NCBI GenBank assembly: GCA_040905185.1
Contig: JBBDRZ010000006.1
Span: forward strand, 8,039 to 72,038
Source: Chloroflexota bacterium
Lineage (GTDB): Bacteria > Chloroflexota > Limnocylindria > QHBO01
Reading direction: 5' to 3'
Length of the DNA stretch: 64,000 nucleotides
In this document: piece by piece, positions 1 through 64,000 of the stretch
How the letters are laid out: each line of letters opens with the position of its first letter
How positions within the stretch are numbered: the first letter of the stretch is position 1
Notes under the pieces: generated by a model
What the model saw: the letters and a program-made list of their open reading frames with translations, nothing else
What the model was told of the DNA's origin: nothing
Database searches by the model: none
Translations under genes and position numbers: made by a program

Positions 1-449
1 CGGCGGGCGGTCCGTTCCAGGAGGCGCTGACCCTCGGCCAGCTCGGTGCCGATCGCCAGACGAGCCCGTGCCTTGCGCACCAGGCGGTCGCTCCAGCTGG
101 CGACCTCGTCACGCCAGGCCTCCAGCGTGTACCGATGCCATCGGTTGCGGGTGAGCCGGACCCGCGCGCTCCAGCGGTCGTGGCGGCCGGCAATCATCCG
201 TACCTCGCGCCACTCGGGCTCATCGTCGGCCCGGATCAGGAGCGCCGCCCCGAGCAGGTCGTGGCCATCGACGATGATATCGGCGCTGACCGTCAGCCAA
301 TCGCCGACCACTCGCTTGGCCGGATAGCGGCCGGCGTCGAGCTCGGGCTCCACCCGCTCGATGACGATCGTCCGGGCGGTGCCGACCGCGTCGGGACCCG
401 GCTCGACGGCGGACCCCAGGCGGCGCAGGCTGGATCGGGTGGTCGTCAT
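1..449 (-). CDS. glgE: alpha-1,4-glucan:maltose-1-phosphate maltosyltransferase GlgE, N-terminal part (gene continues beyond window start)
   Basis: Reverse-strand translation from ATG ~449 gives MTTTRSSLRRLG...RIVIERVEPELDAGRYPAKRVVGDWLTVSADIIVDGHDLLGAALLIR..., matching the DUF3416/GlgE N-terminal domain as I recall it (YPAK..VVG...VSA.....GHD). No stop codon before the window edge. Confidence 0.5.
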   Translation of the reverse strand, partial: MTTTRSSLRRLGSAVEPGPDAVGTARTIVIERVEPELDAGRYPAKRVVGDWLTVSADIIVDGHDLLGAALLIRADDEPEWREVRMIAGRHDRWSARVRLTRNRWHRYTLEAWRDEVASWSDRLVRKARARLAIGTELAEGQRLLERTAR

Positions 450-495
450 GCGGGATCGAACCCTACCCCATCCGAGCGGGTAGGCTGTTCGCTCG

Positions 496-1761
496 ATGAC
501 TCATCCGTCCCGGCGCCGTCCGACCCCGCGCCGACTGGCCGTCGCCGTGGCGCTGGCCCTGCTGGCGGCCGCCTGCGGAACCCAATCACCGACCGCCTCG
601 CCGTCGTCAGGCCCGACGGTCACCGAGCCGTCACCCGCGCCGAGCCCAACTCCGGAGCCCACCCCGCCACGCCTCCGTTCCGGCCCGGACGCGCTTGCGG
701 TCGAGCCCATCGCCGGGCCCTTCGACTACCCCGTCGCCGTCACGAACGCCGGGGACGGATCAGAGCGCCTGTTCGTAGTGGAGCGCGTCGGCCGCATCCG
801 GATCGTCAACCCCGATGGGTCCGTGGCGCCCGAACCCTTCCTGGACATCGTCGCCCGCGTCCTATCCGGGGGCCAAGAGCAGGGCCTCCTCGGACTGGCG
901 TTCCACCCGCGCTACGAGGTCACGGGCCGCTTCTTCGTCAACTACACCCGGCAGCCGGACGGGGCCGACGTGATTGCCGAGTACCGCGTCTCGACCGCGG
1001 CCGGGGTCGCCGACCCCGCATCGGAGCGCGTCCTGCTGGCCATCCCCGACCCCGCGGCCAACCACAATGGCGGTGCGCTGGTCTTCGGCCCTGACGGCCA
1101 CCTGTACATCGCCCTCGGCGACGGCGGGGGGCAGAACGACCAGTTCGGCAACGCCCAGAACCTGAACAGCCTGCTCGGGAAGCTCCTCCGCATCGACGTC
1201 GATGGGACCCCCGCCGCGGGCCGCGCATACGCCATCCCCGCCGACAACCCGTTCGCGAACGGCGGCGGGGCGCCCGAGATCTGGGCCATCGGGATGCGGA
1301 ACCCGTGGCGCATCAGCTTCGACCGCGCGTGGCACGACCTGTACATCGGCGACGTGGGGGGAGGGAGCTGGGAGGAGATCGACCGCCAGCCACCCGATGC
1401 GGCGGGTGGGCTGAACTACGGCTGGCCGATCATGGAAGGGCGCCATTGCCTGGCCGGGAGCTGCACGATGACCGGCTACGTGCAACCTATCGCGGAGTAC
1501 AGCCATGACCTGGGGTGCTCGGTGATCGGCGGCCACGTGTACCGCGGTGAGGTCCACCCCGAGCTCCAGGGTGTCTACGTCTTTGGCGACTGGTGCAGCG
1601 GGCGGATCTTCACCCTCGACGTCGAGGGGGAGACGATAACCCCCAAGACGGTGCTGGAGAGCGGCCTCCAGGTCAGCTCGTTCGGCGAGGACGAGGCGGG
1701 TGAGATCTACCTGGTCGACTTTGCCGGCGGCGGGCTGTACCGGATCGCGGTTCCCGGCTGA
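496..1761 (+). CDS. PQQ-dependent sugar dehydrogenase (soluble glucose/sorbosone dehydrogenase family), lipoprotein
   Basis: Signal peptide with LAAAC lipobox followed by an S/T/P-rich linker. Beta-propeller GSDH-type motifs are present (PFDYPVAV, GLLGLAFHP, NHNGGALVFGPDGHLYIALGDGG, NPWRISFD, GGHVYRG). Confidence 0.8.
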   Translation: MTHPSRRRPTPRRLAVAVALALLAAACGTQSPTASPSSGPTVTEPSPAPSPTPEPTPPRLRSGPDALAVEPIAGPFDYPVAVTNAGDGSERLFVVERVGRIRIVNPDGSVAPEPFLDIVARVLSGGQEQGLLGLAFHPRYEVTGRFFVNYTRQPDGADVIAEYRVSTAAGVADPASERVLLAIPDPAANHNGGALVFGPDGHLYIALGDGGGQNDQFGNAQNLNSLLGKLLRIDVDGTPAAGRAYAIPADNPFANGGGAPEIWAIGMRNPWRISFDRAWHDLYIGDVGGGSWEEIDRQPPDAAGGLNYGWPIMEGRHCLAGSCTMTGYVQPIAEYSHDLGCSVIGGHVYRGEVHPELQGVYVFGDWCSGRIFTLDVEGETITPKTVLESGLQVSSFGEDEAGEIYLVDFAGGGLYRIAVPG

Positions 1762-1785
1762 CTGTCCACCGCACCGATGCAAGCG

Positions 1786-2388
1786 CTACAGCGCGCCGGC
1801 GGCCCGCAGGCTGACCCAGCGGTCGTGCCCGATGACCAGGTGATCGAGGAGCTCGATGTCCAGCAGCCGGCCGGCGTCCGCCAGGTCGGCCGTGATCCGC
1901 AGGTCGTCACCCGACGGAGATGGGTCCCCCGACGGATGGTTGTGCGCCACGATGACGGCCGCCGCCTGGCGGCGGATTGCCTCGCGGTACACCTCGCCGA
2001 TGCGGACCGGCGAACCGGCGAGGTTGCCGACATAGACCGTGGCCCGGCCCAGCACCACGTTGCGGGTATTCAACAGGCACACCAGCAGCTCCTCGCGATC
2101 CAGATGCCCCATCTCGGGGAGCAACCGCTCCGCGACGTCGGCGGGCGTGCGGACCCGCCAGCCCCGGGTCGGCCACCGCGCGACGGCCCGCCGGCCCAGC
2201 TCAAACGCCGCCGCCACGCAACCCGCTCGGCGCTGCCCGATCCCCGGCTGGAGCGACAGCTCCGCGGCGTGCAGGTACGGAAGCCGTTCCAGCCCATGGC
2301 GGTCGAGCAGGCCACGGGCCGTGGATAGGGCGTTCGGCCCGCCAAGCACCCGGGCCAGCAACTCGTCATCTCCCACGGCTGAGGTCAC
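1786..2388 (-). CDS. radC: RadC-like JAMM/MPN domain protein
   Basis: Conserved HNHPSG(D)PSPS and ELLDH motifs of the RadC/UPF0758 family. N-terminal HhH-like region. Confidence 0.85.
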   Translation of the reverse strand: MTSAVGDDELLARVLGGPNALSTARGLLDRHGLERLPYLHAAELSLQPGIGQRRAGCVAAAFELGRRAVARWPTRGWRVRTPADVAERLLPEMGHLDREELLVCLLNTRNVVLGRATVYVGNLAGSPVRIGEVYREAIRRQAAAVIVAHNHPSGDPSPSGDDLRITADLADAGRLLDIELLDHLVIGHDRWVSLRAAGAL

Positions 2389-2451
2389 GCCAGGCAGGGT
2401 CGCCCCGGGCGGTGCGCGGCGACTTACCAGCGAGTTATCAGAGGTGCCGGG

Positions 2452-3327
2452 TCAGACTCCAACCACGTACAGGACCGCGAGCGACAGGGAGTTGAACGCG
2501 ACATGCATCGCGATGACCAGCGGCAGGCTGCGCGTGATCACGTAGGCAGCGGCGAGGGCCAGGCCCAGCAGAAAGATGGGGGGAAGCGCCAGCAAGGTTC
2601 CCCCGGACACATGCGCCACCCCGAACAGCACGGCCGACCCAAGGACCGCGGCCCGGGTTCCGTGCTCACGTTCCCAGGCGTTGACCGCAACCCAGCGGAA
2701 GAAGAGCTCCTCGGCCACCGGGGTCAGGATCCCGATGATCCCGATCGCGACCAGCGGCGGCAGGGTGGACGCCAGGTTGGCAACCAGCTGGCTGTCGACC
2801 GGCTCCTCCCCGGTGACCTGTTTCACGAACCAGGCGAGGATCGCGGTCAGCGCCGCGGCCAGCACCCAGGCGACGGCGCCGAGGGCCAAGCCTCGGCCCA
2901 GGTTGCGGGCCGTCCTCGGGCCATCACCCAACCGCACGCCCGCCAAGGCGTGCGTGCGAAGGACGAAGAGGGCGGCGACCGCCCCGAAGACCAGCGGGGT
3001 GACCAGCAGGAGGGCGGTGACGGCCACTGGACCCGGATCCAACACGTCCTGCCCCGCGGCATACGCGGCCAGCAGGGGGATCAGCGACAGCAGGTTGGCA
3101 GCCGCCACCGCCAGAAAGAACATGAGAATGATGCTCGGCCCGCGGTAGCGCTCGGCCGGGAGGTGGCGCCGGGCCCAGACCCCCCGCAGGGCAAGCCAAC
3201 CCAGTCCGCCCAGCAACCCAGCCGCACCCCCCGTGGTGAGGACCCCCGGCAACAGCCAGTCGCGGGCCGTGGCGCCAAGGCTCGCGGCGTAGAAGAGCCA
3301 GGCCGCCCCGGCCAGGACCACGATCAA
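2452..3327 (-). CDS. CPBP family intramembrane glutamic endopeptidase (CAAX protease-like)
   Basis: Polytopic membrane protein carrying the EELFFR and FGxxH (FGVAHVSGG) motifs typical of Abi/CPBP proteases. Confidence 0.75.
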   Translation of the reverse strand: MIVVLAGAAWLFYAASLGATARDWLLPGVLTTGGAAGLLGGLGWLALRGVWARRHLPAERYRGPSIILMFFLAVAAANLLSLIPLLAAYAAGQDVLDPGPVAVTALLLVTPLVFGAVAALFVLRTHALAGVRLGDGPRTARNLGRGLALGAVAWVLAAALTAILAWFVKQVTGEEPVDSQLVANLASTLPPLVAIGIIGILTPVAEELFFRWVAVNAWEREHGTRAAVLGSAVLFGVAHVSGGTLLALPPIFLLGLALAAAYVITRSLPLVIAMHVAFNSLSLAVLYVVGV

Positions 3328-3470
3328 GCCCAGCCCGGCGACGACCCACGCTGGCCATGCGGGGGGCAGCCGGACCGGCGGTCCGGCGAAGGGCGACTGA
3401 GCGAAGGGGGGGTCAGCGACGGGCGGCTCAGCCGCCGATGGGACGTTGACCCCCTCGTTGACCGGGTCGG

Positions 3471-4058
3471 TCAGGGGTTGGGTGCCGCCTGGGGGACAGC
3501 GCCCTTCTCAGGTCCGTAATCCGCTGCGCGCTCATCGGTCGCCATCGCCGCCGCTCGGGCGCGCGCGGGCGCCGGACGGGCGCGACTCGGCAGCTCCGTG
3601 CCGCAGAAGGCGCAAATCGACCAGGCCGGCTCGGTCAGCCGCTGACAGGCCGGGCAGATCCGGTGCAGCCGCGTGCGACAGCTGGGGCACACGATCCAGT
3701 CCTCGGCGACCCGGGCGCGACACGTCGGGCAGCTCCGGTGCTTCTCCATCTCCGCCAGCAGGGACTCCTCGGCCAGCGAGCGCTCGTATACCTCGGCCAT
3801 CGTCTCGCGGGGCCGGATGATGATGTACATCAGCCACGCGAACAGGAATACGAGCGGGGTGAAGAAGATGATCAGGGCCGACGCGAAGTAGGGCAGGATC
3901 GGATTCTCGGTCCGCGCCTGCATGTCGCGGAAGGCCCAGTACGCGGTGCCCAGCCAGAGCATCACCACGTAGATGACGATCAGGGTTGCTGCCAGCTGGA
4001 CGACCGGGTTGCTGGTGAAGTCGCTCCAGATCTGGCCTGGGTCCGGCAGACCTTCCAT
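3471..4058 (-). CDS. membrane protein with C-terminal double zinc ribbon
   Basis: Start trimmed to MEGLPDPGQIW (an RBS-like GGAG lies upstream); the longer ORF-track start at 4373 is an Arg/Ala-rich extension. Two N-terminal TM helices are followed by CPTC..CPSC and CPAC..CAFC zinc-ribbon pairs. Confidence 0.5.
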   Translation of the reverse strand: MEGLPDPGQIWSDFTSNPVVQLAATLIVIYVVMLWLGTAYWAFRDMQARTENPILPYFASALIIFFTPLVFLFAWLMYIIIRPRETMAEVYERSLAEESLLAEMEKHRSCPTCRARVAEDWIVCPSCRTRLHRICPACQRLTEPAWSICAFCGTELPSRARPAPARARAAAMATDERAADYGPEKGAVPQAAPNP

Positions 4059-4279
4059 TCGCCGATGCCTCACTCCTGGGGGAACGCGGTGCGCGGTGCA
4101 CCGCACCTGGGCGCACCAAAACGCGCGGGTCATCCTAGCAGATGACCATCGGCGTCCCTCCGGCGACCATCGGCCCGCCGGAAGTCCGGGGCAGGTACTG
4201 CACCAGACCGCACCTGCGCCGCGAATGGCATTGTCGGTCGCACATCTCCCGCACCACCTGACGATCAGGTGATGGCCGT

Positions 4280-6034
<1,755 letters not shown>

Positions 6035-6041
6035 ATCTGCC

Positions 6042-6806
6042 TCAGCCCCCCGCCAACCGGGTGACGGAGCCGATGGCGCCGATGAGCCCCGACAGGAAAC
6101 CGATGAGCCCTGCCGGCGACAGCCCACGCAAGAGCGCGATGAGGTCGTCCCCCAGCCCCGAGCCGATCTCCACCAGCACGAATAGGATGGCCACGGCCGC
6201 GCACCACGCGAAGGCGATCCCAAGGCCGATCCGTTGGGGCCGGCCCGGCGCGCCTCGAACGATTCCCACGCCGGCCAGGACCAGCAGCAGCCCAACCGCC
6301 ACCGGCAAGGGAGCAGCCACCCCGAAGTAGATCGTCTGCAGCAGGCCGGCATCGGCGGGATACGCGGACCAGAAGGCGAGCCCGTAGCCGCCCGGACCCA
6401 GCGCCTGGTCGGCCAACGAGCCCTCGGCCAACGAGAACGGCAGGAACCAGGCGGTCGCCAGGCCGACGGCGGAGATGGTGAGGACGATCGGCCCTAACCA
6501 GGCGCGGACTGGTCGCCGTGTTGCGGACACCGCCGCCTCGGGACGTGGAGCGGTGCCGTCGGCGGCCAGCGGAGCGGCGGCCGGGGTCATCGCGGGACGG
6601 ATGTTGAATCCGCACTCCGAGCAGAACGCGGATCCCGAACGGTTGAGGGCGCCGCAGCGCGGGCAGGGCGCCGATTCGGCGGCGGAACCCGGGCGGCTCA
6701 TCGTGGCTTCTTCTGCGGCCACCAGCCGCTGCCCGCAGTTGGCACAGAACGAGACCCCCGGCAGGTTCGTGGTTCCGCAGCGGCGGCAGGCGGAGGCGTC
6801 GGTCAT
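6042..6806 (-). CDS. membrane protein with N-terminal double zinc ribbon
   Basis: CRRCG..CANCG and CPRCG..CSECG ribbons, followed by about four TM helices. The 4-nt overlap (ATGA) with the upstream mgtC gene implies an operon. Confidence 0.55.
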   Translation of the reverse strand: MTDASACRRCGTTNLPGVSFCANCGQRLVAAEEATMSRPGSAAESAPCPRCGALNRSGSAFCSECGFNIRPAMTPAAAPLAADGTAPRPEAAVSATRRPVRAWLGPIVLTISAVGLATAWFLPFSLAEGSLADQALGPGGYGLAFWSAYPADAGLLQTIYFGVAAPLPVAVGLLLVLAGVGIVRGAPGRPQRIGLGIAFAWCAAVAILFVLVEIGSGLGDDLIALLRGLSPAGLIGFLSGLIGAIGSVTRLAGG

Positions 6807-7297
6807 CGGACGTCCTCTCCGTGCTCCTCTGGCTGGGCCTCAGGCGCGGCCGGCAGCATGCCGGCGTCTCGGGCCGCATCGGCCAGTCGATCCATCAGCC
6901 ATAGCGCCACCAGCACCAGCGCGGCGCTCAGGAACGCCAGCACGTACAGGCCGGCGCCGGCAGCCATGCCGACCGCGGCCACCGCCCACAGGGAGGCGGC
7001 CGTCGTCAGGCCCCGCACGCTGCCCCGGTAGTGGAGGATGGTGCCAGCTCCGATGAACCCGATGCCGGACACGATCTGGGCCGCGATCCGGGTCGGATCG
7101 GCACCTTCGAACCCGTATGCACTCACGATCGTGAACAGGGCGGCGCCGAGCGCAACCAGGCTGTGGGTCCGGAAGCCGGCCGCCTGCCGGTGATACTCCC
7201 GCTCGAGGCCGATCAACGCGCCAAGTCCCAGGCTCATCCCCAGGCGCAGGGCCAACTCGATCTGGAGGGCGACCGGCAAGTCGGGTGTTATGTCCAT
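6803..7297 (-). CDS. mgtC: MgtC/SapB family protein
   Basis: Matches the MgtC core (LGLGALIGLEREYHRQAAGFRTHSLVALGAALFT...QIVSGIGFIGAGTIL). Confidence 0.85.
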   Translation of the reverse strand: MDITPDLPVALQIELALRLGMSLGLGALIGLEREYHRQAAGFRTHSLVALGAALFTIVSAYGFEGADPTRIAAQIVSGIGFIGAGTILHYRGSVRGLTTAASLWAVAAVGMAAGAGLYVLAFLSAALVLVALWLMDRLADAARDAGMLPAAPEAQPEEHGEDVR

Positions 7298-7301
7298 CGG
7301 C

Positions 7302-8144
7302 TCAACGCTCCGCTCGTGGCGCCAGCTCCTCGGTCCACCACGCCGAGATCCAGGCCTGGACGACTCCGGCCAGGATCACGAGCAGGAGCCAGATCCACAC
7401 GAAGCCTAGCAGGAGGATGGGGGTCGAAGGCTCGGACAGACCACCCTCCGCCAGCCGCCTGGAGAGCGGCTGCCACACCGCGCTGAGTGCGACCACCGTG
7501 AGCAGCTGGCCGACCAGGAACGCGGCCATGGTCAGCATCGCCTGGGGAATGACCCGATGCGCCCTCTGTCGCAGCGTCGCCAGCGCGAGGCGCCATGGCA
7601 GCCGCAGGGCCAGCGCACCCCAGGCCTGGGCCACGGATGCCGCGGCGGCGAACGCGAGCAGGGCCGGCCAGATGATTCCCATCACTCGAACCAGGTACGG
7701 CGTGGCGGGGTCGGGCCGGCCGAACGCCTCGAGGAAGGCGGGCGCCAGGGCCCACAGCAGCACGGCGGCCAGGATCACGACCGGGACGGCGGCCAGCCCC
7801 AGCCTGCCCGCGGCACGTGGCACGCTCAATGGAACACCGTACCGGTTGTCGGAGAGCCTCATCAGGAGGGCCACCTCTCCGAAGGCAACCGCCAGCAGCA
7901 TGGTCCCCAATCCGGACAGCACCGCGACCACCAGGGCGACCGCGTTCCAGGGCCACCACGGGCTGGCCGCCAAGCGCACCCCGAAGAACAGCGCGTCGCC
8001 CTCGTCGGGCGGGGAGGCGACGACCGCCAAGAACACGGCCCAACCCGCGAACGCGAACGAGACCATGGCGCCGGGGACCCACAGCTCGGCCCGACGGGTC
8101 GCCACGCGGGCGGCAGCCAGCCCGCCGCCCAGCCAGTCGCGCAC
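7302..8144 (-). CDS. hypothetical polytopic membrane protein
   Basis: Six to eight hydrophobic helices; no motif I recognise. The stop lies 5 nt upstream of the mgtC start, so it is in the same operon. Confidence 0.45.
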   Translation of the reverse strand: MRDWLGGGLAAARVATRRAELWVPGAMVSFAFAGWAVFLAVVASPPDEGDALFFGVRLAASPWWPWNAVALVVAVLSGLGTMLLAVAFGEVALLMRLSDNRYGVPLSVPRAAGRLGLAAVPVVILAAVLLWALAPAFLEAFGRPDPATPYLVRVMGIIWPALLAFAAAASVAQAWGALALRLPWRLALATLRQRAHRVIPQAMLTMAAFLVGQLLTVVALSAVWQPLSRRLAEGGLSEPSTPILLLGFVWIWLLLVILAGVVQAWISAWWTEELAPRAER

Positions 8145-8155
8145 CGGGGCGCGGC

Positions 8156-11113
8156 CTAGGGGCTGGGTGACGGAGGCGGAGAGCCGGTCAGCTCCGCGAT
8201 GCGGTCCAGGACGCGGCCCATCTCGTCCACCGCGTCCTGGTACGCGCCCAGGTCACCGGTGGCCAGCGCCGCCTGGGCGTCGTCGTACAGGTCCTGGGCC
8301 AGCGCGATCAGCTCCGCGACATCGTCGGGCAGAGCCCCGCCACCACCGCCACCGTCGTCGCCGCCCGGTTCCGGGATCTCCGATTCGCCCAGGAGCTGGC
8401 GCAGCGCCTCGTCGATGGTCTCCGCAAAGGCGATCCGGGTCTGGTCGGTCAAGATCACGCGCTTGAACTCGGGGAAGCTGGCCTGCGTGGAGCGCAGGTA
8501 GATTGGCTCGACGTACAGGATCGAGTCACCCATCGGCAGCACCAGCAGGTCGCCGCGCACCACCTCGGACCCAGCCTGGCTCCATAGCGTGAACTGGGCG
8601 CTGATCCGCGAGTCCTGGTTGATGCGGGCCTGGATCTGGGACGGCCCCTGGGTCGTGGTGTCGACCGGGAAGCGGAACTCGATCCGCTCGCCGTACACCC
8701 CGGGGTCCATCCGGGCTGCGACCCAGGAGATCATGTTGGGCCGGCTGGCAGCAACCAGGGGCTGGATCAGGACGAATTCCCCGGTCTCCTCGCCGGGGAC
8801 CTTCATGATCACGTAGTACGGCTCCACCAGCCGCCCCTCGCCGGCGACTTCGGTCTGCTGGGTCGGGAACGACCAGCGGTCCTCCTGGTTGTAGAACGTG
8901 CCGGCCCCCGCTTCGGTCGGGGCGATGTGGTACAGCAGGTAGGCCGTGTTCTGGGCGGTGAACAGGTCCTCCGGGTACCGCAGGTGGGCAACCAGGGATT
9001 CCGGCATGGCGTCCAGCGGCTCGAACAGGCCCGGGAAGATCCGGCCCCAGGCGGCGATGATCGGATCGTCCTCGTCGGCCACGAAGAAGCGCATTTCGCC
9101 GGTGTAGGCGTCGACGACCACCTTGACCGCGTTGCGGACGTAGTTCGCCCCGCCAAAGGCCGTCTCGGCGGGAAGCGGCTGGGCGTTCGGGTATCGGTCC
9201 GACGTCGTGTAGGCGTCCCAGATCCATGCCAGGCGGCCATCGGCGGTGACCAGGTATGGGTCGCGGTCGTAGGTCAGGAAGGGAGCCAGCTCCGGGACCC
9301 GTTGCGTGATGGCGCGGCGAAACAGCATGGCGGAGTCGCTCGTCAGCTGGTCGCTGATGAGAAGGTTCAGGTCGCCGAACCGAATCGCGAACAGGAGGCG
9401 CGACAGGACGTTGTCGACCCGCACCCCCGCGGTGCCGGCCCAGGAGGTCGTTTCGCCTCCTTCGTCACCCAGGGGGTAGTCGAATTCATCGGTCTGGGTC
9501 CGGACCACCACGTAGTCGTCGGTCAACTCGCCGAAGTAAAGCCGCGGCTCGCCGATCGGCAGCTCGGGATTGCGGTTGATGCCGCTGATCAGGTAGTCGG
9601 GCTGGCCCTCGGGGGTGATGGCGTTGGACACCACCGCGGTCAGGCCGTAGCCGTGCGTGAACACCAGCCGCTCGTTGGTCCAGGTCCGGGCCGCATCGGC
9701 CAGGCGGTCGATCTCGATCTCCCGGCCGGACAACATCAGCTGGCGCTGCTCGCCATCGATCTCGTATCGGTCGATGTCGACGTCGTGGAAGTTGTAGTAC
9801 TGGCGCAGGATCTGCTGCTGGCCGAAGGTCACCAGCAGCGGCCGGTAGTCCCACAGGCGCAGGTTGTTGAGGGTCTCGGGGTTGTCGTCGAACAGGGCCC
9901 GGCTGGGACGCTGCTCGCCGGTGAACTCGCGCAGCTCAATCGCGTCCAGGTCATAGGCGGCCCGTGTGGCCGCCAGGTGGCGCTCGATGTAGACCCGCTC
10001 TCGGTCGAGCTCGTTGGGCTCAACCGTGAAGCGCTGGACGATGCCCGGATAGAAGCCGCCCACGAGCAGCGACAGCACGAACCACGCGCCCGCAGCCAGG
10101 CCAATCAGCCACAGGGTCCGGAACCAGATGTTGGCCACCAACAGCCCGGCCGACACGAGGGCCACCCCGGTCAGGATGAGATAGGCCGGGGCCTGGGCGT
10201 TGAGGTCGGTGTACATCGCCGCCTGGACCGTGCCGCCGATGCCCCGCGTCGAGTACGCCAGCTCGGCGGTGTCGAGCTGGTAGCCGGCAGCGATGGCCAC
10301 TAGCAGGGCGGCACCCAGCAGGCTGAGGTGGACGCGGACGGGCGCCGTGAGCTGGAACGACCACCGGGTGGCCGACACCGCGTAGGCCCCAACCGTCAGA
10401 CCGATGATGACCGCCAGCGCGGTGACCACCCAGCCCTGGACGAAGCGCCAGAAGGGCAGGTCGAAGATGTAGAAGCCGATGTCGCGGCCGAAGGCCGCGT
10501 CGGTGGTCCCGAAGTCCCCGCCGTTGAAGAACAGCAGCAGGGTCTGCCAGTTGCCGCCCCAGGCGAGGGCGCTGACAAACCCGCCCACCACGGTCAGCGC
10601 CACCAGCAGGATCCCCACCGGGCGTGACAGGTCGGGTATTTCCACCGACCCGACCCGGCGGACCGGCACCTGGGGACCGAGCCGGCCGGCGACCCACAGG
10701 CTGAGCAGGGCGGGGATCGTGAACAACGCCAGTCCGGCGAGGAACCAGCCTAAATGCGCCACGAAGCGCGTCAGCAGGACGTCGCGGCGCCCCAGGGCGT
10801 CGTACCAGGCCAGGTCCGTGAACAGCTCGACCAGGCCGCCGAGGAGCTGGAGCAGCACGAACGCGCCCACCAGGAAGAGCGCCGGGCGTGTCCAGTTGCC
10901 GGGAGGACGATTCGGCTGGCCGCGCCGGCGGCGGACGCGTCGGAGAGGGGGCGGCACGTCGCCGCCATCGTCATCCGGGATCTGCTCTTCCGGCGGCCCC
11001 ACTGGGTCGCGGGGCGGGAGAGGACGCCCCTCGCGGGCGTAGTCCTGCTCCATCTGTCGGCGCTGCATCTCTTCGAGCAGCTTGTCGAACCAGCTGGACA
11101 TCGGTCCGCCCAT
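8156..11113 (-). CDS. UPF0182 family membrane protein (~985 aa)
   Basis: The size, N-terminal multi-TM region, large C-terminal soluble part and acidic-then-basic N-terminus match the actinobacterial UPF0182 family (for example Rv3193c) as I remember it. A possible alternative start is MSSWFDK at 11101. Confidence 0.65.
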   Translation of the reverse strand: MGGPMSSWFDKLLEEMQRRQMEQDYAREGRPLPPRDPVGPPEEQIPDDDGGDVPPPLRRVRRRRGQPNRPPGNWTRPALFLVGAFVLLQLLGGLVELFTDLAWYDALGRRDVLLTRFVAHLGWFLAGLALFTIPALLSLWVAGRLGPQVPVRRVGSVEIPDLSRPVGILLVALTVVGGFVSALAWGGNWQTLLLFFNGGDFGTTDAAFGRDIGFYIFDLPFWRFVQGWVVTALAVIIGLTVGAYAVSATRWSFQLTAPVRVHLSLLGAALLVAIAAGYQLDTAELAYSTRGIGGTVQAAMYTDLNAQAPAYLILTGVALVSAGLLVANIWFRTLWLIGLAAGAWFVLSLLVGGFYPGIVQRFTVEPNELDRERVYIERHLAATRAAYDLDAIELREFTGEQRPSRALFDDNPETLNNLRLWDYRPLLVTFGQQQILRQYYNFHDVDIDRYEIDGEQRQLMLSGREIEIDRLADAARTWTNERLVFTHGYGLTAVVSNAITPEGQPDYLISGINRNPELPIGEPRLYFGELTDDYVVVRTQTDEFDYPLGDEGGETTSWAGTAGVRVDNVLSRLLFAIRFGDLNLLISDQLTSDSAMLFRRAITQRVPELAPFLTYDRDPYLVTADGRLAWIWDAYTTSDRYPNAQPLPAETAFGGANYVRNAVKVVVDAYTGEMRFFVADEDDPIIAAWGRIFPGLFEPLDAMPESLVAHLRYPEDLFTAQNTAYLLYHIAPTEAGAGTFYNQEDRWSFPTQQTEVAGEGRLVEPYYVIMKVPGEETGEFVLIQPLVAASRPNMISWVAARMDPGVYGERIEFRFPVDTTTQGPSQIQARINQDSRISAQFTLWSQAGSEVVRGDLLVLPMGDSILYVEPIYLRSTQASFPEFKRVILTDQTRIAFAETIDEALRQLLGESEIPEPGGDDGGGGGGALPDDVAELIALAQDLYDDAQAALATGDLGAYQDAVDEMGRVLDRIAELTGSPPPSPSP

Positions 11114-11128
11114 CCTACGGCGGATCGG

Positions 11129-12748
11129 CTACTCCCACTCGATAGTGGCCGGCGGCTTGGAGCTGATGTCGTAGACCACCCGGTTCACGCCGGGCACCTC
11201 GTTGACGATCCGGGTGCTGATCCGGGCCAGCACGTCGTACGGAAGCCGTGCCCAGTCGGCGGTCATCCCGTCTTCAGAGGTCACCGCCCGCACCGCCACC
11301 ACGTTGGCGTAGGTGCGACCGTCGCCCATGACCCCAACCGTATCGACGGGAGTCAGGATGGCGAAGGATTGCCACAGCTGTTGGTACAGGCCGGCGGCCT
11401 TGATCTCGTCCAGGACGATCCAATCGGCATCACGCAAGGTCTCGAGCCGGGACGCGGTGACCTCGCCGATAACCCGAATGGCGAGGCCGGGACCCGGGAA
11501 CGGCTGGCGCAGGATCATGGCCTCCGGTAGGCCGAGCTCGGTACCCACCCGCCGCACCTCGTCCTTGAACAGGTGGCGCAGCGGCTCGATGAGCCGGAAG
11601 CGCAGGTTGGCGGGCAGGCCCCCCACGTTGTGATGGGTCTTGATCTTGGCCGCTGCCTTGGACTCGACCGTCTTGGACTCGATGACGTCGGGGTACAGCG
11701 TTCCCTGGACCAGGAAGTCAATCGGCCCCAGCCGCGCGGCCTCCAACTCGAACACCTGTATGAACTCGTCGCCGATGATCCGGCGCTTGTCTTCGGGATC
11801 CGTCACCCCCACCAGGCGGTGGAGGAATCGGTCCTGGGCATCGACCATCCGCAGCTGCATGCCGAGGTTCTGCTCGAAGGTGGTCCGCAGCAGCTCTGAC
11901 TCGCGCTTGCGCATGAGGCCGGTGTCGACGTAGATGCAGGTCAGCCGGTCGCCGACGGCCCGATGCACGAGTGTCGCGGCCACGGCGCTGTCGACGCCGC
12001 CGGACAGCGCGCAGATCACCTGCCCCGCACCCACTTCGGCCCGGATGGCGGCCACGGTGGCGCCGATGAAGCCGGCCGGTGTCCATTCGCCGCGGGCGCC
12101 CGCGATGCGCAACGTGAAGTTGGCCAGGATCTCGCGGCCCTGGGGGGTGTGGACGACCTCGGGGTGGAATTGCAGGCCCATCAGCCCGTGGTCGTTGGCC
12201 ATGGCCGCGTACGGCGTGGACTCGCTGGATGCGAGGGCGCGGAAGCCGGGGGGCGGCTCGAGGATCGAGTCACCGTGGCTCATCCAGACGGGCGCGGCCG
12301 TCGGCAGGCCGGCGAGCAATGGCTCGCCTGGCGCCGCATGGATGGTGGCGGGGCCGTATTCGCGGCGCTCGGCGGGTGCCACCCGGCCGCCGAGCTGGTG
12401 GGCCATCAGCTGCATGCCGTAGCAGATGCCAAGGACAGGGACGCTCCCTTCCCAGATGCGCGGGTCCGCCTGCGGCGCATCGTCGTCATAGACCGATGCG
12501 GGACCGCCCGACAGGATGATCCCCACCGGGCGCCGACGGGCGATTTCCTCCCACGGGGTATCGTGGGGGAGCACCACCGAGTACACGTTCAGCTCCCGGA
12601 TGCGGCGGGCGATGAGCTGGGCGTACTGGCCGCCAAAGTCGAGCACGATGACCGTCTGCGGGTCAGCGACCGGTTCCGCGGCGCCCTCGGATGCAACCGG
12701 GTGCAGGGCCGGCTCGAGGTAGGTTTCGACCGCGCCGCCCTCGCTCAA
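11129..12748 (-). CDS. guaA: GMP synthase (glutamine-hydrolysing)
   Basis: GATase-1 domain ([11 protein letters not shown] and H catalytic residues) plus ATP-PPase (SGGVDSAV) and a GMP synthase C-terminal domain ending ...TIEWE. Confidence 0.95.
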
Positions 12749-13185
12749 GGTGCGAACTTGGCCTGCAGGGTCGCGAAATCAGTGTCCGCGGCCTGATTGA
12801 CGACGCGGCTGATCACAGGCTCCATCATCCTCCAGGCACCGGGGAGCCGGAGCTCGAACGCGAAGGCGAGTTGGGTGCCGGTGCCGTCTGCCACCAACGT
12901 GGTATCAGCCGATCCGGAGACCCCCGACTTGTCGATCGATTCGAACGCGAAGCGGCGATTTTCCTCAAGCGCGGTGACGGTACATTCAAGCGAGCCCGAT
13001 TGCCCCTGGGTGGTCACATCCATCTGAAATCGGCTGCCGACAGCCATCGGACCATTGCCAATCGACACGGCGCTCGTCACACCAGCACCCCGCCGCCACT
13101 CGGCGAACCGCGTGGGATCAGCGACATACGGCCACACCGTCTCCGGGCCGGCGGCCAACGACACCCTGCGGTGGACCTTGATCAC
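12745..13185 (-). CDS. SRPBCC family protein (polyketide cyclase/dehydrase-like)
   Basis: About 146 aa. The N-terminus ([25 protein letters not shown]) is typical of the START/Bet v1 fold. Overlaps guaA by 4 nt. Confidence 0.55.
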
Positions 13186-14360
13186 CGCTGCGGATCGTCC
13201 GCGGCCATCTGCCAGGACTTACCCTCGGTCGCGATGGCCGGGGCCACGACCATCTCCACCTCGTGCATGTCGCGGATCGTCCGCGCCCCCAGCGCACCCA
13301 TGCTCTGGCGCAGTGCGCCAACCAGGTTCTGCGTGCCGTGCGTCGTGCGGGCCGGACCGAACAGGATCTGCTCCAGCGGCAGCCGCTCCTCGAGCTGGAT
13401 GCGCGTCCCGCGCGGCAGGGTCGGCGAGGGAGCCGCCATGCCCCAGTTGTACCCGCGCCCCGGTGCCTCGATGGCGGCGGCCAGCGGGGTACCCAGCATG
13501 ACGGCATCGGCTCCCGACGCGATGGCCTTGGCGATGTCGCCGCCGGTCTTCATCCCGCCGTCGGTGATGACCGGCACGTATCGCCCGGTGTCGGCCAGGA
13601 ACCGATCACGGGCGGCGGCAACCTGGAGGGTGGCGGAGACCTGCGGCACGCCGATCCCGAGCACCTCGCGCGTGGTGCAGGCGGCCCCGGGTCCCACCCC
13701 GACGAGGATCCCGGCGGCGCCCTGCTCCATGAGCTGGTAGGCCGCCTCGCCGCTCACCGTGTTGCCCACCAGGACCGGCAGGCGGAGCGCGCCGGTGAGA
13801 TCCGACAGCGACAGGACGCGACCCGAGGTCGAGATGTGACGCGCGCTCGACACCTGCGACTGCACGACGAACAGGTCGGCGCCGGCCTCGGCCGCCACCG
13901 CAGCGTGGTCCCAGGCGGATGCCGGCGTGGTGGCCACCGCGGCCGGCGCCCCGGAGGCCTTGATGCGTGTGATCAGGGCGCCGATCAGCTCGGGCCGAAT
14001 CGGTGCCGCATAGGCCTCGCTCAGGACCCGCGCGGCGGCGACCGCGTCCGGGGCTTCGACCACCTGCTCGATGATCGGCCCGGCGTCCGGATACCGGGTG
14101 TACAGGCCCTCCAGGTTGACGACCGCCAGCCCGCCAAGCCGATGCATCCGCACCGCCATGTCCGGGTCGCTGACCGCATCCATGGCGGCGGCCAGGAACG
14201 GGATCTCGAGGCGCAGCGAGCCGATCTCCACCACGGTGTCGACCGCGGCCGGCTCCACCGTGACCGCGCCGGGGACCAGCGAGATCTCCTCGAAGCCGTA
14301 CGCCCGACGCAGGCGCCCACCGACCTCGGTCAGGGGGCGGAGCAGCGTGCCGGACTCCAT
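13182..14360 (-). CDS. guaB3: GuaB3-type IMP dehydrogenase family protein (no CBS insert)
   Basis: TIM-barrel IMPDH motifs (AAMDAVS, ITDGGMKTGGDIAKAIASGADAVMLG), but short and without a CBS pair, like mycobacterial GuaB3, which also sits next to guaA. Confidence 0.75.
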   Translation of the reverse strand: MESGTLLRPLTEVGGRLRRAYGFEEISLVPGAVTVEPAAVDTVVEIGSLRLEIPFLAAAMDAVSDPDMAVRMHRLGGLAVVNLEGLYTRYPDAGPIIEQVVEAPDAVAAARVLSEAYAAPIRPELIGALITRIKASGAPAAVATTPASAWDHAAVAAEAGADLFVVQSQVSSARHISTSGRVLSLSDLTGALRLPVLVGNTVSGEAAYQLMEQGAAGILVGVGPGAACTTREVLGIGVPQVSATLQVAAARDRFLADTGRYVPVITDGGMKTGGDIAKAIASGADAVMLGTPLAAAIEAPGRGYNWGMAAPSPTLPRGTRIQLEERLPLEQILFGPARTTHGTQNLVGALRQSMGALGARTIRDMHEVEMVVAPAIATEGKSWQMAADDPQR

Positions 14361-14404
14361 GTGGGCCCGCAGTATAAGTGGCGCCGGGCCCGATCAGGCC
14401 GGGC

Positions 14405-14704
14405 TCAGGATCGGGCGCGAACCTTGTCGAAGCAGCTGCTGCAGTAGACCGGGCGATCGTTGCGCGGGAGGAACGGCACCAGGGCCTGCCCCCCACATTC
14501 GGCGCACACCGCGGCGTGCATCTCGCGGGCCCCGCCCCCCGTGCCGATGCCCAGCGCGCGGTTCTGCTTGGCAACCGCCCGGCAGCTCGAGCAGCGCTGG
14601 GGCTCGTGGGTCAGCCCCTTCTCCTGATAGAACTGCTGCTCGCCGGCCGAGAAGACGAAGTCCATCCCGCAGTCGCGGCACGTGATGGTCTTGTCGGTCA
14701 ACAC
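14405..14704 (-). CDS. small zinc-ribbon domain protein (zf-trcl-like)
   Basis: CRDCG...C..C and CAECG...CSSC pairs with the conserved FxFSAGEQQFYQEKG block. Confidence 0.55.
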   Translation of the reverse strand: MLTDKTITCRDCGMDFVFSAGEQQFYQEKGLTHEPQRCSSCRAVAKQNRALGIGTGGGAREMHAAVCAECGGQALVPFLPRNDRPVYCSSCFDKVRARS

Positions 14705-14843
14705 CTGCCCTCTCCTCCGTGTCGTGGTCGCCCGGCCCTCGGTTCTCCGGCTCCTCGGGCCGTGGATCGCGACCTGGGATGAGCTGGTGTTCCGGACCTA
14801 CCAGCCGCCGATGATGCCACGCAGGTCAAGCGTCGGGAACCCT

Positions 14844-16199
14844 CTAGTAGGCGGTGACCTCCACCTCATCCCGCGCGGCGACCCCGTAGAAGCGGGTGTG
14901 CGTGCGCCGGAACTGGAGCGGCACCTCGCCAATCGGCCCGTTGCGATGCTTGGCGATCTTGGCCTTGACCAGCTCCAGGTCCGCGTCGGCGATGGGCTCG
15001 CCCTCGGCCCGATACAGGAAGATGACGACGTCCGCGTCCTGCTCCAGCGATCCGGATTCACGAAGGTCCGAGAGTCGCGGCTCGGCACTGCCTCGTTGCT
15101 CGACGTTGCGGGATAGCTGGGAAAGGGCCAGCACCGGGACCTTGAGCTCGCGGGCCAGGTTCTTCAGGCCGCGGCTGATCTCACTCACCTCCTGGACCCG
15201 GTTCGGCTCCCGGGTGGGGGTCGAGGCCTGCATGAGCTGAAGGTAGTCGACGATGACCAGGTCCAGTCCTTGCTGCTCGACCTCCAGCCGTCGGGCCTTG
15301 GTGCGCAACTCCATGACGGAGAGGGTGGGCGAGTCGTCGACCCACATCTTGGCGCTGGCCATGTCGTTCATGACCTTGGCGATCTTCGACCAGTCCGTCT
15401 CCTCCATGAACCCGGTCTGAAGCGGGCGTGGATTGATCCCGGTCTCCGAGGACAGGAGCCGAAGCGCGAGTTGTTCGCGGCTCATCTCGAGCGAGAAGAT
15501 GGCGACCCGCTTCTGCTCATGGACGGCCGCATGGAGGGCCACGTTGAGCGCCAGGCTCGTCTTTCCCACGCTGGGGCGCGCGGCCAGAATGACAAGGTCC
15601 GACGGCTGGAACCCGCCGAGGAGCGTGTCGAGCCCGGCCAGCCCGGTGGGGATGCCGAGGATCTGGCCCCGGTGTTCGTGGAGATACTCGAGCCGGTCAT
15701 AGGCTTCTCCCAGGAGCGTGGCCAGCGTCTCGAACCCGGCGACCGTCCGGCGCTGACTGATCTCGAACAGGATGGCCTCGGCCCGGTCGATGGCGGCCGC
15801 CGTGTCATGGGCCTCCTCGTACCCCACCGCAGCGATGCGCCCGGCGGCCGCGATGAGGTTCCGGAGAACTGCCTTCTGCTCGACGATCCGGCCGTAGTGC
15901 TCGACGTGCACCGCGGTCGGGACCGCGTTCATGAGGGTCGCCAGGTAGGCGGGGCCACCGACCCCCTCCAGCTTGTCGTGCCGGGTCAGCTCGTCGCCCA
16001 GGGTGACGAGGTCGATCGGCTCTCGCTGGCTGTGCAGAGCCAGCATGGCCTCGTAGATGTCCGCATGCTGGGGGCGATAGAAATCGCCGGGGTGCAGGAA
16101 GTCGGCGACCTTGAGGATGGCCTCGGGATCGATCAGGATCGAGCCGAGCACGCTCTGCTCGGCCTCGACCGCCTGGGGGGCGACTCGGTCAATGCTCAT
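14844..16199 (-). CDS. dnaB: replicative DNA helicase DnaB (no intein)
   Basis: N-terminal domain (QAVEAEQSVLGSIL), Walker A (ARPSVGKTSLALN), H1a/H2-H4 motifs (DYLQLM, LSQLSR). Confidence 0.95.
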   Translation of the reverse strand: MSIDRVAPQAVEAEQSVLGSILIDPEAILKVADFLHPGDFYRPQHADIYEAMLALHSQREPIDLVTLGDELTRHDKLEGVGGPAYLATLMNAVPTAVHVEHYGRIVEQKAVLRNLIAAAGRIAAVGYEEAHDTAAAIDRAEAILFEISQRRTVAGFETLATLLGEAYDRLEYLHEHRGQILGIPTGLAGLDTLLGGFQPSDLVILAARPSVGKTSLALNVALHAAVHEQKRVAIFSLEMSREQLALRLLSSETGINPRPLQTGFMEETDWSKIAKVMNDMASAKMWVDDSPTLSVMELRTKARRLEVEQQGLDLVIVDYLQLMQASTPTREPNRVQEVSEISRGLKNLARELKVPVLALSQLSRNVEQRGSAEPRLSDLRESGSLEQDADVVIFLYRAEGEPIADADLELVKAKIAKHRNGPIGEVPLQFRRTHTRFYGVAARDEVEVTAY

Positions 16200-16362
16200 G
16201 ATGGCGTGGGCCTGACCCTAGGAGCGCAACCGGCGCTTGGGTAGGGCTTTAACCACAGGCTTAGCCACAGGCCCCAGTTCCGGACGGGGATTCAATGTGG
16301 ACAAGGTGCACAGATGGTCGCCCCCGGTCGCGACACCTACGCTGTCGCGCGGTCGCCGTCCC

Positions 16363-16809
16363 TCAATGCTCGGCGACGACCTCGACCCGGACCTGGGCCT
16401 CGAGACCCGGCATCAGGTGCACGCTCACCACGTGCTCGCCCACGGTCTTGATCGGCTCGCCAAGGTGAATGTCATGCCGGTCGATCTCGATCCCCTCCTG
16501 TCGCAGGCGATCGGCGACGTCGCGCGTCGTCACCGAGCCGAACAGCCGATCTCGTTCGCCGGCCTTGACGCCGATCTGGACGGTCAGCTCCCCGAGGCGC
16601 GCGGCGATGGCCTCGGCGTCAGCGCGCAGGGACCGATCGCGCTCGTCCCGCTGGTCGCGGTGGCGCTCCCAATTGCGGATGGCGCCCAGGTCGGCGAGGA
16701 CGGCCGCTCCGGTGGGGATGAGGTGATTCCGGGCGTACCCGTCCTTCACGTCCTTCAGGTCGCCCTCGCGGCCCAGGCCCTTCACGTCACGCTTCAGGAT
16801 GACCTTCAT
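16363..16809 (-). CDS. rplI: 50S ribosomal protein L9
   Basis: MKVILKRDVKGLGREGDLKDVKDGYARNHLIP is the canonical L9 start, with a GGAGGTGGA RBS directly upstream. The ORF-track start at 16848 is an upstream extension. The start overlaps the DUF1232 stop (ATGA). Confidence 0.9.
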   Translation of the reverse strand: MKVILKRDVKGLGREGDLKDVKDGYARNHLIPTGAAVLADLGAIRNWERHRDQRDERDRSLRADAEAIAARLGELTVQIGVKAGERDRLFGSVTTRDVADRLRQEGIEIDRHDIHLGEPIKTVGEHVVSVHLMPGLEAQVRVEVVAEH

Positions 16810-17288
16810 TCCACCTCCACCGGGGTCTTGGCGCGGGCGGCGCGCCACTTCCCGATCTGACGTTTGACCTCAGTCGAGTCCCGAAGCCCGCCATACCGAC
16901 CCAGGAGCTGGGGCAACGTGTCCCGAATTCGATCGTAGCGGTCCCCGAGCAGCGAGCGGAGGCGAGCCAGGTCGGCGTCCAGCATCGCCTGCCCGGCGGC
17001 AGCTCGGGCCAGGTGCTCTTCTCGGACCGCCGCCGGCGCATTGCTGATGAACAGGTCCAGGACAAGGAGCAGGACGGTCAGATCATCGGCGGCGCCGAGG
17101 ATGGGGACGACGTCGGGAATCAGGTCGATGGGCACCACGACGTAGACCAGGGCCGCGATGAGCAGCGCCTTGAGGCCGAGCGGAGTGCGGGGATCTCGGG
17201 CCAGGCCCCACACCAGGCGAGCGTAGGTGGGCAACTGGAGGAGGACTTTGGCGGTGCGCAGATAGCGCCACCGGCCGGGACGCAGCAC
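16806..17288 (-). CDS. DUF1232 (YkvA-like) membrane protein
   Basis: LKALLIAALVYVVVPIDLIPDVVPILGAADDLTV is the DUF1232 signature. A likely GTG start (VLRPGRW...) has GGAGG about 9 nt upstream. The ORF-track ATG at 17438 would overlap lexA and its promoter, so I reject it. Confidence 0.55.
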   Translation of the reverse strand: MLRPGRWRYLRTAKVLLQLPTYARLVWGLARDPRTPLGLKALLIAALVYVVVPIDLIPDVVPILGAADDLTVLLLVLDLFISNAPAAVREEHLARAAAGQAMLDADLARLRSLLGDRYDRIRDTLPQLLGRYGGLRDSTEVKRQIGKWRAARAKTPVEVE

Positions 17289-17353
17289 TCGGTTTGGCCT
17301 CCGGTCAGTCCGACGAGATGAGTGGGCCGGGATGATACCAAGCGATTGACAAT

Positions 17354-17367
17354 AGAACAGGTGTTCT
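17354..17367. promoter_or_regulatory. LexA (Cheo-type) SOS box AGAACAGGTGTTCT inside the lexA promoter (TTGACA -35 / TAGGGT -10)
   Basis: Perfect GAAC-N4-GTTC palindrome in the spacer between TTGACA (~17345) and TAGGGT (~17369). The -10 abuts the GTG start, so the transcript is probably leaderless. Positions ±2. Confidence 0.8.
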
Positions 17368-17373
17368 GCTAGG

Positions 17374-18048
17374 GTGCTGTGCGTGACCCGGCACGACGCC
17401 GAACGCCGACAGCGCATCGTGGAGTACATCGCCCGCACCGTGGCCGAGCGCGGCTATCCGCCCTCGGTCCGCGAGATCGCGGATGCGGTGGGCCTTGCCT
17501 CGACATCAGCCGTCCATCACCACCTCGTGGCCCTCGAACGCTCCGGGCAGCTGGAACGCGGCACCCGCTCGTCGCGTGCCCTGCGCCTGACTGCCACCGC
17601 GGAAGGCATGGCGCCTCCGGCACGGCCGGCGCGCGGCGCGGTCACTCCCTTCCGGATGCCCATGGAGCGTGATGTCCTGCGGCTCCCGGTGATCGGCGAG
17701 ATCGCGGCCGGCCAGCCCATCGAGGCCTACCAGGACCCCAGCCAGACGCTCGAGGTCCCGAGCTCGCTCCAGGCCCGGGACGACTCGTACGTCCTGCGCG
17801 TGCGCGGGCGAAGCATGGTCGACGCGCTCATCGACGACGGGGACTACGTCATCGTTCAGCCCCAGGCCACGGCCCGCGACGGGGACATCGTGGTCGCCCT
17901 GTTGGAGGACAACGGAGTCACCCTGAAGCGCTTCTACCGCGAGGAGGGGCGCATCCGCCTCCAGCCCGCCAACCCGGAGATGGAACCCATCTACGCCACC
18001 GAGCTCCAGATCCAGGGCAAGGTGGTCGGCGTCATCCGCAAGCTTTGA
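17374..18048 (+). CDS. lexA: LexA repressor
   Basis: wHTH (YPPSVREIADAVGL), Ala-Gly cleavage site (GEIAAGQPIEA) and the S24 peptidase Ser/Lys dyad (RVRGRSM ... VTLKR). A GTG at 17374 or 17383 are equally possible starts. Confidence 0.9.
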   Translation: MLCVTRHDAERRQRIVEYIARTVAERGYPPSVREIADAVGLASTSAVHHHLVALERSGQLERGTRSSRALRLTATAEGMAPPARPARGAVTPFRMPMERDVLRLPVIGEIAAGQPIEAYQDPSQTLEVPSSLQARDDSYVLRVRGRSMVDALIDDGDYVIVQPQATARDGDIVVALLEDNGVTLKRFYREEGRIRLQPANPEMEPIYATELQIQGKVVGVIRKL

Positions 18049-18161
18049 TCAACTGAACCGATGGCGGCGGTCGTGCCGCCGCTAGGCTGGTGGGACCCAT
18101 GGTCCAGCCGATGCTCACCCTTCGCCAGCTGGATCGGGGCTACCCGGGTACGGACTGACCG

Positions 18162-19343
18162 ATGCGCACCATCATCCATGCCGACCTCGACGCGTACTAC
18201 GCCTCGGTGGAGGTGCTCGATGACCCGTCGCTGAGGGGTCTGCCGGTGATCGTGGGCGGCCGTCCCGACGACCGGGGCGTGGTCAGCGCCGCGTCCTACG
18301 AGGCGCGCCGCTTCGGGGTCCACTCCGCCATGCCCCTGCGCACAGCCGCGCGGCTCTGTCCGCAGGGCGTCTTCCTGCCCGGCCGATTCGAACGCTATGC
18401 GGAAGTCAGCCTCCAGGTCATGCGGATATTCGACACGTTCACGCCGCTGGTCGAGCCCATCAGCCTGGACGAGGCATTCCTGGACGTCACCGGGGCTCCC
18501 GCCGGGGATGGGCGAACCATCGGCCAGGCCATCAAGGATCGGGTTCGCGCCGAAGTGGGCCTGGTGGTCAGCGTCGGGGTGGCCACCAACAAGCTCGTGG
18601 CCAAGGTCGCCTCGGACCTGCGCAAGCCCGATGCGCTGGTGATCGTCGAGCCAGGCGACGAGGCCGCGTTCCTGGCCCCGTTGCCGGTGTCCCGCCTGTG
18701 GGGCGTGGGCCCGCGCGTGCGGCAGGCGCTGGCTGACTACGGGGTGACGATCATCGGCCAGCTGGCGGCGGTGCCGGAGGGGACCCTGCGTCGGCGATTC
18801 GGTCGCCACGGCGTGGATCTCCGCCATCGCGCGCGCGGCATTGATCCGTCGCCGGTAGTGCCGGGCCATGCGCCGAAGTCCATCGGTCATGAGCACACCT
18901 TCAACACCGACGTCACCGAGCGGACCGGGCTGGACGGCACCCTCCTGTGGCTGTCGGAGTCGGTGGCGGGGCGCCTGCGGCGCCACCACATGGCGGCGGG
19001 CGGAGTGCAGCTCAAGCTCCGCTACGAGGGCTTCGAGACGCTGACCCGGCAGGCGACGCTGCCGCACCCGACCACGGACGCTCAGATCCTGCTGGACGTC
19101 ATCCACCGCCTCCTGGACCGAACCCTGCAACCGGGCCGTGCGGTGCGACTGATCGGCATCACCGCCATCTCGCTGGTGGACGCCCAGCAGCTGACCCTGT
19201 TCGACGACGGCCAGCGCGTTCAGCGGCTGGCGGAGGCCACCGACGCGGTCCGCGAGAAGTTCGGTGACCGGGCCATCACCCGGGCCCGGTTGTTGCGCGA
19301 GGCGCCGGAACGCCGGTTCAGCGAGCGCCCACCAGAGTCTTGA
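18162..19343 (+). CDS. dinB: DNA polymerase IV (Y-family)
   Basis: MRTIIHADLDAYYASVE start, with palm, finger, thumb and little-finger motifs of the DinB/DinP family. Confidence 0.9.
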   Translation: MRTIIHADLDAYYASVEVLDDPSLRGLPVIVGGRPDDRGVVSAASYEARRFGVHSAMPLRTAARLCPQGVFLPGRFERYAEVSLQVMRIFDTFTPLVEPISLDEAFLDVTGAPAGDGRTIGQAIKDRVRAEVGLVVSVGVATNKLVAKVASDLRKPDALVIVEPGDEAAFLAPLPVSRLWGVGPRVRQALADYGVTIIGQLAAVPEGTLRRRFGRHGVDLRHRARGIDPSPVVPGHAPKSIGHEHTFNTDVTERTGLDGTLLWLSESVAGRLRRHHMAAGGVQLKLRYEGFETLTRQATLPHPTTDAQILLDVIHRLLDRTLQPGRAVRLIGITAISLVDAQQLTLFDDGQRVQRLAEATDAVREKFGDRAITRARLLREAPERRFSERPPES

Positions 19344-19369
19344 CAACTAGAACATGTGTTCGTATTCTG
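19340..19369 (+). promoter_or_regulatory. Sigma-A-like promoter (TTGACA-17-TATTCT) with an embedded LexA box AGAACATGTGTTCG
   Basis: TTGACA overlaps the dinB stop codon. GAAC-N4-GTTC lies in the spacer and TATTCT is the -10. An ATG follows about 6-8 nt downstream. Positions ±2. Confidence 0.7.
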
Positions 19370-19638
19370 CCGGTATGGCACTCGTCTCCATCACACCCGT
19401 CGCCGCGTCGGTCGCCTGGGATGCGCGCCACGTCCGACCCACCCGCATCCGGTTCGGTAACCGGGAGCTGCGCGTCGCGCGCCTGGCCACGGTCCGTGAC
19501 GAGCGCGCGGCGTATCCGGCGGGCAGCTCCCCGCGCCTGATGCTGGTGGTGGAGGTCGAATCCGGGGAGTCGCTGGAGCTGGTCTTCGACGCGCGGCGCC
19601 GCCGCTGGTTCGTCGACGCCCTCGACCCAGCGGCCTGA
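19354..19638 (+). CDS. small hypothetical protein under a LexA-box promoter (probably starts at the internal MALVSITPV, leaderless)
   Basis: 94-aa ORF with a mixed hydrophobic/charged composition. No motif I recognise. Preceded by the SOS-box promoter above. Confidence 0.4.
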   Translation: MCSYSAGMALVSITPVAASVAWDARHVRPTRIRFGNRELRVARLATVRDERAAYPAGSSPRLMLVVEVESGESLELVFDARRRRWFVDALDPAA

Positions 19639-19737
19639 CGGCGCTTCGGGGGCCTATCGCACAGCCCGGCGGGCGCCGCGTCCCTCTCCCGCGGGCCTGC
19701 CGGGCTCCTTCTCCGCTCCCCGTACAATCGGCTGCCC

Positions 19738-20382
19738 ATGAGCAGCCCGTCACTCGCTGAACTGACCGTCCGCGATCTCGCCGAGCGGTTGGCGTCGCGC
19801 GCCCCGGTGCCGGGCGGCGGCAGCGCCAGCGCCCTGGCCGGCGCCCTGGGAGCAGCACTGGTCGAAATGGTCTGCGAGCTCACGGTCGGGAAACCTGAGT
19901 ACGAGGACGTCGACCCCGTCGCGCGCCAGATCGGAGCCGCCGCCGGCGAGCTGCGCGGCTCCATGCTCGCCGCGGCCGAGGAGGACGCCGCCGCCTACCT
20001 GGACGTGGTCGCCGCGCGTCGTCTGCCGCGCGACAGCGACGAGGAACGGGCGGCGCGAAAGGCCGCCATCGGCGAGGCATCGGTGGTCGCGACCGAGGTC
20101 CCGCTGCGGGTGGCCCGGCTCGCGGCCGAGGTCCTCGACCTGGCGGCCAGCATCGCTTCCATCGGCAATCGCAACGCGGTCAGCGACGCGGGTGCCGCGG
20201 CGCTGCTGGCCGCGGCGGCAGCCCGGGGAGCGGCCCTCAACGTGAGGATCAACCTGCCCTCGCTTCCGAAAGCTCATCCACTGCGGGCCGACGCCGCGGT
20301 GCGGCTGGCCGAGCTGGAGTCCAGCGTGTCCAAACGCGAGGCCGAGGCACTGGGGGCAGTCAGTCAGAGGATGAGCGTGTGA
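19738..20382 (+). CDS. cyclodeaminase/cyclohydrolase family protein (FTCD C-terminal-like; methenyl-THF cyclohydrolase/formimino-THF cyclodeaminase)
   Basis: PGGGSASALAGALGAALVEMV matches the FTCD_C motif. Overlaps folD by 4 nt. Confidence 0.7.
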   Translation: MSSPSLAELTVRDLAERLASRAPVPGGGSASALAGALGAALVEMVCELTVGKPEYEDVDPVARQIGAAAGELRGSMLAAAEEDAAAYLDVVAARRLPRDSDEERAARKAAIGEASVVATEVPLRVARLAAEVLDLAASIASIGNRNAVSDAGAAALLAAAAARGAALNVRINLPSLPKAHPLRADAAVRLAELESSVSKREAEALGAVSQRMSV

Positions 20383-21251
20383 GCGGCCGCATCCTCCACG
20401 GTCGCTTGATTGCCGATCTCCACCGCCACGACCTCGCCGCCCGCGTGAGTGTGCTCATTGCCGGCGTGCATGTGCCCGGTCTGGCGATCCTGCGGTTCGC
20501 GGACACGGGACCCGAGGTTTCCTACGCCCAGAGCCTCGCGCGCTCGGCCGGCTCGATCGGCATCGCGCCGATGGACGTCCGCCTTGCGGATCACGCCACC
20601 ATGGACGAAGCCGCTGCCGCCCTCGAGGCCCTGAACCGGGACCCGACCGTGGCCGGCATCGTTGTCATCTATCCCATCCCGGGTCACCTGGACCCCGAGG
20701 CGGTCGGTCGGCTGGTTGATCCCGCCAAAGACGTTGACGGGGCGAGCCCGGTGAGTACGGAACGGCTGGCCCGCGGCGAGCCCGCCTTCGTGCCCGCGAC
20801 CGCGGTGGCGGTGATGGAAATCCTGAACCACTACCGGATTCCGGTGGCCGGACGCCCTACAGTCGTCGTTGGGCGCTCCCGGGTCGTAGGTCAGCCGACG
20901 GCGGCCCTGTTGGCTGTCAAAGGTGCAAACGTGGCGGTGGCCCACAGCGAAACAGCGGATCTGGCGCGCGCGACGCGAGCAGCGGAGATCCTGGTGGTGG
21001 CCGCCGGGGTGCCGGAGCTCATCGGACCGGATCACGTCAACTCGACCGCGGTGGTCGTGGACTGCGGAATCAACATCACCGATGCCGGCGTGGTCGGCGA
21101 CGTCGACTTCGAACGGGTGCGCCCGCTGGTCGACGCCATCACCCCGGTCCCCGGCGGCGTGGGACCGGTGACCACGGTGATGCTGCTCGACCAGGTCGTT
21201 ACGGCCGCCGAACGGGCGGCTCGCCTGGTCACCAACATCGCGACGGACTGA
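20379..21251 (+). CDS. folD: bifunctional methylene-THF dehydrogenase / methenyl-THF cyclohydrolase
   Basis: FolD motifs (GRSRVVGQPTAALL, VAHS, GGVGPVT). Confidence 0.9.
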   Translation: MSGRILHGRLIADLHRHDLAARVSVLIAGVHVPGLAILRFADTGPEVSYAQSLARSAGSIGIAPMDVRLADHATMDEAAAALEALNRDPTVAGIVVIYPIPGHLDPEAVGRLVDPAKDVDGASPVSTERLARGEPAFVPATAVAVMEILNHYRIPVAGRPTVVVGRSRVVGQPTAALLAVKGANVAVAHSETADLARATRAAEILVVAAGVPELIGPDHVNSTAVVVDCGINITDAGVVGDVDFERVRPLVDAITPVPGGVGPVTTVMLLDQVVTAAERAARLVTNIATD

Positions 21252-21271
21252 CCCATGCCGGGGGCCGGCTC

Positions 21272-22003
21272 ATGACCGAGCTGCTCCCCGAGCTGGTGCT
21301 GCTGACCGTTGCCGCGCTGGCGGCCAGCACGCTGGCCGCGGTGGCGGGATTCGGCGGAGCGGCCATCCTGCTCCCCGTCCTGGTGGCCCTCTTCGGCCCG
21401 CGGGACGCGATCCCGATCCTGACCATCGCCCAACTGGTCGGCAATGGGTCGCGGGTCGTCATCAATCGCGACGCCGTCGATCGCCGGATCGTGGGCTGGT
21501 TCGCGTTGGGTGGCATCCCGGCCGCGTTGATCGGCGGCTTCCTGTTCGCCGCCGCGCCCCTCGACGCGCTGACGCGGCTCATCGGTGCGTTCCTCTTGGC
21601 CTCGGTGGCCTGGCGCCACATCCGACCGCGCCCAGCCGGCGCCCTGGGACCAAGGACGTTTACCGTCATCGGTGCCTTCTTCGCCTTCGCGTCGGCCCTG
21701 GTCGGATCGATCGGTCCGCTGATGGCGCCCTTCTTCCTGGCTGCCGGGCTGGTGAAGAGCGCCTACATCGGGACCGAGGCTGCTGCGACGGTGGTCATGC
21801 ACGTCGCCAAGCTGGTCGCCTACGGGACCGCTGCCCTCCTCACGGCCGCCACGGTGGGGATCGGGCTGCTGATGGCACCGGCCATGATTGCCGGCTCACT
21901 GATCGGCAAGCGGATCGTGGACCGCCTGCCGGAGCGAGTGTTCGTGGCCATCATCGAGGTCGTCCTGGTGGTAGCCGGGCTGGTGTTCCTCATCGGCGGC
22001 TAG
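21272..22003 (+). CDS. TSUP family (TauE/SafE) sulfite/anion exporter
   Basis: Two 4-TM repeats with GFGGAAILLPVL and GSIGPLMAPFFL, typical of TauE/SafE. Confidence 0.8.
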   Translation: MTELLPELVLLTVAALAASTLAAVAGFGGAAILLPVLVALFGPRDAIPILTIAQLVGNGSRVVINRDAVDRRIVGWFALGGIPAALIGGFLFAAAPLDALTRLIGAFLLASVAWRHIRPRPAGALGPRTFTVIGAFFAFASALVGSIGPLMAPFFLAAGLVKSAYIGTEAAATVVMHVAKLVAYGTAALLTAATVGIGLLMAPAMIAGSLIGKRIVDRLPERVFVAIIEVVLVVAGLVFLIGG

Positions 22004-23058
22004 GGACCGTCGCAGCTGAAGGTTCCATGCATCGTCCCGGCGATCCGGATGTCGATCATGTCTTCGATCGGTATCGACCCATCGATGAACCCGAGATCGA
22101 GCATGGTCTGGTAGCCGGGACACCAGATGGTCGAATCGATCGTGCCGGTGATGCCCACCCCAGCACCCAACCAGACCGGGATCGTTGCCTCAAGGACGGC
22201 CAAGGCGGTCGCCTCGTCCTCGGCGATCGTGGGCACAGCTTCCACTGCAGCGCGCAGACCGAGTTCGGGGTCGCCGACGATGACTTCCTGCGCGAGCAGG
22301 TAGGCAGTGGCGAAAGCGTGGACCAACTCGAGGTCCGCGGCCAGGAGTTCGTCGCCAACGATCATGCCCGGCCCCGGAAGGGGCGCCACCTCATCCACCG
22401 TCAGCAGGTCCACATCCATGCCTTCGGCTGCCAGCCGTAGGGGCTCGTTGTTGCGGAATCCGGTGATGAGGTCCACATCGCCGTTCAGCAGACCCTCGAC
22501 CTGGTTGAACTGCGGGTACTCGCGAATGGTGACGTCGTCGGCCGTCAGGCCCGCGGAATGGAGGATGGCGAGCAGGGCGTGCCACGACGAGCCGAACCGG
22601 CCGGGGGTCCCAATCCGCAGGCCGGCCAGGTCCGCCGGATCCGTCGGCACCGTTCCCTCTGGACCGATCAATGCCACGGGGAAGAACTGGTACAGGGTCG
22701 AGACGTATTTGATCGGGATGTCGTTGGTGCGGGCGATCATGACGTCGGTGGCATCAGCAACCCCGAATTCCGCCTGACCAGCAGCGACCAGGCGGATCAG
22801 CTCGCCACCGCTGGCGTGCTCGATGGTCACTTCCAACCCTGCCCGTTCGAAATAGCCGTCTTGCTGCGCGAGGTAGAACGGCGCGAACTGAACGTCGGGG
22901 CGGAACCCGAGCAGGAGGCGCACCTGGCGGAGCTCGCCGGACGGGGAGGCAGCCGCACTGGCCTCAGGACCGGCGCTCGGGCTGGGGGACGGCGTTGGAT
23001 TGCAGGCCGCGACGGCCAGGGTCAGCGCGAAGGCCAGGGGAAGGGCACGCGTCCGCAT
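22000..23058 (-). CDS. ABC transporter substrate-binding lipoprotein, NMT1/THI5-like (NitT/TauT family)
   Basis: Start trimmed to MRTRALPLAFALTLAVAAC (lipobox) followed by an S/P linker. The periplasmic-binding fold resembles SsuA/TauA/ThiY-like proteins. Confidence 0.7.
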   Translation of the reverse strand: MRTRALPLAFALTLAVAACNPTPSPSPSAGPEASAAASPSGELRQVRLLLGFRPDVQFAPFYLAQQDGYFERAGLEVTIEHASGGELIRLVAAGQAEFGVADATDVMIARTNDIPIKYVSTLYQFFPVALIGPEGTVPTDPADLAGLRIGTPGRFGSSWHALLAILHSAGLTADDVTIREYPQFNQVEGLLNGDVDLITGFRNNEPLRLAAEGMDVDLLTVDEVAPLPGPGMIVGDELLAADLELVHAFATAYLLAQEVIVGDPELGLRAAVEAVPTIAEDEATALAVLEATIPVWLGAGVGITGTIDSTIWCPGYQTMLDLGFIDGSIPIEDMIDIRIAGTMHGTFSCDGP

Positions 23059-23075
23059 CGGTTTCCTTTCGGGAT

Positions 23076-23828
23076 TCATCGAGGGATCAGCACGCGCTCG
23101 GCGATGAGCACCGCGCCGTAGAAGGTCAGGCCCAGCACGGCCAGGCTGCCGAGGGCGACGAACATGAGCGGGGTGTCGAACAGCCCCTGGTCGGCAATGT
23201 TGATGAGGACACCCAGACCGATGCTGGCGCCGGCCCATTCGGCCACCACCGCGCCGATGACGGCCAGGGTCACGCCCACCCGGAGCCCCCCGAACAGCAC
23301 CGGCAGCGCCGAGGGAAGCTCCAGCAGGCGGGTGACCTCGGCCGGGCGGGCACCGTAGGCGCGGGCCATCTCGACCAGGAGCGGGTCGGTGGAGCGGATG
23401 CCGACCATGGTCGCGATGGCGATCGGGAAGAACACGATCAGCGCGCAGATCACGACCCGCGCCGTGAGCCCGCCGCCGAACCAGATGTCGACCAGGGGCG
23501 CCAGGGCCAGGATGGGAATCGCCTGGGCCGCGACGAGGTAGGGCGAAAGGACCCGCTCCGCGGTCAGGCTCTTGGCCAGCAGGATGCCCACCGCAACCGC
23601 CACCAGGGCACCCACCCCAAAACCGATGACGCTTTCCTCCAGGGTTGCACCGAGGTGGGGTTGGAGGGTCCGGTTCTGGATGGCCTCAACCGCGCGGGTC
23701 GCGACTACCTCCGGGGCAGGCAGGATGTATTCGGGGTAGCCGCCGACCACGACGATCGCCTTCCAGACTCCGATGAACACCCCGGCGCTGAGGAAGATAA
23801 GGGCCACTCGGCGGATGAGGCCACTCAT
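23076..23828 (-). CDS. ABC transporter permease (NitT/TauT family)
   Basis: Start trimmed to MSGLIRRV; the upstream G/R-rich extension in the ORF track was rejected. Six TM helices and the EAA-like loop MARAYGARPAEVTRLLELPSALP. Confidence 0.8.
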   Translation of the reverse strand: MSGLIRRVALIFLSAGVFIGVWKAIVVVGGYPEYILPAPEVVATRAVEAIQNRTLQPHLGATLEESVIGFGVGALVAVAVGILLAKSLTAERVLSPYLVAAQAIPILALAPLVDIWFGGGLTARVVICALIVFFPIAIATMVGIRSTDPLLVEMARAYGARPAEVTRLLELPSALPVLFGGLRVGVTLAVIGAVVAEWAGASIGLGVLINIADQGLFDTPLMFVALGSLAVLGLTFYGAVLIAERVLIPR

Positions 23829-24664
23829 GCCGCCGCCCCCCGCCCCGGCTCGGCCCAGCCCTCGAGCTCGGGGGCGTGGACTGCGGCCAACGCATGGCGG
23901 ACCTGGGCCTCCACCGCGGCCATGCCCGGATCCCCGCTCAGCCCTGACGGCCTGGGGCGCGCGAGCGGAACCCGGATCTCGGCCGCGACCCGTCCCGGTC
24001 GTGGGGTCATGACCCAGATGCGGTCCGCCAGTCCGATAGCCTCGCCGACCGAGTGGGTGACCAGGACCACGGTCCGCCGCCGGGCCAGCCATAAGGCCTC
24101 CAGCTGAACGTCGAACGCGTCACGGGTCAGCGCATCCAGGGCGCTGAACGGCTCGTCCAGCAGCAGGACCGGCGGGTCGGTGACCAGCGATCGGGCAAGG
24201 GCGACCCGCTGCTGCATGCCTCCCGACAGCTCTCGTGGTCGCAGTGCGCCGATGCTGTCGTCGGCCAGGCCGACCTGGGCCAGCGCGCGTTCGGCGGCCT
24301 GATGCCGCCCGGCGCGCGGCGTCCCGCTCAATTCCAGGGGCAGCGCCACGTTGTCGAGCGCGGACCGCCAGCCCAGCAACCGCGGCTGCTGGAATACGAG
24401 GCCTGTGCGCCCATCGCCGGCTCGTGGAGGCGATCCATCAGGCCCCAGACCGATGCGCCCCGCGCTCGGTGCCAGCAGCCCGGCAATCGCCCGCAGGAGG
24501 GTGCTCTTCCCGCACCCGTTCGGACCGATGACCGCCACCAACTCACCGGAGGCGACCGATCCACTCAGGCCGTCGAGGGCGGTGAGCGCGCCTGACGGCG
24601 TGGAGAAGCGGATCGTCAGGTCCTCGATCGTGATCGCCGGCCCGGGTTGGCTCGCGTGCTCCAT
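23825..24664 (-). CDS. ABC transporter ATP-binding protein
   Basis: Walker A (GPNGCGKST), ABC signature (LSGGMQQRVALAR), Walker B (LLLDEPFSALD). Start trimmed to MEHASQPGPAITIEDLTIRF. Confidence 0.85.
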   Translation of the reverse strand: MEHASQPGPAITIEDLTIRFSTPSGALTALDGLSGSVASGELVAVIGPNGCGKSTLLRAIAGLLAPSAGRIGLGPDGSPPRAGDGRTGLVFQQPRLLGWRSALDNVALPLELSGTPRAGRHQAAERALAQVGLADDSIGALRPRELSGGMQQRVALARSLVTDPPVLLLDEPFSALDALTRDAFDVQLEALWLARRRTVVLVTHSVGEAIGLADRIWVMTPRPGRVAAEIRVPLARPRPSGLSGDPGMAAVEAQVRHALAAVHAPELEGWAEPGRGAAA

Positions 24665-25025
24665 CGGTCTCCCATGCGCCATCGCGCGACGGGGACGTGG
24701 CAGCCGCGACGCCTTCGATCGATGCGCGAAGCCCGCCCGGCGCACAGCGTCGATCGGTCCGCGGGTCGTCGGAGGAACGCCTCGTGCTCGCCCTCTCCCA
24801 TCCGGACTGTCACCGTCGGCCCTGTCTGCCCGGCGTGGCGCCGGGGTCAGGTCGGCCCCGCGAGGTGCCCCGGCAGCCTCTCCGCGGCCGCCGGCCTCAA
24901 GGGGTTCGCGGGCTGGTCCGTTGACCGGACCGACCGCCGGTGGGGGGTTTCACCCCGCCCCGAAGGCGATGGATTCGTTCAGTTGCCGCAATCCTGACAC
25001 TCCCCGCCCGCGACCGTCAAACCTC

Positions 25026-25865
25026 TCAGGAGACATCGGCTGCCAGGAAATCGCGCAGAACGCGCGCGAGCTCGGCTGGCTGGTCTTCGGGGATGAGCGT
25101 GTAGCTGTCAGCGATCTCCACCAACCGGCCGCGAGGAAGCAGGTCAGCCAGTCGTCGTCCGTGGTCCAGCGGCATGACGCGGTCCTCGACCGCCCACACA
25201 ACCAGGGCCGCATGCTCAAACGTGCGGAGCCCCTCGGCCGCTGCCAACATCTCCCCCTTTCGCGCGGCTCGCAGGTACTTGATCAGGTCGCGGCGGATCT
25301 CGCGCTGCGTGAGCAGCGGCCGCAGCCAGACGTCCATCACTTCATCAGGGACGGGTCGCTTGGACATCCAACCGAAGGCGAAGGGCAGCCTCCGCAGGGG
25401 GCGAAGCCGAAGCGGCTGCACCAGCATGTTGAGCCCGCCCGGCAACCTCGCCGCGAGCCAAACCGAGCGTCCGGGAAGGCCTGGTGGGAAGTTCTCGAAG
25501 GCCTCGCACGAGATGAGCACGAGTCGTCCGACCCGCTCCGCGCGTCCCTCGGCGATGACCAGTTGCGCTCCACCCCAGTCGTTGCCGACGAGGGTCACAT
25601 CGCGGAGGTCGAGGCTCTCGAGGAACTCCGCCACCAGCCGGGCCATCCCGCGTGGGGAGAGGTCAGCATCCGGGCTCATCGGGCGGCGATGCCCGCCCAG
25701 CGGCAAGGTGGGCACCACGCAGCGGTAGTCCGAACGGAGGTCAGCGACAACGTGACGCCACAGCGAGCCGTCCATGGCCGGTCCATGCAGGAAAACGACG
25801 ACCGGGCCGTCGCCTCCGGTGTCTTCGTACTCGACGATTCCGTCGGAGAGCTCGAGTTCTTTCAT
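25026..25865 (-). CDS. alpha/beta hydrolase
   Basis: Start trimmed to MKELELSDG. Contains HG (VVFLHGP) and a nucleophile elbow GNDWGG. Confidence 0.75.
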   Translation of the reverse strand: MKELELSDGIVEYEDTGGDGPVVVFLHGPAMDGSLWRHVVADLRSDYRCVVPTLPLGGHRRPMSPDADLSPRGMARLVAEFLESLDLRDVTLVGNDWGGAQLVIAEGRAERVGRLVLISCEAFENFPPGLPGRSVWLAARLPGGLNMLVQPLRLRPLRRLPFAFGWMSKRPVPDEVMDVWLRPLLTQREIRRDLIKYLRAARKGEMLAAAEGLRTFEHAALVVWAVEDRVMPLDHGRRLADLLPRGRLVEIADSYTLIPEDQPAELARVLRDFLAADVS

Positions 25866-26005
25866 GGTGCCCTGTCTGCATGCTGTGGACTGCCACGGCC
25901 GCGTTCGGGCGTGGCACACCCAGTTACCCTCACCGCGATTGTGAAGGACGCGCCGCCAAAGGCGATGGCCCTCCTCACCTGGTCGGTGTTGCCCACGATC
26001 ACGGG

Positions 26006-27025
26006 TTAGTTGCCGAGCGCTCGGGCGCCGACCACGACGAACTCGAGCCGGCACCACAACCCGCGGGCCCGAGATTGTGCCGGGATTTGGAGGATTGTTT
26101 CCACATCGTCCTTCGCGCAGATCTGCGCTGCCGGGTCATCGAACCGCCCGACGATTTCGATCCAGCGATCGCGTTCCGGCATGGTGATCCCAATAGCGGG
26201 ATCCACCTTGAACTCGAGACGGTTGCTGGACCCCCGGAAGGTCGACTCCGTGACGCGGACGTCGTAGTAGCCGTAACCGCAGATCAGCCAGGCGGGTTCG
26301 CGCGCGCAGTCGCCACTCGTTTCGATGTCGGCTGGGAGATCCGGGAACCAGCCCTGCAGGGTGAGAGCCTGTCCACCGAAGCAACCCAGTCGCATCCCCC
26401 ACGTCGACGCGAGATAGGTCACATCGGCCAATTCGAATGGCGGAGCCGGGCAGCGCGATATCGGAAGCAGCCAAGGGCCGCTTGTATCGGCTGCGGCGAT
26501 CCAGCCGATGACCTCGGGGTATGCGCTCCAACGGTTCGGATCGATACTCCTATCTGTCCCCATCAGATACCACCTGAACCCGTCGGCTTCGACGGGTCCA
26601 TCGAAGACGTATACGTCCTCCCATGGTGTCGCATGCCCTACGGCTACTGGCATTGGCCCGCCGTCAGCAACATCCATCGTTACCAACTCGGCCTGCAGCG
26701 TTGGGGCCACACGGACATCGACGCGGTCAGCAACCACGCGGGCGAACCATTCAGAGGGGGGTGCCGGCGCGATGCTTGGTGGGACGGGAGCCGATGGCGG
26801 AGGAGTCGAGTTGGAGGGTTTCGCGGAGGCGACCGGCATGTTGGACGGCGAGGCGGTGGACGAGGGCTCCGCGCTGACCTGGTCGCCCCGCCCACCCAGG
26901 CCGATCACCACTGCGACACCCAGCAGCGCGGCGGCACTCCCGGCGAGGACCGCCCCAATGATCTTGCCCCGGCGCGTTCCGAAGAGCCGCAGCGGAGTGG
27001 GACTCGGACTAGCCGGCGGGGACAA
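26006..27025 (-). CDS. membrane-anchored exported protein, paralogous to the extracytoplasmic part of the adjacent anti-sigma factor
   Basis: N-terminal TM and S/P-rich linker. Shares CFGxxxLTLxGW, EPAWLxC and V(T/V)G(R/H)(F/Y)DDPAAQxC blocks with the 27232..28440 protein. No domain I recognise. Confidence 0.5.
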   Translation of the reverse strand: MSPPASPSPTPLRLFGTRRGKIIGAVLAGSAAALLGVAVVIGLGGRGDQVSAEPSSTASPSNMPVASAKPSNSTPPPSAPVPPSIAPAPPSEWFARVVADRVDVRVAPTLQAELVTMDVADGGPMPVAVGHATPWEDVYVFDGPVEADGFRWYLMGTDRSIDPNRWSAYPEVIGWIAAADTSGPWLLPISRCPAPPFELADVTYLASTWGMRLGCFGGQALTLQGWFPDLPADIETSGDCAREPAWLICGYGYYDVRVTESTFRGSSNRLEFKVDPAIGITMPERDRWIEIVGRFDDPAAQICAKDDVETILQIPAQSRARGLWCRLEFVVVGARALGN

Positions 27026-27231
27026 GCTTCACCTCTGTCACCGCGATGATCGACCGGCAGCTGAGCGCAACCGAGTCAGGATCGGGGGGAATCACGGCAA
27101 GAGTGAACGCTCGCATCAGTGGTTGGAGCTCGTAGCCGGCCAGACGTGCATGACCCAGTCGATGATGCTGGCGGACCAATCCCCCGCGCGACCTCGGAAC
27201 GACATATGTTCGTCCCGGACGCCCAGATTGC

Positions 27232-28440
27232 TCACGGTGTGAGCGGCTCGATGCTGGCAACGACGAATGTCGAGCGGCACCCTTCTATCCAGTCCACATC
27301 GGTCGGTGGAGGGACGTATGTCTCGTCAAATCGGCAAGTCTGAGCCGCGGGATCGTCGTAGTGCCCCGTGACTCGCACGTTCGTGTCAATGAGCTCGTCG
27401 GTCCCGATGCCGCTCGCTGGATCGACGGCCACCAGAAGCCAGGGGGAGAACTTGTTTCGGTCATGGATGGGTGCCAGCGCCACGGATGAATCGCAACCCA
27501 GCCAGGCGGGCTCAATGTCGACGCAGGGGCCGTCAATCGCGCCTGGACCGCCCATCAGAGTCGCGTCAACGGTCAGGGATTCATTGCCGTAGCAAGCGAC
27601 CGAATCGGATTGGAAGATGAGCGTCACGATGTCGACGGGCGGATTGACGCAATCGGACGATCGCAGATCCGGCCAGGGAGCGACGATGTCGCGGACGCTG
27701 GTCAACGCGAAAGTGCCGGCGCATTCGACCCGGAACGGATCCCCGGCTGGGCCGCAGTCGGCCGCCGCGGGGTCGTTGAAATGACCCGTCACCTCGACCC
27801 AGGTGTTCGTTCGGACCGCACCCTCGGTCGCGCCGTAATAGATGCGTCCGATCGGACCGGACGGGTCGGCGGCCACCCACAGTAGCTCGGAGGCGGGAGC
27901 ATAGGGCCCCGGCGGAAGAGCGCCGAAGGCAAGCGGCTGGCGTTCGAGGATGCACATCAGCCACGTCGGCCGATCTGAATAGGTGATGCAGTCATAACCC
28001 AGATTGCTTTCCCGGAACACCCACCCGAGAAGGGTCAGTTCATCGCTGCCAAAGCAGCCCGGTCGATCGGCTACCGGCACCGCGACCACTGATTCGAACG
28101 TGAACGGCGGCGTTGGACACGCGGCGATGGGCGGCGTCGGTACGGCGGTCGACGGCGGCGACGACGGCAGCGGGGACGGCGACTCGACGACGTTTGGAGC
28201 CAGGTGGACGATCTGCAGCCCGACGACGACGGCTCCGAGGATTACGGCCGCGACGGCCGACATCCGGAGGATCCGCCCCGTCCGCGTGCCACCGGCGAGA
28301 CGAGCGAGCCATCCCCGTCGTTGCGGCTGCTGCGACGTGCGTTGGAGGGCGCTGTCGAGTACCCGATCGGGTGCCTCGCTCGGCGCCTCGCCCCGCAGCC
28401 AGGCGGTCAACTCCTGATCGAAGTCGTCCATGCGAGTCAT
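27232..28440 (-). CDS. putative anti-sigma factor (single-pass, non-ZAS) with a duplicated Cys-containing extracytoplasmic domain
   Basis: Its start overlaps the ECF sigma gene stop (ATGA). A cytoplasmic N-terminus is followed by one TM helix and a P/S linker, then two copies of a ~130-aa module each ending in ..VTGH(F/Y)(N/D)DPAA(A/Q)(D/T)C. Confidence 0.5.
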   Translation of the reverse strand: MTRMDDFDQELTAWLRGEAPSEAPDRVLDSALQRTSQQPQRRGWLARLAGGTRTGRILRMSAVAAVILGAVVVGLQIVHLAPNVVESPSPLPSSPPSTAVPTPPIAACPTPPFTFESVVAVPVADRPGCFGSDELTLLGWVFRESNLGYDCITYSDRPTWLMCILERQPLAFGALPPGPYAPASELLWVAADPSGPIGRIYYGATEGAVRTNTWVEVTGHFNDPAAADCGPAGDPFRVECAGTFALTSVRDIVAPWPDLRSSDCVNPPVDIVTLIFQSDSVACYGNESLTVDATLMGGPGAIDGPCVDIEPAWLGCDSSVALAPIHDRNKFSPWLLVAVDPASGIGTDELIDTNVRVTGHYDDPAAQTCRFDETYVPPPTDVDWIEGCRSTFVVASIEPLTP

Positions 28441-29000
28441 GCCGGGCCGCCTCCGCCGGTGCCGGTTTCGCGGGCATCGGCTTCCAGCGCCGCGCGGAGG
28501 GCGCGGGTGGCGTGGTGGAGGCGAGACTTGACGGTTCCGAGGGGAACCCCGGTCGCATCGGCCACCTCGGGCTGGGACAGGCCGTGGAAGTAGTGGAGGA
28601 CGACGACGGTGCGATGGTCGGCCGAAAGCCGACGGAAGGCGCGTTCCAGCGCCTCGCGGTTCGCCATCGCGGTGCTCGAGTCACCGATTGACGGCTGGTG
28701 CGCGGGGAGCAGGGTGACCTCGGCCCGGCGTCGACGCTGGCGTCGGCCCTCGTCACGGCAGGCGTGTACCAGCAGCCGACGCAGCCAGGCGTCGAACCGA
28801 TCCGGATCGCGGAGTGAAGGCAGGTCACGCCAAGCTCGGACGATGGTCTCCTGAGTCGCATCCTCGGCCTGGTTGTGGTCCCGCAGAATGAGGACTGCCG
28901 TCGCGTACAGCCGATCTACGACGCTGCCGGCCAGCGCGGAGAACGCCTCGTGGTCGCCCGACTTCGCTAACACAACCAACTCGCGCTGCACCCAACTCAT
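28437..29000 (-). CDS. ECF RNA polymerase sigma factor (sigma-70 group 4)
   Basis: Region 2 (RLYATAVLILRDHNQAEDATQETIVRAWRDLPSL) and region 4 (LHYFHGLSQPEVADATGVPLGTVKSRLHHA). Confidence 0.9.
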   Translation of the reverse strand: MSWVQRELVVLAKSGDHEAFSALAGSVVDRLYATAVLILRDHNQAEDATQETIVRAWRDLPSLRDPDRFDAWLRRLLVHACRDEGRRQRRRRAEVTLLPAHQPSIGDSSTAMANREALERAFRRLSADHRTVVVLHYFHGLSQPEVADATGVPLGTVKSRLHHATRALRAALEADARETGTGGGGPA

Positions 29001-29067
29001 CCCTTCCGCCGGCTCGTTGGCCGGCGCTCACAGACAATGGCGATCGCGCGAAGCGGTTGGTTCAACC

Positions 29068-29757
29068 TCAGCCCACGGCGTCAGCCACATCCGGTGGACT
29101 GGGGCCGCCGCGCCCGCGGGCCCAGCGGACAAGGATGAAGGCCACGCCTACGACGACCACGACGTAGATCAGGATCTCGAACGGTCGGATGGCCTCGTAC
29201 AGGGCCTCGTAGTTCTCGCCCAACACCCATCCCGCGGTGACGAGCGCCAGGTTCCACGGGATGGAGCCCATAATCGAGAACAGAAGGAATCGCCCGATGG
29301 GCATGCGGGCCACCCCTGCGGGGTAGTTGATCAGCGCTCGCAGGAGCGGGACGAAGCGGGCCAGGAAAACGGCCCAGCCGCCGTAGCGGGCGAACCAGGC
29401 ATCGGCGCGGTCCAGGTCGTCGGGGTGGATGTGGACGTAGCGTCCGTATCGGTCCAGGAGTGGTCTGCCACCCCAGGCTCCGATCAGGTACCCCGCCAAT
29501 GAGCCGGCGGCCGCCCCGATCGTGGCGGCGAGCATGACGCCGATGAAGGTCCAGGGTTGCGCGGTCAGCCATTCGACGACGGCGGGATCAGCTCCGGACT
29601 GGGCGACCTTCCAGCCCGCCATGGGGACGATGACCTCCGACGGGAGGATAGGGACGAACGTCTCGAGCCCGACGCCCACCGCCACGCCCACGTATCCGAT
29701 GGCGTCGTAGAGGGCCAGGAAGAACGGGATGACCTGCTGGTCGATGAACTCCAGCAC
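29068..29757 (-). CDS. DedA family (SNARE-associated/TVP38) membrane protein
   Basis: ARFVPLLRALINYPAGVARMPIGRFLLFSIMGSIPWN is the DedA core motif. Confidence 0.85.
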   Translation of the reverse strand: MLEFIDQQVIPFFLALYDAIGYVGVAVGVGLETFVPILPSEVIVPMAGWKVAQSGADPAVVEWLTAQPWTFIGVMLAATIGAAAGSLAGYLIGAWGGRPLLDRYGRYVHIHPDDLDRADAWFARYGGWAVFLARFVPLLRALINYPAGVARMPIGRFLLFSIMGSIPWNLALVTAGWVLGENYEALYEAIRPFEILIYVVVVVGVAFILVRWARGRGGPSPPDVADAVG

Positions 29758-29766
29758 GCCGATCCG

Positions 29767-30453
29767 CTAGGCCCCGGCTACCAGGCGCTCCCGCAGGGCG
29801 GCGTTCATCCGCTCGTCGACCCCCAGGATGTGGACGGCCACCAGCACCGACAGGAGCGCTGCGCCCGCGATCCAGCCGCCCAGCACGTCAAGGGGGTAAT
29901 GGAGATTGAGGTAGATCCGGACCAGCCCGATGGCCACGATCAGCACCAGCGCCACGCCGTAGGCGATCAGACCCTGCCGTCGATCCGCGGACAGGCGAGC
30001 GATACAGAACGCGACCAGCCCGTAGAAGACGGTGGCCCGGAGGGCGTGGCCGGCGGGGAAGACCGCGATGTCGTCCAGCCCCACCCCGTTGACGTTGAAC
30101 ATGCCCGCCACCAGCTCGGGCAGAGTGATCGGCGGGATGGCCACGAAAAACTTGAGCGCCCATTCCATCGGGAACGCCAGCGTGCCGAAGGCGAGCAGAA
30201 ATGCGAGGTCCGGTCGACCCTTGGCGAGGGCGACGATGCCGCATAAGGCGAACCCAAGTCCCACGAACCAACCTGAACCCAGGCCACTGATCGCGGTCAG
30301 CGCCGCGTTCACCACCGCCAGGTTGGCTTCCATCCAGGCCTGGAGCGGCACCACGACGTTCTGCATCAGCCACTCCTCGGGCAAGAGGTAGGTGGTCGTT
30401 CGCTTGAGGGCCACCAGCCAGAAGAGCGTGGGGAGGAGGATCAGGGACAGCAT
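29767..30453 (-). CDS. PAP2 family phosphatase (phosphatidic acid phosphatase type 2)
   Basis: KGRPD, FPAGHA (PSGH) and RIYLNLHYPLD (SRx5Hx3D) motifs. Start trimmed to MLSLILLP. The 542-aa ORF-track model 29767..31395 is antisense to hutH over its upstream part and was rejected. Confidence 0.75.
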   Translation of the reverse strand: MLSLILLPTLFWLVALKRTTTYLLPEEWLMQNVVVPLQAWMEANLAVVNAALTAISGLGSGWFVGLGFALCGIVALAKGRPDLAFLLAFGTLAFPMEWALKFFVAIPPITLPELVAGMFNVNGVGLDDIAVFPAGHALRATVFYGLVAFCIARLSADRRQGLIAYGVALVLIVAIGLVRIYLNLHYPLDVLGGWIAGAALLSVLVAVHILGVDERMNAALRERLVAGA

Positions 30454-30558
30454 GAACGCGGCGGCCGGGCTCGGCACAGCACCGCCCAGCCAGTCCCGCG
30501 CGTCGGGGCTCGTGACCAGGCGGCTGGTCGGGTCCGGGATCCTCCGCACGTCCGTAGT

Positions 30559-32076
30559 ATGGGACCCGTGCAAGCCCCGCTCCAGCTGACCGGAGGTGAC
30601 CTGAGCGTCGAGGTCGTGGTCGCCGTCGCTCGCGGCATGCGGCCGGTGGAGGTGGATGGGACGGCTCGGGAACGCATGGCGGCTTCGCGGTCGGTAATCG
30701 ATCGGGTGGTCGCGTCGGGCGAGACGGTGTACGGCGTCACGACCGGATTCGGGGACCTGGCCGACGTCCGGATCTCGCCCGAGCAGACCGCCACGCTCCA
30801 GCGCAACCTGGTCCGCAGCCACGCGGCCGGTGTGGGTGAGCCGCTCCCCGAGGAAGTGGTGCGCGCCATGCTCGTGCTGCGGGTCAACGCCCTGGCCGTC
30901 GGGCTGTCCGGCGTGCGGCCCGAGCTGGCAGACCTGCTGGTCGCCATGCTCAACGCCGGCGTCCATCCCCACATCCCGTCCCGGGGCAGCGTGGGCGCCT
31001 CGGGCGACCTGGCTCCACTCGCCCACCTCGCCCTGGTGGTCATTGGCGAAGGCGAAGCAGTGGTTGGCGGCAGGCGACTTGCCGGTGCCGAAGCCCTGGC
31101 CGCAGCCGGTCTGGAGCCGATGGAGCTGGAGGCCAAGGAGGGCCTCGCGCTCCTGAACGGGACGCAGCTCATGGCCGCCCTGGGCGCCCTGGCGGCAGCG
31201 GACGCGCGGCGGCTGGTCATCACCGCCGACGTGGTGGGAGCCATGAGCCTGGAGGCCATGCTGGGGACGGCATCGGCCTTCGACGAGGCCCTCATCGGTG
31301 CCCGCCCCCACCCGGGGCAGGTCGCATCGGCGGCTCGTCTGAGGGGGTTGTTGGCGGATAGCGAGATCGGGGCCAGCCATCGGTCCAGCCCGCACCGCCT
31401 CCAGGACCCCTATTCACTGCGCTGCATGCCCCAGGTCCACGGCGCGGTGCACGACGCGTTGGTGCCGCTGGAGGGCGTCCTGGCGGTGGAAATGAACGCC
31501 GCCACCGACAATCCGCTGGTCTTCCCCGACGGGCGGGTGATCAGCGGGGGAAACTTCCACGGCGAACCGCTGGCGCTGGCCCTCGACCATGCCCGGGTGG
31601 CGCTGACCGCGCTGGCCACCATCTCCGAGCGGCGGACTGCGCGCCTGGTGGACGCGCGGCTGTCGGGACTACCCGCCTTCCTGGCCGTCGAGCCGGGCCT
31701 GGAGAGCGGGTTGATGATCGCCCAGTACACCGCGGCTGCCCTGGTCAACGAGCTGAAGACGGTGGCGCATCCGGCGAGCGTGGACACCATCCCGACCAGC
31801 GCCAACCAGGAGGACCACGTCAGCATGGGCGCCACGTCCGCCCTGCTGTTGCGGGAGGCCGTGGACCGGGTGACGGCCGTTCTGGCGATCGAGGCCCTGT
31901 GTGCCGCGCGCGGTCTCGACCTGCGCGCCCCGTTGCGTCCCGGGCAGGGAGTGGCCGCGGCGCATGCCGTCGTCCGGGCCGCCGTCCCCCCGCTCACCGC
32001 GGACCGCCCGCCGGGACCGGACATCGCGGCACTGGCGCAGCTGATCAGCGACGGCGGTCTGGCGATCGATGCCTGA
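30559..32076 (+). CDS. hutH: histidine ammonia-lyase
   Basis: MIO-forming GSVGASGDL motif, with aromatic amino-acid lyase family conservation throughout. Confidence 0.95.
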   Translation: MGPVQAPLQLTGGDLSVEVVVAVARGMRPVEVDGTARERMAASRSVIDRVVASGETVYGVTTGFGDLADVRISPEQTATLQRNLVRSHAAGVGEPLPEEVVRAMLVLRVNALAVGLSGVRPELADLLVAMLNAGVHPHIPSRGSVGASGDLAPLAHLALVVIGEGEAVVGGRRLAGAEALAAAGLEPMELEAKEGLALLNGTQLMAALGALAAADARRLVITADVVGAMSLEAMLGTASAFDEALIGARPHPGQVASAARLRGLLADSEIGASHRSSPHRLQDPYSLRCMPQVHGAVHDALVPLEGVLAVEMNAATDNPLVFPDGRVISGGNFHGEPLALALDHARVALTALATISERRTARLVDARLSGLPAFLAVEPGLESGLMIAQYTAAALVNELKTVAHPASVDTIPTSANQEDHVSMGATSALLLREAVDRVTAVLAIEALCAARGLDLRAPLRPGQGVAAAHAVVRAAVPPLTADRPPGPDIAALAQLISDGGLAIDA

Positions 32077-32794
32077 GCTGACGTTCGCCCTCGTGGACGA
32101 GGCGAGCATCGATGCGATTCCCGCCCCGGCCAGGCCCGGAGGGCGGTGTCAGACGTGCGACTACTGGGAGCGGCTGGAGGGCAGCCGCGAGGGGGAAGAC
32201 ACCGCCCCCCGTCGTGCCGCCAAGCGGGCTGCCCTGCTGGCCGGCGCCCGGCTGGCCGGCTCCTACGGGATGCTGGCCACCGAGACTGATGGCACCGCCG
32301 TCGGCTACGCGCAGTTCGGACCGTTGAGCGCCTACCCGCGGGCCCAGCTGATTCGCGACCGCTACCCCGAGCTGCCCGAATCGCCGACGCCGTGGGTCAT
32401 CACCTGTCTGCAGGTCGTGCCCGACGCCCCGGACCGGCTCGGCATCGGTCAGGCGCTGGCCGAAGCGGTATGCGTCGACCTGGATCGGCGTGGCGTGACC
32501 GCGGTCGAGGTCTATCCCGAGCGGGCCACGGACCCGTGGCTGCCGCCCGGGGGACCGGCAGCGGTGTACGAGTCGTCGGGCTTCGCCCGGGCAGCCGGAG
32601 ACGACCGATATCCCGTGTATCGGCGCGACCTGGCGGGAGGCGTTGAGGTGGGCTGGGGCGACCTGCTGGAAAAGGCTCGGCCGCCGGATGCCGGCGAGGA
32701 GTGGCCGCTTCCATTGCCCAAGGGCCCACGCGAGGAAGACGTCTTCCGCCTGCCACCCAGGCCCGAGCGGCCCAACCCGTTCGGCGAGGACTGA
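32069..32794 (+). CDS. GNAT family N-acetyltransferase
   Basis: Acetyl-CoA binding region (QALAEAVCVDLDRRGVTAVEVY ... YESSGF). Overlaps the hutH stop by 8 nt. Confidence 0.5.
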   Translation: MPELTFALVDEASIDAIPAPARPGGRCQTCDYWERLEGSREGEDTAPRRAAKRAALLAGARLAGSYGMLATETDGTAVGYAQFGPLSAYPRAQLIRDRYPELPESPTPWVITCLQVVPDAPDRLGIGQALAEAVCVDLDRRGVTAVEVYPERATDPWLPPGGPAAVYESSGFARAAGDDRYPVYRRDLAGGVEVGWGDLLEKARPPDAGEEWPLPLPKGPREEDVFRLPPRPERPNPFGED

Positions 32795-32817
32795 CCGACA
32801 GACGGGCGGACTGATCG

Positions 32818-33543
32818 ATGATCGAGGCCTTCCTCTGGGCACTGCTGGCCAGCTCGGCGCTGGTCGTAGGCGCCGTCGCGGGAGTGGCCATGAAGGTGCC
32901 GCGAGCCTGGGTGGGCCTGGCCCTGGCGTTCGGCGCCGGGGCGCTGATCAGCGCGGTCGCGTTCGAGCTGACCGCAGAAGCGTTCCAGACCGGCGGCGCC
33001 GGTTTGCTGGCCGCGGGCTTGGCTGCCGGGGCTATCACTTTCTTCATTGGCAATCGCTGGCTGCACACCCGCGGCGCCGCGCGACGGGGGGCGCGGGTCC
33101 GCCCCGCCAAGGACGCCCAGGGCCTATCGATCGTGCTCGGCGCCCTCTTGGACGGCATTCCGGAGTCGATCGTCCTGGGCACCATGCTCCTGGGCGGCGG
33201 CAGCCTGGCGCCGGCGTTTCTGGCGGCGGTGGTCCTGTCCAACGTACCGGAGGGCTTGTCTGCATCGGCGGATCTCCGCCGCGAGGGTCACGCCCGCGGA
33301 TGGATCCTGCGACTCTGGATCAGCGTCGCCGTGGCTTCGGCGGCGACCGCCGCGGTTGCCTACGCGCTCCTCGACAAGCCCGGCGCCGCGGTCCCGTTCG
33401 TCCAGGCCTTTGCGGCGGGAGCGTTGATCACCATGCTGGTCGACACGATGATCCCCGAGGCTTACGAGGACAGTGGCGACCGAGCGGGTCTCGTCACCGT
33501 CCTTGGCTTCGCCCTGGCGTTCCTGCTATCCGCGGTGTCTTGA
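32818..33543 (+). CDS. ZIP family metal cation transporter
   Basis: About eight TM helices with GALLDGIPES and LSNVPEGLS (ZupT-like HNxPEG positions, with the His residues degenerate). Confidence 0.6.
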   Translation: MIEAFLWALLASSALVVGAVAGVAMKVPRAWVGLALAFGAGALISAVAFELTAEAFQTGGAGLLAAGLAAGAITFFIGNRWLHTRGAARRGARVRPAKDAQGLSIVLGALLDGIPESIVLGTMLLGGGSLAPAFLAAVVLSNVPEGLSASADLRREGHARGWILRLWISVAVASAATAAVAYALLDKPGAAVPFVQAFAAGALITMLVDTMIPEAYEDSGDRAGLVTVLGFALAFLLSAVS

Positions 33544-33589
33544 CCATTCGCCGGCCGAACTCCGCTGAGTCGCGGCCTATCATCGATCC

Positions 33590-35275
33590 ATGACGACCAG
33601 CACGCGGCCTGCCGCCGGCCCGCGCGCCGTGCGGTCGCCCCGCGGGACGGAGCTCTCCTGCAAGGGCTGGGGTCAGGAAGCCGCGCTCCGGATGCTGATG
33701 AACAACCTCGATCCTGAGGTCGCCGAGGACCCGGACCACCTCATCGTGTACGGCGGCACGGGGCGGGCGGCCCGCAGTTGGGAGGCGTTCGATGCCATCG
33801 TCCACGAGCTGCGCCGCCTGGAGAATGACGAGACCCTCCTCGTCCAGAGCGGCAAACCGGTCGGCGTCTTTCGGACCACGCCGGACGCTCCCCGCGTCCT
33901 GATCGCCAACGCCATCCTCGTCCCCCATTGGGCGACCTGGGAGAAGTTCCGCGAGCTGGAACGGGCCGGTCTCACGATGTACGGCCAGATGACGGCCGGG
34001 TCGTGGATCTACATCGCGACCCAGGGAATCATCCAGGGGACGTACGAGACGTTCGCCGAGTGCGCGCGGCAGCATTTCGGTGGCTCCCTGCGCGGGACGG
34101 TCACGCTGACCGCGGGCCTGGGTGGGATGGGGGGCGCCCAGCCGCTGGCGGTGACGATGAACGAGGGTGCGGTGCTGGCCGTGGAGGTGGACCCGGCGCG
34201 CGCCGAGCGGCGGCGAGAGGCCGGCTACGTCGACGAGCTGACGACCGACCTGGACCAGGCCATCCGCAAGGTGGATGCCTGGCGGGCCGCCGGCGCGGCG
34301 CGGAGCATCGGACTGGTCGCCAACGCCGCCGACGTGGAGCCGGAGCTGGTTCGCCGCGGCTGGCGTCCCGATGTCGTCACCGACCAGACCTCCGCCCACG
34401 ACCCGCTGGGCGGATACGTGCCGGGCGGCATCGGTCTGGCGGACGCCCTGGCGCTCCGCGATCGGGACCCGGACGAGTACGTGCGCCTGGCCAAGGCCTC
34501 GATCGCCGACCACGTGCGGGCCATGCTCGCCTTCCAGGCGTCCGGATCGGTGGTGTTCGACTACGGCAACAACATCCGCGCGGTGGCGGCCGAGGCTGGG
34601 GTGACCGATGCCTTCTCCTTCCCCGGTTTCGTGCCGGCATTCATTCGGCCGTTGTTCTGCGAGGGCAAGGGGCCGTTCCGCTGGGCAGCCCTTTCAGGCG
34701 ATCCCAACGACATCCTGAAGACCGATGCGGCCCTGGCCGAGCTGTTCCCGGACGACGTTTCCCTGCACCGATGGCTGCGCCTGGCCCAGGAGAAGGTGCC
34801 GTTCCAGGGCCTGCCGGCCCGGATCTGCTGGCTGGGCTACGGAGAGCGGGCGAAGGCCGGGCTGCGGATCAACGACATGGTTCGATCCGGGGAGCTGGCG
34901 GCGCCGATCGTGATCGGTCGCGACCACCTGGATGCGGGCTCGGTGGCCAGCCCGTATCGCGAGACCGAGGGCATGCGCGATGGCTCCGACGCGATTGCGG
35001 ACTGGCCGGTGCTGAATGCGCTCCTGAACACGGCCGCGGGGGCGACCTGGGTCAGCGTCCACCACGGCGGCGGGGTGGGGATCGGGTATTCGCTGCACGC
35101 CGGGATGGTGATCGTCGCGGATGGGACCGATGCGGCCGCCGCCCGCCTGGAACGGGTCCTGACCACCGATCCGGGGATGGGCGTGGTGCGTCACGCCGAT
35201 GCCGGCTACGAACGTGCCCTGGAAGTCGCCCGCGAGCGCGGCGTCCGGATTCCGATGTCCGAGGAGCAGCCCTAG
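33590..35275 (+). CDS. hutU: urocanate hydratase
   Basis: Conserved urocanase blocks ([21 protein letters not shown], the NAD-binding region). Confidence 0.95.
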
Positions 35276-36366
35276 ATCACGAGGTCCGCGCCCAGGTCGG
35301 CGACCGACGGTGCACCGGCCAGGGCCATGGCCAGCTCCAGCTCGGCGGTGAGCAGGTCCAGGACGTGGCCGACGCCCGCTTCGCCGTTCACGGCCAGGCC
35401 CCACAGCACCGGACGCCCGATGCCGACCGCGGTCGCGCCCAAGGCCAGCGCGATCAGGACGTCGGTTCCGCGCCGGACGCCGCCATCCATCAGAACCGGC
35501 ACGCGGCGGTCGACCGCCTCCACCACCGCCGGCAGGGCGTCCAGGCTGGCGATGGCGTTGTCCAACTGCCGCCCGCCGTGATTGCTGACCTGAACGGCCG
35601 CCGCGCCGTGCTCGACCGCGAGCCGCGCATCGTCGGGATGGAGGATGCCCTTGACAATGACCGGCAGGCCGAAACCAGCCAGCCACCCCACGTCGTTCCA
35701 CGTCATTCGATCAGTGAACGCCACGTTGAGCCCCTCGGCCAGCGGGACGCCGGCCGCCGCCGCGATGTTCGGGACCGCCACGTCCTCTGGAATTGAGAAG
35801 CCGACCTGGATGTCCCGCTCCCGCCGGCCAACCCGAGGCAGGTCGACGGTCAGGACCAGCGCCTCGTAGCCGGCCGCGACGGCCCGCTCGACGTGTTCCC
35901 GCCGGGCGCCGGGATCGGCCAGCAGGTAGACCTGGAACCAGCGCGGGCCACCGGCTGCCGCCACGTCGGCCAGGTCGGCGCTGGCGGAGGTGGACAGGAC
36001 CATCGTGATCCCGCGCGCTGCCGCGGCCCGGGCGGTGGCAAGTTCCCCATCGGGATGAGCCAGCTTGTGGAACGCGGTGGGCGCGATACAGATGGGCCAT
36101 GGCCAACGACGGCCAAGGATGTCGACCGATGGGTCGACATGGGACACGTCGCGCAGGACGCGCGGGATGATGCGGCGGCGCCCGAATGCCGCGCGGTTGT
36201 CGGCCAGCGTGCGCTCGTCGTTGGACCCCCCGGTGTAGTACGCCAACGCACCCGGCGTCAGCCGTTCGGCGGCGAGATGCTCGTAGTCATGGAGGTTGAT
36301 GAGCGTCGGGTCCTCGACGCGTTCGGGCTGGAAACCCGCCAGCGCCGGGCGTGTCAATTCGCTCAC
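35272..36366 (-). CDS. FMN-dependent alpha-hydroxy acid dehydrogenase/oxidase (L-lactate dehydrogenase / glycolate oxidase family)
   Basis: FMN-dependent dehydrogenase motifs ([50 protein letters not shown]). Confidence 0.8.
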
Positions 36367-37133
36367 CGCCTCGCGGCCCCGGCCTTGGCCGCGGCCTTGG
36401 CCTTCAGAATCCCCGCTCGTGCCTTCGCCGCCTTCGCCTTACCCGCTTTCAAGGCAGCCTGGGCCTCACGATACGCGACCGTTTTCTCGATGTACGGGAT
36501 GGCGGCTGGCGTGACGCAGCCCGTCTCTCCATGGTCGACAATGACCGGACCGATTTGACGAGCCGCATCGACGGCCTCTTCGCGCAGACCCTCGTTGCGC
36601 AGGGCGATGGCAATCAGCGCCCCGTTCATGGCATGCCGGGTTCGATTGCCGGCGTGTTCGATTTCGCGCTCGATCTTCTCGAGCAGGTCGAGGAAGAACT
36701 CGTCCCGGAGGTTCGCGTCGCGGGCGGCGAGGACACCCACCAGATCCCAACCCGCCTGCGCGGTCCAATCGCGGGCCGACCTGATCCAACGCTCCATCCG
36801 GGCGCGGAGCCCGGGCGCCTGGCTCGCGACATCGGCGACAAACTCGTCTACCAGGGGGTAGTAGGCGATGTCCTCCATCCAGGCGTCCAGGTCGTCGTCG
36901 TTCATGCGGGCCGGATCAGCGACCATGCAGGCGAGCAGGCGGGCATCGACGTTCTCGGTGGCCCACAGCGAGAGGGCCAGGCCGTGATCGCGCCCGATCC
37001 GCTTGGCCATTGGCCGCAGTTCCTTGAATGCCACCCCGTACTGGTTCTCCCCGGCGCCGTGGCGGCGGTAGATGACCCGATTCCGCTCCGTGCCGGCGGT
37101 CTCGAGCTGAGCGAGGGCATCCCGGACGTCCAT
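36363..37133 (-). CDS. DNA alkylation repair protein (AlkD-like HEAT-repeat glycosylase family) with a Lys/Ala-rich C-terminal tail
   Basis: ERNRVIYRRHGAGENQYGVAFKELRPMAKRIGRDHGLALSLWAT resembles the AlkD/AlkC family N-terminus. The C-terminus is [28 protein letters not shown]. Confidence 0.5.
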   Translation of the reverse strand: MDVRDALAQLETAGTERNRVIYRRHGAGENQYGVAFKELRPMAKRIGRDHGLALSLWATENVDARLLACMVADPARMNDDDLDAWMEDIAYYPLVDEFVADVASQAPGLRARMERWIRSARDWTAQAGWDLVGVLAARDANLRDEFFLDLLEKIEREIEHAGNRTRHAMNGALIAIALRNEGLREEAVDAARQIGPVIVDHGETGCVTPAAIPYIEKTVAYREAQAALKAGKAKAAKARAGILKAKAAAKAGAARR

Positions 37134-37191
37134 GTTTCGATGGTAGCGCGACCGCGTCCAGGCGACTGGCCGCCGCGTAGGATCGGACCGA

Positions 37192-38376
37192 ATGTCTGCC
37201 GTCTCGCGTCCGGACCCGGATGCCGCGCTGCCCGGCGCCCCAGACCCATGGGCGCCGTCCGAAATTCCGGCCTGGCGCGACGGACCGCCGTACGCGATGA
37301 CCGAGATGATCGACGCTGAGCCGGCCCTGGCCGCCCGCGTGGCGGATCGCCTCTTGTCCAGTCCCCCGCTGGAGGCCGTCGCCGATGCCCTCCGCGAGGC
37401 CGCTCACGACCGCCTGGCCATCACGACCACCGGATGCGGAACCAGCCAGCACGCGGCCATCGCGGTTGCGGCATTGCTTTCCGACGCGCTGGCCATCGCG
37501 GGATTGCCCGATGACCGGGTGTCCGCGGTGCAGGCTTTCGAGCTGTCGCGGTGGGTTCCGCGCGGCGGCGTGGTCGTGGCCGTGTCGCACGAGGGAGGAA
37601 CGGCCGCCACCAACGACGCGCTGCGGGCCGCGGCGACCGCGGGCGCGGCGACCGTCCTCATCACCGTCAGCGACCGCTCCCCCGGCGCCGCGTTGGCGGG
37701 CCGCGTCCTGGGCACCGAGGAGCAGGACCAGTCGTGGTGTCACACCGTCGGTTATCTGTCCCCGCTCGTCGTGGGGGCTTGCCTGCACGGTGCGTTGCGT
37801 GACGCAGCGCCGGTGCCCGAGGCCATCACGCGCCAGGTTGCGGCCGGATCCGATCCCTCCCGCGTGGATGGCATGGCCGCTGGACTCTCCTCCACCGATC
37901 GCCTGCTGGTGGTTGGCTCCGGCGCCGACTACGCGGCCGCCACGGAGCTGGCCCTCAAGGTCGAGGAGGGCGCGCGGCTGCCGGCGGTGGCCTACGAGCT
38001 GGAGACCATCCGCCACGGCCACCTGGCAGCGGCCACCGAACGGACCGGCCTGGTCATGGTTTTGACCGACGCCGAGGGGCGCGGCGCCGCCCTCCTGGAC
38101 CGGGCCGCATCGGTCCTCCGTGCGGCAAACGCGCTCGGCATGCCGGCCGCCGTCATCGCCGCGGCGGATCTGGCAGGGGCACCTGAGCGTGCCCTGGCCA
38201 CCGCGGGATGGCGATCGGTCACCCTCGAGCCCAGCCTGCCGCGAATCGTGGCCGCCACCCTGGCATCGGTCATCCCGCTCCAACTCCTGACCGAGCGACT
38301 GGCCCGGGCGCGAGGCACCAACCCGGATACCATCGGTCGCGAGGACCCGCGGCAAGCGGCTGCTGCGTCGGCTTGA
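37192..38376 (+). CDS. SIS domain protein (double SIS, GlmS C-terminal-like sugar-phosphate isomerase/deglycase)
   Basis: Two SIS folds (ITTTGCGTSQHAAIAVAA ; LLVVGSGADYAAATELALKVEE). No glutaminase domain. Confidence 0.65.
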   Translation: MSAVSRPDPDAALPGAPDPWAPSEIPAWRDGPPYAMTEMIDAEPALAARVADRLLSSPPLEAVADALREAAHDRLAITTTGCGTSQHAAIAVAALLSDALAIAGLPDDRVSAVQAFELSRWVPRGGVVVAVSHEGGTAATNDALRAAATAGAATVLITVSDRSPGAALAGRVLGTEEQDQSWCHTVGYLSPLVVGACLHGALRDAAPVPEAITRQVAAGSDPSRVDGMAAGLSSTDRLLVVGSGADYAAATELALKVEEGARLPAVAYELETIRHGHLAAATERTGLVMVLTDAEGRGAALLDRAASVLRAANALGMPAAVIAAADLAGAPERALATAGWRSVTLEPSLPRIVAATLASVIPLQLLTERLARARGTNPDTIGREDPRQAAAASA

Positions 38377-38404
38377 GCGCGGCTCGCCCACCTATGATCG
38401 GTCC

Positions 38405-39319
38405 GTGGCTAGCCTGATCGAGTGCGTGCCCAACTTCAGTGAGGGTCGACGACCCGAGGTGTTGGACGAGATCACCCGGGCTATCCGTCAGATCGACGGG
38501 GTGAGCCTCCTCGACGCCAGCCGCGATGAGTCGCACAACCGGAGCGTGGTGACCTTCGCCGGCGGCCCCGAACCGGTGGTCCGGGCAGCCATGGCGGCCG
38601 TCGGACGCGCGCTGGAGCTCATCGACATGGAGCAGCAGACCGGCGCGCACCCGCGCATCGGGGCGGTCGACGTCATTCCCTTCGTGCCACTGGGGGACAC
38701 CCGGATGGAGGAATGCGTGGACCTGGCACGCCGCTTCGGGGAGCAGCTGGCCAAAGTGTTCGCGCTCCCGGTCTACCTGTACGGGGAGGCGGCCCTCCGT
38801 CCGGAGCGGCGCCGCCTGGCCGACATCCGGCGCGGCCAGTACGAGGCGTTGAAAGAGGAGATCGGGATCAACCCCGACCGCGCCCCCGACTTCGGGCCGG
38901 CGCGCCTCCACCCCCGCGGCGGCGCGGTTGCGGTGGGCGCCCGCAAGCCGCTCATCGCGTTCAACCTGAACCTGGCCACCGACGACGTAGAGATCGCCCA
39001 GCGCATCGCAGAGACGATCCGCGAGTCTTCGGGCGGGCTGCCGGCGGTGCAGGCCATGGGCGTCCTGGTGGCGACTCCCGACGGCCGGCAGGTGGCCCAG
39101 GTCAGCATGAACCTCGCCGACTGGGAGCAGACCGGGATCCCGCGGGTGGTGCACGAAGTCCGCCGCCTGGCCCGCCAAGCGGGCACCGATATCGACCACG
39201 CCGAGCTGATCGGCCTGGCCCCCACCGCGGCGTTGCTCGAGGTGACAGCCGATGCGCTGGGGCTCCGCAACTTCAGCGCCGACCAGGCGCTCGAGCTGCG
39301 GTTGGCGCAGGACCGATAG
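38405..39319 (+). CDS. ftcD: glutamate formimidoyltransferase (FtcD N-terminal-type formiminotransferase)
   Basis: The ECVPNFSEGRR start and HPRIGAVDVIPFVP are hallmark formiminotransferase motifs. Confidence 0.8.
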   Translation: MASLIECVPNFSEGRRPEVLDEITRAIRQIDGVSLLDASRDESHNRSVVTFAGGPEPVVRAAMAAVGRALELIDMEQQTGAHPRIGAVDVIPFVPLGDTRMEECVDLARRFGEQLAKVFALPVYLYGEAALRPERRRLADIRRGQYEALKEEIGINPDRAPDFGPARLHPRGGAVAVGARKPLIAFNLNLATDDVEIAQRIAETIRESSGGLPAVQAMGVLVATPDGRQVAQVSMNLADWEQTGIPRVVHEVRRLARQAGTDIDHAELIGLAPTAALLEVTADALGLRNFSADQALELRLAQDR

Positions 39320-39327
39320 GTTCCAGG

Positions 39328-40521
39328 ATGTCCGTGAATCGGGCGCTGCTCCTGAGCCTTATGGTGGGCGCGGCGGGCTGGGCGGCGATCTGGTTCAGCA
39401 CCGACGCACGAGCCGGATGGGACTCACTCGTCTACCACAAGTACGCGTTTGAGTACGCTGGGCTGCCCTCTGAGCAGCAGGACGCGCTCGGTTGGAGGCT
39501 GTTCACCCGCTACGGATCTCCGAACTTGGTGCTGTACATAACCGAGGCGCTTGACGGCCACGAGTGGAGTTTTGACCTGAGGCCGGAGCAAGGTCGCTGG
39601 GGGCTCCAATACCGAATGCGACCGGCGTACCCGACCCTGGTTGCCGCGGCATATCCGGTGCTGGGGACGCGGGCACCCCTCGCGATTAGTGCGTTTGCTG
39701 TCGCATTGTTCGTGGCGACCACATTTGTCGGCCTCCTGATGCTGGCCGGCCTGCGTGTCGCCGTGATCGCCACCGGCCTTGGGATCTTCAATGTCCTGTT
39801 CACCCAGTGGCTGGTGGCCCTGATGACGGATGGCTTGGCGATCAGCCTGTGGGCCGTCACGCTCACGACCGGGGCGCTATGGATATCACAGCGCCGACCT
39901 GTTTGGCTGGTAGCCCTTGGCCTTGCCGTGCTGGCCCTGTGCTTCACTCGCCCAATCGGTGTCTTGGCACCTGCCGTGTTCGGCCTGAGTGCCATCGGGG
40001 CGGCGCTAGCCCGGGCCGACGAGTGGCGACGGTTCCTCGTCGCCGCCGTTGTGGCCGCGGTGCCTGCCCTGGCGGTCACCACGTTCTTTGCGGCTGCCGG
40101 ATTTCCCGGATTCTTCGACCTCCTGCAGGACCTTCCAACCGGCCATTTCAGCACACCTGATATCGCTGACCCAGTCGGGTGGACCGTGTCCAACGTCGGA
40201 TATCAGGTCACACAGACGCTGCTTGTAGGCCTGCTTGCGCGGCCGCTCGTGCTGGCGCTGGTTGCGGGTGCCGTCGCGGGATTGTTTCTCACTGGTCGGT
40301 GGTGGACGGCGCCGTTCCTCGCCTCGCTGCTCGTCATTCCCATCTCCTACGTTGTCCATCCGGAAACGTCTGAGCTAGCCAGGACGCTCGCGCCAGCGTG
40401 GGTGAGCGTTCATGCAGGGCTCGCGTTGTTCGTCGTGTTGGGAGCAATCCGATGGCGGGCGCGCGTTCTCGAGCTCGCTGATCGGCTGACACGGCACGAA
40501 ACAGCGACTCCCGCCGCATGA
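39328..40521 (+). CDS. hypothetical polytopic membrane protein
   Basis: Starts at ATG MSVNRALLLSL. The ORF-track start at 38713 is a frame-overlap extension over ftcD and was rejected. About ten TM helices. The stop overlaps the argS start (ATGA). Confidence 0.5.
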   Translation: MSVNRALLLSLMVGAAGWAAIWFSTDARAGWDSLVYHKYAFEYAGLPSEQQDALGWRLFTRYGSPNLVLYITEALDGHEWSFDLRPEQGRWGLQYRMRPAYPTLVAAAYPVLGTRAPLAISAFAVALFVATTFVGLLMLAGLRVAVIATGLGIFNVLFTQWLVALMTDGLAISLWAVTLTTGALWISQRRPVWLVALGLAVLALCFTRPIGVLAPAVFGLSAIGAALARADEWRRFLVAAVVAAVPALAVTTFFAAAGFPGFFDLLQDLPTGHFSTPDIADPVGWTVSNVGYQVTQTLLVGLLARPLVLALVAGAVAGLFLTGRWWTAPFLASLLVIPISYVVHPETSELARTLAPAWVSVHAGLALFVVLGAIRWRARVLELADRLTRHETATPAA

Positions 40522-42143
40522 CACTTCGGGGCGAACTGCGGAACGCGGTGGTGGCCGCCCGAGACCGCGCGGTGGCGGCCGGGGAGCTGGTGCTCCCCGA
40601 GGGAGCGGCACTCCCCGAGCCGAGCGTCGAGCGGCCGGCGCTGGCCGAGCACGGTGACTACGCCACCAATGCGGCCATGCAGCTGGCACCCCTCGCGCGA
40701 TCCTCACCGCTGGCCATTGCCGAGACGCTGGTCCGTCACCTCGAAGCGCCGGCTGGGGTGGGAGCGGCCACCGTGGAGCGGCCGGGGTTCATCAACTGGC
40801 GCCTCGATCCGGGCTGGGTCGCAGACCAGGTCCCGGCCATCCTGGCCGCCGGACCGGATTGGGGCCGGTCGGACGGGCTGGCCGGCGAGCGCATCAACGT
40901 CGAGTTCATCAGCGCCAACCCCACCGGTCCACTCCACATCGGCAACGGGCGCGGTGGTTTCATCGGCGACACGCTGGCCAACCTGCTCGCGGCCGCCGGG
41001 GCGGATGTGACCCGCGAGTACTACGTCAACGACTACGGGAGCCAGGTCCGCGACTTCGGACAATCGGTGTACCTGGCGCGGACCGGCCAGTCCGGCGAAG
41101 CCGGGTACCGGGGCGCCTACATCGGTCAGCTGGCAGCGGACGTGCCGGACGACGCGCTGGCATCGGCCAACCCGTTGGAGGCCATCGGGGAGTGGGCCTG
41201 GAACCGGGTCTACGACGACATCAAGCGCACCATCAGCCGGCTCGGGATGCGCATCGACGTCTGGCGCTCCGAGCGCGAGCTGCACGAGGCGGGAGAGGTC
41301 AGCGCGGCCATCGATCGGCTTCGGAGGGCAGGCCACGTGTACGAGAGCGAGGGGGCGACCTGGTTCCGCTCCACCACCTTTGGCGACGACAAGGACCGGG
41401 TGCTCATCCGCTCCAATGGCCAGCCGACGTACTTCGCGGCCGACATTGCGTACCTGCTCGACAAGTTCGAGCGTGGGTTCGGCCGCCTCATCTACATCCT
41501 GGGCCCGGACCACCACGGGGCCATCGCCCGCTGGAAGGGAGCGGCTGCCGGCCTGGGCCATGACCCGGACGCGGTGGAGTTCATCATCTATCAGCACGTG
41601 TCGCTGGCCGGCGGTGCGGCGATGAGCAAACGCGAGGGCAGCTTCGTGACCCTCGATGAGCTGGTCGACGAGGTGGGCGCTGACGCGACCCGATTCCTGT
41701 TCACCCTGCGCTCGGCGAACCAGCATCTGGAGTTCGACCTCGAGCTGGCCCGCCAGCAGTCGAACGAAAACCCGGTCTATTACGTTCAGTACGCCCACGC
41801 TCGCTGTTCGTCGATCCTCCGTCAGCCGGCCGCGGCGGCGCTGCCGGACAGCCCCGGAGAGGCCGCGTCGCGGCTGACCCATCCGGCCGAGCAGGCGCTC
41901 ATCCGGCACCTGATCCGCTTGCCGGAGGTGGTCGCGGACTCCGCCATGCGACGCGAGACGCACGAGCTCCCGCGATACGCGATGGAGGTCGCCAACCTGT
42001 TCAGCCAGTTCTACCGCGACTGCCGGGTCCTGACCGATGACGCAACGCTCAGCACGGCGCGCCTGGCCGTGGTGCGGGCCACCCGCCAGGTGCTCGCGAA
42101 CAGCCTGGGCTTGGTCGGCGTGCGCGCGCCGGACTCGATGTAG
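40518..42143 (+). CDS. argS: arginine--tRNA ligase
   Basis: Class I HIGH-like PTGPLHIGNGR and MSKR (KMSKS), and a DALR anticodon-binding C-terminus. Confidence 0.95.
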   Translation: MTLRGELRNAVVAARDRAVAAGELVLPEGAALPEPSVERPALAEHGDYATNAAMQLAPLARSSPLAIAETLVRHLEAPAGVGAATVERPGFINWRLDPGWVADQVPAILAAGPDWGRSDGLAGERINVEFISANPTGPLHIGNGRGGFIGDTLANLLAAAGADVTREYYVNDYGSQVRDFGQSVYLARTGQSGEAGYRGAYIGQLAADVPDDALASANPLEAIGEWAWNRVYDDIKRTISRLGMRIDVWRSERELHEAGEVSAAIDRLRRAGHVYESEGATWFRSTTFGDDKDRVLIRSNGQPTYFAADIAYLLDKFERGFGRLIYILGPDHHGAIARWKGAAAGLGHDPDAVEFIIYQHVSLAGGAAMSKREGSFVTLDELVDEVGADATRFLFTLRSANQHLEFDLELARQQSNENPVYYVQYAHARCSSILRQPAAAALPDSPGEAASRLTHPAEQALIRHLIRLPEVVADSAMRRETHELPRYAMEVANLFSQFYRDCRVLTDDATLSTARLAVVRATRQVLANSLGLVGVRAPDSM

Positions 42144-42163
42144 CGATCCGGCGGGCCGCCGGG

Positions 42164-43432
42164 TCAGAGGGGCGCGCCGACCAGCGCTTCCGCCAATGCC
42201 TGGGTCGAGGCCTGGGTGACGACGATCTCCGTGTCGCTGATCCGGTTCAGGTGGCCGAACAGCCGCAGCGTCTCGAGGGCGTCGGCGTATGCGGCCTCGA
42301 ACTGGTCCGCGTCCACCGGGGTGTCCCATGCCACGCGCAGCACGACGGCCACCTCCCCTTCCGGCGAGACCAGGGCGGTCACCCGGTCACCGCCCCAACC
42401 GGCGGCGGCCGTGTCCGCATCGGCCTGGTCCAGGCCATGATGGGCCAGCCAGATCGCGATCATGGCCTCGCCCAGGGTCGTGTCCTCGACGATGTCGACG
42501 CCCAGGGCGCGCACGTCAGGGTCGATTTCGGGCACGACCACCGGCAGGTCGTTCTCGACATATGACCGGAAGTGGAGCACCTGCTCGGTGGAGACGGGCG
42601 GGTCGGCCCACGCCTCGTCGACTGCGGCAAAGCCGCCACGCGCGTAGAGCTGGGCCACGAAATCGGTCCCCGCCAGGTAGGGGAACTCGAGCTGGCGAAG
42701 CATCCAGTCGGGCACGCCCGTGGTGTCGGGGAGCGGCGTCTGGCTGATCTCGAGAAGGTCCTCGGCCCGGAGGTGATCGATGGCCCACAGGACCATGGCC
42801 GTCGTCGCGTCGCCCTCGACCAGCCCCAGCCGCGCGAACGCGCCGTCGTCGTCGCCATCTGCGTCAAGCTCCATCGAGTCGATCCCGAATGCCGCGTCCT
42901 GCAGGGCGTGGGTGTACTCGTGGGCGTAGGTCACCTGGGCCTCCGGGGTGAGCCCGGCGCCGGACACGATCACCATGGACTGGGTCACGTCGTCGTAATA
43001 CCCGAGCACCTGGCCCGAGAGGAGCTGGAGCTGGAGGGCGGCCACGTCCTGGTCGGCGGTCAGGAGGCCCAGCCCCTGCAGGAGGGCATTGTCGGCGGCG
43101 ACCTCATCGGCCGGGTAATCCTGGACGAACTGATCGGCCAACCGCCGCTCGACCTCGGCTCGGGAGACGAACTCGGCCGGACCGATGTCGGCCGGGGGCA
43201 GGTCGCGCAGGTCGGCGACGTCGGCCTCCAGTGCCGCCAGCACATCCTCGATGTCGGGCGATGGCCCACCGCTGGGCTCGGGCGTGGCGCTCGGCGCGGG
43301 GAGCGGCGTGGCGCTGGCCAGGGGTCCAATCGCGATCGGCACGCCGAAGGCGCGCAGGGTCAGGACCGTGATCAGGGCGAGGGTCAAGACCAGGGTCACG
43401 ACGGCGATCAGGCGCCGGGCGAGAGGCGGCAT
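42164..43432 (-). CDS. membrane-anchored putative zinc metalloprotease (HExxH)
   Basis: N-terminal TM anchor, P/S linker, HEYTHAL zinc-binding motif. The family is not recognised. Confidence 0.45.
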   Translation of the reverse strand: MPPLARRLIAVVTLVLTLALITVLTLRAFGVPIAIGPLASATPLPAPSATPEPSGGPSPDIEDVLAALEADVADLRDLPPADIGPAEFVSRAEVERRLADQFVQDYPADEVAADNALLQGLGLLTADQDVAALQLQLLSGQVLGYYDDVTQSMVIVSGAGLTPEAQVTYAHEYTHALQDAAFGIDSMELDADGDDDGAFARLGLVEGDATTAMVLWAIDHLRAEDLLEISQTPLPDTTGVPDWMLRQLEFPYLAGTDFVAQLYARGGFAAVDEAWADPPVSTEQVLHFRSYVENDLPVVVPEIDPDVRALGVDIVEDTTLGEAMIAIWLAHHGLDQADADTAAAGWGGDRVTALVSPEGEVAVVLRVAWDTPVDADQFEAAYADALETLRLFGHLNRISDTEIVVTQASTQALAEALVGAPL

Positions 43433-43564
43433 CGGTCAGGCATTCTGGCATGAAAGGTTCAGGTTTCTTCACATCGGCGCGGTTGTGGCTTCATGTCCGA
43501 CGTCTACCTTGAGCATGTGAGTCAGAGATCCTTCGGGATTTCTCCTCCACCCTCCCTCCTTCGG

Positions 43565-43610
43565 GCGCCGGTGTCATTGGGCGGGCACCGGCGCTCGTGC
43601 TTTTCTGGCG
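43565..43610 (+). terminator. GC-rich hairpin (GCGCCGGTG...CACCGGCGC) followed by TCGTGCTTTTCTGG; intrinsic terminator/attenuator-like element with no upstream plus-strand gene
   Basis: Read directly from the sequence. Located in the 200-nt divergent intergenic region upstream of the MBL-fold hydrolase gene. Confidence 0.3.
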
Positions 43611-43636
43611 CGGTTGTGGGGTAGCATCGGTCACCC

Positions 43637-44278
43637 GTGGAGATCACCTGGTACGGCCGCGCGTGCTTCCGGCTCAAGGGCCGCCGCGCGACGGTCATCA
43701 CCGACCCCTGTCCGCCCAAGACCGGGTTCGTGGCCGGCAAGCACGATGTCGACCTGCTCACCATCTCCCACCACCATGCGGATCACGCCTACACCCGCTC
43801 CATCAGCGCCGGGCTGACCCTGACCCGGCCCGGCGAGTACGAGTTCGCCGACCTCCTGGTCACCGGGGTGAAGACCTGGCACGACGCGGCCGAGGGGACC
43901 GAGCGGGGCGAGAACGTCATCTTCGCCTTCGAAATCGACGGGGTTCACGTCTGCCACCTGGGCGACCTGGGCCACCTGCTGACCGATGAGCAGCTCCACG
44001 AGCTGGGACCTATCGACGTGCTGCTGGTGCCGGCCGGCGGGCAGACGACCATCTCGCCGGCCGAGGCGGCCGAGGTGGTCGCTCAGCTGGAACCGAAGGT
44101 CGTCATCCCCATGCACTTTGCCACCGACGGTGGCTCGAAGGATCTGCTGGGGCCGGAAACCTTCCTCCACGAGCTGGCCACCGAGCCGATCCGGCTGCCG
44201 AAGGCCAGCCTGACCCCGACCACCCTCCCCGAGGAGACCCAGGTCGTCCTGCTCGAGGCGCGCGGCCGGACCGGCTGA
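43637..44278 (+). CDS. MBL-fold metallo-hydrolase
   Basis: HHHADH metal-binding motif, plus downstream HxGD and H residues of the beta-lactamase fold. Confidence 0.8.
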   Translation: MEITWYGRACFRLKGRRATVITDPCPPKTGFVAGKHDVDLLTISHHHADHAYTRSISAGLTLTRPGEYEFADLLVTGVKTWHDAAEGTERGENVIFAFEIDGVHVCHLGDLGHLLTDEQLHELGPIDVLLVPAGGQTTISPAEAAEVVAQLEPKVVIPMHFATDGGSKDLLGPETFLHELATEPIRLPKASLTPTTLPEETQVVLLEARGRTG

Positions 44279-44299
44279 CGGGTCTCCCGGCAGTCGGAT

Positions 44300-44540
44300 T
44301 GGCGGGAGGGGTACTTCGGTCCTAGGACCCTTCACCAGTACCGATGGGGACCATTGGTGCTTGGGCGCACCATTAACTGCGAGAGCGTCTGCACTAGACC
44401 CCACCGGACTATTCGACGAGCTGTCAGAAAGTACTAGGCAAGCCAGGACCTAGCCTGTATCTTTCGGCTCCGAATACCCCAGGGGGGCCGGTCAGCGGAC
44501 GCTGCCGGAACCAAGGGGGCAACCGAAAAGGAGACCGGCA
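44300..44540 (+). promoter_or_regulatory. conserved 5' leader (copy 1) shared with the paralogous downstream gene; candidate cis-regulatory RNA ending in AAAAGGAG RBS
   Basis: Blocks shared with 45395..45623: GTAC(C/T)GATGGGG, GGTGCT.G.GCGCACCA.TAAC.GCG, GTACTAGGCAA, CCAAGGGGGCCGG.CAGCGGA.GC.GCCGGAACCA, then RBS and TTGAC.GTCCA..CGCAGACACCCGCCCGTC. Confidence 0.5.
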
Positions 44541-45248
<708 letters not shown>

Positions 45249-45255
45249 CCCGTCG

Positions 45256-45284
45256 TCAGGCCCCCGGACAACCCGGGGGCCTGA
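45256..45284. terminator. stem-loop CAGGCCCCCGG-ACAA-CCCGGGGGCCTG
   Basis: Perfect 11-bp GC stem immediately after the stop codon. There is no U-tract, as is common in high-GC Gram-positives. Confidence 0.6.
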
Positions 45285-45394
45285 TCGGTTCCTCGAGTTC
45301 GCCTTTCCTCGAGTCGCCGATTCATCCAGCCCCCCTGGCAGGGACGGGGTACGGGTCAAACCGTACCCCGTTCTCTGTTGTGGCCTATAGCCGG

Positions 45395-45623
45395 GCACAC
45401 CTGCCACTCAGGTAGTACTGATGGGGGCGACTGGTGCTCGCGCGCACCACTAACAGCGGGCTGCCCGGACTGGTCCCCACCGCAGCCCACCGGACCTCCC
45501 GGCGGATCGGAAAAAGGTACTAGGCAACCCCCGTACCCGCGTGTACTGTTCAACCCCGAACGCCCAAGGGGGCCGGCCAGCGGATGCCGCCGGAACCAGG
45601 GAAAATCAGAAGGAGATCCGGCA
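45395..45623 (+). promoter_or_regulatory. conserved 5' leader (copy 2) upstream of the second surface-protein gene; RBS AGGAG 8 nt before TTG
   Basis: See copy 1. The sequence blocks are conserved in the same order. Confidence 0.5.
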
Positions 45624-46757
45624 TTGACCGTCCAAGCGCAGACACCCGCCCGTCGCGCGACCCGGCTGACCCTGGTGATCGCCGCGAGCGCCATCCTCGT
45701 ATTGATCGTGGCCGGCGCAGTCGCCGTCGTCGCGCCGATCTTGACCGCGGCCACGGCCACCGTCACCCTCGAGGACGGAGTCGAGGGCTGCATGGGCGTC
45801 CGAACGACGCCCGGCAGCGAGAACACCACGAAGGAACTGGTTGGCGGCACGCTCGAGCCGGGCGGCACAGCCCTGTTCCGGTTCACGTTCCCCGCAGTGG
45901 AGAACGGAAACCCCGGCCAGGAAGAGTGGAGGATCACCGACTGCGTCTTCCTAAATAACGAGCCCTTCCAGAAGTACGACGTCACGGCATTGGAGAACGA
46001 CGAAAGCCCGGTGGTGATCGAATTCGTGCTCACCATCCCGGCCGACACGCCCGTGGGCGCCGAGTACTGCAACTACGCGAAAACGACGCAGACCCCCAGC
46101 GACGAGCAGGGAAGCAACCGGAAAGCCGGTCCCGCGTGCTTCATCGTCGGTGGCGCGCTTCGGATCGAGAAGAATGACGCGAGCGGCGCTCCACTGGCCG
46201 GCGCGACGTTCACCGTCGCTTGCGACTGGCCCAATGTCTCCGAGGAGACCTTCCTGCCGGACACCATCCTGAGCGCCCCAACCAACGGCACGATCACCCC
46301 GCCGGGCGGCGTCTCGACGGTAACCATCGATTCAACCGATGATGGATCGTTCACCAGGACCGTCGTGACCGGCAACCTTGGCGTCATCACCGTGAACGGC
46401 CCAGTCGACACGGAGTGCACCTTCACCGAGATTGCGGCACCTGCTGGATACATCGCCCCCACGCCACCGAACAACACGGTGACGCTGACCATCGACGATG
46501 CCGGCCAGCAGACGCATGCGTTCGTGAACGTGCTGCCGTCCACTCCGACGCCGACGCCGACCCTCACGCCGACCCCCACGCCTGAGGGCACCCAGGCCGG
46601 TGGGACGGGAACCCCAGCGCCATCGTTGCCGAGCACGGGCATGAATCTGCCGGTTATCGGTGGCACGTTGGCGGCCATTCTCTTCGGCGCAATCCTGATC
46701 GCCTCCTTGGGCGCGCTGGCCTACGTGAACGTCGTCGCGGTGCGGCGCCGCCGCTGA
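45624..46757 (+). CDS. cell-wall-anchored surface protein with CnaB/SpaA-type (prealbumin-like) domain, LPSTG sortase motif, TTG start
   Basis: N-terminus LTVQAQTPARRATRL is paralogous to the upstream gene. GALRIEKNDASGAPLAGATFTV...FTEIAAPAGY resembles a CnaB/SpaA isopeptide-type domain. TPTPTPTLTPTPTP linker. LPSTG, a TM helix and an RRRR tail. Confidence 0.7.
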   Translation: MTVQAQTPARRATRLTLVIAASAILVLIVAGAVAVVAPILTAATATVTLEDGVEGCMGVRTTPGSENTTKELVGGTLEPGGTALFRFTFPAVENGNPGQEEWRITDCVFLNNEPFQKYDVTALENDESPVVIEFVLTIPADTPVGAEYCNYAKTTQTPSDEQGSNRKAGPACFIVGGALRIEKNDASGAPLAGATFTVACDWPNVSEETFLPDTILSAPTNGTITPPGGVSTVTIDSTDDGSFTRTVVTGNLGVITVNGPVDTECTFTEIAAPAGYIAPTPPNNTVTLTIDDAGQQTHAFVNVLPSTPTPTPTLTPTPTPEGTQAGGTGTPAPSLPSTGMNLPVIGGTLAAILFGAILIASLGALAYVNVVAVRRRR

Positions 46758-46774
46758 CCCAGGCGAACAGCAAT

Positions 46775-46800
46775 CAGGCCCCCGGGAAACCGGGGGCCTG
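46775..46800. terminator. stem-loop CAGGCCCCCGG-GAAA-CCGGGGGCCTG (same stem as 45256); bidirectional terminator between convergent genes
   Basis: Perfect GC stem. Lies between the surface-protein gene (+) and kbl (-). Confidence 0.6.
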
Positions 46801-46825
46801 ATTCGTTACTGGTGCCTGTCGCGTG

Positions 46826-48037
46826 TCAGATGAGGGCCAGCTCGCGACCCACCTTCTCGAATGCGGTCAGGCACGCGTCGAGGTCCTGGTCGGTGTGCTC
46901 GGCGGTCACGATCGTGCGCACTCGGCTCTTGGCCTCGGGCACGGTCGGGTAGCCAATCCCCTGGGCGAACACGCCCTCCTCGAACAGGCGATCCGACAGC
47001 TGCATGGCGAGCGCGCCGCCGCCGGCGATGACCGGCGTGATGGGCGTCTCGGACTGACCGATGTCGAAGCCCAGCTCCCGCAGCCCCTCCTTGAAGCGAC
47101 GGGTGTTGGCCCACAGGCGCTCGATCCGCTCCGGCTCGGTTTCGAGGACCTCGATCGCCGCCAGGCATGCGGCGGCCACGCCGGGTGGATGCGAGGTCGA
47201 GAACAGGAACGGCCGCGCCCGGTGAATGAGCACGTCGCGCAGCGACTGGCTGCCGGCCACGTAGCCGCCCAGGACACCCATCGCCTTGGACAGGGTGCCG
47301 ACCTGGACGTGGACCCGCCCGTGCAGATCGAAGTGGTCGACCGTGCCGCGCCCGTTGCGTCCCAGGACGCCCGAACCGTGCGCGTCATCGACGTACACGA
47401 TCGCCTCCGCCTCCTCGGCCGCGTCGACGATCTCCGGCAGGCGGGCGATGTCGCCGTCCATCGAGAAGACGCCATCGGTGATGACCAGGATCGTCCGGTC
47501 TGCCCCGCCGGGCGCAGCCCGGATCTCGCGCAGGATGGCGCGCAGCGCATCGGTATCGGCATGCGCGAACAGGCGGCGCTCGGCCTTGGTCAGCCGGATG
47601 CCGTCAATGATGCTGGCGTGGTTGAGCTCGTCGGAGACGATGACCGCGCCCTCTCCGGCCAGGACGGGAATGGTCCCCGTGTTGGCCGTGAAGCCGGACT
47701 GGAAGGTGAGGGTGGCCTCCACCCCCTTGAAATCGGCCAACCGCGACTCGAGCTGCTGGTGGAGGGTCATGGTGCCGGCGATGGTCCGCACCGCTCCCGA
47801 TCCCGCGCCCAGGGCCTGGGTGGCGAAGATGGTCGCCTCGCGGAGCTTGGGGTGGGTGGTCAGGCCGAGGTAGTTGTTGCTCGACAGGGTGATGACCTCG
47901 CGGCCGTCGATCCGGCATCGGGCCTGCTGCTCGCTCTCCACCACCCGCAGGCGGCGGTACTGGCCCTTGGCGCGCAGGTCGTCGAGGTCGGCGTTCAGGA
48001 AGGCCAACGGATTTCGCCTGGACCGGACCGATGTCAT
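46826..48037 (-). CDS. kbl: glycine C-acetyltransferase (2-amino-3-ketobutyrate CoA ligase)
   Basis: PLP fold-type I alpha-oxoamine synthase with the lysine motif GTLSKAMG. Overlaps tdh by 4 nt. Confidence 0.85.
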   Translation of the reverse strand: MTSVRSRRNPLAFLNADLDDLRAKGQYRRLRVVESEQQARCRIDGREVITLSSNNYLGLTTHPKLREATIFATQALGAGSGAVRTIAGTMTLHQQLESRLADFKGVEATLTFQSGFTANTGTIPVLAGEGAVIVSDELNHASIIDGIRLTKAERRLFAHADTDALRAILREIRAAPGGADRTILVITDGVFSMDGDIARLPEIVDAAEEAEAIVYVDDAHGSGVLGRNGRGTVDHFDLHGRVHVQVGTLSKAMGVLGGYVAGSQSLRDVLIHRARPFLFSTSHPPGVAAACLAAIEVLETEPERIERLWANTRRFKEGLRELGFDIGQSETPITPVIAGGGALAMQLSDRLFEEGVFAQGIGYPTVPEAKSRVRTIVTAEHTDQDLDACLTAFEKVGRELALI

Positions 48038-49059
48038 GGCGTGAGCACCACCTTACCGGCATGCCGCGACCCCAGCAGGTCGAATCCCTGCTGCCAGTCG
48101 GCGAGATCGAACCGATGGGTGAGGATAGGCGCCACGTCCAGTGCCCCGGACCGCAGGAGCTGCTGGGTCCGCTCCCAGGTGTCGTAGATCCGGCGCCCGA
48201 AGACGCCATGCACCCGCACGCCTTTCTCGATGACCAGGTTCGACAGGTCGACCGCCACGGGCTCGCCAAAGATCCCCAGCAGGCTGACCCGCCCCCCGCG
48301 GGTCACGAAGCGCAGGGCCTGGTCCAGGGCCGCAGCCGACCCACTCATCTCGAGCACGGCATCCACCCCGTCCCCGCCGGTCGCCTCCAGCACCCGCGCG
48401 ACGGTGTCCGGCTCACGGCCGTCCAGGGCCAGGTCGGCGCCCATTCGGGCGGCCAGTCCCAGCCGGTACGGTTCGGTGTCGGTGGCCACCACCCAGGTCG
48501 CCCCGGCCGCCTTGGCAATGCCCACCGCGCACAGCCCGATGGGTCCGCAACCGGTGACCGCCACCGTCCGGCCCGCGATGGGCTCAACGAACGCGGCATG
48601 CACCGCGTTGCCCATCGGCTCCTGGAGGGCAACGACGGCCGGGTCGAGCCCATTGGATTCCACCGCGTTGGCTTCTGGGATGACCACGTACTCGGCGAAG
48701 CCGCCGTTGACGTGGGCGCCGATGACCCGCAGGTTGCGGCACAGGTGCGCGGAGCCGGCGCGGCACTGGGCACACGTGCCGCAGTACAGGTGCGATTCGA
48801 CCCCGACCAGGTCCCCCTCGCGGACACGGGTCACTCCCGCGCCGGCGGCCACCACCCGGCCGGCCAGCTCGTGGCCCAGGATGACCGGGGGCTTGATGTT
48901 CTCGGCCGCCCAGCGGTCCCACAGATAGATGTGGCGATCGGTCCCGCACACGCTGGCCGCTTCGATCCGGAGCTGGACCTCGCCCGGGCCCGGAGTGGGG
49001 ACGGGCGCGTCGATGATCTCGAGGCCCGGCTCGGCCCGGGTCTTGGCCAGGGCGCGCAT
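48034..49059 (-). CDS. tdh: L-threonine 3-dehydrogenase
   Basis: Zn-ADH motifs (GHELAG, CGTCAQCRAG, GCGPIGL) and Tdh-like overall conservation. Sits next to kbl. Confidence 0.9.
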   Translation of the reverse strand: MRALAKTRAEPGLEIIDAPVPTPGPGEVQLRIEAASVCGTDRHIYLWDRWAAENIKPPVILGHELAGRVVAAGAGVTRVREGDLVGVESHLYCGTCAQCRAGSAHLCRNLRVIGAHVNGGFAEYVVIPEANAVESNGLDPAVVALQEPMGNAVHAAFVEPIAGRTVAVTGCGPIGLCAVGIAKAAGATWVVATDTEPYRLGLAARMGADLALDGREPDTVARVLEATGGDGVDAVLEMSGSAAALDQALRFVTRGGRVSLLGIFGEPVAVDLSNLVIEKGVRVHGVFGRRIYDTWERTQQLLRSGALDVAPILTHRFDLADWQQGFDLLGSRHAGKVVLTP

Positions 49060-49988
49060 CAGGCGATGCCGGCCGGCTCGGTGATGCCGGCCGCCGTCGC
49101 GTGGTCGTCGGCGCGCGGCTGCTCATCAACGATGGTGTTCTCCAGGATCCCGACCCCGGCGATCTCACACCCCATGACGTCCCCACCCGACAGGTAGCGC
49201 GGCGGGTCGTGGTAGTGGCCGACCCCGGCCGGCGTGCCGGTGGCCAGGATGTCGCCCGGCTCCAAAGTGATCGATCGCGACACGAAGGCGATCAGGCTGG
49301 GCACGTCCCAGATCATCTCGGCCGTGGTCGATTCCTGCCAGGTCTCGCCATTGACCCAGGAGCGCAGCGCGAGCCGGCCGGGGTCGCCGATCTGGTCGCG
49401 GGTCACGACGACCGGCCCCATGGGCGCAAAGCCGTCCCAGCTCTTGGCCCGCAGCCACTGGCGGTCCTCGCGCTGGAGGTCGCGGGCGGTGACGTCATTG
49501 AGGATGGTGTAGCCGAAGACGTGATCCAGCGCCCGGTCGGGGGCCACCTGCGTTGCGCGACGCCCGATGACCACCGCCAGCTCGCATTCGAGGTCCAGCT
49601 TGTCGGTGGCGCGGGGCCGGACCAGCTGGGCGCCGGGGTCGCTGATGGCATTCGCGAACTTGGCGAACAGCATCGGGTAGGCCGGGGGCTCAACGCCCTG
49701 CTCACGGCAGTGGTCGTGGTAGTTCAGGCCCACGCACACGATCTTGCCCGGACGCGGCAAGGGCGACAGGTGTCGGATTTCGGTGACTGGGACGAGGGCT
49801 CTCGCGGCGGTATCGCCGGCGGCCAGTGCGTCCGCGATCATGGCCTCCGGGTCGAGCTTGGCCAGGACCCCACCCAAATCAGCGCCCAGCGCATCGGTCA
49901 GGTCCAGCACGCCGTCGGGCTGCTCGACGCCCAGCCGCCGGCCCGGCGGGCCCCAAGCCTGGGTATGGGCAAACGCGACCAGCCGCAT
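49059..49988 (-). CDS. fumarylacetoacetate hydrolase (FAH) family protein
   Basis: Start trimmed to MRLVAFAHT. FAH-fold motifs (KIVCVGLNYHDH, ELAVVIG, GDILATGTPAGVG). Stop/start overlap with tdh. Confidence 0.8.
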   Translation of the reverse strand: MRLVAFAHTQAWGPPGRRLGVEQPDGVLDLTDALGADLGGVLAKLDPEAMIADALAAGDTAARALVPVTEIRHLSPLPRPGKIVCVGLNYHDHCREQGVEPPAYPMLFAKFANAISDPGAQLVRPRATDKLDLECELAVVIGRRATQVAPDRALDHVFGYTILNDVTARDLQREDRQWLRAKSWDGFAPMGPVVVTRDQIGDPGRLALRSWVNGETWQESTTAEMIWDVPSLIAFVSRSITLEPGDILATGTPAGVGHYHDPPRYLSGGDVMGCEIAGVGILENTIVDEQPRADDHATAAGITEPAGIA

Positions 49989-49995
49989 CGGGCCG

Positions 49996-50430
49996 TCAGT
50001 CCTCGGTGAACCAGGACCGCGTGGCGGGCCGAAACAGGCCGGCGATGAGGACCACCGAGATGGCGGCGCCGAGTGGCAGCATGAGGGTGGTCCACCCCGC
50101 GGCCGCCTCGGCGGGCATGGCAAGGGCGACCGGCACCAGCCCAGCCAGGATGGGGGCCGGCAGGAGCGAGATGCCCAGCGCGAAGCCGAAACCGGCGCGC
50201 TTGTGCTGGAGCACCAGGGTCAGGCCAAAGAGGACCGCCGCCAGCTCGGCCATCATGAACAGGCCCAGGAGCGAGAAGGGCGCCTTCTCGCTGAAGTCGA
50301 CGAAGGCGATGATCCGGGGCAGGAGCAGCCCGGTAACCCCCAGTAGCAGCCCAACCCAGACGAACCAGGCCATGAGCCCGAACGAGGGGCGGTGGCGGGT
50401 GGCGGGGGGAGCCGGCTCCATGTCCGGCAT
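49996..50430 (-). CDS. small hypothetical membrane protein
   Basis: Start trimmed to MPDMEPAPP. About four TM helices. The stop is 8 nt from the FAH start. Confidence 0.35.
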   Translation of the reverse strand: MPDMEPAPPATRHRPSFGLMAWFVWVGLLLGVTGLLLPRIIAFVDFSEKAPFSLLGLFMMAELAAVLFGLTLVLQHKRAGFGFALGISLLPAPILAGLVPVALAMPAEAAAGWTTLMLPLGAAISVVLIAGLFRPATRSWFTED

Positions 50431-50464
50431 CGTAGCAAGGGGTCGTCCTCTACCATGCGGCGTC

Positions 50465-51121
50465 ATGTCCGTGCGCGCCCGCTCCCGCCCTGCGTCGCGG
50501 GCCATCCTCATCGGAGCGGCCTTCGTGACGCTCGTCGTGGCACTCGAGGCCTGCCTGCCGCTCCCCACCCAGACGCCGTCTCCCTCACCCAGGGCCACGC
50601 CCCGTGCCACGCCGACGGCCGAACCGAGCATCACGCCGGAGGCGACGCCCCGGCCCTACTCGCTTGAGAACCCGGCCCTGCAGGATGAACGTCTGATTCA
50701 GGTCACGGTGGCCCCCAACCTGGCCACCGACGCCTCGGGCCAGATCGTGGTGACGGTCACCAATCTCGACGCCACCCGCATCACGGAAATCGTCCTGCGC
50801 TGGTCGACGTCGCTGGACGAGCACCTGTTCCTGGCGCCGTTCGTCCCATCCTCCGACCGGATCTGCGAAGGCTGCCCCCCGCTCAGCTGGATTCAGGCCT
50901 GGACCAAGTGGGTGTGGGGGCCCGGTGAAAGCGGAGAGCCGGCCGGCACCACGTCGCTGGGGTGGGGTCCGCTGGATCCGGGCGCGACCCTGGTCATCCC
51001 GATCATCGCCAACCGCCGCAGGGATGGTCCGGTCGATTTCGACCTGCAGCTCCTGGCCGGGGAGGCGCTCCTCCGCCAGGAGGGCGGGCAACCGGCCTGG
51101 CTCCGGGTGACCGTCCCATGA
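50465..51121 (+). CDS. hypothetical lipoprotein
   Basis: Signal peptide with LEAC lipobox followed by a T/P/S-rich linker. The ORF-track start at 49826 is an extension antisense to the FAH gene and was rejected. Confidence 0.5.
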   Translation: MSVRARSRPASRAILIGAAFVTLVVALEACLPLPTQTPSPSPRATPRATPTAEPSITPEATPRPYSLENPALQDERLIQVTVAPNLATDASGQIVVTVTNLDATRITEIVLRWSTSLDEHLFLAPFVPSSDRICEGCPPLSWIQAWTKWVWGPGESGEPAGTTSLGWGPLDPGATLVIPIIANRRRDGPVDFDLQLLAGEALLRQEGGQPAWLRVTVP

Positions 51122-51137
51122 CGCAGGTCACCCTCCC

Positions 51138-51839
51138 ATGATGCGCGGCATCCTCCCGGCCTGGACCGAGCCCGATCCGGCCCTGTACCACCGCCTGGGG
51201 GACATGATCGACCCCGGTCGCAAGGTGCTGGCCGCCCTGGAGCGGATCGTGCCCCTGTCCGGCAAACGGATCGCGGACGTGGGCACCGGGATCGGCCACT
51301 ACCCCATGCTCCTCGCCCGGCGCACGGCGCGCACCTATGGCATCGAGTCCGATCCGTCCCTGCTGGGGGAAGCGCGCCTGCGGGCCAGCGCGGCGCACCA
51401 GCCAAACATCCGGATGCTGGAGGGCGAGGCCACCGCCCTCCCCCTGCGCGACGCCGCGGTCGACATCGTGCTCCATGGCCTGATCGAGGCCGAGGAGGAC
51501 TCGCTGCCGGCCATCGCCGAAGCGCTGCGCGTCCTGCGTCCCGGGGGGCGGCTGGTGGTCATGGGCTACTACGGCCGCGACGACGTGGGGCCGCTCCTCG
51601 AGCCGGAGGTCGTGGCCCATGCTCGTCACGCCACCCAGCGGCGGATCGGCTGGTGGGTGCGCCACGGGTTCAAGATCAAGGTCGTCCACGCCAGGCTCGA
51701 CCTGCGCGACACCGAGGCTGCACATGCCATCCTGCCGCGCCTGTACGGCGACCGCGCGCGGGCCTTCCTGATGAGCTCGTATCCGCCCCTGCCGGAGCTC
51801 AAGCTGGGGCTCTACCACCTCGCCAAGGCATCGGCCTGA
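51138..51839 (+). CDS. class I SAM-dependent methyltransferase
   Basis: Motif I (VGTGIGHYP), motif post-I, motif II/III (LRPGGRLVV). Confidence 0.75.
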   Translation: MMRGILPAWTEPDPALYHRLGDMIDPGRKVLAALERIVPLSGKRIADVGTGIGHYPMLLARRTARTYGIESDPSLLGEARLRASAAHQPNIRMLEGEATALPLRDAAVDIVLHGLIEAEEDSLPAIAEALRVLRPGGRLVVMGYYGRDDVGPLLEPEVVAHARHATQRRIGWWVRHGFKIKVVHARLDLRDTEAAHAILPRLYGDRARAFLMSSYPPLPELKLGLYHLAKASA

Positions 51840-52004
51840 TCCGCCCAAAAGCGGTCCCTGGCGCCGTGTTATCGGTCTATCATCCGCCCGGGAGGCCAGG
51901 TTCTTCTCCCCCCGGAGCCTGGCCTCCCACTGTGCCTGACGGGCATTTCGGGCCCCCCGGAGCCGGTGCGATAATCCGGACCGACCCATCCAGGAGACCC
52001 ATCC

Positions 52005-53600
52005 GTGACCGCGACCAGCCCTCGCCTGAAGATCACCTACGCCACCCTCAGCGCCGATAACCCCGAGCTCCAGGCGGCCTTCGATCGGGCGGTGGATTGG
52101 GCCCGCGGCGAGCTGGGCAAGACGTACCCGATGCTGATCGGATCCGAGCTGCGCGAGGGGGGCGAGACCTTCGAGCACCGCTCCCCGATCGACACCGAGT
52201 TGGTCGTCAGCCGCTTCCCGGTCGGCACCCGCAAGGACGTGCATGACGCGGTCGCCGCGGCCCGCCACGCGTTCCCGGCCTGGCGCGACCTCGGCTGGCG
52301 GCGCCGGCTCGAGACCATCCGCCGCGCGGCGGACCTCATCAGCGAGCGGCAGTTCGATTACGCGGCGCTCATGACCTTCGAGGTCGGCAAGAACCGGCTG
52401 GAGTCGCTGGGCGACGTGGAGGAGACGGCGGATCTGCTCCGCTACTACGCCGACCAGATGGAGGCCCACGACGGGTTCGTCCAGCCCATGGGATCGCTGT
52501 CGCCGGCCGAGCACACCCGCTCGGTCCTCAAGCCACACGGCGTGTGGGCGGTCATCAGTCCCTTCAACTTCCCGATGGCCCTGGCCGGCGGGCCCGCGTC
52601 CGGCGCCCTGATCGCGGGCAACACGGTGGTCATGAAGCCCTCGTCCGACGCGCCGTTGATGGGCTGGAAGTTCGTCGAGGCCCTGCGCGAGGCGGGGATC
52701 CCGGACGGGGTCGTGAACTTCGTGACCGGCCCCGGCGAGAGCGTGGGCGCCGAGCTGGAGGAGAGCCCGGGCATCGACGGGATGGTGTTCACCGGCAGCC
52801 ACGAGGTCGGGATGCGGCTGTACCGCGGATTCACGCGCGACTACCCGAGGCCGATCATCACCGAGATGGGGGGCAAGAACCCGGCCATCGTCACCGCCAG
52901 CGCCGATCTGGATGAAGCGGCAGAGGGCGTGGCCCGCTCGGCGTTCGGGTTCGACGGGCAGAAGTGCAGCGCCAACTCGCGGGTCTACGTCGAGCGCAGC
53001 GTGGCGGCGGAGTTCGTCCAGCGGCTTGCCGAGCGAGCACGGCAGATCAAGGTGGGCGACCCCACCCAGCGCGAGAACTGGATGGGGCCGGTCATCAACG
53101 CCCGGGCGCTGCGCAAGTTCAGCGATGCGGTCGAGGAGGCGCGCCGGGACGGCGGCACCATCGCGGCCGGGGGCCAGGTCCTCGACTCCGGCGATGCGGC
53201 GCGCGGCTATTTCCCGACCCCGACCGTGGTCACCGGCCTCCCGCCCGACCACCGCCTGTTCCGAGACGAGCTGTTCGTGCCGTTCGTGGTGGTGGCCGAG
53301 GTGGACTCCCTGGACGAGGCCCTGGGCCTGGCCAATGACACCCCCTACGGCCTGACGGCCGGCATCTTTTCGCACGACCAATCCGAGATCGAGCGCTTCC
53401 TGACCGGCATCCAGGCCGGGGTCGTGTACGTCAACCGGCGGAGCGGCGCGACCACCGGGGCGTGGCCGGGCATCCAGTCCTTCGGCGGCTGGAAGGGATC
53501 CGGCTCGTCGGGCAAGAGCGGCCTGGGCCCGTACTACGTTCAGCAGTTCCTGCGCGAACAGTCGCAGACGGTCATGGGCGAAGAGCCACCCCCCGCATGA
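52005..53600 (+). CDS. rocA: L-glutamate gamma-semialdehyde (1-pyrroline-5-carboxylate) dehydrogenase, RocA/PruA-type
   Basis: ALDH superfamily (FTGSHEVG, EMGGKNP, catalytic C in GQKCSANSR). The N-terminal block LKITYATLSADNPELQ..KTYPMLIG is characteristic of RocA-type P5CDH. Confidence 0.8.
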   Translation: MTATSPRLKITYATLSADNPELQAAFDRAVDWARGELGKTYPMLIGSELREGGETFEHRSPIDTELVVSRFPVGTRKDVHDAVAAARHAFPAWRDLGWRRRLETIRRAADLISERQFDYAALMTFEVGKNRLESLGDVEETADLLRYYADQMEAHDGFVQPMGSLSPAEHTRSVLKPHGVWAVISPFNFPMALAGGPASGALIAGNTVVMKPSSDAPLMGWKFVEALREAGIPDGVVNFVTGPGESVGAELEESPGIDGMVFTGSHEVGMRLYRGFTRDYPRPIITEMGGKNPAIVTASADLDEAAEGVARSAFGFDGQKCSANSRVYVERSVAAEFVQRLAERARQIKVGDPTQRENWMGPVINARALRKFSDAVEEARRDGGTIAAGGQVLDSGDAARGYFPTPTVVTGLPPDHRLFRDELFVPFVVVAEVDSLDEALGLANDTPYGLTAGIFSHDQSEIERFLTGIQAGVVYVNRRSGATTGAWPGIQSFGGWKGSGSSGKSGLGPYYVQQFLREQSQTVMGEEPPPA

Positions 53601-54019
53601 CCCACCGTCGCCGCGCCGATGGGGTCGAGGCCGATCCGGCCGCCGCCCGGGTCGTCAGCAGCGGCTGGTTCGCGGTCGAGCTGCGGTACGCGTATCTGGT
53701 GGAGGATGCCCCTCAGCCGTACCTGGTCGAGGACCGAGTGGTCCTGATCGACGGGGATGACGAGGAGGCCGCCATGGGCCGCGCGGTGGAGATCGCGACC
53801 CGATACGAGGACGACTTCGAGACCGATGACGGCCGCCCCGGCGCCATTCGCTTCGACGGCATCGTGGCCATCAAGGAGCTCGACGACCCGCCCGCGGCCG
53901 GAACCGAGGTATGGCACGAGTACATGTCGCCAACCGCTGGAGCGGCTGCGGGCGACGACGAGTCGCTGCCGCCGGTGTGGCCGACCGAGATGGCGTTTCC
54001 CCGCGCCCACGACACCTGA
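53597..54019 (+). CDS. hypothetical acidic protein, translationally coupled (ATGA) to rocA
   Basis: 140 aa, no known motif. The ORF-track start at 53462 overlaps rocA and was rejected. Confidence 0.4.
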   Translation: MTHRRRADGVEADPAAARVVSSGWFAVELRYAYLVEDAPQPYLVEDRVVLIDGDDEEAAMGRAVEIATRYEDDFETDDGRPGAIRFDGIVAIKELDDPPAAGTEVWHEYMSPTAGAAAGDDESLPPVWPTEMAFPRAHDT

Positions 54020-54038
54020 CGATCGAGGGTTAACCAGG

Positions 54039-55094
54039 GTGGGCTGGCAGCGCGACCTGTACGCGGGCCTGCGGCCCGTCCTGTTCGCGACCGATTCGGA
54101 ATGGATCCATGGCGTGACCGTGACGGCCCTGCGCAAGGCGGCCGAAGGCTCGTACGGGCGGGCCGCGTTGAGGCACCTGGCGAGCGACGGCCCGGCCGGC
54201 TCATGGGCTGCGACGCGGCCGGTGGAGCACATGGGCCTCCGGTTCCGCAACCCGGTCGGGCTGGCGGCCGGGATGGACAAGAACGGGGAGGCGGTCGTCG
54301 GCTGGGGAGCGCTCGGCTTCGGCTTCGCCGAGGTGGGGACCGTCACCCCCCAGGCCCAATCCGGGAACGCTCGACCTCGGGTCTGGCGCCTGCCGGACGA
54401 CGATGCGCTCGTGAACCGGATGGGATTCAACAACCGGGGAGCGCCTGCGCTCGCCGAGAGCGTGACGCGCGCACGGCCGTGGCTCCCGCCCGATTTCGTC
54501 GTGGGGGTCAGCGTGGGTCGGGGGGCAACGACCCCTGACAAGGCGGCCGAGGAGGACTACCTGGCGGCTCTCCGCATCGTGGCGCCGGTTGCCGACTACA
54601 TGGCCGTGAACGTCAGCTCCCCGAACACCGAAGGCTTGGCGGCCCTCGAGGAGCCGGCCCGACTGGCTGCCCTGGTGACGTCCCTTTCGGCGGTCCAGCC
54701 CACGAAACCCCTGGTGGTCAAGCTCTCTCCCGACCTTCCCCCCGAGCGCCTTACGGCCATCGTGCACGCATTGAGCGACACACCAGCCGCAGGCCTCGTC
54801 CTGGCCAACACATCCACGTCCCGTTCCGGACTGCACGGCACGCTTCCGGCCGGCGCGGAGCAGGGAGGCCTCTCCGGTCGCCCGCTGCTTCCCGGCATGC
54901 TGGCCGCCATCGGTACCGTGAAGGGCCAGACCAAGGATCGGTTCACCCTGATGGCTTCCGGCGGGATCTTCTCCGGAGCCGATGCGCGCCGCGCCGTGGA
55001 CGCCGGCGCCGACCTGGTCCAGCTGTGGACCGGGCTCGTCTACGCGGGCCCGGGGTTGATCGGGGAGGTGGTCGAGGCGCTAACATCTGGCTGA
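54039..55094 (+). CDS. pyrD: dihydroorotate dehydrogenase (quinone), class 2
   Basis: GTG start (VGWQRDLYAGLRP) with GAGGG upstream. PyrD motifs NPVGLAAGMDKNGE, GFGFAEVGTVTP, NVSSPNT, ASGGI. Confidence 0.85.
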   Translation: MGWQRDLYAGLRPVLFATDSEWIHGVTVTALRKAAEGSYGRAALRHLASDGPAGSWAATRPVEHMGLRFRNPVGLAAGMDKNGEAVVGWGALGFGFAEVGTVTPQAQSGNARPRVWRLPDDDALVNRMGFNNRGAPALAESVTRARPWLPPDFVVGVSVGRGATTPDKAAEEDYLAALRIVAPVADYMAVNVSSPNTEGLAALEEPARLAALVTSLSAVQPTKPLVVKLSPDLPPERLTAIVHALSDTPAAGLVLANTSTSRSGLHGTLPAGAEQGGLSGRPLLPGMLAAIGTVKGQTKDRFTLMASGGIFSGADARRAVDAGADLVQLWTGLVYAGPGLIGEVVEALTSG

Positions 55095-55145
55095 GCTAGC
55101 CAGGGGCGCGGGCAGGACGCGCCGCTTTCGACCAGGGGTCCCCTC

Positions 55146-56519
55146 ATGACCGTTCGGGCCTTCCGTGAAGCGGCCGATGCCGCGCCAACCGTTCCCCACC
55201 TCGGAACCGAGCTTCCCGGTCCGCGCGCCCGCGAGCTGATTGCCCGCGACGCCGCCGTCACCAGTCCGTCGCTGACCCGCGCCTATCCGCTGGTGGCCGA
55301 GTCGGGCAGCGGGTACGTGGTCACCGACGTGGACGGCAACCGATTCCTCGACTTCGCCGCCGGGATTGCGGTTGCGGCGACCGGCCATTCGCACCCGGCG
55401 GTGGTGGCGGCCATCACCGCCCAGGCCGAGCAGCTGGTCCATATCGCGGCCACCGATTTCTACGAGCCCCGCTACATCGAGCTCTCCGAGCGACTGGCGG
55501 CCATCGCTCCATTCGAGGATAAGGCCCGCGTGTTCCTGACCAACTCGGGGACGGAGGCGGTCGAGGGGGCCATCAAGCTGGCCCGCCACCACACCGCCCG
55601 CCCGGCGATCATCGCCTTCGAGGGCGCCTTCCACGGGCGCACGCTCGGCGCGCTGTCGCTCACGAACTCCAAGCTCAAGCAGCGTGCCGGCTTCGGACCG
55701 CTGCTGCCCATGGTCTTCCACGCCCCGTTCCCGCGCGTCCGGTCCTGGCACGAGGGCTCCGGAGGCGATGGCACCGCTGAGCTGGAAATCCTGCGCCGAT
55801 CCATCCTGGGCCGGTTGGTGGCGCCCGAGGACGTGGCGGCCATCGTGTTCGAGCCGATCCAGGGCGAGGGCGGCTACTTCCCGGCGCCGGAAGCGTTCAT
55901 TCGCGGGCTGCGCGAGATCTGCGACGAGCACGGCATCATCCTCATCGCGGATGAGATCCAGTCCGGCATGGGGCGCACGGGCCGGATGTGGGCCATGGAG
56001 GCCTACGACGTCGAGCCGGACGTCGTGACGGTGGCCAAGGGCATCGCCTCGGGCATGCCGCTCGGCGCCTTCATCGGTCGTGAGCGGCTGTTCACCTGGA
56101 CCGCCGGGGCCCATGGCAGCACCTTCGCGGGCAACCCGGTGTGCTCCGCCGCGGCGCTGGCGACCCTGGACCTGCTGGAAAGTGGGCTCATCGAGAACGC
56201 GGCCAGGATGGGCGACCGGCTGCGGGCCGGTGTCAAGTTCGCATCGGCAGACTGCGGGGTCGTCCGCGACATCCGCGGCGCCGGGCTCATGCTCGGCGTC
56301 GAGTTCGCCAGCCACGGGGAGGCCAACGCGGTGGAGCAGGCGGCATTCGAGCGCGGCCTCCTCATCCTGGAGTGCGGCGAAGCCTCGATCCGGTTCTGCC
56401 CGCCACTCATGGTGGACGAGCCGGCCGTCGACGCGGCCATCCGGCTCTACGCCGATGCGCTGGCCTCGGTGGGCTGCCCCATCCGCCCGCTGCCGGGGCC
56501 CGAAGAGACCGGAGGCTGA
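55146..56519 (+). CDS. class-III (ornithine/4-aminobutyrate-type) PLP aminotransferase
   Basis: Motifs TNSGTEAVEGAIKLAR, DEIQSGMGRTG and the PLP lysine in TVAKGIASG. Confidence 0.85.
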   Translation: MTVRAFREAADAAPTVPHLGTELPGPRARELIARDAAVTSPSLTRAYPLVAESGSGYVVTDVDGNRFLDFAAGIAVAATGHSHPAVVAAITAQAEQLVHIAATDFYEPRYIELSERLAAIAPFEDKARVFLTNSGTEAVEGAIKLARHHTARPAIIAFEGAFHGRTLGALSLTNSKLKQRAGFGPLLPMVFHAPFPRVRSWHEGSGGDGTAELEILRRSILGRLVAPEDVAAIVFEPIQGEGGYFPAPEAFIRGLREICDEHGIILIADEIQSGMGRTGRMWAMEAYDVEPDVVTVAKGIASGMPLGAFIGRERLFTWTAGAHGSTFAGNPVCSAAALATLDLLESGLIENAARMGDRLRAGVKFASADCGVVRDIRGAGLMLGVEFASHGEANAVEQAAFERGLLILECGEASIRFCPPLMVDEPAVDAAIRLYADALASVGCPIRPLPGPEETGG

Positions 56520-56520
56520 C

Positions 56521-57435
56521 CCCACGGCCTCCAAGGTCGTCTCGCTGTCGGAGGCAATCGCCGCCCACGTCCACGACGGCGACCTGGTGGCGATCGAGGG
56601 CTTCACCCACCTCATCTCATTCGCCGCCGGGCACGAGATCATCCGCCAGGGCCGCCGCGACCTGACCCTGGCCCGCCTGACCCCGGACCTGGTGTACGAC
56701 CAGATGGTGGCCGCCGGCTGCGCCCGCAAGCTCGTCTTCTCGTGGCTCGGCAACCCGGGCGTGGGTTCCTTGCACGCCATCCGGCGCGCCATCGAAGGCG
56801 GCGGCCTGGAGTTGGAGGAGTACAGCCATTTCGGCATGGTCGGCCGCTACGTGGCGGGCGCCGCGCATCTCCCCTTCTACCCGCTGCGTTCCTACGCCGG
56901 GTCGGACCTGCCGGCGGCCAATCCGCTCATCCAGTGGGTTGCCTCCCCCTATGCCCCGGGAGATGACGTCGCGGTCGTGCCGGCCCTCAACCCCGACGTC
57001 ACGATCATTCATGCCCAGCGCGCCGACGCCGAGGGCAACGTCCAGGTCTGGGGGCTGGTGGGGGTCCAGCGCGAGGCCGCCATGGCCGCCGAGCGCGTCA
57101 TCGCCGTCGTGGAGGAGCTGGTCGACACCGAGGTGATCCGCGCCGACCCGGACCGGACCCTGCTGCCCGGGGTGGTGGTGACAGCCGTCTGTATCGAGCC
57201 CTACGGGGCGCACCCATCGTTCGCCCAGGGTTACTACGACCGCGACAACGCGTTCTACCGCGCCTGGGATCCGATCAGCCGCGACCCCGGTCTACTCGAG
57301 GCGTGGCTCGACGAATGGGTGCGGGGGATCCGCGACCGCGCGGGCTACGTCGAGAAGCTCGGCCCCGAGACCGTCGCCGCACTCCGGCCGAAGCCGCGGC
57401 CATCCGGATCGGTCGACTACGGCGAGTATTCGTGA
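56521..57435 (+). CDS. CoA-transferase subunit A (glutaconate CoA-transferase GctA-like); start codon unresolved
   Basis: The conserved N-terminus SKVVSLSEAIAAHVHDGDLVAIEGF begins right after the aminotransferase stop. There is no in-frame ATG/GTG/TTG before a GTG about 60 nt downstream. Confidence 0.55.
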   Translation, partial: PTASKVVSLSEAIAAHVHDGDLVAIEGFTHLISFAAGHEIIRQGRRDLTLARLTPDLVYDQMVAAGCARKLVFSWLGNPGVGSLHAIRRAIEGGGLELEEYSHFGMVGRYVAGAAHLPFYPLRSYAGSDLPAANPLIQWVASPYAPGDDVAVVPALNPDVTIIHAQRADAEGNVQVWGLVGVQREAAMAAERVIAVVEELVDTEVIRADPDRTLLPGVVVTAVCIEPYGAHPSFAQGYYDRDNAFYRAWDPISRDPGLLEAWLDEWVRGIRDRAGYVEKLGPETVAALRPKPRPSGSVDYGEYS

Positions 57436-58190
57436 GCGCGACGCCCGACGAGCTGATGGTGGCCGCCGCCGCCGCTGAGCTGGCCGGCGTCCGGACCGTG
57501 TTCGTGGGCATCGGCCTGCCCAACGCGGCCGCCATCCTGGCCCGTCGCACGGTGGCGCCGGACCTGGAGCTGATCTACGAGTCGGGGGTGGTCGGGGCGC
57601 GACCGTCCCGCCTGCCCGACAGCATCGGCGACCCGGCCCTCGTCTCAGGGGCCACCGCGACGATGAGCATGCACGACCTGTTCGCGTACTTCCTGCAGGG
57701 CGGCCGGATCGAGGTCGGGATGCTCGGCGCCGCTCAGGTCGATCGCTGGGGGAACCTGAACACCACGGTCATCGGTCCGTATGCGAACCCGACGGTGCGG
57801 CTGCCGGGGTCCGGCGGGGCCTGCGAGATCGCGCTGAACGCCGCGCGGGTCATCGTCGTCATGAGCCAATCCCCGCGTTCCTTCGTGGAGCGCGTCGACT
57901 TCGTGACCTCGCCTGGCCATCGCCATCCCGATGGCCGCCCCCGTCCGGCCTGGGCAGGCGGCGGCCCGGACACGGTCATCACCCAGCTGGGGGTCTACCG
58001 ATTCGGCACCGATGGCGAAATGGAGCTGGCGGCTCTCCACGATGGCGTCCGCGACGCCGATGTCGACGCCGCCTCAGGCTGGCCGATCCTCCGCCGCCAG
58101 CCGCTGGAGACCCTCAATGCCCCCAATCCCGACACTCTATCGGCGATCCACTCCTTGTCCGGCGCGGAACGGGAGGCGGCGCCAAGCTAA
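57432..58190 (+). CDS. CoA-transferase subunit B
   Basis: GTG start overlapping the subunit A stop (GTGA). Contains GIGLPNAA and the ESG-type motif (YESGVVG, the catalytic Glu region of family I CoA-transferase beta subunits). Confidence 0.7.
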   Translation: MSATPDELMVAAAAAELAGVRTVFVGIGLPNAAAILARRTVAPDLELIYESGVVGARPSRLPDSIGDPALVSGATATMSMHDLFAYFLQGGRIEVGMLGAAQVDRWGNLNTTVIGPYANPTVRLPGSGGACEIALNAARVIVVMSQSPRSFVERVDFVTSPGHRHPDGRPRPAWAGGGPDTVITQLGVYRFGTDGEMELAALHDGVRDADVDAASGWPILRRQPLETLNAPNPDTLSAIHSLSGAEREAAPS

Positions 58191-58206
58191 GGTCTGGCCG
58201 GATGCG

Positions 58207-58650
58207 TCAGATGCCGCTGCTAGTCGAACCAGCCGGCAACCCAGATCGCTCGCCCATGTGCATTTCCGCCGTTTCGGGATCTGCGCGATTCGGCTGCAGT
58301 TGCGCTGGGCGTCCCTCCGACCGGAGGAGTCCAAGGGTGCCTACGCTGATCTGGATATTCGTCAGGCCCGGCGCACCCCCAGCAGCGACATATCGCCGAA
58401 TGGCGTCACGAACAGTCTCACTGAAACTGGCGCCCCGACTCGCCGCGATCGTGTGGAGGGCATTCATGTCGGCCCTCTCAAGACGAAGAGAGAACTGCAC
58501 GCTATCGCTTTGCCTTGGGCGGGCGGGAAGATCGACCGCGCTCTCCCACGCATAGTCCTCAGGATTGCCGACGACGGCGCGCTCCTCCTTCGATAGATGG
58601 TCGAAGGATTGGCGCTTGGCTCTGGGCATGTTCAGCATCTCCTGGATCAC
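58207..58650 (-). CDS. brnA: BrnA-like antitoxin (ribbon-helix-helix), C-terminally extended
   Basis: VQFSLRLERADMNALHTIAASRGASFSETVRDAIRRY matches the RHH DNA-binding core of BrnA/CopG antitoxins. Sits immediately downstream of the brnT-like gene, with about 50 extra C-terminal residues. Confidence 0.55.
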   Translation of the reverse strand: MIQEMLNMPRAKRQSFDHLSKEERAVVGNPEDYAWESAVDLPARPRQSDSVQFSLRLERADMNALHTIAASRGASFSETVRDAIRRYVAAGGAPGLTNIQISVGTLGLLRSEGRPAQLQPNRADPETAEMHMGERSGLPAGSTSSGI

Positions 58651-58657
58651 GATTTGT

Positions 58658-58927
58658 TCAGCGGTCTGTTCGTTTCGTATCCCACGCGGTGAAGGCTCGC
58701 CATGTTCCTCTCGAACGGGCTCTTAACAGCACAACTGTAATCGGTCTGCCTGCGGCTGTGTATCCCAGCATGAGGTACTGCCCGCGGTGGCGCTTTCGGT
58801 TAGGAATCATTCGGCGATCGCCATCCCACGCTTCGAGGGTTTCCGCGCGCGTTACGACGGGACGGCCGGCATGAGCCTGATGCTCCTCGAAGTTGTCATG
58901 GAAGACCAGCTCGTCAAAGGCCGGCAC
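58658..58927 (-). CDS. brnT: BrnT-like toxin (DUF497 ribonuclease family)
   Basis: 89 aa. The C-terminal block RHRGQYLMLGYTAAGRPITVVLLRARSRGTWRAFTAWDTKRTDR fits the BrnT pattern (R.R....G....GR...VV...R.......ISA...T..E). Confidence 0.55.
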   Translation of the reverse strand: MPAFDELVFHDNFEEHQAHAGRPVVTRAETLEAWDGDRRMIPNRKRHRGQYLMLGYTAAGRPITVVLLRARSRGTWRAFTAWDTKRTDR

Positions 58928-58939
58928 CCGATGCTCCGA

Positions 58940-58980
58940 TAATTGTTGACGGAAGTATCCCAGGTGGGATACGATCCGTC
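58940..58980. promoter_or_regulatory. imperfect 17/18-bp inverted repeat TTGACGGAAGTATCCCA-N4-TGGGATACGATCCGTCAA in the brnT / 59007-gene divergent region (candidate BrnA operator)
   Basis: Read directly. Lies in an AT-richer intergenic region; TTGACG may double as a -35. Confidence 0.45.
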
Positions 58981-59006
58981 AATCTGAATCCCTAATGTGA
59001 TGCGGA

Positions 59007-59486
59007 GTGTTCGCCATGGAAGGTGAGGTGCCGAACAGCCCTCCCTCAGAGGAAGTTGAGATCGACTATCTCCTCCTCGCTGACTACGCGGAGGTGCTCA
59101 ACAACAAGATGTATCTGATGGGGGGAGGATGGGACAACTTCGCCCCGTCGAGCTATCCGGCGGAAATGCGATGGGGCGTGGCGGTAGGCATTCGCGTCCC
59201 CTTCCTCGAATCCAACAGACCAATCCACTTCGTATTGACCATGCGCGGGGATGGAGGGCAGGAACACTTCCGAATTGAGGGTGACTTGGAGACCGGTCGG
59301 CCACCCGGATCAAAAGGTGAGTCGATCCTCGCCCCTCTGGCGATCAATGGAACGACTCAGCTCATCGGGCCCAACTTGTTGGAGATCGTCGCAACGATCG
59401 ACGGAAAGCACTCGCGCCGTATCAGTGTCCGCGCACGACCAGCGCGAGACACATCGCCAGGCTCAAAACCGGCGAGCGGAGCCTAG
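59007..59486 (+). CDS. hypothetical protein (low-GC islet)
   Basis: 159 aa (GTG start, or ATG at 59016). No motif I recognise. Confidence 0.4.
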   Translation: MFAMEGEVPNSPPSEEVEIDYLLLADYAEVLNNKMYLMGGGWDNFAPSSYPAEMRWGVAVGIRVPFLESNRPIHFVLTMRGDGGQEHFRIEGDLETGRPPGSKGESILAPLAINGTTQLIGPNLLEIVATIDGKHSRRISVRARPARDTSPGSKPASGA

Positions 59487-60385
59487 TTCAGCAGGTCGCT
59501 AACCGAGGTCAGGAGCAGGCCCCGATCACGCAACGCGGGGACCATGATCTCCAGCGCGGCGAGAGTCTCGTATCCGCCCAGGTGCATGAGGACGATCGAG
59601 CCGCTGGCGGCGGAGGTCACGACCCCGGACGCGATCTGCTCGGCGGTCGGGCCGCCGTCGGCGATCGGCCTCCAGTCGATGGTGTCGATCGACCACAAGA
59701 TCGTCTTCGTGTAACCGACGCCGGCCGCGGCGGCCAGGACCGTCTCGTTGTAGGCCCCATACGGCGGGCGCCAGTACGGCACGGTCGGATGGCCAGTCGC
59801 CGTTTCCACGATGGCGGCCGCATCGGTCAGTTCAGCGGTGATGAAGGCGGCGCTGGGCGGACCCGCCGTCGCGCAGGGAGCCTCGGTCGGCGAGCCCAGC
59901 CCGCCGTCGCGCAGGTTGCAGTGGTGCATCGTGTGGTTGCCCAGCTCGAACAGCTCGGGATTGGCGCGGACGATGGCGAGCACTTCCTGGCCCACGGCCG
60001 TCTCGCTCATCGCGCCGGTGGGGAAGAGCGTGGCGCACACCTGGTTGGCGATCAGGAAGTCCAGGATGTCGATGGCCGGGTCGAGCCGGCCACCCATGTC
60101 GAAGGTCAGGGCCACGGCTGGGCCCGCGTTGGGGGCGATGGCAATGATCTCCCGCTCGCCAACCGGCGAGCGGTTGCCGGCGAAGCAGTTGAGGGCAACC
60201 GGCGTGGGCGTCGGACGCGGCGTCCGCGACGGGCTGGGGCTGGGGCTTGGGGGCGGGCGGGCGGTGGGGCGCGGGAAGGATGAATGAGACGCCGACGCGT
60301 TCGGTGACGCGGATGGGGCGCAGCCGGCCAGGACCAGGACGACGGTGAGGAGGAACCCGCCCGGCCGGCGCCAGCCGGCCGGCAT
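59483..60385 (-). CDS. polysaccharide deacetylase (NodB homology) lipoprotein
   Basis: Start trimmed to MPAGWRRPGGFLLTVVLVLAGC (lipobox), which avoids an overlap with the upstream gene. P/S/T linker. NodB motifs TFDMGG, HTMHH, WSIDTIDW. Confidence 0.75.
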   Translation of the reverse strand: MPAGWRRPGGFLLTVVLVLAGCAPSASPNASASHSSFPRPTARPPPSPSPSPSRTPRPTPTPVALNCFAGNRSPVGEREIIAIAPNAGPAVALTFDMGGRLDPAIDILDFLIANQVCATLFPTGAMSETAVGQEVLAIVRANPELFELGNHTMHHCNLRDGGLGSPTEAPCATAGPPSAAFITAELTDAAAIVETATGHPTVPYWRPPYGAYNETVLAAAAGVGYTKTILWSIDTIDWRPIADGGPTAEQIASGVVTSAASGSIVLMHLGGYETLAALEIMVPALRDRGLLLTSVSDLLN

Positions 60386-60389
60386 CGGT

Positions 60390-61169
60390 CTAGTTGGCGT
60401 GGTACTCAAAACGGCCCATGGGGGCCAGTGACGCGTCGCCCAGCATGTGTGCTTCGCGTTGGAGCAGCGACAGCTCGGCGCGAAGGCGGGCTGCGGCGTC
60501 GGGCGCCTCCAGCAGCCGCTGCTTGCGCGACAGCTCGACCTGGAGCACGCCGGCCACGGCGTAGCTGGCGGCCAGCGGGTCGGTGGGGAGGCGCATGGGC
60601 TTGATCAGGCGCTCCATGCGGGTCGATCGCTTGACCTCCCCGGCCGAGGAAGCGTCGCGGTCTGCATCCGGATCCGCGTCGGGATCCGCGTCCGCCAGGA
60701 GGTCCTCCAGGTCGGCCGCGTCGCGCTCGGCCAGGAAGCGGCGGATGGTGGACAGGTAGGCGTCGAGGGCGACCTGGACGTCGGGCACCAATCCTTCCGC
60801 TTCATCGCCCGGCCGCTCGTCGAGCGGCGTGACGTCCGCCACGGCGTATAGGCCGGTGTGGTCGACGCTTCGGATGCGCGCTCGGCCGACACCGACCGCC
60901 ATCAGGGCGTAGCGCCCATCGGCGAAGCGGTCCGCGCGCCGGACCTCGCAGATGGTGCCCACTCGGCGGACGGTGAGCTGGCCGGTCCCCGGCTTGGCGG
61001 CCACCTCACGCCCGGCGGAGATCATGGTCACCACGAACTTGCCGCCGTACGGGTTGCCCTCCTCCAGCAGGTCACGGGTCATGGCCCGGTAGCGGCGCTC
61101 GAAGACGTGGAGCGGCAGCGGCAGGTGCGGGAAGGCCACGACGTGGAGCGGGAAGAGGGGCAGCCGCAT
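60390..61169 (-). CDS. LON peptidase substrate-binding (LON N-terminal) domain protein
   Basis: The canonical start MRLPLFPLHVVAFPHLPLPLHVFERRYR. Contains a DADPDADPDADRDA acidic repeat. Confidence 0.8.
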   Translation of the reverse strand: MRLPLFPLHVVAFPHLPLPLHVFERRYRAMTRDLLEEGNPYGGKFVVTMISAGREVAAKPGTGQLTVRRVGTICEVRRADRFADGRYALMAVGVGRARIRSVDHTGLYAVADVTPLDERPGDEAEGLVPDVQVALDAYLSTIRRFLAERDAADLEDLLADADPDADPDADRDASSAGEVKRSTRMERLIKPMRLPTDPLAASYAVAGVLQVELSRKQRLLEAPDAAARLRAELSLLQREAHMLGDASLAPMGRFEYHAN

Positions 61170-61203
61170 GGGCTGCCATCGTACCCCGAAGGGGCTGATA
61201 GGC

Positions 61204-62718
61204 CTATTCCTGGTCCACGAACTCCATGTCGATCTGGGCCCGCTGGAGCTTGCCGGAGTAGTCGATGTACACGCTCTTCCATTCGGCGTAGAAGTCGAGC
61301 GCGGCCTGCCCCACCTCGCGGTGGCCGTTGCCGGTGGCCTTGGTGCCGCCGAACGGGAGGTGCGCCTCCGCCCCGATGGTGCCGTGGTTCACGTAGCCCA
61401 GGCCGGAGTCGAAGTCGCGGATGGAGCGGAACGCCAGGTTGACGTCTCTTGTGAAGAGCGAGGTCGATAGCCCGTACTGGACCGAGTTCACGGTCTCGAC
61501 CGCCTCCTCCCAGGTGTCGACCGGGATCACCGCCGTCACCGGGCCGAAGATCTCCTCCTGGGCAATCCGCGCATCGCCCTTCACCTCTGCGAACACGGTG
61601 GGCTCGAAGAACGAGCCCTTGGCCAGCTCCCCGTCGCGGGCTGGATGGCCGCCGATGACCAGGTCGGCCTCTTTCTGACCGATCTCGACGTATGAACCGA
61701 TGCGTTCCAGCGCCTTCTCGTTGATGACCGGCCCCACGTCGGTCGTCTCCAACAACCCGTCGCCAAGGACGAGCGACGCCACCCGGTTGCGCAGCTTCTC
61801 GACGAAGGCGTCATGGACAGACCGATGGACGATGATCCGCGAAGCCGCGGTGCAGCGCTGGCCGCTGGTCCCGAAGGCGGACCAGATAACGCTGTCCAGG
61901 GCCAGGTCGAGGTCGGCATCGGACCAGATGACGATGGGGTTCTTGCCCCCCAGCTCCAGGCTGACGCGTTTGAGCGTCTTCGCCGCTCGGGTCGAGATGT
62001 CCACCCCCGTTTCTGTGTGACCGGTGAAGCTGATCAGCCTGACGTCTCGGTGCTCGACCAGCGGATGACCGACATCGGTCCCCGAACCGGTGACCACGTT
62101 GACCACCCCTTCTGGAAGGCCTCCTTCGAGCAGCAGCTCGACGAATCGGACCATGCACGCAGGCGTGTCCGACGCCGGCTTGAGGACGGCGGTGTTGCCG
62201 CAGATCAGGGCCGGGAACAGCTTCCAGGCGGGAATGGCGATCGGGAAGTTCCAGGGGGTGATGATGGCGGCCACCCCGATCGGTTTGCGGATTGCCATGG
62301 CGAACTTGTCGGGCATCTCGGACGGCACCGTGTAGCCGAACAGGCGCCGCCCCTCGCCGGCCATGTAGTACGCGACGTCGATGGCCTCCTGGACGTCGCC
62401 GCGGGCCTCGGGCAGGACCTTGCCCATCTCGCGGGTCAGGAGGCGCGACAGCTCCTCCTTGTGCTCGGCCAGGATGCGCCCCACCTTGAACAGGATCTCG
62501 CCCCGCTTGGGGGCGGGCATCATCGACCAGGCGGGGTATGCCGCCTTGGCGGCGGCCACGGCGGCGTCAACATCGGCCGCCCCGCTGGCCGGAAACTCAC
62601 CGATGATGTCGTCCCGGTTGGCCGGGCTGGTCGAGGTAAACCTCTTGCCCGAGCGAGCCTCCACCCACCCCCCACCGATGAGGTTGCGATCGGCCCTGTT
62701 CATAGTCGTCATGGACAC
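61204..62718 (-). CDS. aldehyde dehydrogenase family protein
   Basis: ALDH motifs (ITPWNFP, FTGHTETG, ELGGKNP, catalytic Cys in GQRCTAASR). Confidence 0.9.
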   Translation of the reverse strand: MSMTTMNRADRNLIGGGWVEARSGKRFTSTSPANRDDIIGEFPASGAADVDAAVAAAKAAYPAWSMMPAPKRGEILFKVGRILAEHKEELSRLLTREMGKVLPEARGDVQEAIDVAYYMAGEGRRLFGYTVPSEMPDKFAMAIRKPIGVAAIITPWNFPIAIPAWKLFPALICGNTAVLKPASDTPACMVRFVELLLEGGLPEGVVNVVTGSGTDVGHPLVEHRDVRLISFTGHTETGVDISTRAAKTLKRVSLELGGKNPIVIWSDADLDLALDSVIWSAFGTSGQRCTAASRIIVHRSVHDAFVEKLRNRVASLVLGDGLLETTDVGPVINEKALERIGSYVEIGQKEADLVIGGHPARDGELAKGSFFEPTVFAEVKGDARIAQEEIFGPVTAVIPVDTWEEAVETVNSVQYGLSTSLFTRDVNLAFRSIRDFDSGLGYVNHGTIGAEAHLPFGGTKATGNGHREVGQAALDFYAEWKSVYIDYSGKLQRAQIDMEFVDQE

Positions 62719-62766
62719 TCGTCTGCGCGGATATTCGGAACGTCCATTGTAGGATCAGCCAGAGCC

Positions 62767-64000
62767 ATGACCACGACCGAAGCCACTCCTCCGGCCGAAG
62801 CCCTCGTCCAGGCGCGCACGGCTGGGGCCGAGCACCGCTGGCATGACGCGCTGGAGCTGTTCATCGCCGCCGACGCGGCGAACATGCTGACGCCTGGAGA
62901 CCTCGATCTGCTCGGCGATGCCGCCTGGTGGACCGGGGACATGACCGCCGCGATCGCCGCCCAGGAAAGGGCGTACGCGGGCCACACTGCCGCCGGCGAT
63001 CCTGCGCGCGCCGCACGGACGGCACTGCAGCTGGCGACCGAGTACAGCCATCGGCTCGAGCCTGCGGTCGCCTCTGGCTGGGTGAGCCGCGCGCAACGCC
63101 TGTTGGAGGGGACGCCGGAAGCGCACGCCCACGGGCTGCTGGAGCGGGGGCGGCGGAACGCCGCGTTGAATCGTGGCGACCTCGAGGAGGCATTGGAGCA
63201 CGCCAACCGGGTCTTCGAGATCGGGACTCGACTCGCGGACCACGACCTCATCGGGCTGGGGATGGAGGACAAGGGGACGGTCCTCATCCAGCTGGGCCGG
63301 GTGGAGGAAGGGATGGCGCTGCTGGAGGAGGCCATGGTGGCCGCCATCGGCAACGAACTTTCGCCGCGGGCTGCAGCCATTGTCTACTGCAACGCGACCA
63401 TTGCCTGCGAAGACGTCGCGGACTACCGCCGCGCGGCGGACTTCTCCGAGGCCGCCAAGCGCTGGTGTGAGCGCCAGCAGATCGCCGGCTTCCCCGGCAT
63501 GTGCCGGGTCCGTCGGGCCGAAATCACTCGCCTCAGCGGTGCGTGGGAGGAGGCCGAGTCCGAGGCACGGCTAGCTTGTGATGAGCTGAAAGACTTCTCG
63601 CTCGCCTACGCGGGCGAAGGGTTCTACCAGATCGGGGAAATCCGCCTCCGACTGGGTGACTTCGGAGCGGCGGAGAGCGCCTTCGCCGAGGCCCACGAGT
63701 TAGGCCGCGACCCGCAGCCGGGCTTGGCCATGCTGCGCCTGAACCAGGGCCAGACCGATGCCGCCCGCAGCCTCCTGCGCGGGGCTCTCGACGACAGCAC
63801 CGCGACCCCACTCGACCGGGCGCGACTCTTGCCCGCGCTGGTGGAGGTGGCCGCCGCAACCGGCGATCTCGAGCAGGCCCGGGAAGCCGCGGACGAGATG
63901 AACCGCCTGGCCGAGACGTACGGCACCCACGCCCTGCGCGCCGCCGCTGCTGGCGCTGTCGGCCAGGCCGCCCTGCTGGAAGGTGCCTTCGACGCCGCTG
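62767..64000 (+). CDS. TPR/helical-repeat regulatory protein, 5' part (continues beyond window end)
   Basis: ATG at ~62767. Ala/Leu-rich repeated helical hairpins, as in the TPR modules of LuxR/SARP-type (BTAD-like) large regulators. No stop before the window end. Confidence 0.45.
   Translation, partial: MTTTEATPPAEALVQARTAGAEHRWHDALELFIAADAANMLTPGDLDLLGDAAWWTGDMTAAIAAQERAYAGHTAAGDPARAARTALQLATEYSHRLEPAVASGWVSRAQRLLEGTPEAHAHGLLERGRRNAALNRGDLEEALEHANRVFEIGTRLADHDLIGLGMEDKGTVLIQLGRVEEGMALLEEAMVAAIGNELSPRAAAIVYCNATIACEDVADYRRAADFSEAAKRWCERQQIAGFPGMCRVRRAEITRLSGAWEEAESEARLACDELKDFSLAYAGEGFYQIGEIRLRLGDFGAAESAFAEAHELGRDPQPGLAMLRLNQGQTDAARSLLRGALDDSTATPLDRARLLPALVEVAAATGDLEQAREAADEMNRLAETYGTHALRAAAAGAVGQAALLEGAFDAA

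What the first reader, a model, noticed from the sequence alone, without database searches (positions are those of the whole stretch)
17280..19640. Two Cheo-type SOS boxes: lexA autoregulation, and a dedicated LexA-box promoter driving an unknown small ORF right after dinB
AGAACAGGTGTTCT sits between the TTGACA and TAGGGT elements of the lexA promoter. The transcript is probably leaderless, since the GTG start abuts the -10.

A second perfect GAAC-N4-GTTC (AGAACATGTGTTCG) is embedded in a textbook TTGACA-17-TATTCT promoter that overlaps the dinB stop codon. An ATG a few nt downstream opens an 87-94 aa ORF (19354..19638) with no recognisable domain. This is a candidate novel SOS-induced small protein.

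The divergent DUF1232-rplI pair (GTG start ~17288, stop overlapping the rplI start) shares the lexA upstream region and may also respond to LexA.
Basis: partly seen in the sequence, partly recalled or inferred. Interest (0 to 1): 0.6.

Follow-up and report, generated by a model that had tools for sequence, protein, structure and literature searches.

The report
LexA-controlled orphan small protein gene
A small gene just after the DNA-damage polymerase gene dinB has its own promoter blocked by the SOS repressor LexA. It encodes a real 87-residue protein of unknown fold and function, conserved with that control across a whole uncultivated class of Chloroflexota, so it is a solid new SOS-response gene but not a new kind of system.

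Summary
The 64-kb window holds only three perfect GAAC-N4-GTTC boxes. One lies in the lexA promoter. One lies in a TTGACA-17-TATTCT promoter overlapping the dinB stop codon.

The small ORF starts at ATG 19375, giving 87 aa, not at 19354. It starts 6 nt after the -10 with no Shine-Dalgarno, so it is probably leaderless. It is a real gene: dN/dS is 0.04-0.28 and there are about 700 homologues, all in Limnocylindria (Chloroflexota).

A perfect box precedes it in all 78 usable species genomes and in seven loci from two further lineages. Most carry two boxes about 31 bp apart, even where the gene order is rearranged. In many genomes a convergent gene follows, so the boxes do not serve fchA/folD.

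The protein is basic, has no membrane segment and is confidently predicted as all-beta. It has no sequence-family or structural match. In 86% of members it ends in Ala-Ala, against a 1.8% background, which suggests an ssrA-like degron.

Best reading: a tightly repressed, short-lived SOS effector whose target is unknown. LexA control of DUF1232-rplI is not supported.

The parts
17346..17351 (+). lexA promoter -35 (TTGACA)
   Evidence: Read directly. Invariant in 66/66 orthologous loci.
17355..17366 (.). LexA operator of lexA (GAACAGGTGTTC), in the -35/-10 spacer
   Evidence: A perfect box is present in 66/66 lexA promoters.
17370..17375 (+). lexA promoter -10 (TAGGGT; conserved TAnnnT)
17383..18048 (+). 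lexA CDS (GTG start 7 nt after the -10, probably leaderless). The Ala-Gly site (EIAAGQP), GRSM Ser and TLKRF Lys are present.
   Evidence: Pfam LexA_DNA_bind plus Peptidase_S24. Motifs read from the translation.
18099..18158 (+). 19-codon remnant of an AlkZ-like DNA glycosylase gene lost by a clean 1,092-bp in-frame deletion
   Evidence: Alignment to L002. The intact L002 gene matches PF06224 at 6.6e-56.
18162..19343 (+). dinB (Y-family polymerase IV). Probably co-transcribed with lexA, because no promoter-like site lies between them.
   Evidence: Pfam IMS, IMS_HHH and IMS_C. Promoter scan.
19308..19319 (.). Auxiliary perfect LexA box (GAACGCCGGTTC) inside the dinB 3' end, 42 bp (about 4 helical turns) upstream of the promoter box
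   Evidence: Also perfect in L001, L004 and L005, but degenerate in L002 and L003.
19340..19345 (+). Small-ORF promoter -35 (TTGACA), overlapping the dinB stop codon
19350..19361 (.). LexA operator of the small ORF (GAACATGTGTTC), in the 17-nt spacer
19363..19368 (+). Small-ORF promoter -10 (TATTCT)
19375..19638 (+). Small ORF: 87 aa, leaderless ATG, basic (pI 10.9), all-beta, C-terminal Ala-Ala. An orphan family restricted to Limnocylindria.
17332..17340 (-). Conserved extended -10 (TGgTATCAT) of the divergent DUF1232-rplI operon
   Evidence: Its distance to the LexA box is not conserved.
16806..17288 (-). DUF1232 membrane protein gene (GTG start, GGAGG 9 nt upstream). It overlaps the rplI start by 7 nt.
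16363..16812 (-). rplI (ribosomal protein L9)

Best explanation
The 17.3-19.6 kb region is the core SOS locus of a Limnocylindria (Chloroflexota) genome.

Proposed regulation:
- LexA binds GAAC-N4-GTTC operators placed in the -35/-10 spacer of two strong promoters.
- One promoter is lexA's own. It probably also transcribes dinB, across the remnant of a deleted alkZ-like gene.
- The other is a separate promoter whose -35 overlaps the dinB stop codon. It drives a monocistronic, leaderless mRNA for an 87-aa protein.
- After DNA damage, RecA-stimulated LexA self-cleavage frees both promoters.

Proposed behaviour of the small protein:
- It is a cytoplasmic, Arg-rich, all-beta protein found only in this class.
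- It is made as a pulse. Two operators in most genomes keep it tightly off. In the window there is one operator in the promoter and one 42 bp upstream.
- The conserved C-terminal Ala-Ala probably marks it for ClpXP-type degradation once LexA returns.

Shown here: the operators, promoter geometry, coding status, class-wide co-conservation of ORF and operators, absence of any known domain or fold, and the C-terminal Ala-Ala.

Inferred: LexA binding, damage induction, leaderless translation and the degron.

Function: the biochemical target is unknown. My preferred guess, at about 0.3, is a SulA-like cytoplasmic checkpoint inhibitor of division or replication. A modulator of DinB/translesion synthesis is about 0.2 (see the rival explanations). 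The confidence given below refers to the statement 'genuine LexA-repressed gene for a real, short-lived small effector protein'.
For: Operators and promoters:
- Three perfect boxes occur in 64 kb against 0.55 expected, all in this region.
- The only sigma-70-like promoter hit in 3.8 kb is the small-ORF promoter.
- A perfect box lies within 120 nt upstream of the ORF in 77/78 species genomes. Only five stray boxes occur in about 800 kb of flanking DNA.
- Box 1 always sits between TTGACA and TATnnT. In 62 loci a second perfect box follows 27-36 bp downstream (mode 30-32 bp).
- The same dual-box promoter is found in Limnocylindrales, where lexA is inverted away from dinB and dinB has no perfect box.
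- It is also found in Limnocylindrus, where the ORF is divergent from rplI.
- The box-to-ATG distance is fixed at 13-14 nt in 18 loci of the leaderless clade despite sequence change, with no Shine-Dalgarno sequence.

Coding status and family:
- dN/dS is 0.04-0.28, and differences are concentrated at third codon positions.
- There are 57 plus 642 homologues, mostly 86-90 aa, with a conserved MAL start.
- The AlphaFold2 model has pLDDT 88 and pTM 0.78, with six beta strands.

Protein properties:
- 216 of 251 members (86%) end in Ala-Ala although the tail length varies from 7 to 40 residues. The background is 12/652 (1.8%).
- There is no membrane segment, and the family median pI is 10.3.

Literature:
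- GAAC-N4-GTTC is the LexA motif of Firmicutes and Actinobacteria, with variants reported in Chloroflexi (PMC4951493).
- The SOS protein RecN is controlled by ClpXP (PMC10165496).
Against: - There is no experimental evidence of LexA binding, induction, the transcription start or the protein itself. The class is known here only from metagenome-assembled genomes.
- The loci are related by descent, so the counts are not independent events. However, the surrounding intergenic sequence has diverged beyond alignment.
- No terminator-like site was found after the ORF in the window, so read-through into fchA/folD cannot be excluded here.
- The degron idea rests only on a dipeptide. The presence of ClpX and the tmRNA tag of this lineage were not checked, and the Limnocylindrus branch ends in His-Ala.
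- Nothing in the sequence or model points to a specific partner.
Confidence: 0.8

Rival explanations
1. The small protein is an accessory or regulatory subunit of DinB (Pol IV), or of translesion synthesis at the replisome. It would be functionally analogous to UmuD or ImuA and be made only after damage to switch on or restrain a polymerase that is otherwise present.
For: - The ORF lies immediately downstream of dinB on the same strand in all 80 species-genome loci and in Limnocylindrales.
- It remains within about 1 kb of dinB in Limnocylindrus.
- In Limnocylindrales dinB has no perfect box of its own whereas the small gene has two. This fits a constitutive polymerase with an inducible regulator.
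- From established knowledge: tight repression plus proteolytic lability also describes UmuD/UmuC.
Against: - The whole dnaB-to-folD neighbourhood is syntenic across the class, so adjacency carries little specific information.
- The gene is never co-transcribed with dinB and always has its own promoter.
- Insertions of 0.5-2.3 kb separate the two genes in L017, L069 and L072.
- In Limnocylindrus dinB is on the opposite strand, beyond rplI.
- There is no beta-clamp-binding motif; the window protein contains no Gln at all.
- There is no similarity to UmuD (S24 peptidase) or to ImuA.
Confidence: 0.2
2. The small protein is a feedback modulator of the SOS switch itself. It would be a RecA-filament or LexA co-regulator, functionally like DinI, RecX, Acinetobacter DdrR or phage GIL01 gp7.
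For: - It is small, lineage-specific, encoded in the lexA locus and LexA-controlled.
- Precedents exist for small SOS-locus proteins that tune repressor binding: DdrR (PMC11332147) and gp7 (PMC4551915), both listed.
Against: - It has no sequence or fold similarity to any of these proteins.
- From established knowledge, DinI acts through an acidic DNA-mimicking helix, whereas this protein is strongly basic and all-beta.
- The Ala-Gly in the conserved loop of the window clade is not conserved in the wider family. A LexA cleavage-site mimic is therefore unlikely.
Confidence: 0.12
3. The small protein is an SOS-induced toxin or nucleoid-binding growth arrester (functionally SymE-like) that binds nucleic acid through its Arg-rich surface.
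For: - The pI is 10.9 with 14 Arg in 87 residues, and the family median pI is 10.3.
- Double operators plus a putative degron amount to multi-level containment, which is typical of toxic SOS products.
- A possible extra 5'-UTR hairpin is present in the leadered orthologues.
Against: - No antitoxin gene or antisense RNA is evident.
- It is single-copy, vertically inherited and syntenic rather than mobile.
- No PADLOC or PHROG match was found.
Confidence: 0.12
4. The boxes mainly control read-through transcription into the folate one-carbon genes fchA-folD(-fhs), and the small ORF is incidental.
For: - In the window and its close relatives fchA starts about 100 nt after the ORF on the same strand, and no terminator-like site was detected.
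- The GC-rich hairpin at about 19663-19705 is not better than shuffled controls (z = -1.8).
Against: - In many loci (for example L017, L019-L021, L023, L024, L027-L029) a convergent formyltransferase gene lies between the ORF and fchA, yet the dual boxes persist.
- In Limnocylindrus a psiE gene intervenes.
- The ORF is under strong purifying selection.
Confidence: 0.05

Closest known systems
Cheo-box (GAAC-N4-GTTC) LexA operators of Firmicutes and Actinobacteria, and the Dehalococcoides LexA site (Fernandez de Henestrosa et al. 2002, cited in PMC4951493)
   Same: The palindrome is identical. The operator overlaps the core promoter. lexA is autoregulated. Tandem operators are used on some targets.
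   Different: The consensus here is T(A/C)GAAC-N4-GTTC(G/T). It is placed precisely in the -35/-10 spacer of both promoters. The lineage (Limnocylindria) has no described SOS regulon in the literature I could search.
Gram-positive SOS cell-division inhibitors YneA, ChiZ (Rv2719c), DivS and SosA
   Same: These are small, lineage-specific proteins with no mutual homology. They are encoded in the lexA locus under their own LexA box, and proteolysis through the extreme C-terminus ends their action (PMC6851548).
   Different: [quoted passage not shown] This protein has no hydrophobic segment and no LysM. It lies two genes downstream of lexA on the same strand.
SulA of gamma-proteobacteria
   Same: It is a cytoplasmic, tightly LexA-repressed and protease-labile checkpoint protein, so the proposed logic is the same.
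   Different: SulA is about 169 aa with an alpha/beta fold and is degraded by Lon. There is no sequence or structural similarity.
ssrA-like C-terminal degrons (ClpX 'C-motif 1') on SOS proteins such as RecN and the LexA N-terminal fragment
   Same: The protein ends in a terminal Ala-Ala-COOH after a variable tail, in an SOS-induced protein. RecN levels are controlled by ClpXP (PMC10165496).
   Different: The degron is only inferred here. The residue before Ala-Ala is variable (P, R, V, T, A) rather than Leu.
E. coli dinB-yafNOP operon (small genes downstream of dinB)
   Same: Small genes of unrelated function follow dinB within the SOS regulon.
   Different: The yafNOP genes are co-transcribed with dinB, whereas this gene has its own promoter and operators. 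The comparison rests on my own knowledge of the E. coli operon and was not tested here.

Membership tests
LexA (SOS) regulon target | A match to the lineage's LexA-binding motif | tested here: met
   Perfect GAAC-N4-GTTC boxes lie at 19350-19361 and at 19308-19319. The motif is the same as in the lexA promoter.
LexA (SOS) regulon target | The operator overlaps the core promoter or the transcription start | tested here: met
   The box lies in the 17-nt spacer of TTGACA/TATTCT. The same placement is seen in 80 loci.
LexA (SOS) regulon target | The site is conserved upstream of orthologues (phylogenetic footprint) | tested here: met
   A box is present in 77/78 loci within 120 nt, with the 78th displaced by an insertion. 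Seven loci from two other lineages also carry it.
LexA (SOS) regulon target | The genome encodes a LexA with an HTH domain and an S24 self-cleavage domain | tested here: met
   Pfam LexA_DNA_bind at 1.3e-19 and Peptidase_S24 at 2.6e-33. The Ala-Gly, Ser and Lys motifs are visible in the translation.
LexA (SOS) regulon target | LexA binding and damage induction demonstrated | not testable with these tools
   This needs a gel-shift or ChIP assay and mitomycin C or UV expression data.
Gram-positive SOS division inhibitors (YneA/ChiZ/DivS/SosA type) | A single transmembrane segment | tested here: not met
   The maximum Kyte-Doolittle 19-residue window is 1.00, with a family median of 0.74. The AF2 model is a soluble all-beta domain.
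Gram-positive SOS division inhibitors (YneA/ChiZ/DivS/SosA type) | A LysM or extracellular C-terminal domain | tested here: not met
   There is no Pfam hit at E <= 10.
Gram-positive SOS division inhibitors (YneA/ChiZ/DivS/SosA type) | Divergently transcribed neighbour of lexA | tested here: not met
   The gene is 1.3 kb downstream of lexA on the same strand. The divergent neighbour of lexA is DUF1232.
Gram-positive SOS division inhibitors (YneA/ChiZ/DivS/SosA type) | Blocks division when expressed | not testable with these tools
   This needs expression and microscopy.
Known small SOS protein families in Pfam or NCBIfam (SulA, DinI, YebG, UmuD/S24, ImuA and others) | A significant profile match | tested here: not met
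ssrA-like ClpXP C-terminal degron | Terminal Ala-Ala-COOH | tested here: met
   216 of 251 members end in Ala-Ala, against 12/652 background ORFs.
ssrA-like ClpXP C-terminal degron | ClpXP-dependent turnover, with ClpX present in the lineage | not tested
   clpX was not looked for, and there is no tmRNA in the window. Degradation needs experiment.
Leaderless mRNA | The start codon lies at the expected transcription start (about 7 nt after the -10) with no Shine-Dalgarno sequence | tested here: met
   The ATG at 19375 is 6 nt after TATTCT and no GGAGG is present. The spacing is conserved in the window's clade while the sequence varies.
Leaderless mRNA | A mapped 5' end at the start codon | not testable with these tools
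   This needs 5'-RACE or dRNA-seq.

The most novel reading that the evidence does not exclude
The protein founds a new, Chloroflexota-specific class of cytoplasmic SOS effector. It would be either the first non-membrane SOS division or replication checkpoint protein in a GAAC-box (Gram-positive-type) SOS system, or a new damage-induced regulator of Pol IV. Its lifetime would be set by an ssrA-like Ala-Ala degron and its synthesis by a double LexA operator.
Probability: 0.3. Interest if true: 0.65.

Novelty: new member of a known kind. Interest (0 to 1): 0.5.

Why it matters
SOS regulons almost always contain lineage-specific small effectors, and these have been hard to find by homology. Known examples include division inhibitors, translesion-synthesis managers, RecA modulators and toxins.

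In this case comparative genomics alone identifies one for an abundant soil and freshwater class that is known here only from metagenome-assembled genomes. The regulatory architecture is unusually clean:
- a perfect -35;
- an operator in the promoter spacer;
- a second operator near the expected transcription start;
- a likely degron.

The work also gives the first outline of the Limnocylindria SOS locus (lexA, alkZ-like gene, dinB and the small gene). It shows a transition from a leadered, two-operator promoter to a leaderless promoter within one gene family.

The protein is small, predicted with confidence and structurally unmatched. It should therefore be easy to test by heterologous expression.

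Tried and rejected
Searches for homology or fold similarity that found nothing:
- Pfam, NCBIfam, PHROGs and PADLOC scans of the window protein and of divergent members gave no hits.
- A profile search of PDB sequences gave nothing.
- The AFDB library was unavailable.
- An exhaustive profile search of 1.84 billion representative proteins found 95 clusters. Every cluster that carries a source name belongs to the same class, so there is no bridge to a known family.

Ideas considered and rejected:
- The conserved loop (RDERAAYPAG) could mimic the LexA Ala-Gly cleavage site. Rejected, because Ala-Gly is replaced in the large Limnocylindrales branch (for example AAYPVITGPR).
- The boxes could serve fchA/folD. 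Rejected on synteny.
- The ORF could be spurious or an sRNA. Rejected by dN/dS.
- LexA could control DUF1232-rplI. Not supported, because of the variable spacing.
- Further SOS genes might lie in the window. None were found beyond chance at one mismatch.

Not attempted:
- RNAalifold on the 5' UTRs found only the box palindrome. A manual check suggests an additional hairpin, which I did not pursue.
- The Dehalococcoides LexA paper (PMC135389) is not held.


Full report
**1. What is in the sequence**

The region reads, left to right:
- rplI (16363-16812, minus strand);
- DUF1232 (16806-17288, minus strand);
- lexA (17383-18048, plus strand);
- a 19-codon ORF remnant (18099-18158);
- dinB (18162-19343);
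- the small ORF (19375-19638);
- fchA (19738-20382);
- folD (20379-21251).

The lexA promoter is TTGACA (17346-17351), an 18-nt spacer, then TAGGGT (17370-17375). The box GAACAGGTGTTC (17355-17366) lies in the spacer. An in-frame GTG at 17383 is 7 nt after the -10, which is compatible with a leaderless transcript.

The second promoter is TTGACA (19340-19345), a 17-nt spacer, then TATTCT (19363-19368). It contains the dinB TGA stop. The box GAACATGTGTTC (19350-19361) lies in its spacer. This was the only sigma-70-like site found in 16700-20500, where 0.1 were expected.

The window contains exactly three perfect GAAC-N4-GTTC sites against 0.55 expected. The third, GAACGCCGGTTC at 19308-19319, lies in the dinB 3' end. 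Sites with one mismatch occur at chance frequency.

**2. The small ORF is a real gene**

A search of 5.8 billion proteins found 57 homologues, most of them exactly 87 aa and all annotated 'hypothetical'. Source names, where given, are Chloroflexi or Candidatus Limnocylindria.

The alignment (A1) begins with a conserved Met-Ala-Leu that corresponds to ATG 19375. The upstream ATG at 19354 is part of the operator and is absent from close relatives.

Against eleven relatives, dN/dS is 0.04-0.28. Differences are concentrated at third codon positions.

An exhaustive profile search of 1.84 billion cluster representatives found 95 clusters. A second word-index search, seeded with a divergent member, found 642 more proteins named Candidatus Limnocylindrales or Chloroflexi. 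Cluster look-ups add Candidatus Limnocylindrus.

The family is therefore class-wide and, as far as the source names show, restricted to that class.

**3. The operators belong to this gene**

A scan of one genome per species returned 80 loci. All show the same order: dnaB, rplI, DUF1232, lexA, an optional gene, dinB, small ORF, an optional gene, fchA, folD.

A perfect box lies within 120 nt upstream of the small ORF in 77 of 78 loci that have enough upstream sequence. In the 78th (L079) a 60-nt in-frame N-terminal extension moves the boxes further away. Only five other perfect boxes occur in the roughly 800 kb of sequence fetched. All 66 lexA promoters examined have one perfect box.

Most loci have two boxes upstream of the small ORF:
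- The first is always in the spacer of TTGACA / TATnnT.
- The second is 27-36 bp downstream (mode 30-32 bp, about three helical turns). That places it near the expected transcription start.
- A 5' UTR with a GAAGGAG-type Shine-Dalgarno sequence follows.

The window's clade (L001-L016, L063) has lost the second box and the leader. There the ATG sits 13-14 nt after the box, with no Shine-Dalgarno sequence. In the window, L001, L004 and L005 a perfect upstream box has appeared inside dinB instead.

Two further lineages were examined through contig look-ups:
- In Limnocylindrales the rplI-DUF1232-lexA block is inverted and dinB has no perfect box. The small ORF keeps its dual-box promoter.
- In Limnocylindrus dinB and rplI are inverted, so the small ORF is divergent from rplI, and a psiE gene separates it from fchA. 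The dual-box promoter is again intact.

In many soil genomes a convergent formyltransferase gene (Pfam Formyl_trans_N) lies between the small ORF and fchA.

The operators therefore track the small ORF, not dinB and not fchA/folD.

**4. The protein**

The window protein has these properties:
- 87 aa and 9.7 kDa;
- pI 10.9, with 14 Arg and no Lys;
- a family median pI of 10.3;
- no hydrophobic segment (maximum Kyte-Doolittle 19-residue window 1.0);
- no paralogue in the window.

AlphaFold2 run with alignment A1 gives a confident model (pLDDT 88, pTM 0.78). It has six sequential beta strands and one short helical turn. That turn lies in the most conserved loop, VRDE-AAYP...GPR, and a second conserved motif, RRRW, lies in the last hairpin.

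One feature stands out. 216 of 251 complete family members (86%) end in Ala-Ala, although the tail after the RRW motif varies from 7 to 40 residues and is otherwise variable. Among 652 other long ORFs in the same loci only 1.8% end this way, which is the value expected from the Ala frequency.

A terminal Ala-Ala is the key determinant of the ssrA tag recognised by ClpX (established knowledge). The SOS protein RecN is likewise controlled by ClpXP (PMC10165496).

**5. How it most likely works**

Shown here:
- two promoters, each with a LexA-type palindrome in the spacer;
- a LexA with both domains and the cleavage motifs;
- a conserved protein-coding gene whose operators are maintained through three genome rearrangements and through a leadered-to-leaderless transition.

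Inferred:
- LexA occupies the operator(s) and excludes RNA polymerase.
- Damage-activated RecA triggers LexA cleavage.
- The strong promoter then fires.
- The protein accumulates and is removed through its C-terminus after repression is restored.

Double operators, a perfect -35 and a degron together describe a pulse-type output. That pattern is typical of products which are harmful if they persist.

What the protein acts on cannot be read from the sequence. My estimates are:
- about 0.3 for a SulA-like cytoplasmic checkpoint inhibitor;
- about 0.2 for a DinB or translesion-synthesis modulator;
- about 0.12 for a RecA/LexA feedback factor;
- about 0.12 for a nucleic-acid-binding toxin.

**6. 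Comparison with known systems**

The operator is the known Firmicutes/Actinobacteria motif, with variants reported for Chloroflexi (PMC4951493).

In logic, the closest known proteins are the lineage-specific SOS division inhibitors encoded next to lexA in Gram-positive bacteria. These share no homology with one another and are ended by C-terminal proteolysis (PMC6851548).

The present protein fails their structural hallmarks. It has no transmembrane segment, no LysM domain, and is not divergent from lexA. It should therefore not be filed with them.

It is a new member of the general kind 'LexA-regulated lineage-specific small effector'. I found no literature on SOS, LexA or DinB in Limnocylindria.

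**7. The DUF1232-rplI suggestion**

On the minus strand every locus has a conserved extended -10 (TGnTATCAT), at 17340-17332 in the window. Its distance from the LexA box ranges from about 16 to 62 nt between genomes.

In the window the box would centre near -36 of that promoter, so some effect is conceivable here. Even so, there is no conserved operator-promoter geometry, and the comparative evidence does not support LexA control.

**8. Verdict**

The finding is real, and its main interpretation is upheld and considerably strengthened. The regulation is ordinary in kind. The protein family is undescribed, confined to one class and structurally unmatched.

Interest is moderate at 0.5. It is a well-defined, easily testable new SOS gene rather than a new type of system.

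Noticed in passing
window 18057-18170 (remnant ORF 18099-18158): A clean, in-frame 1,092-bp deletion has removed an AlkZ-like DNA glycosylase gene (PF06224, 6.6e-56 in L002). In many relatives this gene sits between lexA and dinB and appears to form a lexA-alkZ-dinB operon. Its presence or absence is polymorphic across the class, judging by a 1.2-kb gap against a 0.1-kb gap.
   Followed up: yes
L017-L080 and L081-L087, 5' UTR of the small-ORF orthologues (for example L028:5950-6000): The spacer of the second LexA box is unusually conserved (CGCCTG). It is complementary to a CAGGCG 11-16 nt downstream, with 6/6 pairs in 28 of 59 loci. Compensatory variants occur (CGTCCG with CGGACG, CACCTG with CAGGTG). 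This suggests a hairpin at the 5' end of the mRNA. It is absent from the leaderless window gene.
   Followed up: partly
window 17332-17340 (minus strand) and 16806-16812: DUF1232-rplI has a conserved extended -10 (TGgTATCAT) and a GGAGG 9 nt before the GTG at 17288. The DUF1232 stop overlaps the rplI start by 7 nt, which suggests translational coupling. In L010 and L016 DUF1232 itself looks leaderless.
   Followed up: partly
window 19308-19319: A third perfect GAAC-N4-GTTC lies within dinB codons (PERRFSE), 42 bp from the promoter box. It is shared only with the closest relatives (L001, L004, L005). It may compensate for the loss of the ancestral downstream operator in the leaderless clade.
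   Followed up: partly
window 19723-19728: TACAAT lies 9 nt before the fchA ATG (19738), with no Shine-Dalgarno sequence and no convincing -35. fchA may have its own promoter and a near-leaderless start.
   Followed up: no
loci L002, L015, L022, L023, L039, L054, L068: Contigs with exactly the Limnocylindria gene order and 50-98% identical proteins are deposited in bins labelled Pleomorphomonadaceae, Vicinamibacterales, Steroidobacteraceae, Dormiibacterota, Methylomirabilota, Zixiibacteriota and Binatia. These are probably mis-binned contigs.
   Followed up: no
L085-L087 (Candidatus Limnocylindrus-type contigs): In this lineage (62-63% G+C in these loci) DinB is shorter (299-327 aa against 393) and DUF1232 is absent from the locus. 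The small protein is the most divergent in the family, having lost the RDERAAYP and RRRW motifs and ending in His-Ala. It still keeps two perfect LexA boxes.
   Followed up: partly
window 14405-14704 (minus strand): A 99-aa double treble-clef zinc-finger protein (zf_Tbcl plus zf_Tbcl_2) lies downstream of dnaB. A one-mismatch box (GAGCTGGTGTTC, 14781-14792) lies about 80 nt upstream of it, which is at chance level.
   Followed up: no

Follow-up and report, generated by a model that had tools for sequence, protein, structure and literature searches.

Between a CoA-transferase gene and a deacetylase gene, a 64,000-nucleotide stretch of Chloroflexota DNA (hereafter, the window) carries three small genes whose composition differs from that of their surroundings. 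Do these genes form a toxin–antitoxin (TA) module, and does the third gene, divergent from the other two, belong to it? A first-pass annotation had read the locus as a horizontally acquired defense or addiction module, composed of a BrnT/BrnA-like pair, an inverted repeat, and a divergent gene of unknown function. The three open reading frames and the inverted repeat lie where that annotation had placed them (Table 1); we denote the toxin candidate T, the antitoxin candidate A, and the divergent gene D. On balance, we lean towards reading the islet as a compact module of three genes that was acquired horizontally and consists of a BrnT-fold toxin, an RHH antitoxin, and a co-regulated D.

Table 1. 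Features of the islet, in window coordinates
Feature	Position	Strand	Basis
Low-GC strain-variable insert, ~1.29 kb	58191..59482	.	GC profile, GC3
A, candidate RHH (CopG-type) antitoxin/repressor, 140 aa	58207..58629	-	PF01402, homologue starts
T, candidate divergent BrnT-superfamily (RelE/BECR fold) toxin, 89 aa	58658..58927	-	Family profile, fold
Extra operator-like half-site, TGGGATACG (- strand sequence)	58677..58685	.	Codon bias
37-bp palindrome, candidate operator for A	58946..58982	.	Sequence, conservation
D promoter-like site: TTGACG, 18 nt, TACGAT	58946..58975	+	
T-A operon promoter-like site: TTGACG, 17 nt, GATACT, TG before the -10	58954..58982	-	
D, DUF6941 protein, 156 aa	59016..59486	+	PF22091

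A horizontally acquired, strain-variable islet

Measured in 300-nt windows, GC content falls from 0.70-0.72 to 0.57-0.60 across ~58.2-59.5 kb, and no other kilobase of the window has a GC as low as that in the islet (0.589; mean 0.695, sd 0.024). The same holds for GC3, which is 0.62-0.69 in T, A, and D and 0.83-0.90 in the flanking genes, so that both measures bear out the drop in composition seen in the first-pass annotation. Synteny comparison tells the same story at the level of strains. In three metagenomic relatives of ~92% nucleotide identity (L097-L099), the flanking genes abut, leaving an empty site, and in a fourth relative of the same identity (L096) the junction is occupied by another insert. 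In more remote relatives, the CoA-transferase B gene (CoA_B) likewise abuts the deacetylase gene. Its deviant composition, together with its absence from this junction in close relatives, shows that the islet was acquired horizontally, as had been proposed.

We bounded the insert by the stop codons of CoA-transferase B (58190) and of the deacetylase (59483). The blastn breakpoints against L097-L099 (58089/59469) would imply a larger insert that includes the CoA_B tail. We rejected this version, since L096 and the remoter relatives show that it is L097-L099 that have lost the tail, and we therefore place the insert at ~58191-59482. A tRNA scan detected no tRNA in the window, an Rfam scan of the window was empty, no recombinase ORF was found within the 1.3 kb, and a search for flanking direct repeats at the insert returned none.

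A divergent BrnT-fold toxin candidate

The T gene starts with GTG, with a GGAG 6 nt upstream. Its product matched nothing in Pfam, PF04365 included (E<=1), and searches of NCBIfam, PADLOC, PHROGs, and PDB sequences were also negative. Profiles reached further. The T-clade profile retrieved 68 proteins at E<=1e-3 from the 1.8 billion searched, and 24 of the 59 T-profile proteins that we scanned matched PF04365, the best at 3.1e-10. Against PDB sequences, a broad T profile recovered RelS (9sdc_C, 3.6e-4) as the best match, together with 7vd7_A (1e-3). When the narrow T-clade profile was aligned by hhalign to the Salmonella 7VD7 toxin, it gave no significant match (E 0.12), against a target sequence that is approximate, having been rebuilt from an alignment with its first two residues guessed. 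The AF2 model of T (pLDDT 88.4) has the element order of BrnT, beta-alpha-alpha-beta4. Its top two Foldseek matches in the PDB were 7vd7_A (TM 0.65) and BrnT itself (3u97, TM 0.58/0.65), both with probability 1.00 and modest E-values (1e-2), and the next were HigB2, YoeB, and RelE. Transitive homology and the predicted fold thus point to T as a divergent member of the BrnT superfamily without a direct match to PF04365.

The residues on which toxicity depends tell T apart from its characterized relatives. BrnT needs K16, H17, and R72 (PMC13284704), and RelS K9, H10, and R69. The K16 position is kept in T as R22. The H17 equivalent is P23 in the window copy and P, R, H, I, E, or A across the clade; that of R72 is R77 in the window copy, with V, Q, T, L, or M in the clade. 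As a set, the BrnT toxicity residues are therefore not a property of the T clade, and because the clade does not conserve the equivalents of His-17 and Arg-72, the RNase activity of T may be altered or lost. The clade has an invariant polar set of its own (H10, E14, H16, Q17, R22, R38, N43, R44, R61, and K85), and the dN/dS of T is 0.14-0.25. The initial description of T as a BrnT/DUF497-like toxin was hence right about the fold and about homology through intermediates, but not about direct family membership, and the clade lacks the key His.

These substitutions raise the alternative that T is no longer a toxin and that the locus is a regulatory cassette, in which A controls D and T acts as a co-repressor or ligand-binding partner. 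Such a cassette would fit the loss of the His-17 equivalent and, largely, of the Arg-72 equivalent, two positions that matter for the toxicity of BrnT and RelS. It would also fit the overlap of the candidate operator with the D promoter, as well as two decayed copies: L006, where A and D are kept and only a stub of T remains, and L061, where T has an in-frame stop. However, T evolves under purifying selection with its own invariant polar residues, RelE-type toxins are able to work without the canonical His, and more canonical, RHG/WR-bearing relatives of T are likewise linked to D (L051, L087). We consider this alternative quite unlikely.

An RHH antitoxin candidate outside the BrnA family

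The mechanical ORF of A (58207..58650, - strand) reaches a GTG at 58650 and encodes 147 aa, and the first-pass annotation had accordingly placed it 8 nt after T. Because Met-8 is the start in all eight homologues, the gene most likely encodes 140 aa, which widens the gap after the T stop from 8 to 28 nt; this start is preceded, at a distance of 9 nt, by an AGGAG. The protein consists of a conserved N-terminal segment (~45 aa), an RHH domain at ~46-81, and a conserved C-terminal tail of ~50-55 aa.

The RHH domain was matched by PF01402 (RHH_1) at 22.4 bits, above the cut-off of 20.5, and RHH_1, RHH_4, and DUF6290 were the only Pfam matches of the window copy. Within the subfamily, RHH was matched in 8 of 10 antitoxins (best 2.7e-7), and PF12441 (CopG_antitoxin) in two of ten relatives, at E 0.14. 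Neither the CopG_antitoxin model nor that of the BrnA family, which we take to be PF14384, matched the window copy. Searched against solved structures, the A profile gave weak CopG-type matches only (E>0.28), none of them to a BrnA-like antitoxin. By these profile comparisons, A is a CopG-type RHH protein that lies outside the BrnA family. According to the literature, the RHH of BrnA is C-terminal, whereas that of A is central and followed by a conserved tail of ~55 aa. Of the earlier BrnA/CopG-like label, the RHH part therefore stands, and the BrnA part is not supported.

The tail had been noted as some 50 extra residues. It is real and conserved, but it is present in every aligned antitoxin of the subfamily and is no peculiarity of the window copy; the eight homologues share the pattern GGAPxLTNIQxSVGSxGILRSEGRPAQLQPNRAxP, and the dN/dS of A is 0.12-0.4. 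Antitoxins of the RelB, ParD, CcdA, and FitA type combine an N-terminal RHH with a C-terminal toxin-binding tail and repress from palindromic operators. A shares with them the RHH followed by a C-terminal tail, as well as a candidate palindromic operator, and its tail probably binds T. It differs in the extra conserved ~45 aa before the RHH, in its BrnT-like partner, and in a candidate operator that lies over two face-to-face promoters.

One palindrome over two divergent promoters

The spacer between T and D holds the palindrome TTGACGGAAGTATCCCA GG TGGGATACGATCCGTCAA, with outer arms TTGACG/CGTCAA, inner arms GTATCCCA/TGGGATAC, and a core at 58955-58972. The core pattern, GTATCCC-N-GGGATAC, has a single occurrence in the window, and 100 shuffles produced no copy of it. 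The palindrome is kept in all seven aligned loci, where the remaining spacer is not, and is also found in L090; the exact core pattern was recovered in only four three-gene loci among the 86 loci searched. The promoter-like sites of the T-A operon and of D face each other within this one palindrome, with their -35 and -10 boxes inside it, and they are the only two such sites in 58000-59700, where 0.3 are expected. Conservation across loci and the overlap with both divergent promoters thus strengthen the earlier proposal that the repeat is an operator.

The 3' end of T contains a further operator-like half-site, which lies ~50 nt before the start of A and coincides with the invariant codons Trp-Asp-Thr. 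Asp is encoded by GAT in 7 of 9 loci and Thr by ACG in 9 of 9; overall in these genes, GAT makes up 28% of Asp codons and ACG 52% of Thr codons. The locus thus has the anatomy of a type II TA operon, namely adjacent small genes on the same strand, a short intergenic gap, and a conserved palindrome over the promoter.

This anatomy suggests how the module might work. A would be translated just downstream of T from the same operon, and its tail probably wraps around and neutralizes T. RHH dimers of A probably bind the 37-bp palindrome, either by themselves or in complex with T. Because the palindrome holds the -35/-10 boxes of both promoters, its occupancy should repress the T-A operon and D together; once A is lost, T should become free and D should be induced.

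DUF6941 as a recurrent partner

The mechanical ORF of D (59007..59486, + strand) starts at the GTG at 59007 and encodes 159 aa. The start is probably the ATG at 59016, because the NCBI MAG protein that is 100% identical to D (Chloroflexota WEE67_01325) has 156 aa. Its TAG stop codon overlaps that of the deacetylase gene, which is convergent with D. Although described at first as a gene of unknown function, D belongs to DUF6941 and is a recurrent partner of T-A: it matches PF22091 at 42.5 bits (cut-off 27) over 122 of 125 model positions, and PF22091 was also found in all 57 of its homologues. GTDB species genomes hold at least 290 relatives, almost all of them in Chloroflexota, and the literature searched made no mention of DUF6941. 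The AF2 model (pLDDT 88.5) is a nine-stranded all-beta sandwich, and the protein is predicted to be cytoplasmic. Its fold matches are generic, Ig-like or CBM-like only, and give no functional clue, and D has neither an enzymatic signature nor a DNA-binding domain. Its dN/dS is 0.03-0.25.

D was linked to T-A in 12 or more independent contexts, and the linkage holds over deep divergence and for two different gene orders. D is divergent from T-A in most of these contexts (L001, L002, L005, L008, L009, L010, L051, L061, L087-89, L090, and L093-95) and co-directional in L177, where the order is D, T, A. In tblastx comparisons with eleven loci (L001-L006, L008-L010, L051, and L061), similarity to the window was confined to the three genes (~58255-59480). 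Pairwise identities are correlated among D, T, and A (Spearman 0.71-0.74), and all three genes are under purifying selection. The recurrence of the trio in many unrelated contexts suggests an undescribed three-part TA module.

Could D instead be a mere neighbor, cargo or host gene, of an ordinary two-gene type II TA pair, with which it shares a spacer through tight packing? Approximately 75 of the 80 DUF6941 genome loci that we fetched have no T-A neighbor, native GC, and conserved synteny. As most DUF6941 genes stand in such T-A-free settings, D has a function that does not require T-A. There is also at least one relative of T-A without D (L091), and nothing in the D fold is recognizably TA-related. 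However, the linkage spans D identities from 83% to ~30% and T identities from 87% to ~26% in differing flanking contexts, it survives the change of gene order in L177, A and D persist together after the decay of T in L006, and a single conserved palindrome encloses both promoters. We therefore regard the two-gene explanation as unlikely, though it deserves to be kept in mind.

A conserved C-terminal extension of the antitoxin and a third conserved gene are also what a TAC-like system would offer, with the extension as a chaperone-addiction segment and D as its dedicated chaperone. Yet D is an all-beta sandwich, none of its listed fold matches is SecB, and its gene is transcribed divergently instead of occupying the third place in the operon; an A-type extension also occurs in L091, with no D nearby. 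We rejected D as a TAC/SecB chaperone on its fold and consider the whole explanation extremely improbable.

Another alternative is anti-phage defense, with D sensing a phage cue and releasing T in abortive infection. At E<=1, PADLOC gave no match for T, A, or D, which leaves the earlier defense label without direct support, and the cassette is flanked by metabolic genes, not by a defense island. D has no relatives in phage records, no PHROG match, and a single match in plasmid records, a distant Nocardia 'plasmid' entry with no T-A nearby, and we rejected it as a phage or plasmid protein. A role in anti-phage defense is, accordingly, very unlikely.

Discussion

Among characterized systems, the closest to the three-gene module is BrnT/BrnA of Brucella abortus (PF04365, PDB 3U97) with its Salmonella homologue (PDB 7VD7). 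They share the toxin-then-antitoxin order, the small-toxin fold, and an RHH antitoxin, for which autoregulation is known in BrnA and presumed in A. The differences are the toxin's family match and catalytic residues, the position of the RHH and, above all, the third conserved gene. RelS-RelI of Mycobacterium tuberculosis (PDB 9SDC) resembles our pair in its toxin-first order and in its toxin, which is BrnT-like and falls outside the core Pfam family, but its antitoxin, RelI, is of the HTH and not the RHH type, RelS retains a Lys-His pair (K9/H10) that is absent in T, and there is no third gene. TAC, omega-epsilon-zeta, and paaR-paaA-parE likewise join a TA pair to a conserved third gene, and the TAC antitoxin also has a C-terminal extension. 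In the present module, however, the third protein is a DUF6941 beta-sandwich, not SecB-like, and is usually divergent from a shared operator.

Speculatively, D would be a co-inherited and co-regulated third partner, most likely a subunit for binding, sensing, or modulation and not a second toxin. A bolder proposal, which we regard as possible but rather doubtful, is that DUF6941 is a true third subunit of an undescribed tripartite TA family that occurs chiefly in Chloroflexota. It would set the moment of toxin release by binding either T or A, in the latter case for example at one of the two conserved segments outside the RHH, and the active site of T would have relocated to H10/E14/H16/Q17 in place of the Lys-His/Arg set of BrnT.

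BrnT-type toxins are among the least understood members of the RelE superfamily, and a recent review lists the ribosome dependence of BrnT as unknown (mBio 2025). Because the cassette is small and its host uncultured, it is the pattern across the family, and not the single copy, that gives this locus its value. A sizeable subfamily that escapes PF04365, with a replaced catalytic His and a third protein on a shared operator, would extend both TA classification and the range of tripartite architectures. The two face-to-face promoters in one palindrome would provide a clean model of one repressor acting on two divergent units. Linkage to T-A offers a first functional handle on DUF6941, and if DUF6941 is indeed a third subunit, its many stand-alone genes would be domesticated survivors of such modules.

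A low-GC accessory insert at a variable junction

The composition dip that the first-pass annotation placed at about 58.2-59.5 kb of the window is real and strong. GC falls to 0.57-0.60 in 300-nt windows versus 0.70-0.72 around them, and the lowest-GC 1-kb window of all 64 kb lies at 58.5 kb (0.589; mean 0.695, sd 0.024). GC3 is 0.62 in the toxin candidate T, 0.67 in the RHH antitoxin candidate A and 0.69 in the divergent gene D, versus 0.83-0.90 in five flanking genes. The coordinates of the three ORFs were confirmed, as was a 147-aa frame for A, but not its proposed start or its 8-nt gap to T. The start falls at Met-8 in 8/8 relatives, which makes A most likely 58207..58629 (140 aa), with AGGAG 9 nt upstream and 28 nt between the T stop and the A start. 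D is 100% identical to the NCBI MAG protein 'Chloroflexota bacterium WEE67_01325', annotated as 156 aa.

Scanning metagenomes with CoA-transferase B recovered relatives of the flanks at ~92% nucleotide identity. In L097-L099, the transferase, lacking its last ~30 codons, abuts the deacetylase, and in L096 this junction is taken up by another insert of 3.4 kb (L096:1561-4931), with TadE/TadG-like pilus-assembly ORFs. More distant relatives (65-79% identity) have a full-length transferase directly next to the deacetylase. This marks the cassette as a ~1.29-kb accessory insert at a variable junction, and its proposed horizontal acquisition is borne out by the low GC and by these ~92%-identical relatives with an empty site or another insert. 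No integrase, tRNA or flanking repeats were found with the cassette. The transferase and A stops are 16 nt apart, and the TAG stops of D (+) and the deacetylase (-) overlap within a palindromic CTAG also present at the empty site of relatives. Compared at window positions 58090-58190 and 59469-59486, the junction varied among the ~92%-identical populations.

Features of the cassette and its edges (window coordinates)
Feature	Position	Strand	Basis
Accessory insert	58191-59482		
T	58658..58927	-	
Half-site TGGGATACG inside T	58677-58685		
Inverted repeat (candidate operator)	58946-58982		sequence
T-A promoter-like site, TTGACG-17-GATACT with TG	inside palindrome	-	consensus scan
D promoter-like site, TTGACG-18-TACGAT	inside palindrome	+	consensus scan
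D start	ATG 59016	+	annotation of identical MAG protein
CTAG stop overlap	59483-59486		

The toxin and antitoxin candidates

T matched nothing in Pfam, NCBIfam, PADLOC, PHROGs or PDB sequences, and a search of 5.8 billion proteins gave just four close homologues. A T-clade profile built from these five sequences and run on 1.8 billion representatives retrieved 68 proteins at E<=1e-3; 24 of the 59 profile-retrieved proteins that were scanned matched PF04365 BrnT_toxin (best 3.1e-10). Among PDB structures, the AF2 model of T (pLDDT 88.4; beta-alpha-alpha-beta4) came closest to 7vd7_A, a Salmonella toxin, and 3u97, BrnT of Brucella, with HigB2, YoeB and RelE next in rank, and the broad T profile matched the M. 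tuberculosis BrnT-like RelS (9sdc_C, 3.6e-4) and 7vd7_A (1e-3) in PDB. Together, these intermediate, fold and profile matches place T in the BrnT superfamily as a divergent member. The DUF497/BrnT-like assignment therefore stands by transitive homology and modelled fold, but not by a direct HMM match.

Residues relevant to toxicity are K16, H17 and R72 in BrnT and K9, H10 and R69 in RelS (PMC13284704). The R-H-G motif occurs in 36/59 and the W-R motif in 44/59 of the broader set of profile matches. Within the T clade, the BrnT His position holds P/R/H/I/E/A (Pro in the window's T) and the Arg position mostly V/Q/T/L/M (Arg in the window's T); a clade-specific set (H10, E14, H16 and Q17) is invariant across the window's T and the four close homologues, and is mostly retained in the wider clade. 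Judged by its sequence, T is not a standard BrnT member. These replacements bear on a less favoured rival reading, in which T has lost its toxicity and the cassette serves to regulate D. Purifying selection (dN/dS 0.14-0.25) indicates that T is maintained as a protein, possibly with a chemistry unlike BrnT's. In one predicted protein, P0028, the C-terminal half of a T-like toxin is continuous with an A-like antitoxin, the result of either read-through or a fusion like those reported for brnTA (PMC11980606).

A carries an RHH_1 (CopG) motif (22.4 bits versus the Pfam cut-off of 20.5); neither the BrnA nor the CopG_antitoxin model matched, and comparison with solved antitoxins gave nothing beyond weak CopG matches. 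The proposed RHH/CopG character and C-terminal extension of ~50 aa were thus recovered, but not a BrnA match. The RHH follows a conserved N-terminal segment of ~45 aa (RQSFDHLSxEERAVVGNPEDYAWE), and the protein ends in a conserved tail of ~55 aa (GGAPxLTNIQxSVGSxGILRSEGRPAQLQPNRAxP); in canonical BrnA the RHH is C-terminal (PMC11980606). Every aligned antitoxin of T's subfamily has RHH and tail, including that of L091, a relative with no D nearby, so the extra 50 residues are the rule in this subfamily. By analogy with the C-terminal tails of RelB, ParD and CcdA-type antitoxins, A's tail is likely a toxin-binding segment.

A probable shared operator

The inverted repeat claimed for the divergent spacer is present. 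A single copy of its core pattern lies in the window, against none in 100 shuffles, and when the spacers of seven loci were aligned, TTGACG-N-GTATCCCA-N2-3-GGGATAC-N-GTCAA was the sole conserved block. The exact core was found in just 4 of the 86 loci scanned, all four being three-gene loci; variants occur in L005, L010 and L090, and the more distant modules L051 and L087 carry other palindromes or repeats at this position. Scanning 58000-59700 for promoter consensus gave exactly two promoter-like sites versus 0.3 expected. Since they face each other inside one palindrome, a protein bound there would block both. The inner half-sites lie 11 bp apart, centre to centre, a spacing that would allow a pair of RHH dimers to sit on the same helix face.

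The half-site recurs inside T at invariant Trp-Asp-Thr codons, with equivalents in L001, L005, L006 and L008-L010. Asp is GAT in 7/9 loci and Thr is ACG in 9/9, against overall usage of 28% and 52%. Synonymous choice varies far less here than expected from codon usage in these genes, a hint of nucleotide-level selection for an auxiliary site that would lie ~50 nt 5' of the A start.

Recurrent linkage with DUF6941

The divergent ORF, previously regarded as of unknown function, is a DUF6941 (PF22091) protein repeatedly linked to T-A. D and T-A are divergently transcribed in L001, L002, L005, L008, L009 and L010, and also in L051 and L061, where D is ~38% identical and T retains canonical RHG/WR motifs. 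Distant T representatives sampled blind were D-linked as well (P0015 in L090, P0024 in L087-89, P0078 in L093-95), and L177 has the co-directional order D, T, A. Similarity to the window in tblastx across eleven loci ends at the edges of the three genes, so the surroundings of the trio differ between loci. Pairwise identities for D, T and A are correlated with one another (Spearman 0.71-0.74, over non-independent pairs). L006 keeps intact A and D next to a decayed T, now a stub.

Several loci showed irregularities. At L006:2823-2969 the last 28-48 toxin codons remain, and the operator half-sites are rearranged as GGGATAC-N13-GTATCCC. At L177:2935-4076 the gene caller merged DUF6941 and the toxin into one protein (P0014) because of a DUF6941 frameshift, which may be an assembly error (the sequence possibly comes from a long-read assembly). 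The in-frame stop at L061:3322-3786, in a more canonical BrnT-like toxin beside DUF6941, reflects either a pseudogene or an assembly error.

D might also be a mere neighbour or cargo of T-A. Some 75 of 80 genome loci with D lack T-A, and D there has native GC and conserved synteny; on a neighbour-joining tree, T-A-linked D genes fall on several deep branches among T-A-free ones. With these T-A-free D loci and L091, a T-A relative that lacks D, the association is recurrent and old but facultative. A large stand-alone clade (L023, L029, L030, L037, L040 and ~17 more) has a divergent Mn/Fe superoxide dismutase gene ~200 nt upstream, and another, of 27 loci, has a different conserved synteny.

Proposed mode of action

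The locus is a low-GC, strain-variable three-gene cassette encoding a BrnT-fold protein and, downstream of it, an RHH protein, with a conserved palindrome holding both promoters, recurrent co-inheritance with DUF6941 and purifying selection on T, A and D. We propose that A dimers or T-A complexes would bind the palindrome and repress both units, with A's tail neutralising T. Depletion of A would free T, whose most likely target, as with BrnT and RelS, is RNA or the translation apparatus, and would induce D, which may modulate or sense by protein binding. A sensor role for D also features in a rival reading of the cassette as a defence system. A TAC-like chaperone system was rejected, the fold of D ruling it out.

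In its action the cassette would resemble type II toxin-antitoxin systems such as BrnTA, but T and A depart from BrnT and BrnA in HMM match, catalytic residues and RHH position, and D adds a third conserved partner. We found no mention of DUF6941 or PF22091 in the literature searched, and no description of the three-gene form in the BrnT literature searched. As a single toxin-antitoxin islet the locus is ordinary; its interest lies at the level of the family.
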